Source of the DNA: Candidatus Thorarchaeota archaeon
GTDB taxonomy: Archaea; Asgardarchaeota; Thorarchaeia; Thorarchaeales; Thorarchaeaceae
Length of the DNA stretch: 64,000 bases
Direction of reading: 5' to 3'
Assembly: GCA_019057475.1 (NCBI GenBank)
Contig: DXJO01000027.1
Location: 1-64,000, forward strand
How positions within the stretch are numbered: the stretch's first letter is position 1; each line of letters begins with the position of its first letter. Both the position numbers and the translations under genes were made by a program. This document shows, in pieces, positions 1 to 64,000 of this stretch. The notes below the pieces were generated by a model. It had not been told where the DNA came from. It did not search any database and saw nothing but the letters and a program-made list of their open reading frames with translations.

Positions 1-1157
1 GCTGAATCTGCGACTAGTTTCACGTCCTCTCCACAGGCGTTTTCTGTTTCCGTCCAACTGGCGGCGACCAAATTACATGCAGCGTTCAGATCGCGGTCCA
101 TCTCCAACCCGCACTCATCACAGACGTAGACTCTGTCTGATAGGGTCAGGTCGCTCTTGATATTCCCGCAGACTGAACATCTCTTCGATGACGGGTAGAA
201 TCTTGGGGCTACAACAAGCTCAGAACCGTACCACTCACACTTGTACTCCAGTTGCCTTCTGAACTCGTAGAACCCCACATCAGCAATCACTCGGGACACT
301 CTCCTGTTCCTCAGCATCCCTGAGACACACAGGCCCTCAATCACTATCTGACTGTGGTTCTTGGCCAGATATGTCGTGATCTTGTGCAGTGTGTCTTGTC
401 GGATGTTGAAGACTCTTAGATGGAGTCTAGCAAGTCCAAGTCTTGCCCGCTCCCTGTTCTTGCTCCCTCTCTTCTTTCGTGATAGGCTTTTGGATAGTCG
501 CCTCAGCTTTCTCAGTCTCTTCTCCAGGACACGCGGATTGGAATACATAGTTCCATCGGAGAGTGTGGCCAGAGTCTTGACACCAAGGTCCACACCAACA
601 GGTCCACCACTTGGAGGTTCAGGGCTACCTATCTCCATCTCAACAGTCACTGACACATACCATCTATCAGCTCTTCTGGTCACAGTGGCCGACAGGACCC
701 TTCCTTTGAAGTAACCCTCTCTCTTCTCCTTGAACCTGATTCTTCCTAGTCGGGGTAGTTGAATCATTCGACCAACAAATCGGATGGTGCCAGTGAGCCT
801 GAAACTGTCATGAACACCCCGCTTCTTGAACCTGGGAAATCCCACTCTCTTCCCGCACTTCAGTCCCCGATAGAAGTTCTTGAAGGCGCGTTCAAGGTCT
901 CTCAGGGCCTCCTGTGGGGCACACTTGGATACCTCGTACATCCATGGGAAGGCCATTCTCTTTAATCGGTTCAGTTCCCTGTGTTGTGCAATCGCACTGG
1001 TAAAACGCTTCTTGTCCTGACTCTGACGGTAGAGTGCAATTCTTTGCTGCAGGCCCCAGTTGTAAGCAAAACGCGCACACCCGGCATGTCGAGAGAGCCT
1101 AGTCCTCTGCTGGTTGTTTGGGTCCAGTTCATATTTGAAGGCCCTAGCAATCAGCAT
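1..1157 (-). mobile_element. tnpB: IS200/IS605-family TnpB RNA-guided endonuclease (3' end runs off the window start); no tnpA adjacent upstream
   Basis: Manual translation from ATG 1157 (absent from the ORF track because there is no stop in the window): MLIARAFKYELDPNNQQ..HAGCARFAYNWGL..GFPRFKK..GVDLGVKTLATLSDG (RuvC-I)..IVIEGL (RuvC-II)..YPSSKRCSVCG..CDECG..DRDLNAACNL (RuvC-III). Confidence 0.95.
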
Positions 1158-1301
1158 GGAACATCCACACCACTCAATCCTGAGCAGTATGTTATAACCA
1201 CCTACAAAATGTCCAAGATTGCACAAGTTATTGGCAGCTGTTGCATACCCCTTTTTAGATGGAATCAGGTGACCATATGGAATTTCGTCGTTGGAGATCG
1301 G

Positions 1302-4300
1302 CTAGAGGTCAGCCGGTTCACTCTCAAAGGATTCGTCGTCGCCTTCTAGAGGACCGTTGTTCTCCATTTGAGGGTCGATACTCTCAAGGATGCCGTTTTC
1401 AATTGCATCGATGATCTGCTGGTAGATATTCCCTTCTTGGATCCCGCACATGGACATGCCATCAGCAAGCGAATCCAGTCCGAATCCATCTTCAGGAGGA
1501 TACGTCTCAATGTATGTCTGAAGACACTTCTGGTTTCGTGGGTAGGGAGCATCCTTCTTGACCCTGTATTGGCGAAGCAGGGCACCATCCATAACGTCAT
1601 CGAAGAGAGAGTCAAGCAGCCCGTAAACCGCATCATCTATGACTTCCCGGGGTGGGGCCGCCATGGTTTCGTCAAACATCTCGCCGACGGCTCGAGCATA
1701 CCTAACCATCCGGTCCTCCAGAGTCATTGTGGGTTTCACACCGACTATGAAGGCACATAGTAGATTCCTTGTGGGAACAATGCTGATGATGTCTGATATT
1801 GGAACGACGCCGAATTCCCAGTGCGGTGCCTCCACCTCAAATTCAGTCCTGAAATGAGTAATTGCTGTGATGAAGGCGGACATAAGCGCTTCGTCAAATC
1901 CGCCTTTCAGAATCTTGGAGTATACGGCTAGGCCGCTTGCCTTATGGATAACTATTATCCCGAGGATTCCACGGATGTCCTCGAACCGCCGCTTTACAGC
2001 AAGTATCGCAATGGCTTTCTTCCTCCTGTTGGCCCGATACATGCGTCGGCCAATAACGAGGGAAACAAGAGCAACAATGACAAAGGCAGCCTGCGGCACA
2101 ACGGTCTGGACAAATACCTGCACTTCATAGCCTGGAGGCATGTATTCGTAGACGTTAACCTGATATCCCTGATTCAGTACCTGGTGATTTTCTTTCGATA
2201 CCGAAATCTTGATGCTATACAGTTGATTGCCTGTCCATGGCACCCGGGTCTGGGATATCGTTGCTATGTAGGTGCCTTTTGAATCTGGGTCCTCCGTCAT
2301 CACGCCGATGTGCAGGTCTACCCCGCCTTGTGTGATAGTATAATTGACGAAAGCGTCCGAAACGGGCGTACCGGTGACATCCAGAAGGGCGAGGCTGAAG
2401 GTAAGATCTGAAGTAACCATCCAAGTTGGAGCGGCCATTTCAATCGTCAAGGGGATTCTGTTAACTTGGAACGCGACTGGCTGATTGACCATCTGATAAC
2501 CGTACTTCGCAAAGATCACGTTAAACGAAAACGTCCCAGTTTGATTCGCCTCAATAGTGATGCTGTAGTTACCGTCCCCGATTGGGGTGAATGACACCCA
2601 ATCTGGGTCAATGCCGGAGAAGCTAACGTCTGCATCAATAACCCCAGCTCCGCCTTCAATGCTATAGGCGAAAACATAGCTGGAGATATTGCCGATGTAG
2701 ACCGACGACAGGATGACTGGCACATCAAGGAAAGTCGGGTTTTCAGTAACGAACAAGACAAATTGAACAAATCCTGTTTGATGGTTCGCTTTCTGAGCAG
2801 TAATAGTTAGTTCCCATCGTCCCAGCTCATCAGCCTCGATTCGCAAGATGTAACCGTCACCATAGGGTTCGGCAGTCCAATTCAATGTTTCAATAGACGT
2901 GAACTCGACTTGGATTGAGGCCGAACTGACGTTAAGGCATTCCAATGTATTCTCATAATACATCTCAATCTCATAGACTGTCCCAAACACAACCGAAGCA
3001 GATGAACTACCTGAGGCTGTGTACAGGTCGGTATCGATTAGCGTCACGGATAAAATGACTGGCTGATTGATCATCTGATAACCGTATTTCGCAAAGATCA
3101 CGTCGAAAGAAAACGTTCCAGTTTGATTCGCCTTAAAGGTGATGTTGTAGTTACCATCCCCGATTGGGGTGAATGACACCCAATCTGGGTCAATACCTGA
3201 AAAACTAACGTCTGCGTCAACAACCCCAGCTCCGCCTTCAATGCGATAGGTGAAAACATAGCTGGAGATATCGTCGATGTAGACCGACGGAGGGATGACT
3301 GGGACATCAAGGAGAGTCGGGTTTTCAGTGACGAATAAGACAAATTGAATCACACCTGTTTGATGTAACGCTTTCTGAGCAGTGATAGTTAATTCCCATC
3401 GTCCCAGCTCATCAGCCGCGATTCGCAAGATGTAGCCCTCACCATAGGGTTCGACGGTCCAATTCAATGTTTCAATGGACGTAAACTCGACTTGTAGTAA
3501 TGCCAAACTTATATTCGCGGGAGTTTCATCTATTCGTTCATAAAACACCAGTATCTCGAAAAGCTGTGAAAATTCAATGGATGCCGAGGCAGCTCCACTA
3601 GCAACTCGGGATTGTGTTGGTATGTTTATCACTGTTAGAATGAATGCTGTTGTAGCGTTATTGTGATTTATTGCATGTGCATTGAAAACAATCTGATAAC
3701 TTCCAGGTAAACTTGAAGTCACTTCTATCGAGTACAATCCTCCGCCTAAGGGAGTGACTGTAGAGAAAAACAAGTCGGCAGGTGGATTAAGTGGCGAAAT
3801 CGTTGCATTATCTAGACCACCATAAATTTCGCTGCTGAAGTTTAATGTCACAATAGAATACTGGTCAACAGAAATGACCTCTATAGAAACATCTGCAATC
3901 AAATGTGATTGAATTGTTGTCGCAGTCAATGTGAATGATACGAACTGTGTTCGGTGATCGGTAAGAGAGGCATTAATGAGTAGAGTATATGTTGCGGTTT
4001 CTGTTGGGGTTAGGATGATTGAGAAGTATCCATTACCCTCATAGGTAGCGGTTGTATAATTCAGACCGGTTTCGGGAGTTGTGCTCTCCACGCTTACACT
4101 TGCTGTGTCAAGACCAAAGCCACTACTATTCGTATACTGAACCACTAACCGAAATTGCTCACCATATCTGATTATAGCTGCAGTCCCATTCTCAAGAGTT
4201 AGACTAGTGGAAATCTCACCCACAAAGATGAATAAAGCACCCTGACTTTCTTCGTAATAGTCCTTCGAGGCCGAGATTGTGATTGCATAACTACCTGAGT

Positions 4301-6530
4301 GGACAGCTGAAAATTCGATTGAGTAATCGCCGCCCCCTATATCAATCAGTTCAGCCCATATGATACCATCTGTTGGACCGGTGAAATCAATGCTCACATT
4401 TGCACCAGAGATTCCGGCCTCATAAGCATCCAAATAGCTGAAAGTCGCGAGATGGGTATCACCAAGACCAATCTCTGCAGTTGGATTGTCAATCGTTATG
4501 TCATTATCTGTAAAGCTAATTGTCAAGAAGAATTCGCAAGATACATCATCGAAGAAGGGTCTGCTCACATTGACTACAACAAGATGGTTACCAGGCCCAA
4601 TTAAGGAGGTATCGAATGTGCCTACCCACCAGTTATGTATTGAATCTGGTATAAAATTGACTGTTGTCACGGACCAATTTGCAGTTACGGAGGCGACTGG
4701 ATCCATCAAGAATTCGTTATTCTCTGAGTCTTGGTAATAAACGAAATTCGACACACTCAGACCACCTTCTGCGTGAATAACACTTTCATGGGGAGCCAGA
4801 CTAGCTCCATGATGGATCTCAAAGATCACATTGCCGAATGCCAATTCTGTACCGTTTGTCCAAGACACTTGCACTTGCCAGATGCCAGCTGTCGTATTTA
4901 GTGGGCCAAACTCCAACTGACTACCATTTATAATTCCGTTACTTCCTCCACTTATTGACTCAGAGAACCATTCTGTACCATTTGGCATGAACCATGATAT
5001 GTTAACATTCTGAGGTGCGTTTGGAATTGGAACAGATTCTCCAATTTCAATGAACGGCTTTGTAATGTTTGTGCTTCTAAACACAGTAGCGGGGAACCAA
5101 GTCAGTGTTGGTTCATTCAGCTTTAGAGTCTGAATGCTTCGGACATAGTTTGGAGATTCCAATCTAATTTCCCACCATCCCAACGTATAGAGAATCGCAT
5201 TAGGAATTGTGATAGTGCCCGAGTCAATAATACAAGATGAAGTAACTATTGTGCCAAATGGATTATAGACCGTGATGTTCTCCCAATCCACTGGATGGCT
5301 AATGATTAATGTAAAGTCATCTATATCAGGGAGCACACCAAGAAACGTGTAGAGTGTTAGCATACTACCTCCATTTAGTTGTGATGAGAAATGGACTCCA
5401 CCATCAGATTGGTTAGGCGATTGTGTTGAATTGAGATAGTGACTGCTCAACATTGTGCCAGTGTAATCAAACGAATAGGATAGATCTGAAGTAAATTCAA
5501 TCAGCACATTTTCAGATTTCCAAAGTGATGAGTTGATTATGCTCGCTAGCCCAGTACTTGTGCCGGCGATTACTACTGATTCCCCTCCAATGTTAAAATG
5601 AATATTGGCGTCATCGAATGTTGGACTTATCTCACCAACGAGTTTCATATTATCGATACAGAATCTAATGTACTTCTTAGTATGGGACACATTCCCATCA
5701 AAATACAGTCCAATTTTGAATTCAAATTGACTTCCTATGTCAGTCAAGTCCACCAAGACATTTCCACTATTATACCACGTGGAATCAAGAAGGGTTTCCG
5801 CTGTAGTGTTCCAAATTAACGTATCATCCACTAATGCGTGAAGTGTCACGTTAGAATTGGCTAATGGACCTCTATCGTATAGAAAATCAACATTGAAAAT
5901 GAAGCTCTCTAGATACGGTGTATTGTTGACTGTCTGTGTCCAGTATACATAACTCCCATTAACATGGAAATAGTCATCACCTGAACTATAACCATTGGCT
6001 GCTACACCTAATTCTTGATTTGAATATTCAGCAAGCATCTCCATATTTGAATCAGGACTGCCACTAACTGCATCCCAACCATATGGATAGAACAACACAG
6101 AACCGACTGGGTCTTTGGTTGCTCCCTCTATGCCTTCAGACACACTCCCATTTTCAACATATAATCGATTCAAATCCCAAAGATTTACTGAGGCTTTGCT
6201 ACCTACCCAATCATTTGCCACGTCAATTGTCAAATTTGCCATGACGTTAGTCTTTGAATCAGTTTCAGCATGTAGTGAGGAAGTGGTCTTATTTCCTCTT
6301 TGCTCGATCACAACGGGATTAAGAATCCCCTGAAGTTCATCTTGGCTGGGATAGTAATCTGTATCTACGGGGTCTATTTCGAGGCTTTCATCTAACGGTC
6401 CATCAGCCGACTCTAAGTTTCTCGAAATAGCGGTTTCGTCAAATGAAGTAAGACTTCCGCTAGCGAGAACTAGGAAGACAACTGTAATTACAAATGAACC
6501 TCGTTTCACATCTACAACCTCAAAGCCCAA
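1302..6530 (-). CDS. Large single-pass surface glycoprotein (beta-rich repeats) with a cytoplasmic longin-like domain
   Basis: N-terminal hydrophobic signal, roughly 35-40 N-x-S/T sequons, repeated GxGxY-x-I beta modules, TM segment AAFVIVALVSLVIG followed by a basic stretch, then GIIVIHKASGLAVYSK..DEALMSAFITAITHFRTEF. Confidence 0.8.
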   Translation of the reverse strand: MGFEVVDVKRGSFVITVVFLVLASGSLTSFDETAISRNLESADGPLDESLEIDPVDTDYYPSQDELQGILNPVVIEQRGNKTTSSLHAETDSKTNVMANLTIDVANDWVGSKASVNLWDLNRLYVENGSVSEGIEGATKDPVGSVLFYPYGWDAVSGSPDSNMEMLAEYSNQELGVAANGYSSGDDYFHVNGSYVYWTQTVNNTPYLESFIFNVDFLYDRGPLANSNVTLHALVDDTLIWNTTAETLLDSTWYNSGNVLVDLTDIGSQFEFKIGLYFDGNVSHTKKYIRFCIDNMKLVGEISPTFDDANIHFNIGGESVVIAGTSTGLASIINSSLWKSENVLIEFTSDLSYSFDYTGTMLSSHYLNSTQSPNQSDGGVHFSSQLNGGSMLTLYTFLGVLPDIDDFTLIISHPVDWENITVYNPFGTIVTSSCIIDSGTITIPNAILYTLGWWEIRLESPNYVRSIQTLKLNEPTLTWFPATVFRSTNITKPFIEIGESVPIPNAPQNVNISWFMPNGTEWFSESISGGSNGIINGSQLEFGPLNTTAGIWQVQVSWTNGTELAFGNVIFEIHHGASLAPHESVIHAEGGLSVSNFVYYQDSENNEFLMDPVASVTANWSVTTVNFIPDSIHNWWVGTFDTSLIGPGNHLVVVNVSRPFFDDVSCEFFLTISFTDNDITIDNPTAEIGLGDTHLATFSYLDAYEAGISGANVSIDFTGPTDGIIWAELIDIGGGDYSIEFSAVHSGSYAITISASKDYYEESQGALFIFVGEISTSLTLENGTAAIIRYGEQFRLVVQYTNSSGFGLDTASVSVESTTPETGLNYTTATYEGNGYFSIILTPTETATYTLLINASLTDHRTQFVSFTLTATTIQSHLIADVSIEVISVDQYSIVTLNFSSEIYGGLDNATISPLNPPADLFFSTVTPLGGGLYSIEVTSSLPGSYQIVFNAHAINHNNATTAFILTVINIPTQSRVASGAASASIEFSQLFEILVFYERIDETPANISLALLQVEFTSIETLNWTVEPYGEGYILRIAADELGRWELTITAQKALHQTGVIQFVLFVTENPTLLDVPVIPPSVYIDDISSYVFTYRIEGGAGVVDADVSFSGIDPDWVSFTPIGDGNYNITFKANQTGTFSFDVIFAKYGYQMINQPVILSVTLIDTDLYTASGSSSASVVFGTVYEIEMYYENTLECLNVSSASIQVEFTSIETLNWTAEPYGDGYILRIEADELGRWELTITAQKANHQTGFVQFVLFVTENPTFLDVPVILSSVYIGNISSYVFAYSIEGGAGVIDADVSFSGIDPDWVSFTPIGDGNYSITIEANQTGTFSFNVIFAKYGYQMVNQPVAFQVNRIPLTIEMAAPTWMVTSDLTFSLALLDVTGTPVSDAFVNYTITQGGVDLHIGVMTEDPDSKGTYIATISQTRVPWTGNQLYSIKISVSKENHQVLNQGYQVNVYEYMPPGYEVQVFVQTVVPQAAFVIVALVSLVIGRRMYRANRRKKAIAILAVKRRFEDIRGILGIIVIHKASGLAVYSKILKGGFDEALMSAFITAITHFRTEFEVEAPHWEFGVVPISDIISIVPTRNLLCAFIVGVKPTMTLEDRMVRYARAVGEMFDETMAAPPREVIDDAVYGLLDSLFDDVMDGALLRQYRVKKDAPYPRNQKCLQTYIETYPPEDGFGLDSLADGMSMCGIQEGNIYQQIIDAIENGILESIDPQMENNGPLEGDDESFESEPADL
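2475..3494. repeat. Near-identical intragenic direct repeat, about 438-bp copies at 2475-2912 and 3057-3494 (period 582 bp = 194 aa)
   Basis: ggctgattgaccatctgataaccgtacttcgcaaagatcacg at 2479 versus ggctgattgatcatctgataaccgtatttcgcaaagatcacg at 3061; the same offset holds through ttcaatgtttcaat at 2881/3463. Confidence 0.95.
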
Positions 6531-6656
6531 AAGAAAAGAATTGGTTAATTGTTATAATTATACTTCGTATCACAGCAATGAGTAAAAAAAGTCATGATTA
6601 ACGATTAATGAATTTATATGTGAAGAAACAGCTATTGTGAATATCAATTATTTTCC

Positions 6657-7469
6657 CTATTCACCATTTGTAACAATTCTACCTTGTGCAATCACGTCAT
6701 GCTTGTGGATGCTCTCTAGGGATATCGCTTCTGCAAACATCTCCAGGTCCCTATCCTTGAACGCATCTCTCGCATGCTGGAGCGTGCTACGGCATAAATC
6801 CTCAACGAACTGTGGGTTGTCATGCATCTCCTTGGTTACATGCATCTCATCACTGAGCTTAAGGAGGGAGTATGTCTTGCTCGAGAAGGACTTCTCAATC
6901 ACCTCAATCATCTGCCCAAAGCTGGGTATCTGATTGGTCTCGCCAACAACACGCAATGCTCCAAGGGCTCTCTGCATGTGAGTAATCCCTTTGTTGTTGG
7001 CCATGCAATGAGGACACACAGTGTTGCCAATAACCTTGACCTCCACACTGTGTTTGTACGGATGTCCCGTTTCCTTTGTGGTAGCCACTGATACATCGCA
7101 GACCTCCCATGTTCTCTTCTTCGAAACCGGTGTCTTGCTTGCATAGCCGAACTCAAAGTCAAACCTAATCTCGCTGCGGCTGAAGCCATGCTTCTTAGCC
7201 AAAGCCTCTAGGTAGTGTATGTGAGCCTCTTCGACTGACTTGTAGACGCTGAACTCATCACTGATTACCTCAGTCATGGTTTCGACCAGCCGTGACATGT
7301 GGATGCCCTTGTGCATGGCAGGGAGGTCAATAGTAATTTCAACCTTCGGAATCAGGTGGTGCCTAACACCACTTCTGTCAATGATTACAAACGTCTTCAG
7401 ATTTCGTACTCCAACCTTGTTGAGCTGGATGTTGTACTTCGGTTGTTCGTCTTGTGTATCTACAACCAT
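6657..7469 (-). CDS. mptA: GTP cyclohydrolase, FolE2/MptA family
   Basis: DTQDEQP..LNKVGV, KGIHMSRL, TVCPHC, THMQR, NPQFVED, ESIHKHD motifs. Confidence 0.9.
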   Translation of the reverse strand: MVVDTQDEQPKYNIQLNKVGVRNLKTFVIIDRSGVRHHLIPKVEITIDLPAMHKGIHMSRLVETMTEVISDEFSVYKSVEEAHIHYLEALAKKHGFSRSEIRFDFEFGYASKTPVSKKRTWEVCDVSVATTKETGHPYKHSVEVKVIGNTVCPHCMANNKGITHMQRALGALRVVGETNQIPSFGQMIEVIEKSFSSKTYSLLKLSDEMHVTKEMHDNPQFVEDLCRSTLQHARDAFKDRDLEMFAEAISLESIHKHDVIAQGRIVTNGE

Positions 7470-7494
7470 TGTTCTTCACCACTGTAAGTCCAAG

Positions 7495-7953
7495 TTACAC
7501 ACGATGGTCTTCATAGCAACCAAAGGCCCCCACGTTCTCACCAACACATACTTTCAATCTGTAGCCATCTGGAAATTCTAGATGTTGGTAGATGTATTCT
7601 GCAAGCAGTTCTGCAGTAGTCGCTGTCGCAGGTAAAACTACACAATCCTCCACAGGAAAGACGTACTTCTTGTCGCCAACCGTTACATCAACGGAATCAT
7701 CTGTTTCGTGAACTTGAACCGTGCGGGACTTGCCCGGCAACAGCACCTTATGATCCAGTTGCTCGCACACCTCAAGAGCCTGCCTCTTCACATCACGGAA
7801 ATCGATGACCATTCCATACTTGTTGAGGGAGCCCTCAATGATTATCTCGACAGTGTAATTGTGACCGTGAAGATTCTCGCAGCCATCACTTCCAAGAACG
7901 AAATGCGATGAACTGAAGTGAAGCTTCTGGTCGCTAACACGAATGCTGTGCAC
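7495..7953 (-). CDS. queD: 6-carboxytetrahydropterin synthase / PTPS family
   Basis: FSSSHF, CENLHGHNY, GMVIDF, LDHKVL, TTAELLA motifs; adjacent to mptA. Confidence 0.88.
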   Translation of the reverse strand: MHSIRVSDQKLHFSSSHFVLGSDGCENLHGHNYTVEIIIEGSLNKYGMVIDFRDVKRQALEVCEQLDHKVLLPGKSRTVQVHETDDSVDVTVGDKKYVFPVEDCVVLPATATTAELLAEYIYQHLEFPDGYRLKVCVGENVGAFGCYEDHRV

Positions 7954-8036
7954 GGGAAGACCTCCAGATACTGTCCCGTTACAATCTCGTCCTCATGTAA
8001 AACTGTCGGAAGACCCCTACCATATGCATTGCGAAA

Positions 8037-9788
8037 CTATAAGCCCCTTTGGCGCTCAAAGGTTTCAATCAGTTCGCCCACGGTTGTCGCTTGCTTGGCA
8101 CTCTTATCTTCTCTCCACCTGCCCGTGAACCGCGGGAAACGTATGGCAAGACCTCCGATGTTCATTCTATCCTTTCCAGCCAAATGTGTCGGGCTTACAG
8201 TGAGCTCATCACCAAGAACCTCAATGACCTCAACAGGCTCAAACCAGACATCAGCTTTGACATCTGAAAGGACCTTGGGGTTCCGCCGTTCCAATACATG
8301 GGTTTCCAAGCGGCTCTTGAATTCCTCAAGCATCTCATCTGTGAAACCGGTTCCAATCTTGCAGACAGTGGGAAATGTATCGGTTTCTTCATCATAGGCG
8401 GAAGCGAGTATCGCCCCATAGAGTCCAGTCCGTTTTCCTCGGCCGTGAACTGCCCCTACGATGACTAAGTCAACGGAGTCAGACATTCCTTCCTTGTAGG
8501 ATGCCTTCAACTTAATCCAAAGCCAGCTTCGAGAGCCTGCTTGATAGCCTGATTTCTCGTGAACCGCTTTCGCGATTACTCCTTCATATCCCGAGTTGTG
8601 GGCCTCTATGAATATCGCGTCAAGGCGATCTGGATCTTCAGTGACCTCCCCTGTTGTCAGGGATACTCTATCAACTGATGTGACTATCTTCTCCAAGAGC
8701 TTGCGACGTTTCAACATGGAAATCGAAGACACATCTTCACCGTTAAGAAAAAGGATATCAAAGAAGAATAATGCAACCGGAACTTCTTGGCTCATAGCTT
8801 CGATACTTGTCTTCCTTCTTCTGCGCATGAGTTCTTGGAACGGTCGCATCTTCCCTGTGGACGGGTCAACAGCGACAATTTCGCCCTCAATAACGCAGGT
8901 TTCAGCTTTGATGTTCTTGCGTACAAGTTCAACCACGTCCGGATATTGCGCAGTGATTTTCTCTTGTCTTCGAGAGAAGAGCACAATCTCTTCACCATCC
9001 TTATGAACTTGAACACGCTCACCATCGTATTTGTATTCAACGAGAGCCTTTGCCCCGACCTTCTCAAGTATCTCCGTTGCGTCTGAGAGTTTCTTGGCTG
9101 ACATCATCCGGATTGGCGTTCCGACCCTTGCCTTGATCGTCTTCACAGCCTCAAGTCCATCGGTGGCGAGTACACGTGCCACGCGGCCAAGATCACTGCA
9201 CACATTGAATGCGTGTTCAAGTTCAGGTCTGGCATCCCGATCGTCTGTGAATGCAGTTGAGAGGGCATCAAGAATGCTCATGGCCCCAAGGCCCAAGCGA
9301 AGGCGTCCAGTTACTGTTCGCAGGAGATACTTCGCCTCAATAGGTTTCGCGTCCGTGAGCAGTCCGGATAGTTTCGCAATCTTCGCCCTGTTGCTCCCTT
9401 GCCCTGATATCTTCGAGATCGCATCCAAGGTCTGAAAAACGGAATTGACAGTGAGCTCCTCCGCGAGGAGCGAGGATTGCACGCTCCCTTCAAGAAGAGC
9501 TTCAGCAGCAGACCCTATGTCCCCGGTTTCAGTGAGCTTGCCTTCAACTGTGCTCTCAGAAACCGATGCGGCACTTGCGATAACTTGGATTGCCATCTTC
9601 TCGGCAATCCCAATCTCCGGCTGCTCCATCCAGTCTGGATACAGCTTCCAGACGCTGAGAGCAACAAGTCTACTGACCTCTTCTGGGCCAGCCTCTTTCA
9701 GGAGTTCTGCAAAGATGTCGATTTTCGCAAGAGACCCCGAAGTAGACTCAACAAGCTCGAATGCCTGAGCGACACGTTCGTAGAGCAC
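8037..9788 (-). CDS. lig: ATP-dependent DNA ligase (likely GTG start at 9788)
   Basis: EYKYDGERVQVH, EGEIV, EGVIAK, WIKLK, DLVIVG, IRFPRF motifs. Confidence 0.97.
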   Translation of the reverse strand: MLYERVAQAFELVESTSGSLAKIDIFAELLKEAGPEEVSRLVALSVWKLYPDWMEQPEIGIAEKMAIQVIASAASVSESTVEGKLTETGDIGSAAEALLEGSVQSSLLAEELTVNSVFQTLDAISKISGQGSNRAKIAKLSGLLTDAKPIEAKYLLRTVTGRLRLGLGAMSILDALSTAFTDDRDARPELEHAFNVCSDLGRVARVLATDGLEAVKTIKARVGTPIRMMSAKKLSDATEILEKVGAKALVEYKYDGERVQVHKDGEEIVLFSRRQEKITAQYPDVVELVRKNIKAETCVIEGEIVAVDPSTGKMRPFQELMRRRRKTSIEAMSQEVPVALFFFDILFLNGEDVSSISMLKRRKLLEKIVTSVDRVSLTTGEVTEDPDRLDAIFIEAHNSGYEGVIAKAVHEKSGYQAGSRSWLWIKLKASYKEGMSDSVDLVIVGAVHGRGKRTGLYGAILASAYDEETDTFPTVCKIGTGFTDEMLEEFKSRLETHVLERRNPKVLSDVKADVWFEPVEVIEVLGDELTVSPTHLAGKDRMNIGGLAIRFPRFTGRWREDKSAKQATTVGELIETFERQRGL

Positions 9789-9885
9789 GTCAAATTGACC
9801 CCTGATAATCAATCGGACACCGTATGCTTTATAAACACAGCCAGAAGAACTGCCGAAATTGACAACTAGATGCGGTGATTGCTAA

Positions 9886-10137
9886 TTGGGTAACATCAGA
9901 CCTAAGTACATCAAGGGTGCAGCGAGGCTTCTTCTCCATTGGTATCCAGACGAGTTCACAGTTGATTTCGAAACCAACAAGAGGCTCGTTCAGCAGTACA
10001 CTGATGCTAAGACAAAGAAGGTTCGGAACCGCATTGCAGGCTACTGTGTCACACTCGTTAAGATTCAGCATGCTCGTGATCGAGCTGAGATCGAAGAAGA
10101 GGGAGAAGTCGTTTTTGACGGCGACACCGAGATGTAG
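9886..10137 (+). CDS. rps17e: 30S ribosomal protein S17e
   Basis: MGNIRPKYIK..FTVDFETNK..TKKVRNRIAGY. Confidence 0.95.
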   Translation: MGNIRPKYIKGAARLLLHWYPDEFTVDFETNKRLVQQYTDAKTKKVRNRIAGYCVTLVKIQHARDRAEIEEEGEVVFDGDTEM

Positions 10138-10250
10138 ATTCATCTCATGATCTCATTTCTTGCGCATCCGTCCGTTTCTGATACTTGAAAATAGAAGCGA
10201 CAAAAGCCCTGTGAAAGATGTCATAAGGCTGCGATTCCACACAGCAGTCT

Positions 10251-11285
10251 ATGGGCGGATGGCAAAACCTCATCCTTCACGGCGACTGCTTGACTGCAAT
10301 GAAGCATCTTAGCAATGAGCTCGATGAAAAAATCCGACTCATCTATATCGATCCCCCTTTCTTTTCGGGCACAGAGTATACTTTGAAGATGAAGGGCATC
10401 GGCGACGCATCAAGCGCACCAGCATTGCGGGATACGAATACGTACAGCGATCGATGGAACGGGGGGCTTGAAGAGTACCTACGCTTCATGAAGGATCGAC
10501 TTGGAGCGATGATAGAACTGCTCCACGAGAATGGGAGCCTCTGGGTTCATCTTGACTGGCACGTTTCTCATTATGTCAAAACTATCCTCGACGATATCTT
10601 CGGATATTCCAACTTCGTTAATGAGCTGGTGTGGAAGCGTACGAATAGCCCCAAGTCACAGAGCAGAGGCTTCGGTAGCCAACATGACATAATCCTACTC
10701 TACGCAAAGAATGCTTCAGAGTTCAAGACCCATTCAATCTACCGAAAACATGACGAGAAGTCCTTGAAACCTTACAGCTACAGGGATGAGAAAGGTAGAT
10801 TCCGGCTCATCGAAATCGAGGCTCATGGAATCCAGCGGTCCGAAACCAGAAGGCAGTTTGAGTGGGAGGGGAGAACTGCTCCTTACCTGTACAAGAGAGA
10901 AACACTGGACAAGTGGCAAAATGAAGGTATAATCTACAGGAGCAAGAATGGACGGTATTCGAAGAAGCAGTACTTGTCTGACATGCCGGGCGTGATTGTT
11001 TCTGATCTGTGGATGGACATTCCGCCCATCCAAGGTGCTTCAAAGGAATTTACGGGATTCCTGACCCAAAAACCTGTGGCGCTTGTAGAAAGGATGATAG
11101 AGGCAGCAACCGAGCCAGGAGAGATTGTAGCAGACTTCTTTGCAGGTTCAGGAACTACAGCGGTTGCGGCCGAGAGGACACGTAGACGATGGATAATCAG
11201 TGATTCTTCCGAAGTCGCAATTGATCTAGCGGAATCTAGGTTGGCCAAGTTGAAAGCCAAGTACCAGAGGACAACCTTCAACTAG
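10251..11285 (+). CDS. Site-specific amino-DNA methyltransferase (N6A/N4C, beta class), orphan
   Basis: LIYIDPPF catalytic motif precedes TQKP and DFFAGSGTT SAM-binding motif. Confidence 0.9.
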   Translation: MGGWQNLILHGDCLTAMKHLSNELDEKIRLIYIDPPFFSGTEYTLKMKGIGDASSAPALRDTNTYSDRWNGGLEEYLRFMKDRLGAMIELLHENGSLWVHLDWHVSHYVKTILDDIFGYSNFVNELVWKRTNSPKSQSRGFGSQHDIILLYAKNASEFKTHSIYRKHDEKSLKPYSYRDEKGRFRLIEIEAHGIQRSETRRQFEWEGRTAPYLYKRETLDKWQNEGIIYRSKNGRYSKKQYLSDMPGVIVSDLWMDIPPIQGASKEFTGFLTQKPVALVERMIEAATEPGEIVADFFAGSGTTAVAAERTRRRWIISDSSEVAIDLAESRLAKLKAKYQRTTFN

Positions 11286-11318
11286 TACAGAATTCAAATC
11301 AGGAAAAGGCGACCCTTA

Positions 11319-12587
11319 ATGTCTATTGACGACTATGCAGGCCCTGACAGAAGCAAGTATGTCAAAGGAGAGAAAGTGGAGAAGACCTCCGCTCTGCTGA
11401 TGGTGTTCCTAGCAATAATGAAGGGTAGCATTGCTCTGCTGAGTAGCAGCGTCGCTCTGATGGCTGATGCCATCAACTCCTTAGCGGATATTTTCGCCTC
11501 GATTATGGTGTGGTCAGGATTGCGGCTCGCGGGCAGGGACCCCAATGACCGATTCCCCTACGGTTACTATAGAGGAGAAACCTTAGCCTCCTTCGTAGTT
11601 GCCATCATGATTATCATTGCAGGAGCTGGAATCGCTTGGCAGTCAGCAAGCAGCATCACTGAACCCACCCAAATTATCGGGACGGCTCTACCGATTGGAG
11701 CTGCGTTGACTTCCGCAATCATATACTTCATTCTTTCAAAGTACAAGCTCAAGGTGGGTAATGAAATTGGCAGCCCGAGTCTGATTGCTGACAGCAAGCA
11801 CTCCATGTTAGATGTCTACGCAGGCATTCTCGTGCTTGCAGGCGTGGTATTTTCCATCATCGGTTATCCAATCATCGAAATCTTCGTCGCACTATTGCTT
11901 GCTGCGTATATCATGAAGGAGGGAGTCGTGCTGATGAGAGATTCAGCCTTGAGTCTGATGGACGCATCTCCAATTCCTGAAAGACATGCGGAGATACGGA
12001 GGGTAGCCGAGGGAGTTTATGGAGTTGTGGATGTTCATAACATCAAAGTAAGAGTGTCTGGTTCAGTTTACTTCTGTGAGATGCATGCAACGATGAGCAA
12101 GGAAATGCCATTGGATCATGCGCATGCGCTCACTGATGAGATGGAAGCACTCCTCAAGCAGTTGATTCCTGAACTCGAGAGCGTTATGATCCACATGGAA
12201 CCTGAGAAAAAGAAAATTCTGAGAGTGGCAGTGCCAGTCAGCACTTACGAGGGAATTTCTTCCAGAGTGAGTCAGCATTTCGCGAAAGCGCCCTATTTCT
12301 GTGTCGTCGAAATCGTAGAAAAGACAGTGATAGCAGTCGAGTCTGTAGAAAATCCCGGATCTACGGCAGACAAGAAACGCGGCCTTCTCGCTGTAGAAAG
12401 CTTGATTGCGGGCAAAGGAGCTGATGCCGTGGTTGCGGCTGACATCGGGAGGGGCGCATTCAGTGTGTTTCGATCAGAATTGGTTGCAGTCTATGAACTA
12501 CCGGAAGGCAGGTCTGATGTTGAATCCATCATTAAGTCATTCATTCAGGGGGAACTGAAGCGAATCACAGAGTTCAAACAGCATTAG
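11319..12587 (+). CDS. Cation diffusion facilitator transporter with C-terminal NifX/NifB-like domain
   Basis: SVALMADAINSLAD, FPYGY, ADSKHSMLD, IHMEP; C-terminal VAVP..SQHFAKAPYF..VENP. Confidence 0.88.
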   Translation: MSIDDYAGPDRSKYVKGEKVEKTSALLMVFLAIMKGSIALLSSSVALMADAINSLADIFASIMVWSGLRLAGRDPNDRFPYGYYRGETLASFVVAIMIIIAGAGIAWQSASSITEPTQIIGTALPIGAALTSAIIYFILSKYKLKVGNEIGSPSLIADSKHSMLDVYAGILVLAGVVFSIIGYPIIEIFVALLLAAYIMKEGVVLMRDSALSLMDASPIPERHAEIRRVAEGVYGVVDVHNIKVRVSGSVYFCEMHATMSKEMPLDHAHALTDEMEALLKQLIPELESVMIHMEPEKKKILRVAVPVSTYEGISSRVSQHFAKAPYFCVVEIVEKTVIAVESVENPGSTADKKRGLLAVESLIAGKGADAVVAADIGRGAFSVFRSELVAVYELPEGRSDVESIIKSFIQGELKRITEFKQH

Positions 12588-12643
12588 AATCAAACAGTTT
12601 GTGCATTCGATAGAATGACCAAGTGGTTTCTACACCAAGTATG

Positions 12644-13378
12644 CTAGCTGGCCTTCTTGATCTTCCTTATTGTTCCGCCAGGCGCAACACCCTTGGGACA
12701 CGCCTTCACACAATTCATTATCAGATCACAGAGAGGTGCTCCTTCAGGAGTCGTTGCAGCCTTGAAGTAACGTTCCTTGTCGGCTGTCCGCGAGTCCTCA
12801 TGAAACCTCCACGCCTTAGCGAGAGCTGAAGGTCCAACATACTCTTTCTTCTTCGCATTAACTGGACAGGAACCAAAACATAGAGCACACATAATGCAGT
12901 TGACATAGCGCTCCATCTTCCTCCGATCAGATGGGGACTGTGTTCGTGCCTTTTCTCCTTCCGCAGGTTCAGCCCATAGGTTCAGACTCTCAAGTGCATT
13001 GTAGAACTTGGTCATGTCAACAACGAGATCCTTCAGAATAGGAAGGTTCGGCAATGGCTCAACTAACACCTCTTCATCAGGATTCCAACCAGGAGGCACT
13101 TCAGTTAGGGGTGGGAACGGTTTGAGATTCATATTCAAGTCCTTAAGGCCGGACACTTGGGTTTTGCAGGCTAGTCGAGGTTCCTTGTTGATAAGCATGG
13201 CGCAGCTGCCACAAACCGCACCGCGGCATGAATACCTGAAAGAGATCGAGGGGTCCATCTTGTCTTGGATTTGAAACAAAGCATCTAGGACTGTCATCCC
13301 CTTCTTGACATCTACCTTGTAAAGGTCATAGTGTGAAACTGCTCCACCATCTCTGCTTCTAGCCACTCTGAATAACAT
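12644..13378 (-). CDS. sdhB: Succinate dehydrogenase/fumarate reductase iron-sulfur subunit
   Basis: FRYSCRGAVCGSCAM..LAC, DLVVD, CIMCALCFGSCP, CDLIMNCVKACPK. Confidence 0.93.
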   Translation of the reverse strand: MLFRVARSRDGGAVSHYDLYKVDVKKGMTVLDALFQIQDKMDPSISFRYSCRGAVCGSCAMLINKEPRLACKTQVSGLKDLNMNLKPFPPLTEVPPGWNPDEEVLVEPLPNLPILKDLVVDMTKFYNALESLNLWAEPAEGEKARTQSPSDRRKMERYVNCIMCALCFGSCPVNAKKKEYVGPSALAKAWRFHEDSRTADKERYFKAATTPEGAPLCDLIMNCVKACPKGVAPGGTIRKIKKAS

Positions 13379-15060
13379 CAGTAAGTTCTCTCCTTCACTT
13401 CAAACTGGCCAAGATTGACGTCCTTGGTGCTAATTTTCATTTCGCCATCGATGAGTGTCATCAAGGTGTGTTTGAGGAACCTCTCATCATCTCGTTTTGG
13501 ATGATCAATCCTCCAGTGAGCGCCTCGACTCTCTTCTCGCCAGATGGCTCCTGCAGTAATGGCGTATGCTAACTGGAGCATGTTCTCGAGCTCAAGAGTT
13601 CGGACTAGAGCGTAGTTGAAGCGGTCATCACTTCGAGGTATGGAAACTTTCTCGAATCGCTCTTGTATCATTTTGATGACCTTGAGAGCTCCTTCCATCC
13701 TCGTCGGATCTCTGAAGACCCCCACATCATCATCCATGGTGGTTCCCATGAGTTCTCTGAGTTCGGCGCATAACTCTCCGGATTCATTCAGCAGGATTGC
13801 CTGAATCTTCTCTCGCATCGCGAAGGCTGCGTTATCTACGGCCTCTGCATCAGGGTCTTTTGCATTGGCTGCGTATTCACTCGCATTCTTGCCAACTATG
13901 CGCCCATAAACCAAGGTTTCTAGGAGAGAGTTGCCGCCAAGCCTATTGGCTCCATGGACGCTCATGCATGCCGTTTCGCCCACAGCAAACAAGCCGTTCA
14001 GAGATGTTGTTCCGTTCTTGTCACAATCGATTCCACCCATAGAGTAGTGCTGAGTTGGCACCACGGGGATGGGCTCTTCGATTGGGTCCACTCCAGCAAA
14101 GTCTAAGCTAATCTCCCTAATTCCAGGAAGACGCTCTTTGATCTTAGCCGCGCCCAGATGAGTCAGGTCTAGATGGACGTACCCACCTTCAAAGCCTCGA
14201 CCCTCATTGATCTCGGTTTGTATCGCTCGCGCAACTATGTCGCGTGGCGCAAGTTCCATCTTCTTAGGAGCATATTCCTTCATGAACCGCTCCCCCTTAG
14301 AATTGAGAAGATATCCACCCTCGCCTCTTGCACCTTCTGTTATCAAGATGTTAGAGCCCTTCAATCCAGTTGGATGGAACTGAATGAACTCCATGTCTTT
14401 CAATGGCACGCCAGCTCTTAACGCTAAGCCACAACCATCACCAGTGTTGATGAGCGCATTTGTTGAGCGTCCATAGACACGACCAAAGCCGCCTGTAGCG
14501 AGTATCACGGCCTTGGCAGTGATGCCGAGCACCTTGCCTGTAGAAATTTCAAGAGCGGTAACTCCCACAATCCGGTCTTCCGTCCTAACAAGCGAAGTTA
14601 CAAACCACTCGTCATAGAACTTCACGCCTTTTCTCATAGCTTGCTCGAAAGTTGTGTGGAGAAGGTTGTGCCCTGTGCGGTCAGCAGCGTAGCATGTTCG
14701 TGGATACGCCGCTCCACCAAAAGGCCTCTGTGCAATCTTTCCATCCTCGGTTCTTGAGAAAGCTGTACCCCACAGCTCGTTCTCGATGACGACCGACGGG
14801 GCATTCCTGGTAAGAACCTCTACGACATCCTGGTCGGCCAGATAGTCGGACCCCTTGACAGTGTCAAAAGCGTGTGACTCCCACGAGTCCTCGATACTCA
14901 TGGCAGCATTGATTCCACCTTGTGCGGCTACAGAGTGCGACCTGAGAGAGTGCACCTTTGTCACGACTGCAACATCGTGAGTATCAACAATCTCGATTGC
15001 AGCTCTTAAGCCAGAGAGCCCTGCGCCTATAATCAATACATCGTGCTTGAGGTTCACCAA
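13378..15060 (-). CDS. sdhA: Succinate dehydrogenase/fumarate reductase flavoprotein subunit (start 15057-15060)
   Basis: [52 protein letters not shown]. Confidence 0.95.
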
Positions 15061-15146
15061 TGCGTCTCTCCTCGCCTCGGAGTCACTCCGAGCAATGCAA
15101 TTCAAGTGCAGTCCTAGTATAAGGAGCTTTTTCTGTCGGAACTAGA

Positions 15147-16535
15147 CTACACCATTCTCTTTGGGTCAAGTATCTCGTCCAAATCGCCATCAATCTTGAG
15201 TTTCATGTCAAGCAAGGTTTCTCTAATCGTCTTTCCTGATGAGTGAGCTGCTTTCACCACCTCTGAAGCCTTGTCATATCCTATGATGGGCGTCAGACGT
15301 GTTACAATCATAGGATTCCGTTCTAGTTGAAGTTCGATGTGGCCAGTGTTCGCCTTTAAACCTTCAAGGCAGTATTCCACGAAGGATTTGATGCTATTAG
15401 ATAGGATGCGAATCGAGTGGAGAAGGTTCACAATCATTACAGGCTTTGTGACATTCAAGTCTAGAATACTTCCGAATCCCTCTGCTAAAGCAATCGTGGA
15501 ATCATTACCCATGACCTGCAGGGAAACCTGAATCAAAGCCTCTGCCTGAGTGGGGTTGATCTTTCCGGGCATTATCGATGAGCCTGGTTCGTTCTGCGGC
15601 AGTAGCAGCTCGCCTAAGCCGGCACGTGGGCCGCTACCCATCCAACGGACATCATTAGCCATCTTGATGCATGCTAATGCTAGCTGACGAAGAACCCCGC
15701 TCGTAGCTACAAGCTTGCTGTGTGAAGCAATCCCTTCAGCCTTGACTGGATTGATTTTGATTGGTCGTCCTGCGAGTTCACTGAGATGATTTGTCACTCT
15801 TTTGGCGAATCCTTTGGGTGCGTTGAGCCCTGTTCCAAGGGCAGTGCCACCAACGGGAACCACGGCAAGATCGTCAAGGGCGCGGTGCAATGCTTTTTTG
15901 ACCTCACTGAACTGTCGGCGATAGACTTCAAACTCCGTTGAGAGAGGGATAGGAACTGCATCCTGCAGATGGGTCCGTCCAACCTTCACGATGCCTTCGA
16001 ATTGTTCGATTTTCTGTCCAAGGCCCCGAATCAGCGTTTCAATGGAGGGCAACAAATCGACATTGATTGCATCCAGGGTCGCTAGGTGCATTGCCGTGGG
16101 GATGACGTCATTTGAGGACTGACCTTTGTTGACGTGATCATTCGGATGAACAGGTGAACTCATTCCTTTGGGATGCCCCAAGATTTCATTCGCCCGGTTT
16201 GCGAGAACTTCATTCATATTCATGTTAGTCTGAGTTCCAGAACCAGTCTGAAATACATCAATAGGAAACTGGTCTAGGAATCGTTTCTCATCCAGCATTT
16301 CGTTTACAGCCTGAAGGACGGCATTCCCCAATCCCTCATCCAGGTCAGCACTCTCCATGTTTGACAACACGCACGCCTTCTTCACCATGGCGAGTGATAG
16401 AATGAATCTCTGAGAGAATCGCAGACCGCTTATTTGGAAATTCTCAATTGCGCGCTGTGTGTTGATTCCCCAGTAAGCATCCGTAGGAACGTCAAGTTCT
16501 CCAAGCACATCCTTCTCTGTGCGGGTCTTTTTCAT
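15147..16535 (-). CDS. fumC: Class II fumarate hydratase
   Basis: QTGSGTQTNMNMNEV, GRTHLQDAVP, GSSIMPGKINP. Confidence 0.93.
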   Translation of the reverse strand: MKKTRTEKDVLGELDVPTDAYWGINTQRAIENFQISGLRFSQRFILSLAMVKKACVLSNMESADLDEGLGNAVLQAVNEMLDEKRFLDQFPIDVFQTGSGTQTNMNMNEVLANRANEILGHPKGMSSPVHPNDHVNKGQSSNDVIPTAMHLATLDAINVDLLPSIETLIRGLGQKIEQFEGIVKVGRTHLQDAVPIPLSTEFEVYRRQFSEVKKALHRALDDLAVVPVGGTALGTGLNAPKGFAKRVTNHLSELAGRPIKINPVKAEGIASHSKLVATSGVLRQLALACIKMANDVRWMGSGPRAGLGELLLPQNEPGSSIMPGKINPTQAEALIQVSLQVMGNDSTIALAEGFGSILDLNVTKPVMIVNLLHSIRILSNSIKSFVEYCLEGLKANTGHIELQLERNPMIVTRLTPIIGYDKASEVVKAAHSSGKTIRETLLDMKLKIDGDLDEILDPKRMV

Positions 16536-16571
16536 CCAGTGTCCTCCCTGTTGTGTTATCCTGCGGAGCCA

Positions 16572-17438
16572 TTACAATGTCAGGTCATTCACTACCTGTT
16601 GGAGCAACGCTCTATCCGTTTCGTGGTCTCTAAGTCTGCCATCTTTGGGCAATGCCAAGCCGGATGCTAGGTCGGGGAGTTCTGACTTGTAGAACAGACC
16701 GACTGGTATCCTATCTCCAAACTCGAACGATTTCTCCAAGGCCAGCATCTTATTCGTGGGGTCGTGTCCTTCCTCCTGCAGCGAGTACGCCCGTTCATTA
16801 TAGAATTTCCATGTGAGCTTTCGATTCCATGTCTGACAGGGCTGGAGAATATCTACAACTGCAAAACCCCTGTGTTGTACGGCTTTGACCATGAGCGTCA
16901 CAAGGTCCTTCTGATTTCCTGAGAACCCACGTGCCACGTAGGTTGCGCCTCCGGTAATTGCAAGAGCGATTGGATTGATTGGCCACATCGGAGCTCCCGG
17001 AGGAGGAGGGGAAGTATTCGATACATACCCTCGCTGTGCCGCTGGTGAGAACTGACCCTTCGTGAGACCCATTACCCCATTGTTGTGAATGAAGACCGCT
17101 AAGTTAACGTTGCGGCGGGCAGCATGAATGAAATGGGAAAAGCCCTCACCTAGACCATCGCCGTCCCCGGTGTTCACAATGACTTTGAGATCCGGATTAA
17201 CAAGGTGAGCACCAGTCGCAACAGGAATAGCTCTTCCGTGAAGGGTATGGAACATGTTCAGATTGATGTAGTGCGGAGCCTTGCTGGAACACCCAATCCC
17301 GGAAACCAAAAGAATCTCATGGCGGGGAACATCTAGCTCAATCACTGCTTTCTTGAGAGCGGCCAATATTCCAAAGTTGCCGCACCCAGTACACCAAGTT
17401 ATCGCTTGTTTTCCTTCAAGCTCTTCAATCGTAATCAT
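16572..17438 (-). CDS. korB: 2-oxoacid:ferredoxin oxidoreductase beta subunit
   Basis: TWCTGCG, SGIGCS, LHGRAIP, GDGD..NNG TPP motif; ATGA overlap with the alpha gene. Confidence 0.9.
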   Translation of the reverse strand: MITIEELEGKQAITWCTGCGNFGILAALKKAVIELDVPRHEILLVSGIGCSSKAPHYINLNMFHTLHGRAIPVATGAHLVNPDLKVIVNTGDGDGLGEGFSHFIHAARRNVNLAVFIHNNGVMGLTKGQFSPAAQRGYVSNTSPPPPGAPMWPINPIALAITGGATYVARGFSGNQKDLVTLMVKAVQHRGFAVVDILQPCQTWNRKLTWKFYNERAYSLQEEGHDPTNKMLALEKSFEFGDRIPVGLFYKSELPDLASGLALPKDGRLRDHETDRALLQQVVNDLTL

Positions 17439-19153
17439 GCGATACCAGCCTCCTTCAACTGCGTCATAACCCACCGCGCATTCATCTGTCGCCCGTCGTA
17501 CTTGTTGATATGATGATCTACGCCGAAGCCAGTTTCCATCCGGACTAACCTTGCGAACTGCGAAGTTGCGTTCTGCTCCACAGCCACGACCTTCTTTGCT
17601 TTTTTGAAGACTGTCTTCAATGCTGTGGTTCTCAATGGATATACGTCACAGAAGTGTAGTTGATTGATTGACACACCCTCAGCATTGAGAAGGCTGACGG
17701 CTTCATAGACTGAGCCCCATGTTGACCCCCAAGTCAGCAATGTGATGTCGGCTGTTTTCTTACCATAGATTGTGGGCGGGTTTAGTGTCTTGAGTATGTG
17801 AGACACCTTCTTCATCAACTTCTCAACCATTGCTTTGCGTAAGTCAGGATTCTCAGTAATGTGGCCGTTCTCCAAGTGCACGTTGCCGCTATGAATAACT
17901 GTCCTGCCAGCGTCGCCTGGGAAGGCTCTTGGGGATACACCATCCTTGGTGAGTTTGTATCTGAGATACTCTGGGTCCAGCCCTTCAGTAGCAATTAGAC
18001 CGCGATCCACGTTAACGCCCGTGATATCAAAGCGAGGGATATTCATCATCGAATCAGCATAGTACTGGTCTCCAAGTATCATCACAGGAACCTGAAACTT
18101 GTCAGCCAGGTTAAAGGCCCGCGTGGTAACTTCGAAACCTTCCACTGGATCCTTTGGTGCCAGCAAGATGCGTGGAAATTCGCCTTGACTCGCGTGTGCC
18201 ATGAAGAGAAGGTCTGATTGTTCAGTTCTCGTGGGCAGTCCCGTGGCGGGGCCAGGTCGTTGAGCATTGTATATCACAATTGGGGTTTCTGTGATTGCTG
18301 CTAGTCCGAGCGCCTCGGCCATGAGGGAGAACCCGCCGCCTGAGGTTGTCACGAAAGCTCTAGCACCAGCGAACGATGCTCCGAGACCCATCGTTATCGC
18401 TGATAGCTCATCCTCTGCCTGCAGGGTTCCTATGTTTAGCTTGTGAGCCTGTGAAACGATGTCCTGAAAGACCTGTGTGGAGGGGCTCATGGGGTAAGCA
18501 GAAATCCATTTTAAATTGGAGGCCATCGCCCCCAGAGCCAAAGCACGATTCCCATTGATGAAGAGGAGATCTTTGGACGGACCTTTCTTAACAGAACTAA
18601 GGTTCTGACTACAGGTCCCTGAGAATTGTTCAGTGGTTAGGTCGTACAGAGCTTTTGCGACTGCGACATTGCTGGCAATAACCTTCTCACCTTTCCTCTC
18701 AAACTTGGCTGTGAGAGCGTTTTCGACTAGCTTGAATGGGAATTTGAGCACGGCGAGAGCGGCGCCAAGAGCTGCAGCATTTGTCATTCGCGTACTTCCA
18801 CCCACCTCTTTTGCCGTCTTCTCTAGAGGTGCTGAAAGATGACATGATTCCAGCTCATCAAACTCAATCCCTTCATCAAAAATTATCACACCACCCTCAG
18901 TCAAGCGGCTGCGTTGTTCTACAATCGCATCCTTGGTCATTGCTATGATGAGATCGACCTTGTCAGTGGCAGCGTAGACTGGCGAATCACTCACTCGAAT
19001 CTGGTTGAAGTTGTATCCCCCTCTAATTCTTGATTCAAAATCCTTCAAGATGTGAACATAGAATCCTGTCTTGACGAAGACCTGACTTATCAGGTCGCCA
19101 ATGGTGTCTATCCCTTGCCCGGCTTGGCCACCTGTATTTATTGTGAAATCCAT
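17435..19153 (-). CDS. korA: 2-oxoacid:ferredoxin oxidoreductase alpha subunit (fused gamma domain)
   Basis: GGQAGQG, ESRIRGG, AYPMSP, QAEDE, TTSGGG, QRPGPATGLPT. Confidence 0.9.
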   Translation of the reverse strand: MDFTINTGGQAGQGIDTIGDLISQVFVKTGFYVHILKDFESRIRGGYNFNQIRVSDSPVYAATDKVDLIIAMTKDAIVEQRSRLTEGGVIIFDEGIEFDELESCHLSAPLEKTAKEVGGSTRMTNAAALGAALAVLKFPFKLVENALTAKFERKGEKVIASNVAVAKALYDLTTEQFSGTCSQNLSSVKKGPSKDLLFINGNRALALGAMASNLKWISAYPMSPSTQVFQDIVSQAHKLNIGTLQAEDELSAITMGLGASFAGARAFVTTSGGGFSLMAEALGLAAITETPIVIYNAQRPGPATGLPTRTEQSDLLFMAHASQGEFPRILLAPKDPVEGFEVTTRAFNLADKFQVPVMILGDQYYADSMMNIPRFDITGVNVDRGLIATEGLDPEYLRYKLTKDGVSPRAFPGDAGRTVIHSGNVHLENGHITENPDLRKAMVEKLMKKVSHILKTLNPPTIYGKKTADITLLTWGSTWGSVYEAVSLLNAEGVSINQLHFCDVYPLRTTALKTVFKKAKKVVAVEQNATSQFARLVRMETGFGVDHHINKYDGRQMNARWVMTQLKEAGIA

Positions 19154-19382
19154 GAATGGAACGCCTCCAAATGAAATCGAATCAGCTTACGAGTTCGGAT
19201 GTCATTCTTAATTCCTTTGCTTGGTGAACCACACGGATGACGAAGCCCGCAATCCGTAGCTCAAACTCAATCTTTATATCCTAAAGCCCGAAGTCCATGT
19301 ACAGTTTTACCATTGGTAAGCTGGGTTAGGTTACACTGAGTTGACGCCTAGTCCGGTGTACGAATTATTAGGGGAACAAAAA

Positions 19383-21038
19383 ATGGCACAATTATCTGGA
19401 ACACCCATCCTGATTCTAAAGGAGGGCACGGAGCGCGAGCGCGGTAGAAGCGCGCAAGCCAACAACATTATGGCAGGTATCGTTATCGCCGACGCAGTTA
19501 AGTCCACACTTGGACCTCGCGGCATGGATAAGATGCTCGTCGACTCTCTAGGAGATGTCACAATCACAAACGATGGTGCATCAATCCTGAAGGAGATTGA
19601 TGTCCAGCACCCAGCTGCAAAGATGCTTGTTGAGGTGGCAAAGACCCAAGACCAGGAGACTGGTGACGGTACGACCACTTCGGTTGTCATCGCTGGCGAG
19701 CTCTTGAAGAGAGCACAGGACCTGCTTGAGAAGAAGATTCACCCAACGATTATTGTCGGGGGGTATCAGAAAGCGGCGGACAAGGCAACAGAGATTCTGG
19801 CGGATCTATCCATCACCATGGAAGGCCCGGACAAGAAGACCTTGAGAAGCATTGCCAACACGTCTATGAACAGCAAGTCTATAGTTGGTTCAAGGGACCA
19901 CTTTTCTGACATCGCTGTCAAGGCAGTCTTGCAGATTACCGAAGACATCAACGGCAAGAAAAGGGCCGACATTGATATGATTGAGATTATCAAGAAGCAA
20001 GGCAAGAGCCTCAACGAAACCGAGCTCGTGAAGGGCATGGTAATCGATAAGGAAATTGTACACGCTGCTATGCCAAGGAAAGTCGAGGCTGCCAAAATCG
20101 CTCTGGTTAATACGGCGATAGAGGTGACCAAGACCGAGTTCGATGCCGAGATTCGGATTGACAGTCCGGACCAGATCAAAGCCTTCCTCGACGAGGAAGA
20201 GCGCATGCTCAAGAGCATGGTTGACAAAGTCATCGACTCCGGTGCAACTGTTCTCATCTGCCAGAAGGGCATCGATGATGTAGCGCAGCACTATTTGGCC
20301 AAGGCTGGAGTCCTAGCCATCCGAAGGGCTAAGAAGAGCACTCTGGAGAAGCTAGCAAAGGCCACAGGGGCCAGCGTAGCAACAAATCTAGATGAGCTCA
20401 CCAAGGACTACCTAGGCAAAGCAGGCATTGTTGAGGAAGTCAGGATTGCTGATGACAAGCTCCTGTACGTCCGAGACTGCAAGGACCCGAAGGCAGTATC
20501 AATCGTCATCAGAGGCGGCACCGAACATGTCGTCGACGAAGCCGACAGGGCACTGCATGATGCGCTCTCCGTTGTAAGGAATGTCGTCGAGGACAACACA
20601 TACGTTGCTGGCGGCGGTTCCGTTGAAGCAGAGATAGCTAAGCGCTTGGAAACTTATGCCACCCAAATTGGTGGTCGTGAGCAGCTAGCCATCGAGGCAT
20701 TTGCAGAGGCTCTCAGAGTTATCCCAAGAACACTTGCTGAAAATGGCGGTCACGACCCAATTGACATCATTGCCGACCTGAACAAAGATCACTCCAAAGC
20801 AACAGGTATTTGGTACGGTGTGGATGTGTTCAAGGGCAAGAGCGTCAACATGTTGAAGGCAGGTGTCATTGAGCCATCTCGCGTGAAGCATCAGGCCATT
20901 CGTGCAGCGTCAGAAACTGCCCAGATGATCCTTAGGATCGACGATGTGATAGCAGCCAAGGCTGGTCCTCCACCAGCACCACCAGGCGGCGGTATGGGCG
21001 GAATGGGTGGCATGGGCGGCATGCCCGGAATGATGTAA
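19383..21038 (+). CDS. ths: Thermosome (group II chaperonin) subunit
   Basis: [32 protein letters not shown] tail. Confidence 0.97.
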
Positions 21039-21182
21039 CGTATAACAGAGTAATGGAGCCGTAGCGCTCCATCACCTTTCTTTTTCTTGAGTAAACCACG
21101 GGGATATGACAGCAAGAAAGATTAAGGAAACAATGAAAAACGAGTATAACCCAACTCGACCGCCTTACAGGACGATATCTAG

Positions 21183-22133
21183 ATGACTGATGAGATTGAC
21201 TTGAACTGGGAACTCATAGTGATTGGCGGAGGGCCTGCAGGAATGACCGCGGCCATGTATGGTGCGCGATACGGGCTCAAGACAATGCTACTAGAGTCAA
21301 GAGTCCTAGGAGGAGCGCAGGCCACGAGCCCGGGCATTGAAAACTACCCAGGCTTCAACTTCATTGTTGGCATGGATTTGGCCAATAAAATGAAAGAACA
21401 GCTCAAGAAGTGCGGAGCAGAGTACAAGGAAATCACTGAAGTAAAGAGTATCAAGATACTTGAGGACTCAGGGGACTTCGCTCTGGAAACGAGGCGTGGG
21501 GAGTACATCGCAAAGGCAATAGTCATTGCCACTGGGGGAGGCCACAGAAAGCTGGGTGTGCCAGGAGAGGATGAATTCACAGGAAGAGGTGTTTCCTTCT
21601 GTGCTACCTGTGACGGGCCTCTCTTCAGAGGGAAGACATTGGCTGTCATCGGGGGCGGCAACACCGCTGTAACCGAGGCCCTGTATCTATCTGAACTAGC
21701 AGGGAAGGTTTACGTGATTCATCGAAGAGATGCTCTGAGGGCCGAACAAGCAGTACAGGATATGTTGTTCAGAACTGACGCAGAGATTGTGTGGGACCAT
21801 ATTGTAAAGGAGTTCCACGGTGAGCAGCTGATATCAGACATCCTGATTGAGAATGTCAAGAGTGGCGAAACACGAACCTTGGAGATTGATGGTGTCTTTG
21901 TGGCTCTTGGTTCAGATCCTGAGAGCAAGCTTGTGAAGCCGCTTGAAGTGAAGACGAACAAGCGCGGCGAGATTTTCACAGATGGCGAACAGAAGACAAA
22001 CGTGCAAGGTCTCTTTGCAGCAGGCGATGTCGTGGATGGGATGAAGCAAATCGTTGTGGCAGCTGGTCAAGGCGCAGTTGCTGCAGATTCTGCATACAAG
22101 TACATTCGTAAAGAAAAGACGGGCCCGCGTTAG
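21183..22133 (+). CDS. trxB: Thioredoxin reductase
   Basis: GGGPAG, GVSFCATCDG, GGGNTA, FAAGD. Confidence 0.95.
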   Translation: MTDEIDLNWELIVIGGGPAGMTAAMYGARYGLKTMLLESRVLGGAQATSPGIENYPGFNFIVGMDLANKMKEQLKKCGAEYKEITEVKSIKILEDSGDFALETRRGEYIAKAIVIATGGGHRKLGVPGEDEFTGRGVSFCATCDGPLFRGKTLAVIGGGNTAVTEALYLSELAGKVYVIHRRDALRAEQAVQDMLFRTDAEIVWDHIVKEFHGEQLISDILIENVKSGETRTLEIDGVFVALGSDPESKLVKPLEVKTNKRGEIFTDGEQKTNVQGLFAAGDVVDGMKQIVVAAGQGAVAADSAYKYIRKEKTGPR

Positions 22134-22239
22134 TGTACAACCGTTCAACATGGGGAAATGTTAATAACACCCCAGCAGTCCGAGGCACAACGCGCCGAGA
22201 CAGTGTTTTCGGTGTCACCTATTTGACCGTGGTGTCCGC

Positions 22240-23430
22240 ATGAAGAAGGTCCAAGTAGCAGGTTTAGTGCTAGCAGTAGCCATTCTGGCGATGGCATTTA
22301 CAACGATACCAACTGCGGCCAATCCAGCAACCCGTTTTGAATCCCTGAATACTTATCTGACTGATAGGTATGATACAGCCGAAGGGGGCTATAATCTTGA
22401 TGGAGAGGGAACCTCGCGAATAGAGGCAACCTATTCTGCTGCTCTCTTATGGGATGCTATTGGATATCTGGATGCAAGACCCCCGACAGTCGATCTTCTG
22501 AAGATGGCGAACTTCACTCAAAAGGTGCAATGGGATACCGGTGGAGAGAGCAATGAACGCTACGGAGGTTTTGGCTCCTTCATCGCTGGTCTAGTCAGCG
22601 TAGAAACCACCTACAAAGCGATAGCCCTCTGGAAGATTATTACTGCGCAGAGTGGCATTCCGGGCTTGGATGATGTAGAGATTAATGCGACGGCAGCATT
22701 GATGTTCATCAACAGGACTCAGACAACTAGCGGAGGATTCAGTGATGAGGTTGGAGGCAATGCAGACATCGTTTCCACCTACCTCGCGTTGGAGGTCATC
22801 GAAATCCTCGCTAGCGAAACTCCATGGACTCTGGATAGTCTACTTCTCAATAAAACAGCCACAATCATGTGGATTCTGGACTGCAGAGAGGACGATGCCT
22901 ACAAGTTGAGCCCCGAATCAACCACAGCAGGAGTTACACCAAGTGCTGCGGCTCTCCTCTCGCTAAACCTATTGGATGCCCTTCCAGTCGCAACGGTCGT
23001 TCAAGCCACAAAGACATGGATAATGAATCGTCAGGATCTTAACCCCGATGTAATCGAGCTAACTGGGGGTTTTGAGGAAGGGGTTCTGACCAACGATACG
23101 AATCTTCTGAGCACGCACTATGCCCTAAAAGCCATGGACCTACTCAACGCCATCGAGGAAGTCAATGAAACAGTGACGCAGTTTGTTCTGAATTGCCAGT
23201 CATTTGATGGCGCTTGGGCCAATGCTCCGGGCTTCGAAGTCGGATATATCCAGTTCATTGCCAATGCCATGCAATGCTTAACTCTCCTTGAGGAGAATCA
23301 CCTGACCGTCTTGTTAGTGGAGCATCCTGGCACGCCGTCAGTCCCCCTAGTAGATTGGCGACTCCTATTCGTTGTCCTGTTCATCATTGCAGCGATGATT
23401 GTTGGCTTTGTAGCTCTCCGACTTGACTAG
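22240..23430 (+). CDS. Membrane-anchored extracellular protein with prenyltransferase/squalene-oxidase-type alpha-barrel repeats
   Basis: Signal peptide, repeats such as RTQTTSGGF, NCQSFDGAW and STxxAL helices, C-terminal TM helix. Confidence 0.7.
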   Translation: MKKVQVAGLVLAVAILAMAFTTIPTAANPATRFESLNTYLTDRYDTAEGGYNLDGEGTSRIEATYSAALLWDAIGYLDARPPTVDLLKMANFTQKVQWDTGGESNERYGGFGSFIAGLVSVETTYKAIALWKIITAQSGIPGLDDVEINATAALMFINRTQTTSGGFSDEVGGNADIVSTYLALEVIEILASETPWTLDSLLLNKTATIMWILDCREDDAYKLSPESTTAGVTPSAAALLSLNLLDALPVATVVQATKTWIMNRQDLNPDVIELTGGFEEGVLTNDTNLLSTHYALKAMDLLNAIEEVNETVTQFVLNCQSFDGAWANAPGFEVGYIQFIANAMQCLTLLEENHLTVLLVEHPGTPSVPLVDWRLLFVVLFIIAAMIVGFVALRLD

Positions 23431-23584
23431 GTCGGGACTACAGTTTACAACTCACATGCCATGGGTTCAGAGTGTCAAGTTGACGGAATAGTTGCTGGTG
23501 CTGAAAGATTGCATAGGTTTATCTCACATCTGACTGACTCTGTGTTTGTTCCTGCACTTCCAGGGGATATTGGAGGTGGAATGC

Positions 23585-25162
23585 ATGCAGAACCCCGAAT
23601 TTGATGAAGAGAGCATCCCCAGATACATGAGAGGTTTCGAGTGGTTCTCTCATATGACAAGAACTACAATGTCTGAGAAACCGTGGAAACGATTAGGTTT
23701 GATTTCATTCTACGACGCCCCCTATGCAGAAAGCGAACGTCTGTATCTATCTCCGAAACAAGTCATGGTATCCATGGCAGCTCAAGCGAAGACGAAAGAT
23801 CATGCGCTTGTCTTTGTCGTTGACTCACTGGAGAAGGGTGAAATGGGCTTGAGCACCAAAGCCGGCTTCGATCAGTTCATCGAAATATTCGATGGACTCT
23901 TCCCAGATTCCAAGAAATTCTACTTCGGTTCTAAGGACTCAGAGAGGACTTGGCTGCATGAATACCCTTCACTGAAAATACCTATTGAATGGCTGGTGGG
24001 TCGACCGAACGTGTTTGCAGAGGTTCTGTCAGATGCATCACCAATTGGGGAAATTATCCGGCCGGGCGATGCTTCCTTTGAAGACCTTACTGGGATGATA
24101 GAGGTTCTTGCGGAGAAGCTTGGGCCCCCGTCACTGACTGAGGAAGTCATTGGTAAGATTCGAAGTGCCGAGGCAAGTGAATATGCGGGAGAAGCAGCTG
24201 GCTTGCTGGCATCATTCGTTAATCCAGCAATAGCTGTCACTCGCGGAGTGAAATACTTGGGCAAATTCATGGACTTGGTGAAAGATAGAAGAAGGCAGGA
24301 AGTGAAGGATGTCTACAGAGAATGGACTGAGAGAGTCACCAGTGGCTACTCTGAAGAGAATTTGACTAAGTTCTTCGAACGCGCACCAGAAAGCATGTCT
24401 GAATTTCTCAACGGAGTAACCAACCTCAAGTCCGTGCTTCTCATTACAGAAACGCGTGGAACACTATATGACCTATTCCTACCACTCGTGCTGCAGCACT
24501 TGGTTGAGCAGATTGGTTACATCCCTCCACATCGTCGCCCTAGACGGGAGTCCGAGTTGAAGAAGGCTGACTTGGAAGAGGAGTGGGACGACTCAGCGAT
24601 GTCCTATGAGGACCTAGAGCGAATCGAAGATATTGAGCTTCCACCGGTCACAGATCAGCTCATTCAAACCGTAATCGACAGGCAAGGTGAGATAGTCAGA
24701 GCCGAAATCAAAATCTCCGAGGATGAATTCGAAGGAAAACCTGAAACAATACTGTTTCTTGATGCGGCTACTCATCTCACAAAGTTTCGTCGTTCAAGTA
24801 GATTCGCTCTTAACATTCCGGAGAAATTTCCGAATATGACAGTTGCAGCATCTTTCTTCACTGATCGTGAGAACGTCAGCAATGCTCTGGCAGAAGGCAT
24901 CCTCGATTACATGAGTGAAAGAGCTTTGGTCTTCGATTTACAACCTGGACTCTTTGACCTCGTGACGGCAAACATGCCAGTTTCGAAGAAGGCGTGGCTT
25001 CAGATGCAACTGCAGGAAATGGAGAAGCTGAAGTCAGAGGGAGGAGTCGCATTCCTTGAGTATTACAGACCTTCAAAGGAGCAATGGGTGCTTCGTAGCG
25101 TGGAGAAACCGGACACAGGAGTCCTCAGACAGATACTAAGCTGGTTCCGAAGAGGAAACTAG
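23585..25162 (+). CDS. Hypothetical protein, possibly a degenerate P-loop ATPase fold
   Basis: Long ORF; GGAGGTG RBS before ATG 23585; VFVVDSLEKGE and ILFLDAA segments; no Walker A. Confidence 0.6.
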   Translation: MQNPEFDEESIPRYMRGFEWFSHMTRTTMSEKPWKRLGLISFYDAPYAESERLYLSPKQVMVSMAAQAKTKDHALVFVVDSLEKGEMGLSTKAGFDQFIEIFDGLFPDSKKFYFGSKDSERTWLHEYPSLKIPIEWLVGRPNVFAEVLSDASPIGEIIRPGDASFEDLTGMIEVLAEKLGPPSLTEEVIGKIRSAEASEYAGEAAGLLASFVNPAIAVTRGVKYLGKFMDLVKDRRRQEVKDVYREWTERVTSGYSEENLTKFFERAPESMSEFLNGVTNLKSVLLITETRGTLYDLFLPLVLQHLVEQIGYIPPHRRPRRESELKKADLEEEWDDSAMSYEDLERIEDIELPPVTDQLIQTVIDRQGEIVRAEIKISEDEFEGKPETILFLDAATHLTKFRRSSRFALNIPEKFPNMTVAASFFTDRENVSNALAEGILDYMSERALVFDLQPGLFDLVTANMPVSKKAWLQMQLQEMEKLKSEGGVAFLEYYRPSKEQWVLRSVEKPDTGVLRQILSWFRRGN

Positions 25163-25242
25163 AGCGTTTATCCGTTCTCCCGCAAGAATTATAATCTTGA
25201 GCCATCTTCCTGCCATTATCCCTCAGCCCGGAGGAACGAACA

Positions 25243-25662
25243 TTGAGTAACGGTAATATGACACAAGCACGCGTTCTTGAGATAAAAGAAGGGAATGCCA
25301 TCACCCTGCCAGTCGAATTCGTTGGAAAAATCGGTCACTCCTACGGCCTCGTGATTCTTGTAATGAAAGACAAGAATGTGAAGCTCTATCCGGTAGACAG
25401 TGACAGAGTTCTATATCTTAGATTGGAGATTGAGAAGCTAAGCAAGAGCTTCCTTGAAGAACTTACGATGATCTTTGAGAAAGCTGGACTTGAGGACATA
25501 CTCTTCACTAGCGGGATTTGTCAAGCGGCAAACCGTTGTTTTTACGAGTGTTACTTCACTCCCAAACAGCTTTCAATGTCGGTTCAAGAACTTAACAAAC
25601 ATCTCAATGGCATAACCGGCGTACAGATGGTTGTCCTCGAGGATGTTCAGAAAGGCGATTGA
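25243..25662 (+). CDS. Hypothetical protein, AbrB-like N-terminus plus ACT-like domain
   Basis: GNAITLPVEF..KIG resembles the AbrB swapped hairpin; C-terminal beta-alpha-beta-beta-alpha-beta pattern; GGAGG RBS. Confidence 0.5.
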   Translation: MSNGNMTQARVLEIKEGNAITLPVEFVGKIGHSYGLVILVMKDKNVKLYPVDSDRVLYLRLEIEKLSKSFLEELTMIFEKAGLEDILFTSGICQAANRCFYECYFTPKQLSMSVQELNKHLNGITGVQMVVLEDVQKGD

Positions 25663-25790
25663 GCTATCATCGTGCTACTCCGATAGACTCTGCATCAGGT
25701 TCCAAGTTCAACGTTCCTCCAGCTCATACTTGCGGACTATTCGAACTGTGTGATATGTGAAGGGAATAACTCAAGAGAGCTGTGATTAGG

Positions 25791-27302
25791 ATGGCAGGCA
25801 TTGTGAGCGTAGTAGGGGGCATTTCATCGGAAAATAGCCTGCGCATTCTTAACCTGATGGCCAAATCTGCTAGCCACAGAGGCAGAGAAGAACGTTTCAT
25901 AGTCACAAGTACGGAAGCAGGCATTAGGGTTGTGTCTTCTGCAGCTGAGATTCCTCAGAATCCCCATATGATACTATCACTTTTCACGCACGGGAAAATC
26001 GAAGACCTGATTGACCTGCAGACAGATTCGCTAACCATGATTGATACTGCCACTCCAAAGACGGGTATTCGAGATTTGCTTGAGAGTAGGATCTCTGACA
26101 AGGATTCTCTACCGTGCATATTCAATTCAATCGCAGTGGTCATAGACTCGAGAGGGCTGAGGGTACTCAGATCCATCGATGGAACCAGACCATTTCATTA
26201 TGGCAGAGTGGATGGCTCCGTTTTACTCGCCACTGACAAGAGGAGTCTTTGGGCAGGGGGTATTGGCAATGTGCATTCCTTACATCCTGGTTGTGAATTG
26301 AGGGTATCATGGACAGGAACCATCACGCTTGAGGAGAGTCTGTCAATGGATGAAATCGTCGTTGTCAGAGGAGTCCCTCAGGAGCAGTTGATTCAGTCAT
26401 TGAAGCAAACCTTACTCGGCTCATTTTCCAGGCTCGAAGATTGCGCGAAGTGTGCTGTGCTCTTCTCAGGTGGCGTTGACAGCTCTCTCGCTGGATTGCT
26501 GGCAAGCAAGCGATGCACGAACACTGTGCTGATTAGTACACATGCAAAAGGTTCGCGTGACGCATCTGTCGTTCGGCACGCCGCAGACTTGCTGGCTCTT
26601 GATGTTATCGAGGTGCCAATGAGCGACAAGATGGTGTGGAATCTATTGCCTGAAGTTATCTATGCTACTGAGTGCACGCGCAGGATGGACATAGAGATTG
26701 CATTCCCGTTCTTCATTGCAGCAAGGGAAGCTGGGCGACAGGGAATACCACTTGTAATTTCAGGGCAGGGGCCTGATGAATTGTTTGCTGGGTATGCGAA
26801 GCATGTTAGACTCTACGAGAATAGAGGTGAAGAAGCTCTCGAAGTCCAACTCAGGAAAGAGGTTTCAATCACTCATGAAACCAACATCGAACGTGATGAA
26901 CGAGCAATCTCATTTTACGGTGCTGATGCATGGTTCCCGTATTTTGACCATGAGTTCGTGAAACTTGCACTTAGCATCCCGGCCAACTGTAAGATTGCAG
27001 TGGGTAAAACCCCTGAACGCAAGATTATCTTCCGTGAGCTAGCCACTGAATTGGGTCTACCTACGGAGTTGGCTCACGCCCCGAAGAAAGCCACTCAGTA
27101 TAGCTCTGGGGCAGCAAGGATGTTGAAAACTGCCATTAGTAAACATGTACCTGAATGTCGAGATCTGACCAAAAGGCAGTCAGATCTGAGAGTGCAAGAT
27201 GTCTTGAACTACATCGCGAAGCAACTCGATATGCCGATTCGAAACGATGTTACACACAGTTACAATTTTGACGTGAAATCGAGTTCCTTGATTACCGGAT
27301 AG
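25791..27302 (+). CDS. Asparagine synthetase B-like protein lacking the N-terminal Cys
   Basis: LFSGGVDSS PP-loop, SGQGPDELFAGY, PYFD, KKATQYSSG; N-terminus MAGIV rather than MCGI. Confidence 0.85.
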   Translation: MAGIVSVVGGISSENSLRILNLMAKSASHRGREERFIVTSTEAGIRVVSSAAEIPQNPHMILSLFTHGKIEDLIDLQTDSLTMIDTATPKTGIRDLLESRISDKDSLPCIFNSIAVVIDSRGLRVLRSIDGTRPFHYGRVDGSVLLATDKRSLWAGGIGNVHSLHPGCELRVSWTGTITLEESLSMDEIVVVRGVPQEQLIQSLKQTLLGSFSRLEDCAKCAVLFSGGVDSSLAGLLASKRCTNTVLISTHAKGSRDASVVRHAADLLALDVIEVPMSDKMVWNLLPEVIYATECTRRMDIEIAFPFFIAAREAGRQGIPLVISGQGPDELFAGYAKHVRLYENRGEEALEVQLRKEVSITHETNIERDERAISFYGADAWFPYFDHEFVKLALSIPANCKIAVGKTPERKIIFRELATELGLPTELAHAPKKATQYSSGAARMLKTAISKHVPECRDLTKRQSDLRVQDVLNYIAKQLDMPIRNDVTHSYNFDVKSSSLITG

Positions 27303-27520
27303 TTTTCATAGCACGCAAGGCTTCGCTTGCTGAGTCGCTAGGGATATATAGACCATGCAAGCTCACAAGCTAGTCGGCAACAAAACTGGGCTGGCCTTCG
27401 GCGTAAGCCGTCGAGAGCAAGAAACCAGACAACAACCTTGATAAGAGGTTTCAAGCCGACCCATCGAAGGGTGCCGTTCTGTGATTCGACATTCACCGAA
27501 TCAAGCAAGGAGAGAGACGA

Positions 27521-28564
27521 ATGGTAGGCATTATCGGCTATGGTGTATACATCCCTAGATACAGAATTAAGACAGAGAAGATCGCGGCTGTCTGGGGCGA
27601 AGACGGAGAAAAACTGGCCAAGGGCCTTGGCGTCTTCGAGAAGTCAGTTCCAGGACCTGACGAAGATGTTGCAACCATAAGCGTCGAGGCAGCAAGAAAT
27701 GCTGTCAAGCGTGCACAGATAGACCCAACAAACATCGGCGCAATCTACGTCGGTTCCGAGTCACATCCTTATGCAGTCAAGCCAACAGGAACTATGGTAT
27801 CTGAGGCGATAGGATGTTCCCCACACATAACCTGTGCAGACTTCGAGTTCGCATGCAAGGCTGGAACAGCAGCAATACAAGTATGTATGGGGCTTGTCAA
27901 GTCTAAGATGATAAAAATCGGTCTGGCCATTGGCTCGGACACAGCCCAAGGGCGCCCAGGTGATGCCCTGGAGTATTCTGCCGCCGCAGGAGGCGTTGCG
28001 ATACTCGTTGGCAACAAGAATGTAGTCGCTACCATTGAGCATACTAGTTCGTTCACGACAGACACTCCGGATTTTTGGCGCAGAGAAGGACAAGCATTTC
28101 CAAGTCATGGTGCACGATTCACAGGAGAACCAGCGTATTTCCGTCATGTCGGAGAAGGGGCGCGGGCACTCTTCAAGACAACGAACACAACTGTGGACGA
28201 TTACGATTACTTCGTCTTTCATTCCCCCAACGGGAAGTTCCCAGTAGCCATGGGCAGGCAGCTTGGTGTGCCCAAAGAGAAGCTTGAGGACAGCCTAGTG
28301 GTACGTCAAATTGGAAACACATACTCCGGCTCTGCGATGATGGGTTTGGCCAATGTGCTTGACATAGCAGACCCAGGTTCAAAGATATTCATGGTCGCCT
28401 ATGGTTCAGGGGCAGGGAGTGACTCATTTGCTATACGCGTAGAAGATGAGATTGTCAAACGTCGCGGAGAAGTACCCACAGTTCAGGACTACATTGAAAG
28501 GAAGACATACATCAATTACGCGACTTATGCTAAGTACAGGAGGAAGTTCAAGGCTCTCGGATGA
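27521..28564 (+). CDS. hmgS: Hydroxymethylglutaryl-CoA synthase (archaeal type)
   Basis: [42 protein letters not shown]. Confidence 0.95.
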
Positions 28565-28574
28565 GGTGGAAATA

Positions 28575-29735
28575 ATGGGCAAGAAAGTTGCTATTATTGG
28601 AGTAGGGATGAGCAAGTTCGGAGAGCTTTGGGACAAGAGCTTGGCCGAGATATCACTTGAAGCGGGAATGTACGCCATATTTGATGCTCAAGTGAGAGGA
28701 AAAGATATTGACGGCCTGATTATCGGTAACATGAGTGCTGGACGGTTTACCGGACAGGAGCACTTGGGTGCACAGGCAGCGGACTGGGGAGGCCTTGGCA
28801 ACCTTCCCGCATACAGTGTTGAAGCCGCATGTGCCAGCGGCGGAGCGGCAGTGCGTCAAGCGTACATGGCGATTCTGTCTGGCGAACATGACATTATGCT
28901 TGTGCTGGGAACTGAGAAGATGAGTGATGTCAATCAGTCTATGGCCATGGAAACAATCAGTGTGGCGTCTGACTGGGAATGGGAAGGCATGTTTGGAGCA
29001 ACTTTTCCGGCGCTATATGCATTTATGGCAAGACGGCATATGATGGAGTATGGTACCACTGAAGAACAGATGAGTATGGTGACCGTCAAGAACCACAAGA
29101 ATGCAGTACACAATCCTTGGGCTCAATTCCAGAGACCGGTTCCACTTGAGGTAGTCATGAATTCGGGACTGCTGGCGGATCCCATTCGTGTTCTCCATTC
29201 GTCACCGATTAGCGATGGTGCGGCAGGATTGGTCATGTGTTCCGTAGAAAGAGCGAAGGAGTTTACTGACACACCGGTGTACATAGAGTCATCTAGGCAA
29301 GCCGGCGATACTCTCGCACTGCATGATCGAGCTGATATCTGCACCATGGGCGCAGTTGTCAGTTCATCAAGAAGCGCCCTGAAGGAAACGGGACTAGCAA
29401 TCAAAGACATTGATGTTTTCGAACTCCACGACAGCTTCACAATCAGCGAGATAATAATAACTGAGGACATAGGGATTGTGAAAAAAGGAGAGGGAGGCAA
29501 AGCCATAGAGGAAGGCCTGACAGAAATCGACGGCAAGTTCCCGGTCAATGCATCAGGAGGCCTGAAAGCAAGAGGTCACCCCATCGGGGCTACCGGCGTT
29601 GCTCAGATAGTCGAACTGGCACTACAGCTTAGGGGTGATGCAGAAAAGCGGCAAGTGGATGGCGTTGAGAAGGCGATGTCTGTCAATATTGGAGGAACAG
29701 GTGCTACATCGATTGTGCACATACTAGGGAGGTAA
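28575..29735 (+). CDS. Acetoacetyl-CoA thiolase (archaeal type)
   Basis: VEAACASGG, KNHKNA, ELHDSF, GHPIGATG; lies between HMG-CoA synthase and DUF35. Confidence 0.95.
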   Translation: MGKKVAIIGVGMSKFGELWDKSLAEISLEAGMYAIFDAQVRGKDIDGLIIGNMSAGRFTGQEHLGAQAADWGGLGNLPAYSVEAACASGGAAVRQAYMAILSGEHDIMLVLGTEKMSDVNQSMAMETISVASDWEWEGMFGATFPALYAFMARRHMMEYGTTEEQMSMVTVKNHKNAVHNPWAQFQRPVPLEVVMNSGLLADPIRVLHSSPISDGAAGLVMCSVERAKEFTDTPVYIESSRQAGDTLALHDRADICTMGAVVSSSRSALKETGLAIKDIDVFELHDSFTISEIIITEDIGIVKKGEGGKAIEEGLTEIDGKFPVNASGGLKARGHPIGATGVAQIVELALQLRGDAEKRQVDGVEKAMSVNIGGTGATSIVHILGR

Positions 29736-29740
29736 TCAAG

Positions 29741-30163
29741 ATGGCAGAGAAGGGCGTAGCACAATTATGGCGCAAGATAAAAGCAATCTACACGATTCAG
29801 GGAGACCATTGCACAACCTGTGACACCTACTACTTCCCCCCGCGTGTGGTGTGTCCCCAGTGCCGCAGAAAGGGACAACTTGAGAAATATACATTCAAGG
29901 GGCTTGGCAAAATACACACTTTCGCGATTGTAAGACAAGCACCTGACACGTTCAAGAGACAGATCCCATATATCGTTGCGCAGGTGGAATTGGATGAGGG
30001 AGCTAGGCTCACAGCTCAGATTGTGAATTGCGACATCGAAGACGTTCACATCGACATGCGGGTCCGATCTTGCTTCAGAAAAATCACCGAATACGGAGAA
30101 AGCGGGATAATCATCTACGGTTACAAGTTTGAGCCAACGATGAAAGTTACTGGCCACGAGTGA
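29741..30163 (+). CDS. DUF35 Zn-ribbon/OB-fold protein (thiolase-HMGCS scaffold)
   Basis: CTTC..FPPRVVCPQC, IIYGYKF; conserved trio context. Confidence 0.92.
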   Translation: MAEKGVAQLWRKIKAIYTIQGDHCTTCDTYYFPPRVVCPQCRRKGQLEKYTFKGLGKIHTFAIVRQAPDTFKRQIPYIVAQVELDEGARLTAQIVNCDIEDVHIDMRVRSCFRKITEYGESGIIIYGYKFEPTMKVTGHE

Positions 30164-30173
30164 GCGGCTGCAT

Positions 30174-30863
30174 CTATAGCTGTAGTTGAGTAATGGAACC
30201 GACTGCTGGAAGGGCGACATTTCGCACAACGGTCGTTCCAATGGAGGCCTTATGTGTCGTTGAGTTATGCACATGACCGTGAATCACAAGGTCAGGTTGC
30301 AAATTTGAGATGAGTGTGTAGAACTTCCTGCTTCCCAGCCAGGCAAAGGATCGATCGTCTTCACCTACGCATGTTTCAGTGCAGGGACTATAGTGCATAA
30401 GCAAAATTGTGTGGTCAACGCTTGGTAAGGTCTTCCTGAGAAGCGCTTCCGCGCGTTCGGCTCTCCGCTCAAAAACTCGCTTCACATTGGGCATGTTTCT
30501 TCTCTGCCAATCCGTGGGTTTATCGAGAGACCCTTGCGTGCCCACGATGCCCAAAATAGTTCCATCAACTTCGAGCGTCATTGACTTCTCATCAAGGAAA
30601 GTGATCCTGTCACGTAGCCGTGAAATCAAGTCTCTTCGAATCTCGGAGTATTCTTCGTTTCCAAAACACGATATAATCGGAAAGCCACATCCAATTTTGT
30701 TCTCTATCACATCGAGAATCCGAGGAAACTCCTTGGCGGCTCCTCTGTCTATCATGTCCCCGGCCATTAGGAATAGGTCAGGTGCAGATTGCCTATCTAG
30801 GCTCGTCATGAAGTCATCAAGAAACCGCGGACTATGAACATCTGCAACTGCAAGTATCCTCAT
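30174..30863 (-). CDS. Calcineurin-like metallophosphoesterase
   Basis: ADVH, AGD, GNEE, MHY, HGHVH. Confidence 0.88.
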   Translation of the reverse strand: MRILAVADVHSPRFLDDFMTSLDRQSAPDLFLMAGDMIDRGAAKEFPRILDVIENKIGCGFPIISCFGNEEYSEIRRDLISRLRDRITFLDEKSMTLEVDGTILGIVGTQGSLDKPTDWQRRNMPNVKRVFERRAERAEALLRKTLPSVDHTILLMHYSPCTETCVGEDDRSFAWLGSRKFYTLISNLQPDLVIHGHVHNSTTHKASIGTTVVRNVALPAVGSITQLQL

Positions 30864-30940
30864 GGTATATGCCCTGCACTTATTTGATTACGCAAAGATA
30901 GGATGCACACATATTAAAGTTCAAGCAAAGGTGTCGAAAC

Positions 30941-31939
30941 GTGAGTCGCATGGCCGGTACTTGGGCTCTCAACTTGTTCGATAGGCTTCATGTGGGACAC
31001 CATGTGCTAATCGACAGGCTGTCAGATATGCCAGAACCAGTGGCCGCAGTGACATGTGGGGAACTCGTCGAGAAAGGACTGGAACTGGATAAGCTGATTC
31101 AACCCGAGAGGCTCCGTGTAGAGAATCTTCGCGCCTATCTGAGGTCGATTCAGCTAGAGGACACAATACATGTTGAAGTCATCTCGACGTATGAGGATTT
31201 GATTTCGATAGAGGGGCCAACCACGTTTATGCTATTTGAGGGTCCTTGCTGCGTGGAGATAGAAGCTAAGGGTCTCGACATGCGTAGGGAACAGCTTGCC
31301 GTTCAGGATATAATGGAGCCTCTAAAGCCGGTCCGCGCCCAGGATGGGGATAAGATGTCCTCCGCAAGGATAAGGCTCGGAGAAATAGATCGTCAGGGCC
31401 GTCCGCTAAGGAGGACCTCAGAACCTCCCAGACGCCTTCCTGACCAGCATCGCGCAGGATTGCAGGCACCAAAAGGGAAAGTGTACAATACGAAGGAGGG
31501 CATTCCTGAACAGAGGGTTATTGCTCGGATTCACGAAGAGGAGCCTGAATTGGTGATTGCGGTAGGTGACGTGACCAGTGCATCTCTCATCGCGGAAGGT
31601 CACTCACCAGACGTCTGTGTCGTGGATGGTATAACGAAGCGCGGCGTATTTGAGGGCAGCATCTCGGCTGAGATCGAGTATCGCATCTACAATCCTGCAG
31701 CCACGATTTTTCCCGAAGCTTGGTCAGTGATGAATACCGCAATTCATGATGGTGCCAAGTCGTTGATTTTCGTAGAAGGGGAAGAGGATTTGATGGGTTT
31801 CCCAGCAGTCATCTTGGCTCCCGAGGGTTCAGTCATGCTATACGGTCAACCGGATGTTGGAGTTGTGTGGGTACCCGTGAACAAACAGAATATTGCGTTA
31901 GCGCGAGAGTACCTGAACGCGATGCCATTGATCACCTAG
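30941..31939 (+). CDS. Phosphopantetheine adenylyltransferase-like domain fused to GTP-dependent dephospho-CoA kinase (DUF359)
   Basis: FDRLHVGH and KMSSARIRLGEID nucleotidyltransferase motifs; AVGDVT, VDGITKR, NPA, VEGEEDL, YGQP of DUF359. Confidence 0.85.
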   Translation: MSRMAGTWALNLFDRLHVGHHVLIDRLSDMPEPVAAVTCGELVEKGLELDKLIQPERLRVENLRAYLRSIQLEDTIHVEVISTYEDLISIEGPTTFMLFEGPCCVEIEAKGLDMRREQLAVQDIMEPLKPVRAQDGDKMSSARIRLGEIDRQGRPLRRTSEPPRRLPDQHRAGLQAPKGKVYNTKEGIPEQRVIARIHEEEPELVIAVGDVTSASLIAEGHSPDVCVVDGITKRGVFEGSISAEIEYRIYNPAATIFPEAWSVMNTAIHDGAKSLIFVEGEEDLMGFPAVILAPEGSVMLYGQPDVGVVWVPVNKQNIALAREYLNAMPLIT

Positions 31940-33456
31940 TCGTATTCATCCATGGCACAAGGGATGTTAGCTATGCAGTCTGTTGCAGTGATATGATTTC
32001 CAAGCTCGCTATACGCCCTCTCGCCGGCCGAACCAGAGATGTAAGCCGCCGCTGAAGCTGCATGAAAGGCAGAATGCCCATGAGCCAATAGAGCTGCCAC
32101 AATGCCAGTTAATACATCCCCCGTACCGCCTACGGTCATGGCCGGAACACCGGTACGATTCAATTTGTATCGACCATCGGGATGGACCACTACGTCAACC
32201 GGACCCTTGAGCAGAATCACAGCGTTGAATTCTAATGCAGCTTTGATGGAATGTTGAATTCGGTTCTCCAGACTGGTGGAATCGCCTAGATTCTCATCCA
32301 AGAGAATCTCCAACTCGCCCCAATGAGGTGTTAAGATGTTTCTCGCCGGGTCAAATTTCACGCCCGATGAGGATAAACTCTTGATTCCGTCAGCGTCAAT
32401 CACCATGGGTTTCCCTATGGCTGCCAGCTCCGCCACGATGGAGATTACGGCGGCCCCGGTTTCCTTGTCAAGGCCAAGACCCGGGCCCAGCGCGAGGACA
32501 TCTGCATCTTCTGCTGCATCAAGCACAGCTGTGGCCGACTCGCGCATGAGAATCCTTGTACCCATGCTGTTAACCATCAGATTGGGACTATAGGAACGGA
32601 TTGCCGTGACCACCGATTCAGGAGCCAAGACGCTTACAAGATCCGCACCAGTTCGCAATGCTGCAAGTCCCGCCAAGGCAGGAGCCCCTGAATAGATGTC
32701 GCTTCCACCTACGACCAGTATTCTACCAAAATCACCCTTGTGAGCGTCTGCAGCGCGAGGTCGATTGAACAGCCACACGTCACCTGGACCACAGATGCAT
32801 TCCGCTTCAGGAGGGATTCCAATCGGCACGATGTAGAGTTTGCCCACGTAATCTTTGGCTTTGAGAAGACCTGGCTTCGGTGCGTGCAAGGTAATGGTGT
32901 AGTTGGCTTTGACAGCATCACCATGAATTTCGCCGGTATCAGCATCAATGCCTGTTGGAACATCAATGGCGTACTTGATTGCGCTCGATTTATTGAATGC
33001 CTTCACTGCAGCAAGGATTGGCTCTCTCAGTTTGCTCTTGACTCCAAAACCAAGGATTGCATCAATAGCGATGTCCGACTCCTGGAGGGAGTTCCAATGC
33101 TTTATCGCGGATTCTGCCTTGAGGACGATCCTCTCAATATCGTGCAGATTCTTCAGGATTTCCCAGTTGAACAGAGTATCAGTGCTCGAAATCGTCTGTT
33201 CTGCACTAATGTAAGCAACCGCAACATGTGCCCCAGCCTCTTGGAGATGTCGAGCCGCTACCATGCCATCGCCTCCATTTCCCCCCGGGCCGCAAAGAAT
33301 AGCAATGTGCTTCCTCTTCACCTTCTCTTTCTGGATGATTGTTCGAGCCACTTCTCGCCCGGCGCCCTGCATCAACATGCCAAGGCTCACGCCCAGATAC
33401 TGCGTGTTCAGCTCAAGAATATGCATCTCAGTTGTGTCGATTGGTGTATCCTGCAT
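31936..33456 (-). CDS. nnr: Bifunctional NAD(P)H-hydrate epimerase/dehydratase
   Basis: CGPGGNGGDG, DVPTG, HKGDFGRILVVGGS, GPGLG, TPHWGE, GGTGDVLTG. Confidence 0.95.
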   Translation of the reverse strand: MQDTPIDTTEMHILELNTQYLGVSLGMLMQGAGREVARTIIQKEKVKRKHIAILCGPGGNGGDGMVAARHLQEAGAHVAVAYISAEQTISSTDTLFNWEILKNLHDIERIVLKAESAIKHWNSLQESDIAIDAILGFGVKSKLREPILAAVKAFNKSSAIKYAIDVPTGIDADTGEIHGDAVKANYTITLHAPKPGLLKAKDYVGKLYIVPIGIPPEAECICGPGDVWLFNRPRAADAHKGDFGRILVVGGSDIYSGAPALAGLAALRTGADLVSVLAPESVVTAIRSYSPNLMVNSMGTRILMRESATAVLDAAEDADVLALGPGLGLDKETGAAVISIVAELAAIGKPMVIDADGIKSLSSSGVKFDPARNILTPHWGELEILLDENLGDSTSLENRIQHSIKAALEFNAVILLKGPVDVVVHPDGRYKLNRTGVPAMTVGGTGDVLTGIVAALLAHGHSAFHAASAAAYISGSAGERAYSELGNHITATDCIANIPCAMDEYD

Positions 33457-33559
33457 AAGGAATCACGACGCTGCGACTGAAGGGAATCCTGCTATTTCAA
33501 TCATACCCGCTTCAAGGCAAGAGGGATAACATTCATGACATAGCATCATTATTGGCACT

Positions 33560-34240
33560 ATGATTCTATTGAGTAAGTACTACTCAGATTCCCTTTCAGC
33601 AGAAAGGCTCCGGAGATGCTACGAGATTGCTCCTCCAAGAGTTGCTCAATACTTGAGAGCAGAGATAGAACATGTTCTAGCGAAAATCAAGCCTTCAGAT
33701 GCCGTGCTGGAACTAGGCTGTGGCTATGGTCGAGTCCTTGGAGGATTGCTAGGAAAGACCCGAAAGGTTGCAGGGATTGATACATCGAAGGCGAGCCTTG
33801 ATCAGGCGAAGAAGGATCTCCGGGGTCATTCCAATCTGGACCTTGCACAGATGAACGCTGTCAATCTTGGGTTTATTGACGGGTGTTTCGATGTTGTGAT
33901 CTGCATCCAGAATGGGATATCTGCGTTTAAGATCAATCAGGAGGATCTCCTCATCGAAAGTCTACGTGTCACTCGAGACGGAGGAACGTGCCTGTTCTCC
34001 AGCTATTCCGACAGCTTCTGGGACCACCGACTCGAGTGGTTTCACCTTCAAGCCTCAGAGGGCTTAATCGGAGAGATAGACTTGGCAAGAACAGGAAATG
34101 GGTGCATTGTCTGCAATGACGGTTTTCAAGCCACGACCCTCCGTCGTGAGGACTTCTCCGAATTGGTGTCAAGAATTGGCGTCACTGCCACAATAGCTGA
34201 AGTTGATGAATCCAGCATCTTCTGTGAGATACGTGTTTAG
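33560..34240 (+). CDS. Class I SAM-dependent methyltransferase
   Basis: VLELGCGYGR, GIDTS, FDVV. Confidence 0.88.
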   Translation: MILLSKYYSDSLSAERLRRCYEIAPPRVAQYLRAEIEHVLAKIKPSDAVLELGCGYGRVLGGLLGKTRKVAGIDTSKASLDQAKKDLRGHSNLDLAQMNAVNLGFIDGCFDVVICIQNGISAFKINQEDLLIESLRVTRDGGTCLFSSYSDSFWDHRLEWFHLQASEGLIGEIDLARTGNGCIVCNDGFQATTLRREDFSELVSRIGVTATIAEVDESSIFCEIRV

Positions 34241-34314
34241 GCCGGCTGCTAGCCTTCTTGCGGGAGTTGTCATTCCAAACGACTTTTAACTTCCCTTCCG
34301 CCGAGGCCAAAAAC

Positions 34315-34788
34315 ATGCAGGACCTTTCTCGTGCGGACTTAGCTGAACAGGTCATTCCCTCTCTTCAGGAAATCCAAGAACGCCTTGGGTATATACCGCG
34401 CGAGGCTATCATTTGGTTGGCTGACAAACTTCACCTCAGCGAGCAAGAAATCTACGGCGTAGCAAGTTTCTACAATAACTTCAGATTCACCCTACCTGGC
34501 AAGCACCACCTAAGAATCTGTCTTGGTACGGCTTGTCACGTTCAGGGTGGCGACCGCCTGCTAGCTGCCACGAGCGAAAAGCTGGGTATCAAACCCGGAG
34601 ACACAACTCCTGATAAGAGGTACAGTCTGGAGAGAGTTGCGTGTGTTGGCTGTTGTGCGCTTGCACCTGCTGTAGTTCTTGACGATGTAGTACACGGTCG
34701 TACGACACAGCGATCGTTGAAGCGACTACTGGACAGCGTTGACCGAGAGGACAGAAAGGCAAAGAAGTCAGAGGGGGGTTCACAATGA
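34315..34788 (+). CDS. NuoE/HydC-like [2Fe-2S] subunit
   Basis: YGVASFY, CLGTACHV, ACVGCCALAP. Confidence 0.92.
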   Translation: MQDLSRADLAEQVIPSLQEIQERLGYIPREAIIWLADKLHLSEQEIYGVASFYNNFRFTLPGKHHLRICLGTACHVQGGDRLLAATSEKLGIKPGDTTPDKRYSLERVACVGCCALAPAVVLDDVVHGRTTQRSLKRLLDSVDREDRKAKKSEGGSQ

Positions 34789-36626
34789 GTCCCGGCAATG
34801 AGTCTGAGCAGAGTATCCTTGAGATACGAGTATGCCGAGGAACTGGTTGTGAGTCCGCAAGGGCGCATCAACTCCTAGAAGCCCTGAATAAGGAAGTTGC
34901 CGACAAGGGCTTAGAGAACAAGGTGCGTATCAAGACAATCGGATGCCATGGTTTCTGCGAACAGGGCCCAGTTGTTACAGTGGAACCTGAGGGATTGTTC
35001 TACTGTCAAGTTAACGAGAAGGACATCAAGGAGATTGTGGAATCACACATTATTGGCGGAAAGCCAGTGGAAAAGCTCTTCTATACAGAACCCGCAACTG
35101 GAAAGATAATTTCCAAGTACGAGGATATTCCGTTCTACAAAGGACAGAAGAAAGTAGTGCTACGCAACTGCGGCGAGATAGACCCAAGTAGCATTGACGA
35201 ATATATCGAGAAGGGCGGCTACGACGGTCTCAAGAAAGCACTTCTTGAGATGAAACCAGAGCAGGTCATTGATCAGATACTCAAATCAGGTCTACGGGGG
35301 CGAGGTGGTGCAGGCTTCCCAACAGGGTTGAAATGGAAATTTGGGCGTGGGAGTAAGAGCGATAAGAAGTACGTTGTCTGCAACGCAGACGAGGGTGATC
35401 CGGGCGCTTTCATGGATGGAGCGATACTTGTTGCCGACCCTCACGCGGTGCTAGAAGGACTGATTGTTGCAGCGTACAGCATTGGAGCTGACGAAGGATT
35501 CGTGTACGTCCGTCACGAATACCCGCAAGCTGTGGATAGCATCAAGAAGGCGATCATCGACTCGCGGAAAAGAGGATTCCTAGGTAAGGACATACTCGAC
35601 AGCGGCTTTAGCTTCGATTTATCTGTCAAAGAAGGTGCAGGCGCATTTGTGTGCGGTGAAGAAACTGCGCTAATGACCTCAATCGAGGGAAACCGCGGAA
35701 CGCCGCGTCCAAGACCACCATTCCCAACTGACTCAGGACTCTGGGGCAAACCCACCTGTATCAACAATGTGAAGACACTTGCAACGATCCCTGTCATCTT
35801 GCGAAGGGGGGCTGAATGGTTCTCATCAATTGGTACTGAGAAGAGCAAAGGCACAGCCATATTCTCGCTAACTGGCAAAGTGAAGAACACGGGGCTTGTT
35901 GAGGTGCCGATGGGCACAACTTTGCGTCATATCATATTCAACGTAGGAGGTGGAATCCAAGGAGATGCCAAGTTCAAAGCTGTGCAGACAGGAGGGCCCT
36001 CTGGTGGATGTCTTCCCGCCGACAAGCTAGACCTCCCGGTTGATTATGACTCCCTGACACAAGCAGGAACGATCATGGGTTCCGGCGGGATGATCGTAAT
36101 GGACGAAACCACTTGCATGGTAGATGTGGCCCGGTACTTCCTTTCGTTCACACAAGCAGAGTCCTGCGGCAAATGCACTCCATGTAGAATGGGTACGCTA
36201 GAGATGCTTAGGATACTTGACAAGATCAGGTCGGGAAACGGAGAAGAGGGCGACATAGAGAAGCTTCAGGAGATAGCAATTACGGTAAAGGAGGGCTCCC
36301 TCTGCGGACTCGGCCAGACTGCACCCAATCCAGTACTCACCACGGTCCGATACTTCCGCGATGAGTATGAAGCGCATATCCGTGACAAGATTTGTCCGGC
36401 GGAAGTCTGCAAGGCGCTCATAAAGTATGTAATAGTGTCTGAGAAGTGCATAGGTTGCGGAGCGTGTCTACGAATCTGCCCTGCGAATGCAATCACTGGA
36501 AAGAAGAATGAGGTGCATATCATCTCAGATGAACTATGCATCAAATGTGGAGCTTGTTTCGAGGTGTGTCCACCCAAGGCGAGCGCTATTGACAAGATAC
36601 CCGCATACCATGGAGGTGGGCACTAA
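34785..36626 (+). CDS. NuoF/HydB-like FMN/NADH-binding subunit with N-terminal 2Fe-2S and C-terminal 2x[4Fe-4S] domains
   Basis: CRGTGC..GCHGFC, GLRGRGGAGFPTG, NADEGDPGAFMD, CGEETAL, ESCGKCTPCR, CIGCGAC, CIKCGAC. Confidence 0.93.
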   Translation: MSPGNESEQSILEIRVCRGTGCESARAHQLLEALNKEVADKGLENKVRIKTIGCHGFCEQGPVVTVEPEGLFYCQVNEKDIKEIVESHIIGGKPVEKLFYTEPATGKIISKYEDIPFYKGQKKVVLRNCGEIDPSSIDEYIEKGGYDGLKKALLEMKPEQVIDQILKSGLRGRGGAGFPTGLKWKFGRGSKSDKKYVVCNADEGDPGAFMDGAILVADPHAVLEGLIVAAYSIGADEGFVYVRHEYPQAVDSIKKAIIDSRKRGFLGKDILDSGFSFDLSVKEGAGAFVCGEETALMTSIEGNRGTPRPRPPFPTDSGLWGKPTCINNVKTLATIPVILRRGAEWFSSIGTEKSKGTAIFSLTGKVKNTGLVEVPMGTTLRHIIFNVGGGIQGDAKFKAVQTGGPSGGCLPADKLDLPVDYDSLTQAGTIMGSGGMIVMDETTCMVDVARYFLSFTQAESCGKCTPCRMGTLEMLRILDKIRSGNGEEGDIEKLQEIAITVKEGSLCGLGQTAPNPVLTTVRYFRDEYEAHIRDKICPAEVCKALIKYVIVSEKCIGCGACLRICPANAITGKKNEVHIISDELCIKCGACFEVCPPKASAIDKIPAYHGGGH

Positions 36627-38923
36627 TGCCGAGTCTGACAATAGACGGAAAGCAGATTCAGTTCAAGGAAGATGGCCGTACCATATTGGATATTGCTCGT
36701 GAAGAAGGAATCTATATCCCCACGTTATGCGACCATCCGGACCTTCCTCCCCATGGCGGGTGCCGAATGTGCCTTGTTGAGGTTGAGGGGATGAAGGGCT
36801 TTGTCACAGCATGCACAACTCCTGCGAAAGATAACATGATAGTAGACACAACCAATGATGATTTAATGAAGCTGAAGCGCAATATCCTTCAGCTGTTGCT
36901 CATAGAGCACCCATCCGCATGCGTCGTTTGTGCCGAGTGGAATACTTGCAATGAGTATCGCAGTCAGCCCTTCAAATCAGGCTTGATCACAGGGTGTAGT
37001 ACTTGCCCAAGCAAGGCTTCCTGTGAGCTACGAGATGTAGTCGAATATGTAGGACTTGATGATTTAGGTTTCGTGCCAAGGTATAAGGAAATGCCTGTTG
37101 AGAAAGATGATCCATTCTTTGACAGAGACTACAACATCTGCATTCTGTGCGCAAGGTGTGTCAGAGTCTGTGATGAGATAAGAGGCACAGGAGCTATCAG
37201 CTTTGCCAAGCGTGGTCATGAAACAAGAGTGGATACCGCCTTCGGCAACTCGCACTTGGACAGTGGTTGCTGGTTCTGCGGAGCATGCATCGACGTTTGC
37301 CCAACGGGTGCACTATCACCTCGAATGATGAAATGGCATGGAACACCTGATGAAACAGTAGTAACAACCTGCATGCTTTGTGGCACTGGATGTCAAATAG
37401 AGTTCGATGTGAAGTGGGACAGGATAATGGCATCTCATCCAGGTTCTGAGAACTCCGAGCCAAACCGGGGTCATGCATGCGTTCTGGGCAGGTTCTGTAT
37501 TCCATCCTTGATGAATGCCCCCGACAGACTCAAGATTCCCACTGTTAGAAGGGATGGAGTCAGCATCCCCGTTTCATGGGATGAAGCATATGAGCGCATA
37601 GCGGAAATTCTCAATGAAACCACTCCAGGAAGAATTGGTTTTGTAGGAGCCCCTCACCTCACTACAGAGGCCGCGTATCTTCTTCAAAAGCTAGCTCGCA
37701 GTGCAATAGGAACCTCGAACGTTGATTTCAGAGGCTCAGGTTTTGCCTCGCTTGTTGTCAGAACACTTGCGGATACTGACAGCTTCGCAAAGGTTGGGTC
37801 ACTCCGAGACCTTGAGAAGGCAGATTGGATTATTGCAGTGGGAGGCGACTTTGTAAAGACTCACCAAGTTGTCGCCAAGTCGTGTTATCAAGCAGTTGCA
37901 AGAGGTGCACCGCTGATACTCATTGGAGAGGCCGGCGTGAACCTGAAGAGATGGGCAACAGAACACATCCCACTCAAGGCCAAGGCTTTCTCAACAATAC
38001 TCTCACAACTAGCTGTAGGTGAGGAGAAGCTTAAGGGAGTCAAGAAGCAGCACGCTGAGCATATCAAATCAGTCGTTTCAAAAGGTGAGGGAGCCATAAT
38101 CTTCGGCTCTGATATTCTTCTAGCGAACAATCCGGGAGAAGCCATGACAGCCCTCTTGAGGTTGGCTGGTGACAAGGGTCGAATCTATCCCGCATTCGAT
38201 CAAGGCAATGAAGTGGGAGCGATGATAGCTGGGCTGCAGCCGGATCTGCTTCCAGGACTCACATCAGTGGGCGCATCAAGTGTTAGGAGCAAATTCGAAG
38301 CCCTCTGGGGGAAGGAAATCAAGGCTGGTCTAAGTCTGGAACAGATGCGTATGGCGGCATCCAAAGGTGAACTTGATGTCCTCTATGTGATTGATGGTTC
38401 ACTGCTCGCAAAAGGTTTCAAGAAAGTTAAGCACGTGATCTACCAGTCTCCATTCCCCTCAGAATGGGTCAATCGTGCATCCGTGATTCTTCCTGCAGCA
38501 GGCTTTGTGGAGGACTCTGGAACAGTTGTCAACATGGAGATGAAACAGCTTAAGCTGAAACAGGTTACTCAGCCTATTGGAAAGTCGAAACAGGATTGGC
38601 TAATACTAACTGAGCTTGGCAGGAGGCTTGGATCGGAGGGCTTCAAATACAAGAGCCCGAAGAAGGTTGCGAAGGAGCTAAGGGAGTTTACTAAGGAATT
38701 AGATTCTGGGGCCATAGTCGAAATTGAGTCGATCCGGAAAGCAGCTGATTGGAACCCCGTGTACAGGGGCGCAATCCTTGCCGAGAGAATACGGGACCTG
38801 AAGACATTCATTGACGCCCTACCAGAGAGAGAACGTCCATTGTCTACCGAATCGATGGATGATTTCGTTAAGAGGTTATCAGAACAAGAAGGCGCAAACA
38901 CTCAGGTGAAGGAGGCGGCCTAA
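36626..38923 (+). CDS. NuoG/FdhA-like Fe-S protein with a molybdopterin-oxidoreductase fold lacking the metal ligand
   Basis: PTLC..CRMCLVE..TAC, CILCARCVRVC, CWFCGACIDVCP, CMLCGTGC..C; TSNVDFRGSG where formate dehydrogenases have NNIDxCARxC/U. Confidence 0.85.
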   Translation: MPSLTIDGKQIQFKEDGRTILDIAREEGIYIPTLCDHPDLPPHGGCRMCLVEVEGMKGFVTACTTPAKDNMIVDTTNDDLMKLKRNILQLLLIEHPSACVVCAEWNTCNEYRSQPFKSGLITGCSTCPSKASCELRDVVEYVGLDDLGFVPRYKEMPVEKDDPFFDRDYNICILCARCVRVCDEIRGTGAISFAKRGHETRVDTAFGNSHLDSGCWFCGACIDVCPTGALSPRMMKWHGTPDETVVTTCMLCGTGCQIEFDVKWDRIMASHPGSENSEPNRGHACVLGRFCIPSLMNAPDRLKIPTVRRDGVSIPVSWDEAYERIAEILNETTPGRIGFVGAPHLTTEAAYLLQKLARSAIGTSNVDFRGSGFASLVVRTLADTDSFAKVGSLRDLEKADWIIAVGGDFVKTHQVVAKSCYQAVARGAPLILIGEAGVNLKRWATEHIPLKAKAFSTILSQLAVGEEKLKGVKKQHAEHIKSVVSKGEGAIIFGSDILLANNPGEAMTALLRLAGDKGRIYPAFDQGNEVGAMIAGLQPDLLPGLTSVGASSVRSKFEALWGKEIKAGLSLEQMRMAASKGELDVLYVIDGSLLAKGFKKVKHVIYQSPFPSEWVNRASVILPAAGFVEDSGTVVNMEMKQLKLKQVTQPIGKSKQDWLILTELGRRLGSEGFKYKSPKKVAKELREFTKELDSGAIVEIESIRKAADWNPVYRGAILAERIRDLKTFIDALPERERPLSTESMDDFVKRLSEQEGANTQVKEAA

Positions 38924-39804
38924 TGAAGGGCACAATAGTGATCAACGAACATGTAGTTCCGAATGTAAGACGCCTTGTACTTGAAGCGCCAGTTATCGCT
39001 CGTCGTGCAAAGCCTGGGCAATTTGTGATTCTGATTCCAGATGCAGAGGGTGAGAGAATTCCCTTCACACTCTCCGATTGGGACGCTTCAGAAGGAACAA
39101 TCACGATATTCTACTTGGAAGCTGGCGTTTCGACCATGAAACTCACTCGCTTGAAGCCAGGTGAAGCCGTCTATACACTCGTGGGGCCTCTAGGCAAACC
39201 CACAGAGATTGAGAAGTTTGGAACTGTTCTACTCGGGGGTGGATGCTACGGCCTTGGAGGAATCTACCCACTGGCTAGGGCTTTCAAGGAAAAGGGGAAT
39301 AAAGTCATTGCTCTTCTGGAAGCTCGCACATCCTACCTTATCTACAACGAGGACAAGATTGGAGAGGTGGCAGACGAAGTCATCATCGCCACTGCGGATG
39401 GCTCTCGTGGCGTGCGAGGCCATGTCTGGGAGTCCATAAAGATCTTGGAGGAGAGGGGCGAGAAGATCGACCATGCACACTTCGTTGGGTGCACGTACAT
39501 GATGATGACCTCCTCAAGAGCGACAGAGCAGGCAGGGATCCCCACAATTGTCAGCCTCAATTCGCTCATGGTCGATGGCACTGGAATGTGTGGATGTTGC
39601 AGAGTCCTCGTAGGAGGCGAAACCAAGTTTTCCTGCGTTGACGGGCCTGACTTCGATGGACATCTAGTCGACTGGGACAATGTATTCGCCAGAGCGGGTG
39701 CTTACGTTGGTGAAGAGAACTTGGCGTATCAGTTCCACCAAAGCAGAGATGACGGAGCAATCAAAGACGATGGATGCAAGAACTGCGGCAAGGAGGCGGT
39801 TTGA
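38923..39804 (+). CDS. nfnA: NfnA/SudB-like FAD/NAD-binding [2Fe-2S] subunit
   Basis: KPGQFVI, ERIPFT, GPLGKP, MVDGTGMCGCCRV, CVDGPDFDGH. Confidence 0.9.
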   Translation: MKGTIVINEHVVPNVRRLVLEAPVIARRAKPGQFVILIPDAEGERIPFTLSDWDASEGTITIFYLEAGVSTMKLTRLKPGEAVYTLVGPLGKPTEIEKFGTVLLGGGCYGLGGIYPLARAFKEKGNKVIALLEARTSYLIYNEDKIGEVADEVIIATADGSRGVRGHVWESIKILEERGEKIDHAHFVGCTYMMMTSSRATEQAGIPTIVSLNSLMVDGTGMCGCCRVLVGGETKFSCVDGPDFDGHLVDWDNVFARAGAYVGEENLAYQFHQSRDDGAIKDDGCKNCGKEAV

Positions 39805-41240
39805 TGGGCGGCAAGACTCTAACAGCAAAAGAGAGGATGGCAATCCCCAGAGCGAAGATGCCAGAGCAGAACCCTGCTGCACGTGCAGCCAATTTCGAAG
39901 AAGTTCCATTCGGATTGACACCTGAGCAGGCCATGCTGGAAGCTCAGAGATGCATAAGTTGCAGGAATATGCCATGCGTTGCCGGGTGTCCCGTCGGCGT
40001 TCACATTCCTGAGTTCATCGAACTTGTAGCTGAAGGTAAATTTGCAGAAGCAGCCAGAGAAATCAAGGAAACCAATGTTCTTCCTGCAGTCTGCGGTCGT
40101 GTCTGTCCACAAGAGATTCAGTGTGAGGAGGCTTGCACATTGTGGAAGCGCTTCGGAGGAGTTTCTATTGGTGCTCTCGAACGATTTGTTGCAGATTATG
40201 AGAGAAACAATAACCTGGTCAAGATTCCAAAGAAAGATTCATCCACTGGCAAGAGGGTTGCAGTCATTGGATCAGGACCATCAGGACTTACCGTTGCAGG
40301 AGACCTCATTCTCAAGGGGCACGAGGTTACAGTCTATGAAGCACTGCATGAACCTGGTGGCGTCCTCATATACGGCATTCCGGAATTCAGGCTTCCGAAA
40401 GAGATAGTGAAGGCTGAAGTTGGCTACATGGAGAGCCTAGGTGTCAAGTTCGTGATGAACGTTGTTGTAGGATTGACTATGACCATTGAGGAATTGTTTG
40501 ATGAACTTGGGTACGATGCCGTTTACATCGGCGTTGGCGCGGGCCTTCCAAGATTCATGCGAATCGATGGCGAAGACATGAATGGTGTCTTCTCAGCCAA
40601 CGAGTATCTCACTAGATCGAACCTAATGAAGGGGTATTTATTCCCTGAGTACGATTCACCACTTCCGCCAGGCAGGCGTGTCTGCGTCGTTGGTGGAGGA
40701 AATGTAGCAATGGACTCTGCACGAACAGCGAAGCGCCTAGGTGCCGACGTCACCATAGTTTATCGTCGTGCTAGAGAACAACTACCTGCAAGAAGTGAGG
40801 AGGTTCACCACGCTGAAGAAGAGGGTATTGAATTCAAGCTGCTCTCAAACCCGGTCAAGCTCTTCGGAGAGAATGGCAGAGTTACTGGTATGGAGTGCAT
40901 TCGGATGGAACTTGGAGAACCCGACGACAGTGGTCGCAGGCGGCCAATACCGATAGAGGGTGCTTTCTTCAAGATAGAGTGTGACCAAGTGATAATGGCC
41001 ATTGGTTCGGGAGCCAATCCAGTCTTAACGAAGACCATAAAAGACCTAGAACTCAACCGATGGGGATACATCGAGGTAGACAAGAACAACCGCACCAATG
41101 TGCCCATGGTCTGGGCAGGCGGCGATATAGTAACAGGAGCAGCAACAGTAATCTTGGCTATGGGTGCTGGTCGAATCGCGGCCAACTCAATGCATGCGGA
41201 ACTCATGGGATTGCCGCAACCTGGGACTGAGGAGTCGTAG
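39804..41240 (+). CDS. nfnB: NfnB/SudA (GltD-like) NADPH-binding flavo-Fe-S subunit
   Basis: EAQRCISC..CVAGCPV, CGRVCPQEIQCE, GSGPSG, YGIPEFRLP, GGGNVAMD, GAATVILAMGAG. Confidence 0.9.
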   Translation: MGGKTLTAKERMAIPRAKMPEQNPAARAANFEEVPFGLTPEQAMLEAQRCISCRNMPCVAGCPVGVHIPEFIELVAEGKFAEAAREIKETNVLPAVCGRVCPQEIQCEEACTLWKRFGGVSIGALERFVADYERNNNLVKIPKKDSSTGKRVAVIGSGPSGLTVAGDLILKGHEVTVYEALHEPGGVLIYGIPEFRLPKEIVKAEVGYMESLGVKFVMNVVVGLTMTIEELFDELGYDAVYIGVGAGLPRFMRIDGEDMNGVFSANEYLTRSNLMKGYLFPEYDSPLPPGRRVCVVGGGNVAMDSARTAKRLGADVTIVYRRAREQLPARSEEVHHAEEEGIEFKLLSNPVKLFGENGRVTGMECIRMELGEPDDSGRRRPIPIEGAFFKIECDQVIMAIGSGANPVLTKTIKDLELNRWGYIEVDKNNRTNVPMVWAGGDIVTGAATVILAMGAGRIAANSMHAELMGLPQPGTEES

Positions 41241-41375
41241 GGAATTGAAACCTGCACCGTAGTTGCGGCCAGTGGTACGTCTTGTGGGTACCGGATCCGA
41301 AACTGAGTGACACAATCGTCGTGTCACGTCGCTAGTTTTATCAACGCATGGGAGTTCCCCCACTCGGTCGTAAAT

Positions 41376-41735
41376 ATGTCACATCGACGCGGTCTAAGGT
41401 TTGCAAAGACAACCTGCCCAATATGCGGAAGCAAGGAAGTCGCCAGGGATGATTCCAAGGGTGATCTTCTCTGCACCAACTGCGGCCATATAATGATTCG
41501 AAAGGAAACCAGAGCGGTCGGCAAATACGAAGTTGCCCAGCACTTGAAGAGAAATGGAAAGATGACATTCCCGATGTTGAGGGAGGTTACCGGTGCCTCT
41601 GATGACAAGCTCTTCGGTGTAATTGAGAACATGGAAAACATGGGCTTGATCCAGGACATAGGTGGCAAGTACACGCTGACCAAACGCGGTCAACGCTGGT
41701 ACAGGCAGAGACTCGGGCAGGAATGGGGCTACTAG
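41376..41735 (+). CDS. TFIIB-type zinc ribbon fused to a winged helix
   Basis: CPICGSKEVARDDSKGDLLCTNCG followed by helix-helix-helix and GLIQ..GKYTLTKRG. Confidence 0.75.
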   Translation: MSHRRGLRFAKTTCPICGSKEVARDDSKGDLLCTNCGHIMIRKETRAVGKYEVAQHLKRNGKMTFPMLREVTGASDDKLFGVIENMENMGLIQDIGGKYTLTKRGQRWYRQRLGQEWGY

Positions 41736-41935
41736 TGTCCTTCGGGATACCGCCTCGCGCTGTTAGTTGATACGCCGTTAACGAGATTGATGTCGTAAGT
41801 TACGTTTCTTTGCGTGCACCTATCTCAACCGTTCATTGTAGGTTGTACAAAGTTGGACACCGAAGTCTAGTACGTCCAGGAAACGGCACTGGACTACTCC
41901 GTGAGGACCCTTCACAGGTGTGTCATATTCCTCAG

Positions 41936-41963
41936 AGACCAATGTCGTATTGGTCTATATAAA
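41936..41963. promoter_or_regulatory. Perfect 8-bp inverted repeat AGACCAAT-N5-ATTGGTCT abutting a TATA-like box
   Basis: Arms at 41936-41943 and 41949-41956; TATATAAA at 41956-41963. Confidence 0.45.
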
Positions 41964-42218
41964 GCCCACAATAAAATTGTCCAGATACGTCTAACTTTGC
42001 AGCAGCTATTTGCAACCCTTAATATACTATGAAAATTGTTTAACTAAGGGTCCGGATGCAGAAGGGTTACATACTCTCCCCCCTCCTAACCACGCGAATA
42101 CCTACTTTCTATTTTCCTTCTGCGTTCGAAACCCCTACCTATTCTACGGCCCTAACTAGTTATCGCAGAGAGCTGACAACATTGTCATGCCTCACAGTTG
42201 TCAAGCACTTGCCGGGTT

Positions 42219-42437
42219 TTATCCGACGAGCGTACTGAAACAAGATCCAAAACAAGAGATGTGCTCAATCCTTGGTCGAGAGTAAACAGCCCAAGACCCA
42301 TCTCCAACAAGCCTTACAAGCACGTGGTTATCTCGCCGCATTAGCCTAACGAGGTTTAAAGCGGCCCTGACTCCCTTCGGATTCTCGACCAGCTTGTAGA
42401 CATGACCATTGATAATTTGCCACTTATCGGCTATCAT
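42219..42437 (-). CDS. Small hypothetical protein
   Basis: 72-aa ORF with ATG start, co-oriented just downstream of the WD40 gene, not overlapping other genes. Confidence 0.55.
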   Translation of the reverse strand: MIADKWQIINGHVYKLVENPKGVRAALNLVRLMRRDNHVLVRLVGDGSWAVYSRPRIEHISCFGSCFSTLVG

Positions 42438-42493
42438 ATACTCTGGTGTCTGCTTTGCTTAATAACCCCGTCTGATAGGATTGCAACGAGAAT

Positions 42494-43645
42494 TCACTTG
42501 CGGATTACGATGTTTGCGCCATCAATCCGAACATGCGGAAACTCGTCTGACAGCTCAAGTAGCCAGTCCTCCAGTTCCTCAACACTACTGAAGCGGAGCA
42601 ACGTGGCTAGGCGATTCATGGGTAGGGTTTCATACCTTCCGATTATCTTTCGGAGCTGCATCATCCTGAAGGCTGCAAGCTCTGCTTTTTCTTCCTCAGT
42701 ACGGGGCGCGATCTTGTCAATCCACGGACTGCCCAGCGGAAAGTCCCACACGTAGATCTCACCCTCAAGAGTACCCGCAACAAGTTGACGACCGTCGCTA
42801 CTCATCGCTAGGGAGTGCACGTTCTCCGTGTGGTCAAGTGTCCTCAACAGAACACCTCCGTGCATTTGCCATACTCTGATTGTGCCGTCATTGGCGCCTG
42901 TCACAAGGTATCGTCCATCGTGGGACACCCATAGTAGCAGGATTGCGGAGGTGTGACCTGACAAGGTGTTCAGTAGCGTTCCAGAATCTACATCCCAGAT
43001 ATGAACATCTCCATCCTGACCACCTGAAATCATGAAACGTGATTCAGGTGTGAATACGAGTCGAGTTACATTCCCTTTGTGCCCATGAAGTGTATGGAGT
43101 AGAGATCCCGTATCGAGGTCTCGTAGCCATAGAATGCCTGTGGGATTCCTCCCGAGTGCCCTCTTTGAGCCAGACACAAGATAGGCCCCATCTGGACTAA
43201 CAGCAATTGAATAAACTCCTGCGCCTTGTTCCCGGATGCGGGCTATAACTGAATGACCAATATCCCACACACGATCCTTGCCGTCGTCCCCACCCGTGAT
43301 AACGTAGCAGTCATCTGGGGTGATGGCGATTGCAATGGTATGCAGTGAGTTTGGTGTGAGTGTATTCAGTGCAGTGCCAGCTTCGACGTCCCAGACCCTC
43401 ACTGCGGAATCCCTATCTGACACCGAGAAAACGCGGCGTCCATCAGAAGTCGCAACCAGTCCGTAGACAGGGCCCTCGTGACCAATGAACGTATGCACAA
43501 GCTTGCCTGTCTGAATGTCCCAGAGCCGGACTGTAGCGTCTTGACCACCTGAAACCACATGACGCCCGTCCTGGGTCAAAACCACCGACCAGACTGTGAA
43601 CTCATGCCCCTCGAGCAAGACTGTAAGTTCGAGATTCCCTTCCAC
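42494..43645 (-). CDS. WD40-repeat beta-propeller protein with C-terminal PCI-like winged helix
   Basis: About 7 GH..WD repeats (e.g. GHEFTVWSV..VRLWD); tail LRKIIGRYETLPMNRLATLLRFSSVEELEDWLLEL..VRIDG. Confidence 0.88.
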   Translation of the reverse strand: MEGNLELTVLLEGHEFTVWSVVLTQDGRHVVSGGQDATVRLWDIQTGKLVHTFIGHEGPVYGLVATSDGRRVFSVSDRDSAVRVWDVEAGTALNTLTPNSLHTIAIAITPDDCYVITGGDDGKDRVWDIGHSVIARIREQGAGVYSIAVSPDGAYLVSGSKRALGRNPTGILWLRDLDTGSLLHTLHGHKGNVTRLVFTPESRFMISGGQDGDVHIWDVDSGTLLNTLSGHTSAILLLWVSHDGRYLVTGANDGTIRVWQMHGGVLLRTLDHTENVHSLAMSSDGRQLVAGTLEGEIYVWDFPLGSPWIDKIAPRTEEEKAELAAFRMMQLRKIIGRYETLPMNRLATLLRFSSVEELEDWLLELSDEFPHVRIDGANIVIRK

Positions 43646-43820
43646 CAGTGGTCACTCCTGTATTCTACCGGGTAGCAGCACGCCTTAAAGGCCTATAAGT
43701 ACGAGTATGAGAAAGAAAAGCTTGCCGATTCTCTTGGTAATACTTTGGCAGGCACTGAAGATGGTAATCTCCAGATATCTCTAGAATCTTCGCCGAAGGC
43801 AACGCCAAGTGGAGAAATAG

Positions 43821-43927
43821 TGGTGGACCGGGTGGGATTTGAACCCACGACCTTCTGGAGTTTTGATCTCCTGAGAGATCCAGAAGGATTGCAAACCAGA
43901 CGATCTGCCGGGCTAATCTACCGGCCC
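43821..43927 (-). tRNA. tRNA-Ala(TGC) with a 30-nt intron (about 43860-43889) and encoded CCA
   Basis: GGGCCGG/CCGGTCC acceptor stem with G3:U70, TCTGG/CCAGA anticodon stem, TT-TGC-A loop, GTGGG-TTCAAAT-CCCAC T arm, ACCA end; 77 nt after intron removal. Confidence 0.93.
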
Positions 43928-43959
43928 ACAGTTGCAGGTCTTTCCGTGCCAAGGGCGTT

Positions 43960-44571
43960 TTAACCCTTATGCTCTTGATACTCCTCGCGCACAACATCCA
44001 GCCAGAAGGGTGCGCCCTTGAGCGTGGAGGCTTCTTCAGTTGTAAGCTCCTTATACTCCACCAGACTCATGTCTTCCGGAATAATGCCACTGACTCCAGC
44101 AGGATCTTCCATAATTAATGTGAAATCAAAGTTCCCTGCAATGGCTCTATCCATCATATCGAGAACTTCTTGTCCTTTCTCCTTCTGCTCCTTGCTATCA
44201 GCGAAGCTGATTGCTGTTATGACAACATTTCGAGTACGTTGAAGCAGACCTTCGACGTTGGTGATGAATGACTCTGCGGTGGGACCGGGCTCGACATTAA
44301 TGCCAAACTCCGGTAGTCGAATAGTACCTGATCCGGATCTCACGACTCGCGCGTAGAGGAGCGCGGAATCGTTTACTTTGAGGGTCCATCTGCTGGGTGC
44401 TCTCTGCTCAGCTGAAAAAACGTCACTATGGTGGAAGTTGCATTTGGGGCACTCCATGATGAACATGGCTAGTTCGTTGAAGAAGGGTATGCTGTAGAGT
44501 ATCGACCTCATCTTCAGGTCGCCTTCACCACATGAGGGGCATCTGAGTGTGATGCCTTCTGTTTTGGACAT
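43960..44571 (-). CDS. ZPR1 zinc-finger family protein
   Basis: CPSCG..IPFF..CPKCNF..DV, RVVRS, FITNVEG, EDPAGVS. Confidence 0.93.
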   Translation of the reverse strand: MSKTEGITLRCPSCGEGDLKMRSILYSIPFFNELAMFIMECPKCNFHHSDVFSAEQRAPSRWTLKVNDSALLYARVVRSGSGTIRLPEFGINVEPGPTAESFITNVEGLLQRTRNVVITAISFADSKEQKEKGQEVLDMMDRAIAGNFDFTLIMEDPAGVSGIIPEDMSLVEYKELTTEEASTLKGAPFWLDVVREEYQEHKG

Positions 44572-44759
44572 AGAACCGCTTGTGAGTTTGTGTGCTTATA
44601 GTCCTATGCTCGCAGCTAGTAAAGAAACGGTTCACGGATAACTTGCCAGCGTGGCAAAGATACCACATAGCTATTTCTGCTATTGAAAAGAGAAGAGGAG
44701 GAGCTGGAGGTTCGCGAGAGATCAGTATCACTGCAAAACGAGTAAGAGGAACAACATCC

Positions 44760-45953
44760 ATGGAAATCAACAGCCTCTACATCATCAAACGCGATACAGG
44801 GATTTGCATGTATCACAAGGATTTCCAGGAAGAGGTCTTCGACCCTCAACTTCTATCCTCATTTGTCGTCGCCATGACTACCTTCTTTGACGAAGTCACT
44901 CGGTCTTCCAAACCTCAAGCAAGAGCGTTCGAAGGAGCAGATTACACTCTTATCGTTGAATTTGGAGAATGGACAGTTGGAGCGGTGTCTGCTGACAAAG
45001 AGTCACAGCGCCTAAGGGAGAAGCTCAAGAGTGTCATAGCCAAATTTGAGAACCAGTTTAGCCTTTTGCGATGGGTAGACCTAGATCTGGCAGTCTACAC
45101 CAGATTCGAGCGACATGTCATTGAAGAGTTCATCCGCGAACAGATAGAGTCTGACAGCCAAATCATAGTGAAACCACACTGGGAGTTCTACACAAAGAAC
45201 CCAGACGTGGTGTCATTTCTTAGATTGGTGCCACAAATATGCACCGTTAAGGACGCCGCAGATTTCTTGGAGATGCCGGTGGAAATTGCACTGAATCTTA
45301 CAGCTGAGGCACTATGGGAGAAGGCAATCATAGTCAGGGCATCCATAAAGGAGGATGACATCTACGATGCAACCGCACTGACTGGTCCAAGGGGGTTAGC
45401 CAAAGAGGTCCCCCCGGAAGTAACCAGAGTCCTCTCTCAACTAGATGGTGAAACACCGCTTACAATTGCCGCTGAGAGAGTCAAGACTGCCGACCTCAAA
45501 CGATTTCTAAGTGACATAGCAGTACTAGCAGAGAAGCACGAGGTTGAGCTTGTTTCTCCAGCTCAAGCCATTGTGGTTTTGTTCTCGTCAGCGCTTCAAG
45601 AATTGTTGGACAGATGTGCAAGAATTCTGGGTCGAAGAGTTACTCATCAAATGTTCTTTGATTCAAGAGATATTCAAGCACAGATCTATCCGTGGCTTGC
45701 CTTTGTGGACTTTGATGAAAGTCTAGATGTGGAAATCAAGAGCTCTCTCATGTCAGCTGCCGGCAAGCGAAGAATCACTCCTGAAATACTCAATGACGGG
45801 TTCAGGACATTCCTTCACTCAATTGTGAGAAACATCCGTTCCTATTTGGGCGCTAAGCCTGCTAATACTATCCTAGATAGAACTCGGGAAGAGATGGGGA
45901 AGCAGTTCCCTCGGCGCTATTTGGACATAGAATGGGAATTGTTACGTGTTTAA
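44760..45953 (+). CDS. Longin-domain protein with tandem winged-helix-like segments
   Basis: MEINSLYIIKRDTGICMYHKDF..DPQLLSSFVVAMTTFFDE longin pattern; TVKDAADFLEMP and VLSQLDGETPLTIAA segments. Confidence 0.75.
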   Translation: MEINSLYIIKRDTGICMYHKDFQEEVFDPQLLSSFVVAMTTFFDEVTRSSKPQARAFEGADYTLIVEFGEWTVGAVSADKESQRLREKLKSVIAKFENQFSLLRWVDLDLAVYTRFERHVIEEFIREQIESDSQIIVKPHWEFYTKNPDVVSFLRLVPQICTVKDAADFLEMPVEIALNLTAEALWEKAIIVRASIKEDDIYDATALTGPRGLAKEVPPEVTRVLSQLDGETPLTIAAERVKTADLKRFLSDIAVLAEKHEVELVSPAQAIVVLFSSALQELLDRCARILGRRVTHQMFFDSRDIQAQIYPWLAFVDFDESLDVEIKSSLMSAAGKRRITPEILNDGFRTFLHSIVRNIRSYLGAKPANTILDRTREEMGKQFPRRYLDIEWELLRV

Positions 45954-46022
45954 CGAAACATTTCACCAACACCAACAAGATTTACAAGCTAAAGAGAGAT
46001 TGAATCATTCTACACGAAGAGC

Positions 46023-46820
46023 GTGGAGAGGACCACTCGAGTGACCATATCGAAAACGCGCCGGGCATTGCCATTCCTCCTTGGCGGCATTCTAATTGCA
46101 ATGATTTGGGTAGTTTTATGGTTCTTAGGCCTTGACGATAGCTTGCTTCTGATGGCCATTTTCCTCCCGCCGTCTGCCGCATTAATATCCGGGATTATCG
46201 GTGTTGCGTACTTCGGACAAGAGGGCTTCATGCGGGAAGATAGGTTCCATATGATGAACCTGATGTTGGCTCTTGCATTGGTTGTATTCGCGATAGCCGA
46301 AATTGCAACCGGTGTGATTGGCAGTAGCGAAACTGGCTACTTGGCCATCATTCTAATGCAGCTTCCTGGACTGCTACTTGTAGCTCTTGGCGTAGCGAGT
46401 TACCTAAGAGCCACCACCGAGGTCTTGAACTACAGGAATTATAAAACGATAGCAGCAATAATTTGTATTCCATTTGGTTTCTTTGCTGTTGCTGGTGCAA
46501 TCATGGCAATAGCTGTTCCCGGAGCTTTGACAGTTGAATCCCTCGTCAACATTGTAGTGGCAGCGGGAATTGGATCCATCGTACTGGCTCTTGGAATGTT
46601 ATTGTGGGTCTTTCGACAAGGAGAATTTGCAGCACCTCTTGGATTCGCATTCATCGCAATGCTGCTCTATCTTGCCAGAAGCATTCTTTGGTGCTGGTTC
46701 GGTTTCACTCCTCTCGAATCGCTGTTCCAAGTCCTTGTCGTGGAGTCGTACATACTGTTGGGGGCATCTATCTCCGTGGCAAGAGGACTGCAAGACGGTA
46801 AGGCTGAAATTGTAACTTAG
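46023..46820 (+). CDS. Hypothetical polytopic membrane protein (about 8 TM)
   Basis: Successive hydrophobic helices along the whole ORF. Confidence 0.7.
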   Translation: MERTTRVTISKTRRALPFLLGGILIAMIWVVLWFLGLDDSLLLMAIFLPPSAALISGIIGVAYFGQEGFMREDRFHMMNLMLALALVVFAIAEIATGVIGSSETGYLAIILMQLPGLLLVALGVASYLRATTEVLNYRNYKTIAAIICIPFGFFAVAGAIMAIAVPGALTVESLVNIVVAAGIGSIVLALGMLLWVFRQGEFAAPLGFAFIAMLLYLARSILWCWFGFTPLESLFQVLVVESYILLGASISVARGLQDGKAEIVT

Positions 46821-46882
46821 CGGTTTCGCTTTCATTGACTAATAATGGATTAAATAGGTGCTTCAGAAAAGGGATGAATGAC

Positions 46883-47503
46883 ATGGAAGAAGAGCTGCTA
46901 TTCAGAGTTGTATTCGTTGTAACCTATGGTTTCTTCTTTGTTGTTAGAGGCTATTTCAGATTCTACAAAGCTAGGAAAGAATCAACGCAAATTGTAGCTA
47001 GAAATGAACCTACAGAATACGGAAAATTAGCTAAGACAGGTATAGCAGTATGCGTTCTTGGCTATTTGATCTCTGCAATTGTGTATATTCTAATCCCCGA
47101 GTATATTGTATGGGCTCAGTTTCCCGTCCCAGCCTTGGTTAGATGGGCAGGTTGTGTAGTCGCAATAATGACTATTCCATTGCTTGCTTGGATTCATATA
47201 ACGTTGGGAAAGCACTACTCTGCAGACCTTGTCATGAAGGATAATCACATGATAGTAACAAGTGGCCCCTATAGCAGAGTACGGCATCCAATGTATACTG
47301 TACTAATTACATTTTCAATAGGAGTAGCAATAATATCTGCAAATCTGCTGCTCATAGCCTTCTCAGTACTATTAGTAATGCTATTCCCATTTCTCGCTCG
47401 TCAAGAGGAACAGATGCTTCTAGATGGATTCGGTGAGGAATACAGTCAATACATGGAAAGAACTGGTCGATTCATCCCCCGATTATGTCACAAAGAAAAG
47501 TGA
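46883..47503 (+). CDS. Isoprenylcysteine carboxyl methyltransferase / PEMT-family membrane methyltransferase
   Basis: LGKHYS, HMIVTSGPYSRVRHPMY, EEQML..FGEEY..Y..RFIP. Confidence 0.88.
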   Translation: MEEELLFRVVFVVTYGFFFVVRGYFRFYKARKESTQIVARNEPTEYGKLAKTGIAVCVLGYLISAIVYILIPEYIVWAQFPVPALVRWAGCVVAIMTIPLLAWIHITLGKHYSADLVMKDNHMIVTSGPYSRVRHPMYTVLITFSIGVAIISANLLLIAFSVLLVMLFPFLARQEEQMLLDGFGEEYSQYMERTGRFIPRLCHKEK

Positions 47504-47677
47504 ATTGGAACCTGCCTTTCTTTTCGCTAGAACCTAGATCGAAGCCTGTGTAAGAGTGGAACATTTACGTCAGGTACTTCACCGCCTGCAATCTGGGGGC
47601 TACCAACCTCGAAATCAAAAACCCTTATTATTCCGTCCATGGTGCCGGCAATTGCTTGTCGGCCATTTGGATTCATC

Positions 47678-49735
47678 TTAGTCATGATGTTGTCGCTGCA
47701 TCCGCTTCCTGAGCTTTTCCCTCATCTCAGGAGAGATATCAGGGCTATCAGACATCATCTTCCTAAGGGTTTCAGGAGGAATCCGTTCGATCATCTTCTT
47801 CATAAGCTCGGGAGTTGGATCACCAGTCTTGAGCATATGCTTGAACATCTGCATTTCCTTTGAATCTGCTTCCTTGGTTGTGCGAGAAACCTCTTCACGA
47901 GCTACTTCTGCTACTTCTTCCGTCAGTTCCTCAACGCCCTGGTGTGCATAGTATGTGTCGTACAAAGCTTTGAAGACACCTCCGCGAGCAAGCAACTCCT
48001 CGTGCGAACCCTCCTCTATGAGTTCTCCGTGATCAAAGACAAGAATGCGAGATGCATCTGCAATAGTCGTGAGCCGGTGCGCAATGACTACTGTTGTGCG
48101 GTCTGCGAAAAGCAACGCCTGTGCATCTTGAACCAACGCCTCGGAATAGGCATCAAGCCGAGATGTGGCTTCGTCAAGAATCAATATGCGTGGATTGGCC
48201 AACATCGTTCGAGCTATTGTAATCATCTGTCTCTGACCAGCACTGAGGTTCTTCCCATTCTCCAGAACAAGTGTGTCGTAGCCGTTGGCCAAGACCTCAA
48301 TGAATTCGTTCGCACCAATGATCCTGCAAAGGTCATGGATTTCTTCGTCGGTTGCTTCAGGTCGACCATATCTGATGTTCTCCATAATGGAACCATCAAA
48401 GAGGTACGGTTCTTGTGGTATCAACGATACTGCATTGTGGAGAGATTCCAGAGTCACCTTGCGAAGGTCGTGGCTCCCAATGAGAATCCGTCCCTCTTGA
48501 GGATCGTAAAACCTGTTGATCAATGCAGCTAGAGTTGTCTTTCCGGCTCCGGTGTGCCCTACTACGGCTACCATCTCACCCGGATTAATCGTGAAATCAA
48601 CGGCCTTGAGCACGGGGGTATCAGGCACGTAAGAGAAAGTGATATTCTCAAAGGTGATACCGTCGCTTTCATCCGCAAGAACTTCGGCATTTGACAAATC
48701 AGCTATGGCACGCTTAGCATCGATGACATCCGAGATTCGGTCCATTGCGGCGAGTGAGGCTTGGATTTGGGTGCCACCCATAACTAGGCCAAGGAGCGGC
48801 CACATGAAGCGTCCAATGAGAATAATACCTAGAAAGACCTCACCAATTGTCAACGCTGGAAGGGTGCCGACAGCGAGACTTCCGCCCACAAAGAGGACAG
48901 CTGCCACTGCGAATTGGCCAATGGATCTGACAAGAGGCTGCATTAGGCTCATCAGTGCCATAAATTTCATACCATGATGGTAGGCCTTCTGATTAAGCTC
49001 AGACATATCCGCTGCTAGTTCGTCCTCACGATTGAAGGATTTCGCGATGTGAACTCCACTAAGATCCTCAGCTATTTGACCTGAAACCTTGCCATAAGCT
49101 CTCTGCGAGGCGAGCATAATCCTCTGGCCGACAGTCCCAAAAAGAATCATGATGAATGCAACACCAGGCACAACGACCAACGATGTCAAGGCCAGCTGCG
49201 CGGATGCAGACCATAGAAGATAGAGTGAAGATACGAGCATCAATATTTGACTTGCGAAATCAATCATCACTTGGACACCAGTTGTCAACGAAACTGTATC
49301 GGTAGTTACTCTAGATGTCACATTCCCACTCTGCTCTGACTTATGATACGATAAGTCCGCGTTGACAAGATGGCTATAAACATCTGATTGAACTCTCTGT
49401 ACAAAGCCAGCCTGTGCGCCGGCAAGAATCCAAGTGTTGATGCTTCTCAGGGTCCAAGAGGTAATCTTGAGTACAATATATAGAACAACCAAGAGGAGTA
49501 ACGCATCGAATGTCCCTCCAGCGCTGAACACAACATCAATCCCCATTGTGAGGACAAGGGGTTCGAATACTGCTACCAATGTTCCAATAATGGCAAATAC
49601 AGCTCCCACGGCCATAACACGCTTGAATGGTCCAAGATAGCCAAACATGCGCCCTAGAAGGAGTCGAACAGGGCGACTACGCTTCTCACGTTTGCCTGAT
49701 AGGCGCCTAGGCCCACCCCTTGGATGCATTCCCAT
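47678..49735 (-). CDS. ABC exporter, fused permease/ATPase (consensus-site half)
   Basis: TM domain, GHTGAGKT, LSAGQRQ, ILDEATS, IAHR. Confidence 0.93.
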   Translation of the reverse strand: MGMHPRGGPRRLSGKREKRSRPVRLLLGRMFGYLGPFKRVMAVGAVFAIIGTLVAVFEPLVLTMGIDVVFSAGGTFDALLLLVVLYIVLKITSWTLRSINTWILAGAQAGFVQRVQSDVYSHLVNADLSYHKSEQSGNVTSRVTTDTVSLTTGVQVMIDFASQILMLVSSLYLLWSASAQLALTSLVVVPGVAFIMILFGTVGQRIMLASQRAYGKVSGQIAEDLSGVHIAKSFNREDELAADMSELNQKAYHHGMKFMALMSLMQPLVRSIGQFAVAAVLFVGGSLAVGTLPALTIGEVFLGIILIGRFMWPLLGLVMGGTQIQASLAAMDRISDVIDAKRAIADLSNAEVLADESDGITFENITFSYVPDTPVLKAVDFTINPGEMVAVVGHTGAGKTTLAALINRFYDPQEGRILIGSHDLRKVTLESLHNAVSLIPQEPYLFDGSIMENIRYGRPEATDEEIHDLCRIIGANEFIEVLANGYDTLVLENGKNLSAGQRQMITIARTMLANPRILILDEATSRLDAYSEALVQDAQALLFADRTTVVIAHRLTTIADASRILVFDHGELIEEGSHEELLARGGVFKALYDTYYAHQGVEELTEEVAEVAREEVSRTTKEADSKEMQMFKHMLKTGDPTPELMKKMIERIPPETLRKMMSDSPDISPEMREKLRKRMQRQHHD

Positions 49736-51594
49736 TACGGAACACCCCCTTGTACCGGCAAGCCCTTGAGAAGGTTCCTAGCACCCGGCAAGCGCTCAAA
49801 GATATGCCTATAGTGCTCGCAAGTTTCGAGTAAATCATCGTGACACCCAGCAGCCACAAGACGACCCTTGTCAACGATGATTACCATATCTGATTCCATT
49901 AGCGTACGAAGCCGTTGTGTTACAGTAATGCTAGTTCTTCCTACCATGACCTCATCCAATGCTTTCCTCATCAAGAACTCAGTCTGAGCGTCGACTGCAC
50001 TCACCGAGTCATCGAGCAACAGAATCTTTGGATCTTGGATTATCGCACGAGCTATTGCCAGACGTTGCCGCTGGCCACCACTTAGCGTCATGCCGCGCTC
50101 TTCCACCATAGAATCATATCCTTCAGGAAGCTCGATTATGAACTCATCAGCTTGAGCCCTCGTGGCTGCCTCAACGACCTCATCTTTGGTTGCATTTTTC
50201 CGCCCGAATGAAATGTTGTTTCGAACGCTCATCCTAAACAGAAAGATGTCTTGCTCAACGGAGCCAACCATATCCCGAACTGTGGTGGTTCTCACATCTC
50301 GAAGGCTCACTCCGCCCACGCAAACCTCGCCTTCAGTGGGATCGTACAATCTCAGCAATAGTTTTAGGATTGTGCTCTTGCCCCCACCGGGCCCACCAAC
50401 AAGAGCAACTCTGGACCCACCAGGAATTCGTATGCTGAAGTCCCTGAGCGCATAATGTTCATTGTGACTATTGTTTGAATTATACTTGAAACTAACATTG
50501 TCGAACACGATCTCCCCTGCCCAATCGACGTCCAGGGCTTCTTCCTCTGGTTCAACCATCGGATCTTCCCAGTTCAAGATGTCGACAATTCTCTGTGAAT
50601 TTACGTGGCCGCCTCGAAGCATCAGCAGCATGCGCGGGAAATGAAAATTGAGAAACTCTAGGGATACTAGAAGTGTGAGCACCTGCATAAAATTGCCAAT
50701 AGTCAAAACACCTGATAGGACTGCAAACCCACCGTAGAAGAATGCGACGGCAGTCACACCAACAAGTATCAGAGCGGGTATGTAAAAGGCCGCTAGACGT
50801 CCCTCTTGGGCTTGGAGTTTCTCATATTCCTTGCTTGCGTGCTGGAATTTCTCCTCTTCTCGGGTTTCTGCGCCAAATGCTCTCACAACCTCTATCCCTT
50901 GAAACACACCTTGTGAGATTGAGGTGAGTCGTTCCATGTCCTCAGATCGTTTTCTGCGCACAGGCTCAACCGCATTAGCATATTTGTAAGCATAAACAAG
51001 ATAGAGTGGCATTCCAATCAATATGATTATCGTGAACATGGGAATGGCGATTCCAGAAACGGTCACAAGACCAAGTAATCCCGGGGTCAAATCGATATTG
51101 GAAAGGAAGATAGCCGTGATTACCAAGGAAGTTAGTCCGCCAATGATGTTGCGCATAGCCGGATTCAGGGACATGCGGACCCACGTGATATCTTGCATTG
51201 CTACTGAGAGTAGTCGCTTGCTATCAACCTCATCATGGAAAGTCATGCTGAACTCCTGAAGAGATTCAAAGAAATCCTGTCTTGCATCTCGTTCCCATCT
51301 GAGAGTAACGATAGCCCATACATAGCCCACGCCGAAGTAGAGGACCATATAGACTGTAGTAAGTCCTACAATGAGCCATACATAGAAGGTAAACTGTGCG
51401 GTGTACCCTGCAACTGTAAGTTCATCAATCGCAAGCCCAATAATCATAGCCGGCAGAACTAGAAGTAATGTCGATATCACCGTGAAGAGAGTTGCCACAG
51501 CTATAGACCCGGGATGCTTGAGTAGACCCCCCATCATGTAACGCGTAGCACTCTTGTGTTTAGTTGTCGATTTGCTGGTCATTGGTTTAGTCAC
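49735..51594 (-). CDS. ABC exporter, fused permease/ATPase (degenerate-site half of a heterodimer)
   Basis: GGPGGGKST, LSGGQRQR, LLDDSVSAVD, VTQR. Confidence 0.93.
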   Translation of the reverse strand: MTKPMTSKSTTKHKSATRYMMGGLLKHPGSIAVATLFTVISTLLLVLPAMIIGLAIDELTVAGYTAQFTFYVWLIVGLTTVYMVLYFGVGYVWAIVTLRWERDARQDFFESLQEFSMTFHDEVDSKRLLSVAMQDITWVRMSLNPAMRNIIGGLTSLVITAIFLSNIDLTPGLLGLVTVSGIAIPMFTIIILIGMPLYLVYAYKYANAVEPVRRKRSEDMERLTSISQGVFQGIEVVRAFGAETREEEKFQHASKEYEKLQAQEGRLAAFYIPALILVGVTAVAFFYGGFAVLSGVLTIGNFMQVLTLLVSLEFLNFHFPRMLLMLRGGHVNSQRIVDILNWEDPMVEPEEEALDVDWAGEIVFDNVSFKYNSNNSHNEHYALRDFSIRIPGGSRVALVGGPGGGKSTILKLLLRLYDPTEGEVCVGGVSLRDVRTTTVRDMVGSVEQDIFLFRMSVRNNISFGRKNATKDEVVEAATRAQADEFIIELPEGYDSMVEERGMTLSGGQRQRLAIARAIIQDPKILLLDDSVSAVDAQTEFLMRKALDEVMVGRTSITVTQRLRTLMESDMVIIVDKGRLVAAGCHDDLLETCEHYRHIFERLPGARNLLKGLPVQGGVP

Positions 51595-52135
51595 TCTTCT
51601 CCAACATCTTCGTTATCTTCGTTAGTTTGTCACGGACCTCTTCGATCTCAGCCAGGAGTGGCTTTTTCTCCTTCTTTGAAAGAAAGGCCTTTATTTCCAG
51701 CAATGAATCCGCACCAAACGTCATATTATGGACTAGGTGCCGCGCCCGATTGGTAGGACTCATGAACGAGAACCATAACATCGAAATCATTCGCATCTTC
51801 AGCTCAGGGGGCATGCGCTTCATGAGCATCTTAACATGCTTTCTGCCAGCCTTAGTCAGACGGTAAGGGGTTCTTCGTCCATGACCCTCAACCTTCTCGA
51901 CTAGACCGCACGCTTCCAGCTCCGCTAGATTGGGATACACAGATCCCGGGCCGGGACTCCAAGCACCTCTTGTTCGGCGTTCGAACTCTTGCTTGATCTC
52001 CGATCCTGTCATCTCATTAGTCTTGAGCAACAGCAGCATGAAATGCCGCAGCATTCCTCTAGGAATTGACTGAGGAGGACGGAATTCTGCAGGGTCGACG
52101 CACCCAGAGTGCTTGTTCGTTCTTGTCACCTTCAA
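51587..52135 (-). CDS. PadR-family transcriptional regulator
   Basis: GMLRHFMLLLL..MTGSEI..WSPGPGSVYPNL..YRLTKAG; heads the ABC operon. Confidence 0.9.
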   Translation of the reverse strand: MKVTRTNKHSGCVDPAEFRPPQSIPRGMLRHFMLLLLKTNEMTGSEIKQEFERRTRGAWSPGPGSVYPNLAELEACGLVEKVEGHGRRTPYRLTKAGRKHVKMLMKRMPPELKMRMISMLWFSFMSPTNRARHLVHNMTFGADSLLEIKAFLSKKEKKPLLAEIEEVRDKLTKITKMLEKSD

Positions 52136-52142
52136 TGGTTAA

Positions 52143-52193
52143 TATCGTATGCAATATCGTAGACGATATACCGAGTTATTATCGTATGCGATA
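52143..52193. promoter_or_regulatory. Three TATCG-N4-CGATA-type palindromes, probable PadR operators
   Basis: TATCGTATGCAATA 52143-52156 (one mismatch), TATCGTAGACGATA 52155-52168, TATCGTATGCGATA 52180-52193. Confidence 0.7.
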
Positions 52194-52268
52194 TAAATGT
52201 AATGGTTTCAACGCTGCAAGGAAGCGACCACCTGATTTGGGAATGTTGATAAGAAAGGCAGTAGGGGA

Positions 52269-54140
52269 ATGGCCGGCGCGGTGGTGAACTGCGAATTGGG
52301 TGAGCAAGCTAAAGTCAAGGAAACGGTTCGACTCTACACAAAGGTCTGGAAGCTGCCGACCTACAGAGGGGTTGTCGGTAGGCTCGTGGTGTATGCGTTG
52401 TTTTTCTCAATTCTGCTCGCGACCATGAGGACTGCATTCTTTCTAGATCCAAACTCAATGCAAATCCTCCTTGGATATCTGCTCCTCATTGGTCTGCCCG
52501 CTTTGTTGGGCACTAAACTGCTCTATGCTATGGTTGGAGGACCTGAATCGCCACTTGATAACCGAAGAACCATAGGCATAGCTCAATACGGCGTGTTACT
52601 ATGGCTCATCATTGCGTTCTTTGGAGGTGTTGCAGATTTCGTTCTTGCGGCAGATTTCTATGAAGGACGCATGTGGTTATTGGGACTGGGCATGTCATAC
52701 ATGCTATTCGCATTCTTGCTAACAGCGATGAGTGACCACCATCCTCTGCGTAACTTTGTCGGGGCACTGATGCCGCTAATTGTTTGGATGATTACAGTCA
52801 TATCTATTGCACCTATAGTCACGGGACTTCCAACGTACCCGTCCGCTTGGCCAATATTCATAGTAGGCATCTTCGTTCTTTGCTCTGCCGTGGTTCACTA
52901 CATATACAGGTCGGTGAGCAAGCCCTTCGAAAGGGACCTTGGAATTAACGGCCCAGCACTCCTCAGGGCATTTGGCCACGACCTCCTCATGGACAACCCA
53001 ACTCCCTTCGAGAAAATCATGGACGAAATTTCATTTGAACAAGACATGCCCCTCGAAGTGATTGTCTTCAGAAACGCTGGCAATCTTCTTGCAGTGGGTG
53101 TTGTACTCTATGTGCATCCAGGACCTTTCAGAAACATCGGCAGTAGCGGTCTGCCATCCGCAGTAATCAAGCACGTAAGAGAAACTCACGGGGTGCAGGG
53201 ATTTGTTCTCCATGGAAGTTGCACTCATCATCAGAATCTAACAACGAAGGAAGACTATGGCAGAATAATGGAAGAGATTGATAGACTCATTGAGACAACC
53301 GAGGTTCACGACACCATTTCCGGACCTCACTGGACAGATGAAGGCAGATTCAAGGTTTGGACGCTCTTCGCGGGAAACGACCTTCTGACAATCACGACAA
53401 GTGCTCCAGATTTCACGGATGACATTGCTCTTGGCGTAGGTATGGACACAGCGAAGATGGTTCGCAAGAGGCTCCCGAAAATCGGAGGCGTTGCGATTGT
53501 TGACGCACACAACTGTATTGATGATAACGCCGTTTCAGTAATGCTTGGGTCAAAAGAAGCTGGAGAGTATGTCGCCGCAGTGTCTAGTGCGGCGTTCACA
53601 ACTATCAACAACCCCAGCTCGAAAGTATCGGTCGGGATTCATCAACTAGTGCCTCCAGATGTATCAAAAGAGGAAGGTATGGGACCTGGGGGGATAACTG
53701 CTCTTGTGATGAAATTCGATGATCGAGAGATGGCCCTGTTGTCAATCGATGGAAATAACATGGAACCCGGCATGCGAGAGGAGATTATCAGCATGATCAA
53801 GGGTTTGGGCATTGACGATGTCGAAGCGGTCACAACGGATACACACGTGGTCAACGCAATTGCGATGTCCAATAGAGGGTATTCTCCCGTTGGCGCCCAG
53901 AAACGTGAAGAGGTTCTCAGCGGCATAGCTGTTGCCATAACGAAAGCTATGGAGAATATGCTCCCTGTCAGTGTTGGTCTTGGTTTTGGAGAGGTCAAGG
54001 CGCTTCGGACGTACGGCGAGAAGGGATTCGATACATTGACACAAAACATAGTAGAGGCATACAATATCGCCAAGAGAACCGGGATAAGTGTAGCACTAGC
54101 AGGGTTCTTGGGATCGCTCCTGCTTGCATTCCTGCTGTGA
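52269..54140 (+). CDS. DUF2070-family archaeal membrane protein
   Basis: N-terminal TM helices; VHPGPFRNIGSS, HGSCTHHQN, VDAHN, IDGNNM, TTDTH motifs. Confidence 0.85.
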   Translation: MAGAVVNCELGEQAKVKETVRLYTKVWKLPTYRGVVGRLVVYALFFSILLATMRTAFFLDPNSMQILLGYLLLIGLPALLGTKLLYAMVGGPESPLDNRRTIGIAQYGVLLWLIIAFFGGVADFVLAADFYEGRMWLLGLGMSYMLFAFLLTAMSDHHPLRNFVGALMPLIVWMITVISIAPIVTGLPTYPSAWPIFIVGIFVLCSAVVHYIYRSVSKPFERDLGINGPALLRAFGHDLLMDNPTPFEKIMDEISFEQDMPLEVIVFRNAGNLLAVGVVLYVHPGPFRNIGSSGLPSAVIKHVRETHGVQGFVLHGSCTHHQNLTTKEDYGRIMEEIDRLIETTEVHDTISGPHWTDEGRFKVWTLFAGNDLLTITTSAPDFTDDIALGVGMDTAKMVRKRLPKIGGVAIVDAHNCIDDNAVSVMLGSKEAGEYVAAVSSAAFTTINNPSSKVSVGIHQLVPPDVSKEEGMGPGGITALVMKFDDREMALLSIDGNNMEPGMREEIISMIKGLGIDDVEAVTTDTHVVNAIAMSNRGYSPVGAQKREEVLSGIAVAITKAMENMLPVSVGLGFGEVKALRTYGEKGFDTLTQNIVEAYNIAKRTGISVALAGFLGSLLLAFLL

Positions 54141-54210
54141 ATGATGACATTCCAGAAAGGACATATGAGAGCTCGTTCATAGTAATAGTTCCCACAGGTA
54201 GGTTACAGCG

Positions 54211-54786
54211 ATGGCAAAGAAACGCATCTTGATCTGCATAACTGGAGCCAGCGGAACTATTTACGGAGTCCGACTGATTAGAGCCTTGAAGAGTTTGGGA
54301 CATGAGGTATGCTTGATTGTGAGTAAGTGGGGGGCCGAAACTCTCAAACATGAGATGGAATTGACTCCCAAGGAATTGGCAAAAGAAGTAGACTACGTCT
54401 TTGATAACGATGACCTCTCTGCGGGACCGGCAAGTGGAAGCTATCATCTTGATGCAATGGCGATAGTGCCCTGTTCTATGAAGACACTTGCAGGTGTTGC
54501 GCAGGGATACGCAGAAACCCTTGTCGTCAGAGCAGCAGACTGCAGCCTCAAGGAGAAAAGGCCGCTCGTTTTGTTGCCCCGAGAAACCCCCCTTAATCTG
54601 ATCCACATCAGAAATATGGCTCAGGTTGTGGAGGCTGGAGCCACAGTGATACCTGCAAGTCCAGCGTTTTGGCACAAGCCAAAGACGATTGAAGATCTTG
54701 TGGATTCTCTGATAGATCGGATTCTCACGCACCTTCACGCAAAGGAGATGACCGAGATTGAATGGTCTTCGGGTTCCTCACGCTAG
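54211..54786 (+). CDS. ubiX: Flavin prenyltransferase UbiX
   Basis: ITGASG, ASGS, PCSMKTL, RAADCSLKEKR, PRETP, PASPAF. Confidence 0.95.
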   Translation: MAKKRILICITGASGTIYGVRLIRALKSLGHEVCLIVSKWGAETLKHEMELTPKELAKEVDYVFDNDDLSAGPASGSYHLDAMAIVPCSMKTLAGVAQGYAETLVVRAADCSLKEKRPLVLLPRETPLNLIHIRNMAQVVEAGATVIPASPAFWHKPKTIEDLVDSLIDRILTHLHAKEMTEIEWSSGSSR

Positions 54787-54808
54787 CCTTAGAGCGTGTT
54801 AATTGAAA

Positions 54809-56665
54809 TTAGTCCCAGTGAAGAGGACTTGCACAATGGGGACAGACTGTGGTTTCGCCGGGCAGACCTCGCTTTGCCAGTGCCCCACGGCAGTGAGAGC
54901 ATTCAATCCTTCTGGGCTGCACCGGCTCGGCCACGGCCTTGCTCCTCAACAGTAGGTCTCTCAGGTTCTCACGCATATCATCCAGTAGACTTGAGAACTT
55001 GGCTTCATCTTCTGAGGCAACAGAGATTCTAGTCTGTTGGTTGTCTTTTGATACTGACCCGATGATGATTACCTCTGCTCCCTCGACAGTGGCCTTGCCG
55101 TAGTATAGGGCTTCTTTCAGCACCTCAAGAAAACCGCGCTCGCCCACAAACCAGACGTCGTGTTGCTCAATTACCTTCTTGACTATGCCAAAGACCTTTT
55201 CGGCATCAGCTTCTGCGTCCAAGGTTACACTGAACTCGCGCTTCGCCTGAAGCTTTTCATCTATGAGACGATCAAGATGGGCCATGTCAGCAGTCGCCAA
55301 GTACGCATCACGAACTGCAGCCTCATTGGCTGTTGGAATCCGCATCTCAGTGTCGCCATGTTCACTGCACGTCAATACTGCCAAAGACTCACCTTCTCGT
55401 TCGTGGGGTTTAATCTCAACGAGGCTGAGCTTATCGTGGCACTTTGGACACTCGTAAAGGCGCCCGTATAGTTTCACCAATAATTCATGGTTCATGCATT
55501 GCACATAGACGCGAGCACTTTCATGCCCGTTCTGGCACTTCACTTGGAGTTCGAATAGTCCATTCTCAATCTTGATGTTGCGGATTGTGAAAGGAGCACT
55601 GCATTTGCCGCATCGGAAGCTCTCCTCTAGAAACTTTTTTCTATCGATGGCTGGCTCTCGTTCCTCGATTTGCTTGTAAACGCCAACCTTGAGCCACTTT
55701 CGCATTGTTCCATGGATGGGACAGACAAGCTCTAGCGTGACATTTTCTCCCTTGACGCTTTTCTCCAGAATGTGTGCCAGAAGGTCGCATTTGTCGCATT
55801 TGAGCACTGCATTGACTATTGCATCTATGGACTGGGTTGTTCGCTCGATTGGTTGCACGATTTCACAAGAGTGACCCTTTGAGCATCTGCACTTCATCTT
55901 GTACCCCTTCTTGTCTGTGTCAATGTTGCGTATAGACAGGGGGCGTCCGCAATCTCTGCATGTGAGAGCATCCTTCACGATGGCATCCTTCTCAGCCTCA
56001 CCAGAAACCTCTCTTAGAAACTCAGCATTCTCAGCAGGTATCTTCTTCTTGCCCTTTCCGTGAACGGGACAGGACATTTCCACATGTGTGTACTTGCCTT
56101 TGACTTCCGCTTTTTCCAATGAACAGCGGAGGCCGCATTCATCGCACAGAAGCACTCTCTGCATGACACCTTTGAGGATGCTTACATCGGAGTTACGAGG
56201 AAGGTATCTCATCTCCTTGTGCCCATTGGGACATTTCGACTTGATTTCGAGAACACCCTTCTTGTCTTCAATTTCATGAACCATGAACTCCTCACTACAT
56301 CGGGGACAAGTGAAGGCGGCTTCGACAGACTTCCCGGTCTTCTCAATGTCAATGAGGGCTGACACCGCTGAATGATGCCCGATTGGGATGGGCCGTTCCT
56401 GAGGTCCGTGTTCTGGACATACAAAGATGAACTTGACCTGGCGCTTTCCCAAGTCAGTACTGAGAAGTCCCATTGTACTGCCGCAGTCCAGACAGATGCA
56501 TAGGCCCTGGTACAAATCCTCCAGCATGCCTTTGGCTTGTTGAAGAGGGATTTTCCTATCTTCTCTGTGACCATTGAGACATTGCACGCGCATCCGTAGA
56601 TTCGATCCACGGATATCGGCGTATTTGACATGAAAGGGTTCATTGCATTTCTTGCACGTGAACAT
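54809..56665 (-). CDS. Uncharacterised protein: 8 alternating C3H zinc fingers, appendage-platform-like domain, C-terminal C4 ribbon
   Basis: Four units of CxxC-x21-CxNGH plus CxxC-x21-CPxHG (minor variants); ends CSHC..CPHC. Confidence 0.85.
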   Translation of the reverse strand: MFTCKKCNEPFHVKYADIRGSNLRMRVQCLNGHREDRKIPLQQAKGMLEDLYQGLCICLDCGSTMGLLSTDLGKRQVKFIFVCPEHGPQERPIPIGHHSAVSALIDIEKTGKSVEAAFTCPRCSEEFMVHEIEDKKGVLEIKSKCPNGHKEMRYLPRNSDVSILKGVMQRVLLCDECGLRCSLEKAEVKGKYTHVEMSCPVHGKGKKKIPAENAEFLREVSGEAEKDAIVKDALTCRDCGRPLSIRNIDTDKKGYKMKCRCSKGHSCEIVQPIERTTQSIDAIVNAVLKCDKCDLLAHILEKSVKGENVTLELVCPIHGTMRKWLKVGVYKQIEEREPAIDRKKFLEESFRCGKCSAPFTIRNIKIENGLFELQVKCQNGHESARVYVQCMNHELLVKLYGRLYECPKCHDKLSLVEIKPHEREGESLAVLTCSEHGDTEMRIPTANEAAVRDAYLATADMAHLDRLIDEKLQAKREFSVTLDAEADAEKVFGIVKKVIEQHDVWFVGERGFLEVLKEALYYGKATVEGAEVIIIGSVSKDNQQTRISVASEDEAKFSSLLDDMRENLRDLLLRSKAVAEPVQPRRIECSHCRGALAKRGLPGETTVCPHCASPLHWD

Positions 56666-56759
56666 AGGATTCCCTCCGCTACAAACGTGCCGCGGCCAAC
56701 TGGGGACTAGCGCTCAGGTCCCTAAAATGCGTTTCCCCAAGAGGAAAACGAACAACCAA

Positions 56760-59036
56760 CTACTGAAGATACAGCGCTATAGTCAATGAATGGGAGCAGT
56801 ACCTGCATCTAATCGGTTTGCGTGTGCCAAGTTCCTCTACCTGCTCTGTTTCCAGTGGAGCGCCACATCGCAAGCAAATCCAGGAGTCCATCGTATCGGC
56901 AAGCTCATCGATTGTTGTTGGCAGCATGGCGATATCCTCACCTAACGCTTCGACCTTCACAACCGAATGCCGACCATTCTCAGGACCAGTAATGAGGAAG
57001 ATAACTGCGACCTTCTTGCCTGTGTACTTCCCCTTCGCAAACCCGCGAATAGTACCTATGAACTGGCCTCCAACAATTGTTTCTTCACTGTCGATGATAT
57101 GAAAGTTCTTGGCCGGGAGTATCTTCTCTGCTTTGGTGAACAGGACTCGGGGGTTCCAATCGAGAGTTTGTTCCTGCTGGGTGATTGTCAAGCTCTTCAG
57201 GATAAGGTCGAATTCCTCTGATGTTTTCTTTGATGGCTTCAACAGGTCACATACAGATCGAATAAGGTACGGTTCGACCTGTACGGTATGAAGCTGGTCG
57301 CGGAAATCGATGAATGACACCGTAGATACAACTTTGCCTTGAACACAGTCCTTGGTGGGGTAGAACGTGAATTGAGGGCTCCTGAAGCCACCCACTTCAA
57401 TACGCGATATCGTTTTCACTGCCTCTCCAGCAAGTTCCATGCTGTCCTTTGGATAAGCGACTATGTTCACCGTTACATTCGTAATGACATAGCCACTATT
57501 GTTCTTCACCTTAACCTTGTAATCGAATTTACCACCCACGATATTGCACCCACGCAGCACTTGCACATCTGCTTGCTGAGCCTCAACCATCTCAACTAGA
57601 GGTTCAAGAATATGCGGCTCTTCATACTCCTCAGCCTCAACAGGCGGCTTGAGCTTGTCCGCCTGTATCTCATCGTAGGCGATTTTCATGGCTTCTGCAT
57701 GATCATGGGGTATCTCTAGGACGTACTTGCCATGCACAGGACATAGCTGCACTACTCGCGACTCTCGCCCTCGTGGTTCAGCGTACACCAGATCCAGAGA
57801 ATCATAACACTCAGGACACTGGTAGAAATGTTTGTAGAGGTTCACCAGTGTTTCCTGCGGCAGACCTGGAACAAAGAATCGCTTTGCTCTATGTCCATTC
57901 CTACATTCAACATCGAACTCGATTAAACCCCTCTTGTCTTCAACGTCCCTGAGAAAGAGCGGCATGTTGCATTTCTCACAGCTAAGACTTCGGACAATTG
58001 AGGGCAGCCTATCAATCATTGGCTCGCGTTCCTTGATGTGATCAAACACATCTGAAGGAACATCTCTTTGCATCACACCATGAATTGGACAGACTACCCT
58101 GAACTCTACTTTCTTCTTACGTCGTTTCACATCATGCCCGTGAGTAAGAAGGCCACACTCGTTGCATGACATCAGGGCTGCAGCAACCCGATCCTTCACG
58201 GGATCACTCCAAGTCAGCGGGATGTTTCTAGTTGTTGTATGACCATCACTTGGACAAATGCATCTGAACTTGTATCCAGACTCGTCACCTTCAATGGCTC
58301 GTATCGAGAGAGGGAATTGGCAATTACTGGAAACAAGCATCGCTCTAACAACGGCGTCCTCAGGTATCTCGCTCGCAGCTTGTTTCATGAGCTTAACTAG
58401 GTCGGCAGGAATTTCCTTCCTATCAGACCCGTGGAGCGGGCATGATATGTGAATTTTGACAGTTTCTCGATTCATCTCAATTCTAGTAATGGTGCTTGGG
58501 AGACCACACCTATCGCAATGAACAACTCGTTGTAGCAGTTGTTTGAGTAATCCTTCTTCAGCATTATCAGGAACGTATCTTGTTGTCTTGTGTCCATTTG
58601 AACACCGCACGAGCATCTCAAGGAAACCCCTTCGGTTCTTAATGCCACTCACTGCATAGACCTGACCACACGAGAGACACTTGAAGGAGTCCAGAATGGA
58701 GCCAGGACTATCCACATCCGCACCTAGAATCTCGACTGTTGACTGAAACTGAGCTGGAAACTCGCGTTCCACTGGGCCATGAATGGGACAGAGAAAAGTG
58801 CTCTCAATCTGAGAATGATGAGGGATGGTGGATAGCTGTGTCATTGAAGACCCGCAGTCGGTGCACAAGAACAATTTCTTGAAAAGGTCTGGAGCCATTT
58901 CTTGAGCTTGGTGCTCGGCCAATCGTCTGACACTTTTATGACCATTCACACACTGAACATCCATCTTCAGGATTTTGTCCTTAATCTCGGCAGCTTGAAT
59001 GTACAGCTGTTGGCTACATTTTCTGCAAGTGAACAT
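56760..59036 (-). CDS. Uncharacterised paralogue: 8 alternating C3H fingers, acidic linker, adaptin/COP appendage-like domain, C4 ribbon
   Basis: Same four-unit repeat; KVKVKNNSGYVITNVTV beta-sandwich; DLLKPSKKTSEEF; ends CLRC..CRYC. Confidence 0.85.
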   Translation of the reverse strand: MFTCRKCSQQLYIQAAEIKDKILKMDVQCVNGHKSVRRLAEHQAQEMAPDLFKKLFLCTDCGSSMTQLSTIPHHSQIESTFLCPIHGPVEREFPAQFQSTVEILGADVDSPGSILDSFKCLSCGQVYAVSGIKNRRGFLEMLVRCSNGHKTTRYVPDNAEEGLLKQLLQRVVHCDRCGLPSTITRIEMNRETVKIHISCPLHGSDRKEIPADLVKLMKQAASEIPEDAVVRAMLVSSNCQFPLSIRAIEGDESGYKFRCICPSDGHTTTRNIPLTWSDPVKDRVAAALMSCNECGLLTHGHDVKRRKKKVEFRVVCPIHGVMQRDVPSDVFDHIKEREPMIDRLPSIVRSLSCEKCNMPLFLRDVEDKRGLIEFDVECRNGHRAKRFFVPGLPQETLVNLYKHFYQCPECYDSLDLVYAEPRGRESRVVQLCPVHGKYVLEIPHDHAEAMKIAYDEIQADKLKPPVEAEEYEEPHILEPLVEMVEAQQADVQVLRGCNIVGGKFDYKVKVKNNSGYVITNVTVNIVAYPKDSMELAGEAVKTISRIEVGGFRSPQFTFYPTKDCVQGKVVSTVSFIDFRDQLHTVQVEPYLIRSVCDLLKPSKKTSEEFDLILKSLTITQQEQTLDWNPRVLFTKAEKILPAKNFHIIDSEETIVGGQFIGTIRGFAKGKYTGKKVAVIFLITGPENGRHSVVKVEALGEDIAMLPTTIDELADTMDSWICLRCGAPLETEQVEELGTRKPIRCRYCSHSLTIALYLQ

Positions 59037-59131
59037 GTCAACTCACCATGGCAAAGCTCAGCAGGAATGAGTGTAACAGGATTGCTCTTAAGACAATTGA
59101 TGATATGCCTTCAGCGGAAAAGGCGTTTGGA

Positions 59132-60421
59132 CTATGTAACGCTTCCCGGGACATCAACACTCTCAAGGAGCTTATCTCCAGCCTTCTTGACCTTGGAACG
59201 GTACCCCCGCGTTGTGTAGACTCTCACAGGTCGGAGGTCACGATTAAAACTGCGAGCAATTAGACTGACCTCATCAACTGGCCAGAACTCATAGCCCTTG
59301 GACCCACGTTCAAAGAACACCAACTCATCAAGGGGGTATTTCCCCGGGTAGTAAGTCACTGAGGGCCTGTCAGGATAGTCAACATAGACATTTTTTGGAT
59401 CGATATCCGCCGCCTCAGCAATCTCACTCTCTGCTTGAAAGAGGCCATCGGGAGTGGATATCTTCTTCATGAAAGCGACATCGGATATCGCTCTTTCGCT
59501 AGCCAACTTGATGAGATACCGCTTTCGGAAGTCCTTGTAGAGCCTGCTTGCAGTCTGCATCTCATCTGTGTCGTCTTCAGTCACTGAGAGTAGTACATCA
59601 AGGAATGAGAGGTCATCATAGAGCAGGAATTGTTCAATGTCATCGTCAGGAGAAAGGAAGAGCTGGGACCCAGCCTCGTCGAGTATACGCAGAAGCATCA
59701 ATTCTGCGGCGCGCACTGTTCGATGGTAATAGACGGCATCGTACATATTGACGCCTGCCGAGAGGTACGCCTCGAAGGTATGCATGGAACTCCTGTTCAA
59801 TGCAATCTTGTTCTTTGCTATCCGTGTTGCGGCGAATAATCTCCGGTACTCTAGCTGAGCGTACTCAACGCCGGCGAAGTATGCGTCACGCTCAAGATTG
59901 TCGATTAATACGGGATTGATGGGACACTTCATGAGATCAAGCCGGAAGCTCTTCAGCGGAACTCCACGCTCTAGCATGTTCTTTATCTCACTGACGGAAG
60001 TCACACTGCCCTTGATGATATCCTTGACCGGTGATTTCGTAGCAATCAAACTGGCAAGCTTCTGTTTATTGGTTCCCCGAACTGTCAAGTACTCTGTCAT
60101 GACATTATTCCAAGGTCCTGTTGACAGAGTGAGAAGCATTGCGATCAGTCTTGCTCTCTGGACTTCATCCAAGTCGCCGTCCAAGGAGTCAAAGAAAACT
60201 TTGGTGACATGCATAACTCCGAGCAGACGACCCATCACTGACGTGTCTGCACCCGGGAAGACCAAGTGAATGCCTGCGGGCCCGCGGATATTGCGCAACC
60301 TCTGACTGAGCCGGAGGTCCAGTATGGATTTCTCAACACTCGAGAGCTCTATGTACCCATGAAGCGGATCTTTGATTTCGAGCACTGATGGATAATCACT
60401 AATCGGCATGAAAGTCCCCAT
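59132..60421 (-). CDS. HD-domain dNTPase-like (SAMHD1/YwfO-type) protein with lost catalytic residues
   Basis: IKDPLHGYI, QRLRNI, LVFPGA, MYDAVYYHRTVRAAELML retained; HTRFEHSLG and LLHDIGH motifs replaced. Confidence 0.85.
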   Translation of the reverse strand: MGTFMPISDYPSVLEIKDPLHGYIELSSVEKSILDLRLSQRLRNIRGPAGIHLVFPGADTSVMGRLLGVMHVTKVFFDSLDGDLDEVQRARLIAMLLTLSTGPWNNVMTEYLTVRGTNKQKLASLIATKSPVKDIIKGSVTSVSEIKNMLERGVPLKSFRLDLMKCPINPVLIDNLERDAYFAGVEYAQLEYRRLFAATRIAKNKIALNRSSMHTFEAYLSAGVNMYDAVYYHRTVRAAELMLLRILDEAGSQLFLSPDDDIEQFLLYDDLSFLDVLLSVTEDDTDEMQTASRLYKDFRKRYLIKLASERAISDVAFMKKISTPDGLFQAESEIAEAADIDPKNVYVDYPDRPSVTYYPGKYPLDELVFFERGSKGYEFWPVDEVSLIARSFNRDLRPVRVYTTRGYRSKVKKAGDKLLESVDVPGSVT

Positions 60422-60550
60422 CTAGCGCAGTTCTAGCGCATCAAACTGTGCTCCTATGGGAGATACGAAGGCGTGTATTACTGTTTAGGTCTAGGTTTTT
60501 CGATGGCTCAGATGCTAACCTTCATGAGGGTTTGTGCAAGTGGCAAGACC

Positions 60551-62377
60551 ATGAAACCTCTGCTGCTGACATCTCTGATGCTCGTGCTTCTGATGGCCAT
60601 TCCACTTCAGTCGCCGATGATGCCTATCAACGATGCAGGCAGTGCGAATAAGCTGGTACCATCAAATGACCAAATCTATGTGGTTGATGTTGCAGAGGAT
60701 ATCTACAACGCAGTATCCGAGCAGTCGTACCTTGACTTCATTATAGAGCTGACAGAGAATGGCTCTCGGTGGGTGAATGAGGGGCCGCCAATCGTCTACA
60801 GCGATGCGAATATCCGCGCAAGAGACTGGATCTCACAACAACTGGTTCAACTCTCAGGCGGCAGAATAACCGTTGAACTCATGGGAGAACACAACTCGGT
60901 CGTTGGACGCTTACCAGGCTGGATACAGAGTGATGCACCCTGCCTGATGATAGGAGGTCATTACGACAGCGTTTTCGGGGCTCCAGGGGCTAATGATGAT
61001 GGTACAGGTGTGGCTGCCACACTTGAGCTGGCACGCGTCTTGTCTGAATACGAATTTCCTTTTGACATTTACTTCTGCACATGGAACTCAGAAGAAAACG
61101 GACTGATAGGGAGCGGCGAGGTTGCTCAAATCTTCGCGAACGACGGGCTCGACATTTTGATGTACTACAACGTGGATATGCTCCTGGTGGAGAATCCAAC
61201 GGTGCCCGTGGATGAGCGAGTGCTGATGGTTTACAATTCTGAAGCGAGCACTACATACCATAATGGCAGATACTGGGCGGAGCTTGCGAGGATGATGAGC
61301 AACAATCTTGGACTCAACCTCATCAAGCCACTCTCGTCTTCCCACTTTCCGTTCTGGATGCAGTCTGACCATTACTCATTCATCCGGGAGGGTTATGACC
61401 GAGCCATGTTCGCATTCGAATCAGGTTGGGCATTAGATGATGCTTACCATCAGCCCACAGATACATGGGACAACCCCATGTACAATTACACACTGGCAAG
61501 GGACACTGTCGGCGCCATTGGGGCAAGCATGGCATTGACCATGGCGAACGCGTACGGTCAGCCAACCGATATCCAATACAATTGCACACTTGAACTAGGT
61601 GACACAAGAAGCTACTATTTTGTGCTCAGCATTGAAACTGATGTTGGGGTTGAATGGTTTGGTGATGGTAGCGATATCGCCGCTTCGTTATATGCACCTA
61701 ACGGATCTCTGATGGAAACCGGCGTGACGGATGTGATTAATGATATTGATGATGATGAGCTCTTCGTTGCTCACGCCACTCAGAATGGGCTCTACACATT
61801 GGTGATGGAGAACACAGGTAACCAGAGCGCCTTCTGCGAATTCAATGTCGGCTACATTACTGACATAAATGGCGATGGAGTGGTCGATACCGTAGGATAC
61901 TGGTTTGATCAGATTCAATGGGAGCTGGATAATGATGGTGACGGACTCAGCAATGCGCAGGAGATGCTCATCGGAACTGACAGGTGGAACGCAGACTCAG
62001 ACGGAGACGGCATGAGAGACGGGTGGGAGTACCATAACGGTCTCGACCCTCTTGTGGATGATGCATCTGAAGATCTCGACCACGACGGCCTTATCAACCT
62101 CTTTGAGTACGGGAATGGTACATCGCCCAGCAGCAGCGACTCTGACTCAGATCTCATGCCCGATGGCTGGGAAACGGACCATGATCTCAACCCATTGGTG
62201 GATGATGCAAACTTAGACCCAGATGGCGACTTTCGAACGAACCTGCAGGAATATCAGATGGGCAGCGACCCGCATGTATCCGACCTTGATTTAGTCACAC
62301 CTGTAGCACTATTGGGAACAACAACTGTACTGGTAGTGCTAGGTGGAGTTCTGGTGAAGAAGAGGCGCTCCTCGTAG
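60551..62377 (+). CDS. Secreted M28-family metallo-aminopeptidase with DxDxDG Ca-binding repeats and C-terminal membrane anchor
   Basis: GGHYDS, GANDDGTG, NSEENG, NVDM, SDH, YHQPTD; DSDGDGMRDGWE-type repeats; TM plus KKRR. Confidence 0.9.
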   Translation: MKPLLLTSLMLVLLMAIPLQSPMMPINDAGSANKLVPSNDQIYVVDVAEDIYNAVSEQSYLDFIIELTENGSRWVNEGPPIVYSDANIRARDWISQQLVQLSGGRITVELMGEHNSVVGRLPGWIQSDAPCLMIGGHYDSVFGAPGANDDGTGVAATLELARVLSEYEFPFDIYFCTWNSEENGLIGSGEVAQIFANDGLDILMYYNVDMLLVENPTVPVDERVLMVYNSEASTTYHNGRYWAELARMMSNNLGLNLIKPLSSSHFPFWMQSDHYSFIREGYDRAMFAFESGWALDDAYHQPTDTWDNPMYNYTLARDTVGAIGASMALTMANAYGQPTDIQYNCTLELGDTRSYYFVLSIETDVGVEWFGDGSDIAASLYAPNGSLMETGVTDVINDIDDDELFVAHATQNGLYTLVMENTGNQSAFCEFNVGYITDINGDGVVDTVGYWFDQIQWELDNDGDGLSNAQEMLIGTDRWNADSDGDGMRDGWEYHNGLDPLVDDASEDLDHDGLINLFEYGNGTSPSSSDSDSDLMPDGWETDHDLNPLVDDANLDPDGDFRTNLQEYQMGSDPHVSDLDLVTPVALLGTTTVLVVLGGVLVKKRRSS

Positions 62378-62383
62378 TTGGCA

Positions 62384-63289
62384 CTAAGCAAGCGTCTTCA
62401 TCAATAGATCCCAGCGATATTGAATGTAATCTTGCAGCTCTTGAATTTTCGCATCCTGGCGCTCAGGCCTGAACAGATGTGAAAACCGACCCTGCATCTT
62501 TAGGAACTCCTCAATCGGCTTTCTCTTCTCTGGGTCTTGGAAGCGTTTGCTCTGGCGACCCAAAGTGAACTCAGTTCCAATACGTTCCCACTGAATCCAG
62601 TAGCCTGTTTCCACAGCGAGCTTGCCGAGCTCCACGCCTTTCTCAACCGGGTAATTCCAAGCTTGTGGACAAGGCAGGAATATGTGAATGAACTTCGGAC
62701 CGCGAATCTCTTTGGCCTTCAGGAACTTGTCGTAGAGATCACGGGGATAAGCAGTGTTAGCGGTTGCTTGGTAGACAGGCTCATGCATTGCGACAATGAA
62801 GTCCAGCAGTTTCTCTGGCTCCTTCTTCCCGAGCCACGTGGTCGTGGTCTTCGCATGAAGAGGTGTGCCACCTGAGCGCTGTGTACCGGTGTTGCTATAC
62901 ACTTGATTGTTGTAACAAACGTATAGGAAGTCTGTTCTACGCTCAAATGCGCCGCTAAGGGCCTGTATTCCGATATCGAATGTGCCGCCATCGCCAGCCC
63001 AGACCATAACTATAGTGTCGTCCTTGCCTTTCGCCGCAAGAGCCGCTCGCACTCCCGAAGCCGTTGCTGCTGCTGCAGGAAAGGCAGTATTGAGAACGGG
63101 TATCGCGAGCCCACTTTTAGGCCAAAGACCTTGCACAACACTTGTGCAACAAGCAGGTACAACCTGAATGACGTTCCCTTCGAGCGCCTTGTGCGCATGG
63201 CGTAGTGCTACCATATCCTGACAGCCTGCGCATGCCGCGTTTCCCTTCAGAACGTATTCCTTGAGAGGCATATCTTTCGTTGCTACCAT
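62384..63289 (-). CDS. porB: Pyruvate/2-ketoisovalerate:ferredoxin oxidoreductase beta subunit
   Basis: ACAGC, AGDGGTFDIGIQALSG, YSNTGTQRSGGTP, PCP. Confidence 0.9.
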   Translation of the reverse strand: MVATKDMPLKEYVLKGNAACAGCQDMVALRHAHKALEGNVIQVVPACCTSVVQGLWPKSGLAIPVLNTAFPAAAATASGVRAALAAKGKDDTIVMVWAGDGGTFDIGIQALSGAFERRTDFLYVCYNNQVYSNTGTQRSGGTPLHAKTTTTWLGKKEPEKLLDFIVAMHEPVYQATANTAYPRDLYDKFLKAKEIRGPKFIHIFLPCPQAWNYPVEKGVELGKLAVETGYWIQWERIGTEFTLGRQSKRFQDPEKRKPIEEFLKMQGRFSHLFRPERQDAKIQELQDYIQYRWDLLMKTLA

Positions 63290-63294
63290 TTTAA

Positions 63295-64000
63295 TCACCT
63301 CAGGTCATGCCAGGTTTCTTCAGGACCCGTTTCTCCGAGCTCCACAGCTTTTACTGTATCAAGAATTACTTCTTTGATGTCAGACACTGTCATGTCGCGA
63401 CCGCCAAGCCCACCGATGTAGCTCTTGATGATTGGCCGATGTTTGGTGTTGTACATCGTAGCCCGAATGTCGTTTGCCACAGGACCACCATAACCGTATG
63501 AAACAGAACGGTCAAGGGAGGCGAATCCCTTCACACGGCTGCCAAGCTCTCTGATTCTGTCAACCGGGAATGGGCGAATCATTCTCATTCGAGCGTTACC
63601 CACTTTGTAACCCTCCTCACGAAGTTCGTCAATCGCATCCTTGGCTTCTGCTGCGACTGAACCCTGAGAAGTAAACACAACCTCTGCATCATCACACTTG
63701 TAGCAGTCAATGGGACCACCGAAGTACTTCCCAAAGAGTTTCTTGTATTCGCGTTCGACCTCTTCATACACCTTCAATGCATTGTGAGTCCCTTCATGCA
63801 TGGCGTACCTGAATTCCATGTAGTGCTCTGGAAACACGATGTTGCCATGTGAAACAGGGTTCTTTGGGTCCATTACCCAATGCGGTGCCTTGTAAGGAGG
63901 CAGGAACTTGTCAACTTCCTCCGGCTCGAGATAATCGTAAGTGGACAGAGTGTGACTGAGTACAAAGCCATCTGCATTGACCATGACAGGCATCAAGACC
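63295..64000 (-). CDS. porA: Pyruvate/2-ketoisovalerate:ferredoxin oxidoreductase alpha subunit (5'-partial)
   Basis: PVMVNADGFVLSHT, RPFP, DRSVSYG, GLGGRD. Confidence 0.9.
   Translation of the reverse strand, partial: VLMPVMVNADGFVLSHTLSTYDYLEPEEVDKFLPPYKAPHWVMDPKNPVSHGNIVFPEHYMEFRYAMHEGTHNALKVYEEVEREYKKLFGKYFGGPIDCYKCDDAEVVFTSQGSVAAEAKDAIDELREEGYKVGNARMRMIRPFPVDRIRELGSRVKGFASLDRSVSYGYGGPVANDIRATMYNTKHRPIIKSYIGGLGGRDMTVSDIKEVILDTVKAVELGETGPEETWHDLR

Follow-up and report, generated by a model that had tools for sequence, protein, structure and literature searches.

Paired Thorarchaeota proteins combining an alternating array of zinc-ribbon-like modules with an appendage-like tail: candidate multivalent scaffolds or adaptors

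Zinc ribbons commonly bind nucleic acids. In their C4 forms, which include TFIIS, TFIIB, RPC12/RpoP, Elf1 and MJ0042-type ribbons, two knuckles about 21 residues apart supply four ligands around a hairpin and a third strand. Such modules can also follow one another within one chain: the C-terminus of type IA topoisomerases carries tandem zinc-ribbon repeats that grip single-stranded DNA or RNA. Adaptin-appendage (IG + TBP) domains of archaea, for their part, have been described as interaction hubs that are often fused with zinc ribbons (PMC10936438), and adaptin domains have been reported from Asgard genomes, though not fused to each other (PMC10307638). Zinc-ribbon folds and archaeal ear-like domains are each already known; here we describe two proteins in which long arrays of the one precede a domain resembling the other.

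The window (the whole 64-kb stretch of a Thorarchaeota, that is, Asgard archaeon, genome analysed here) contains two neighbouring genes, P0001 and P0002, arranged in tandem on the minus strand and probably co-transcribed. We propose, with a probability of about 0.5, that they encode zinc-stabilised multivalent scaffold or adaptor proteins built from a zinc array and an appendage-like tail. An earlier note on this DNA had placed the pair at 55290–59036, a range that is too short, since it omits the C-terminal 160 residues of P0001, the gene for which reaches 54809. The features of the locus are as follows.

54809..56665, minus strand: P0001 gene, 618 aa; eight zinc modules, platform domain and C4 ribbon (open reading frame and translation)
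55292..56665, minus strand: P0001 zinc array, aa 1–458; four A+B units with eight intact C3H modules (motif positions, ligand columns and AF2)
54932..55291, minus strand: P0001 platform (helix-grip) domain, aa 459–578; alpha/beta, resembling the platform subdomain of adaptin/COPI appendages
54812..54910, minus strand: P0001 C-terminal C4 zinc ribbon, CxxC-x15-CxxC, with conserved LPGET and PLHW motifs
56760..59036, minus strand: P0002 gene, 758 aa; array, hinge, beta-sandwich, platform and C4 ribbon (open reading frame and translation)
57651..59036, minus strand: P0002 zinc array, aa 1–462; seven intact C3H modules and one degenerate, pLDDT 86–94
58167..58340, minus strand: P0002 module 5, degenerate type A, aa 233–290; VSSNC...CICPSDGH
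57570..57650, minus strand: P0002 acidic, proline-containing hinge, aa 463–489; pLDDT <50
57237..57569, minus strand: P0002 beta-sandwich (IG-like) domain, aa 490–600; eight low-confidence predicted strands
56886..57236, minus strand: P0002 platform (helix-grip) domain, aa 601–717
56763..56885, minus strand: P0002 C-terminal C4 zinc ribbon with invariant C721, C724, C744 and C747 (26 sequences)
59132..60421, minus strand: gene for an HD-associated-region protein, the upstream co-oriented neighbour (Pfam HD_assoc_2, E 1.1e-18), given for context only

Both proteins start MFTCxKC and, just as the earlier note had described, carry four two-finger units each, giving eight modules of about 55 aa in strict A/B alternation; the unit itself, put at about 115 aa in that description, repeats with a measured period of 116 aa. 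Type A modules follow the pattern CxxC-x21-Cx(N/K)GH and type B modules CxxC-x21(23)-C(P/S)xHG, with type A CxxC pairs starting at aa 4, 120, 236 and 352 (P0001; the last lies at 353 in P0002) and type B pairs at aa 58, 174, 290/291 and 406/407. The 21-residue spacer that had been counted between cysteine pairs holds for 14 of the 15 intact modules and gives way to 23 residues in P0001 module 8, while the tally of 16 finger positions with a single degenerate one (VSSNC) is correct, the exception among the 16 being P0002 module 5. When the six frames of the window were scanned with a regular expression, 15 motif instances emerged, every one within the P0001 and P0002 genes, and residue shuffles of the two proteins yielded a mean of 0.007 instances (maximum 1). 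The R/K-x-hydrophobic-P element said to follow each finger is true as a consensus (NGHk..R..p in type A, CPiHG..kkeiP in type B), and the helix said to come after it is present behind each third strand in the AF2 models.

The AF2 models of the full-length proteins (pTM 0.65 and 0.55) give all 16 modules the same order of elements, namely knuckle, beta-hairpin, knuckle, strand and helix, at a pLDDT of about 85–95 over both arrays. The predicted structure is well supported and zinc-ribbon-like; the hairpin between the knuckles and the strand past the second one may form a three-stranded antiparallel sheet, and the two knuckles contribute a C3H set of four candidate ligands (CxxC plus Cx3H in type A or Cx2H in type B), and each module is presumed to hold zinc through three Cys and one His. 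Conservation was assessed in alignments of 24 P0001 sequences (full-length orthologues with 35–91% identity) and 26 P0002 sequences; in all but one of the 16 modules, the positions of the ligands vary hardly or not at all. In P0002 module 5, the first Cys is replaced by S/A/T in 26 of 26 orthologues and the His is retained in 12 of 26, yet the predicted fold is kept despite this family-wide loss. Counting the C-terminal C4 ribbons, the sequences predict nine zinc sites in P0001 (618 aa) and eight in P0002 (758 aa).

Compared with described zinc ribbons, the modules share the knuckle spacing, the number of ligands and, as predicted, the hairpin and third strand, and type A additionally recalls MJ0042-type ribbons, whose CxxCGH ending resembles CxNGH. 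They differ in using C3H rather than C4 ligands and in adding one or more C-terminal helices of their own to each ribbon; no zinc-ribbon family matched at the Pfam cut-off, and strict A/B alternation was not found described. The type IA topoisomerase repeats likewise string together several ribbon modules of about 50 aa within a single chain, but they show no sequence match to the present modules, which are C3H, number eight and alternate between two types; moreover, the topoisomerase repeats are fused to an enzyme, whereas here a near-neutral array is joined to an appendage-like domain.

The earlier note knew of no family with such an array, and the searches bear this out. Pfam, NCBIfam and PADLOC returned nothing at curated cut-offs for either protein, the nearest models being Evr1_Alr (25.1 bits against 27.6), DUF723 and assorted ribbon knuckles. 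DUF723 (PF05265; cut-off 20.9) scored 18.0 bits across 12 residues at a CPxHG knuckle and was rejected, and the best DUF723-like library match (P0177) has its knuckles in reversed order. Searching PDB sequences with a profile of the unit gave nothing significant: the best match was a 'consensus zinc finger' entry at E 0.083, and an MJ0042-type ribbon (AglX, 7zok_A) aligned weakly at E 0.1. Topoisomerase zinc ribbons were missing from the Pfam output and, at E up to 10, from the PDB matches to the profile. The resemblance that the CPxHG half had seemed to bear to an N-terminal ribbon of some archaeal radical SAM proteins found no support, radical SAM families being absent from the matches of every search run. 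A C2H2 zinc-finger array (CxxC-x12-HxxxH, beta-beta-alpha) does not fit the spacing found here, CxxC-x21-Cx2-3H. Many library matches consist of several short stretches over profile positions 62–98 only and look like chance knuckle matches. Among structure searches, ESM Atlas gave a best score of 0.86, under the meaningful level, and no stored model for unit 1 and one single-unit protein. Foldseek with the whole P0001 model placed beta-propellers on top at TM ~0.1, which were dismissed as repeat artefacts, and returned beta2-appendage rows as the only meaningful ones; VIA-align match lists from whole models were taken up by matches to the C-terminal domain. The A+B double-ribbon unit, 116 aa long, is without a Pfam or NCBIfam model, a solved sequence relative or a mention in the literature searched.

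Turning to the C-terminal regions, the P0001 tail consists of a platform without a sandwich, and the P0002 tail of a hinge, a predicted sandwich and a platform. In P0001, the ligands of the terminal C4 ribbon (C589, C592, C608 and C611) do not vary across 24 sequences. Sequence similarity between the two tails is weak (hhalign probability 34.5%, E 4e-4), and they are treated as equivalent mainly because of their common domain order and predicted fold. The P0002 hinge has a median net charge of -6 and the lowest conservation of the protein (0.54); column conservation in the beta-sandwich is 0.89, and this domain also occurs in the non-array proteins P0049 and P0184. The platform, acidic in contrast to the near-neutral array, is predicted to be an alpha/beta subdomain of the TBP-like, helix-grip kind, and the AF2 models find their best structural matches for it in the ear platforms of eukaryotic AP-2, AP-4 and COPI. 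For P0002, the appendage reading draws on a C-terminal model of low confidence (pLDDT 50–75), in which generic KA1/helix-grip folds match the platform at least as well as adaptin ears do. The trunk–hinge–ear layout of adaptin large subunits is analogous, with the zinc array standing for the HEAT trunk. The two proteins nevertheless differ from adaptin and COPI ears and from the IG + TBP proteins of PMC10936438: Pfam searches of the full proteins (E up to 1) and of the tail alone (E up to 0.1) list no appendage family, the trunk is a zinc array rather than a HEAT/ARM solenoid, a disordered acidic hinge is found only in P0002, and P0001 lacks the sandwich.

P0001 and P0002 are 38% identical across aa 1–455. 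Unit i of one protein best matches unit i of the other (hhalign 193–264 against 56–133) and the ligands are invariant, in agreement with an old duplication under selection, as had been suggested. The accompanying claim that the DNA has diverged also stands: the array genes contain no tandem repeat at the DNA level, only similarities of about 20–26 nt at CPxHG codons, which excludes a recent DNA-level repeat expansion. Types A and B have themselves diverged from a single module (hhalign probability up to 96%, E 5e-9), and because the two flavours strictly alternate, the evolutionary unit is the 116-aa A+B pair. The four-unit array is a Thorarchaeota amplification, older than the split between the paralogues.

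The A+B unit was matched in 112 of 301 sampled Asgard genomes. Small proteins with Loki-, Hel- and Promethearchaeota labels have it just once, and other proteins carry two or three. All taxon labels available for members are Asgard save that of one partial record, probably mis-binned, and on the basis of the available names and the small number of library matches the unit is so far confined to Asgard-labelled records. Single-unit proteins (e.g., P0198, P0322 and P0330) resemble the array in the A+B unit, its six invariant Cys and, often, a terminal C4/DZR ribbon; they differ in having one unit instead of four, in a Pro-rich linker that replaces the appendage-like domain and in both modules often being of the CPxH type. 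These relatives are annotated as 'zinc ribbon domain-containing' or hypothetical, and all are uncharacterised. In P0184 (Helarchaeota; locus L022), one unit is joined to a tail with the beta-sandwich, platform and ribbon of P0002.

Gene context adds little. The HD-associated gene is a possible operon partner of P0002, from which it is separated by 95 bp, with a Shine-Dalgarno-like GGTGA preceding the P0002 start, and it adjoins the array genes in the same orientation in six syntenic loci (five other Thorarchaeota genomes). The whole Thorarchaeota neighbour block is syntenic, however, and adjacency to the array genes is therefore little informative. A defence-system reading was dropped, as PADLOC had no match to P0001, P0002 or the HD-associated neighbour. 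Neighbours of single-unit genes are housekeeping only, such as LysRS, an FAD oxidase, a GPN-loop ATPase and ThiF.

Together, these features may describe a scaffold or adaptor in which an A+B pair, single-copy in other Asgard lineages, was multiplied to four copies in Thorarchaeota before gene duplication produced the two paralogues. If the zinc sites are structural, they would yield a stiff, elongated rod that displays small beta-sheet/helix surfaces many times over; docking onto partners would fall to the appendage-like domain and the terminal ribbon, and the whole would serve as a protein–protein interaction hub or adaptor. The gene structure, repeat anatomy, conserved ligands, predicted fold, phyletic spread and the likeness of the platform fold come directly from the analysis; in proposing this function we infer zinc binding, rigidity and protein, not nucleic-acid, ligands, as well as any link to trafficking.

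The nature of the ligand is where the first alternative enters, namely that the eight ribbons of the array grip, in register, a single strand of DNA or RNA, as those of type IA topoisomerases do, while the C-terminal domain recruits an effector. Beyond the general habit of zinc ribbons, this is favoured by the automatic JGI names on orthologues (RPC12/RpoP, Elf1 and 'ssDNA-binding Zn-ribbon topoisomerase 1') and by the basic residues kept just past the second knuckle in every module, with K/R conserved in both types; nucleic acid, as a repeating anionic ligand, would suit such residues too. P0001 units 1–2 and P0002 unit 3 are mildly basic (median pI 8.5–9.0), but the whole arrays are near neutral (median pI 7.5–7.9, net charge +1 to +3 over ~460 aa), and several units are acidic (median pI 5.3–6.5). 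Neither topoisomerase, TFIIS/TFIIB nor Elf1 ribbons matched at the Pfam cut-off, and the conserved neighbourhood holds no nucleic-acid enzyme, the HD-associated protein excepted. The unit is fused to appendage-like and PCI-like domains and to Pro-rich linkers, partners that are characteristic of protein scaffolds. We consider nucleic-acid binding unlikely.

A sub-case of the scaffold reading, to which we give somewhat less credence still, would have the proteins act as receptors for cargo or of the ubiquitin type within the Asgard ESCRT/trafficking apparatus. The modules would make multivalent contacts with ubiquitin-like modifiers or sorting signals, and the link to ESCRT or small-GTPase machinery would run through the ear-like domain. 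Asgard appendage multidomain proteins have been proposed as functional analogues of ESCRT-0, and the zinc fingers of yeast Vps36 bind ubiquitinated cargo (PMC10936438). The Thorarchaeota genome that contains the window also has a distant appendage-like paralogue beside a Ras-family GTPase and a WD40 protein, and a one-unit relative bears a PCI-like winged helix. Small GTPases are, however, so common in Asgard genomes (PMC10307638) that chance adjacency is likely; ESCRT, ubiquitin and GTPase genes are not consistently adjacent to array or unit genes, and NZF/UBZ families had no match at cut-off.

More speculative again is a coat-adaptor version, in which the array proteins would be Asgard trunk–hinge–ear adaptor subunits with the zinc-ribbon rod in place of the HEAT trunk, forming with HEAT-like and double-ear paralogues and small GTPases from the same genomes a primitive cargo-sorting or coat-adaptor system, kin by descent through the ear to eukaryotic AP/COPI adaptors. 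A metal buffer or redox sensor, whose Cys3His sites would store and release zinc or act as oxidation-sensitive switches like the zinc centres of Hsp33 and DnaJ-type proteins, is very improbable: each chain has 31–33 Cys and eight or nine predicted metal sites, but P0002 module 5 has lost its ligands family-wide with its predicted fold retained, redox and metal-homeostasis genes are absent nearby, and the module-by-module conservation of spacing and non-ligand residues, together with the confident predicted fold, argues for structural sites.

Returning to the scaffold or adaptor reading, if the ear-like domain shares an ancestor with eukaryotic ears, the array proteins would be abundant and well-behaved candidates for finding the partners of Asgard ears, being small, predicted to be zinc-stabilised and confidently modelled, and would bear on the origin of vesicle-coat adaptors. 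The unit also merits a domain-family entry, through which hundreds of Asgard proteins now 'hypothetical' or mis-named ('RPC12/RpoP', 'Elf1') would be annotated consistently.

The two genes in which the earlier note placed an alternating C3H zinc-finger array are both real, although the interval it gave (55290-59036) misses the last 160 residues of P0001. The genes encode the following array proteins:

54809-56665, minus strand: P0001 gene, an ORF of 618 aa
56760-59036, minus strand: P0002 gene, an ORF of 758 aa encoding the paralogue, adjoining the P0001 gene

Both proteins start with MFTCxKC and are 38% identical over residues 1-455. Their CxxC pairs begin at aa 4, 58, 120, 174, 236, 290, 352 and 406, with P0002 positions past residue 262 offset by one relative to P0001; a third Cys and a His come after each pair. 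Odd modules (type A) carry Cx(N/K)GH and even modules (type B) C(P/S)xHG; an A+B pair forms a unit with a period of exactly 116 aa, repeated four times. Of the 15 intact modules, 14 have a spacer of 21 residues; the exception, module 8 of P0001, has 23. A six-frame scan of the 64-kb window returned 15 motif matches, all within these two genes, compared with a mean of 0.007 in residue-shuffled P0001 and P0002; with the motif positions, this confirms the array in both paralogues. No DNA-level tandem repeat is left in the array genes.

Full-length orthologues of P0001 (35-91% identity) and orthologues of P0002 (60-94%) are, where named, mostly labelled Thorarchaeota, with a few from other Asgard groups (Promethearchaeota, Odinarchaeota, Sifarchaeia). 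Ligand columns are invariant or nearly so in all eight modules of P0001 (24 orthologues) and in seven modules of P0002 (26 orthologues). The single degenerate finger noticed earlier proved to be module 5 of P0002, in which the first Cys is replaced by S/A/T in 26/26 orthologues and the His is retained in only 12; the degeneracy is thus old and fixed in that orthologue group. An additional C4 ribbon with invariant Cys closes the C-terminus of both proteins, and together with the module ligands it leads to a predicted nine zinc sites in P0001 and eight in P0002. The consensus sequences, f.C.kCg.pl.ir.iE...g.lelkv.C.NGHk..R..p for type A and C.eCGl...l......g...e...lCPiHG..kkeiP for type B, agree with the R/K-x-hydrophobic-P proposed to follow each finger.

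Profile-profile comparison of the eight units, built from orthologue sub-alignments, showed that each P0001 unit best matches the like-numbered P0002 unit (scores 193-264, versus 56-133 for other pairs), indicating that the four-unit array is older than the gene duplication. The two halves, A and B, likewise match one another (probability up to 96%, E 5e-9), which argues that all 16 modules derive from one ribbon-plus-helix module and that the A+B pair formed first. AlphaFold2 models built with the orthologue alignments (mean pLDDT 86.4 and pTM 0.65 for P0001; 77.2 and 0.55 for P0002) have pLDDT values of 85-95 along the entire length of both arrays, and all 16 modules follow one pattern: knuckle, hairpin of two long strands, second knuckle, third strand, and one or two helices. 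Read from this predicted secondary structure, the module has a putative zinc-ribbon topology with an added helix.

Turning to the C-terminal regions, aa 459-578 of P0001 are modelled as a beta-alpha-beta4-alpha domain, for which the best four structural matches among 48,161 PDB representatives are all platforms of adaptin or COPI appendages ("ears").

Appendage-platform matches of P0001 aa 459-578 (PDB entry, protein, and the three match values in the order reported)
3h1z_A, AP-2 beta2: 11.9, 2.8, 104
2mj7, AP-4 beta: 11.3, 2.9, 114
1w80_A, AP-2 alpha: 11.0, 2.5, 101
1r4x_A, gamma-COP: 10.1, 2.9, 101

In P0002, a disordered acidic hinge (aa 463-489, net charge about -6) precedes a predicted IG-like beta-sandwich and then a platform; column conservation is 0.89 in the sandwich and 0.83 in the platform, versus 0.69 in the array. 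The two tails share weak sequence similarity (hhalign E 4e-4, probability 34.5%). The overall layout, eight C3H ribbon-helix modules followed by an ear-like domain and a C4 ribbon, is solid. Tails of the P0002 type also occur without the array: P0049 (783 aa, BAJATHORv1_40169) and about a dozen similar Thorarchaeota proteins of 675-805 aa carry two in tandem, made up of sandwich, platform and C4 ribbon at 51-53% identity to P0002. The window's own genome yielded no such double-tail gene. It does encode a 485-aa protein (L004:742-2199 = G000:C24:21243-22700, plus strand) whose C-terminal half aligns at 23% identity with the P0002 sandwich-plus-platform tail (E 7.9e-22) and which matches HEAT_2 below threshold (20.5 bits; cut-off 27.7). 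Its gene neighbours lie at L004:2205-2771 (minus) and L004:3-839 (minus); it adjoins a Ras-family small GTPase gene head-to-tail (Pfam Ras, E 2.8e-47), and a WD40-like protein is encoded nearby. A HEAT plus ear-like protein of this kind would resemble the adaptin layout more than the zinc-array proteins do.

A profile of the eight units searched against 1.84 billion representative proteins gave 232 matches at E <=0.001, only eight of them below 1e-30. Many comprise several short stretches within profile positions 62-98 and are taken as chance knuckle matches; the single example inspected, P0177, repeats CPxHG...CPxC, so that its knuckles stand in reverse order. The remaining matches extend over the entire unit; among them are small proteins of 130-270 aa that pair one unit with a Pro-rich linker and a C4/DZR ribbon, as well as proteins that have two or three units, begin with a transmembrane segment, or have Pro-rich linkers between units. 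P0184 (601 aa, Helarchaeota, NVM30078.1) combines one unit, extra ribbons and a PCI-like winged helix with a P0002-type sandwich, platform and ribbon tail. Against the Pfam PCI cut-off of 22 bits, the winged helix scores 22.2 in the relative P0176 and a sub-threshold 19.1 in P0184. Another one-unit relative with a PCI-like winged helix lies at L022:1477-3228 / L037:3658-5409, and in L022 the P0002-type sandwich, platform and ribbon tail likewise comes after it. This single-unit arrangement implies that the unit-plus-ear combination predates the amplification in Thorarchaeota.

The unit was matched in 112 of 301 sampled genomes of the phylum and in 61 of 76 from the window's own family; several further families gave weaker, single-unit matches. 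Members are labelled Thor-, Loki-, Hel- and Promethearchaeota and Ranarchaeia. Among the labels seen, just one falls outside Asgard: 'Candidatus Deferrimicrobium sp.' (bacterial), which belongs to P0366, a partial single-unit protein (147 aa) on a 4.8-kb contig that is probably mis-binned Asgard sequence. All six Cys are invariant in distant relatives, many of which have two CPxH-type modules. A further C4 ribbon, CxxCG-x(6-9)-Y-x-R-(W/Y)-YC-x2-C-x2-Y, recurs beside the unit in several lineages (C-termini of P0175 and P0180; P0184 aa ~150-175 and 260-285) and is not recognised by Pfam.

The gene order (619-aa gene, 182-aa gene, DUF2070, UbiX-type flavoprotein, P0001, P0002, HD-associated protein, M28 peptidase) is retained at six loci in five other Thorarchaeota genomes of several genera. 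In some genomes only one of the two paralogues sits at this position, and in one complete genome the P0001 type lies at a different site. Directly upstream of the array genes, in the same orientation, lies:

59132-60421, minus strand: HD-associated protein

Its sole Pfam match is HD_assoc_2, with no HD domain matched at E up to 0.001. The gene is adjacent at 6/6 syntenic loci examined in those five genomes; since the entire block is syntenic, this adjacency argues only weakly for a functional link. The gaps before the array genes (56666-56759, 94 bp; 59037-59131, 95 bp) both contain a Shine-Dalgarno-like GGAGG or GGTGA 6-9 nt ahead of the ATG, an arrangement consistent with co-transcription; by eye, neither shows an obvious TATA box. 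Single-unit genes of other lineages neighbour housekeeping genes, and PADLOC gave zero matches.

Zinc ribbons are already known, as are tandem ribbons and the ear-like domains of archaea. Within Pfam, NCBIfam, PDB and the literature searched, we found no description of the alternating A+B unit, of its presence, to date, in Asgard-labelled records alone, or of its fourfold amplification ahead of an ear-like domain; Pfam holds no model of the unit. We propose, at roughly even odds (about 0.5), that the array proteins act as zinc-stabilised multivalent protein-interaction scaffolds or adaptors. The arrays are near-neutral (median pI 7.5-7.9), the domains fused to them serve interaction (appendage-like, PCI-like, Pro-rich linkers), and archaeal appendage domains are regarded as hubs that are frequently fused to zinc ribbons (PMC10936438); each of these points favours a scaffold. 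Nucleic-acid binding by the array, which we consider unlikely, would instead fit the basic residues conserved behind each second knuckle and the mildly basic units. Slightly less probable again is a role as an ESCRT or ubiquitin receptor, a sub-case of the scaffold reading that has no direct support, and a metal or redox role seems very improbable. The proposal of a scaffold or adaptor is further favoured by the trunk-hinge-ear order of the array proteins, which parallels that of adaptin large subunits.
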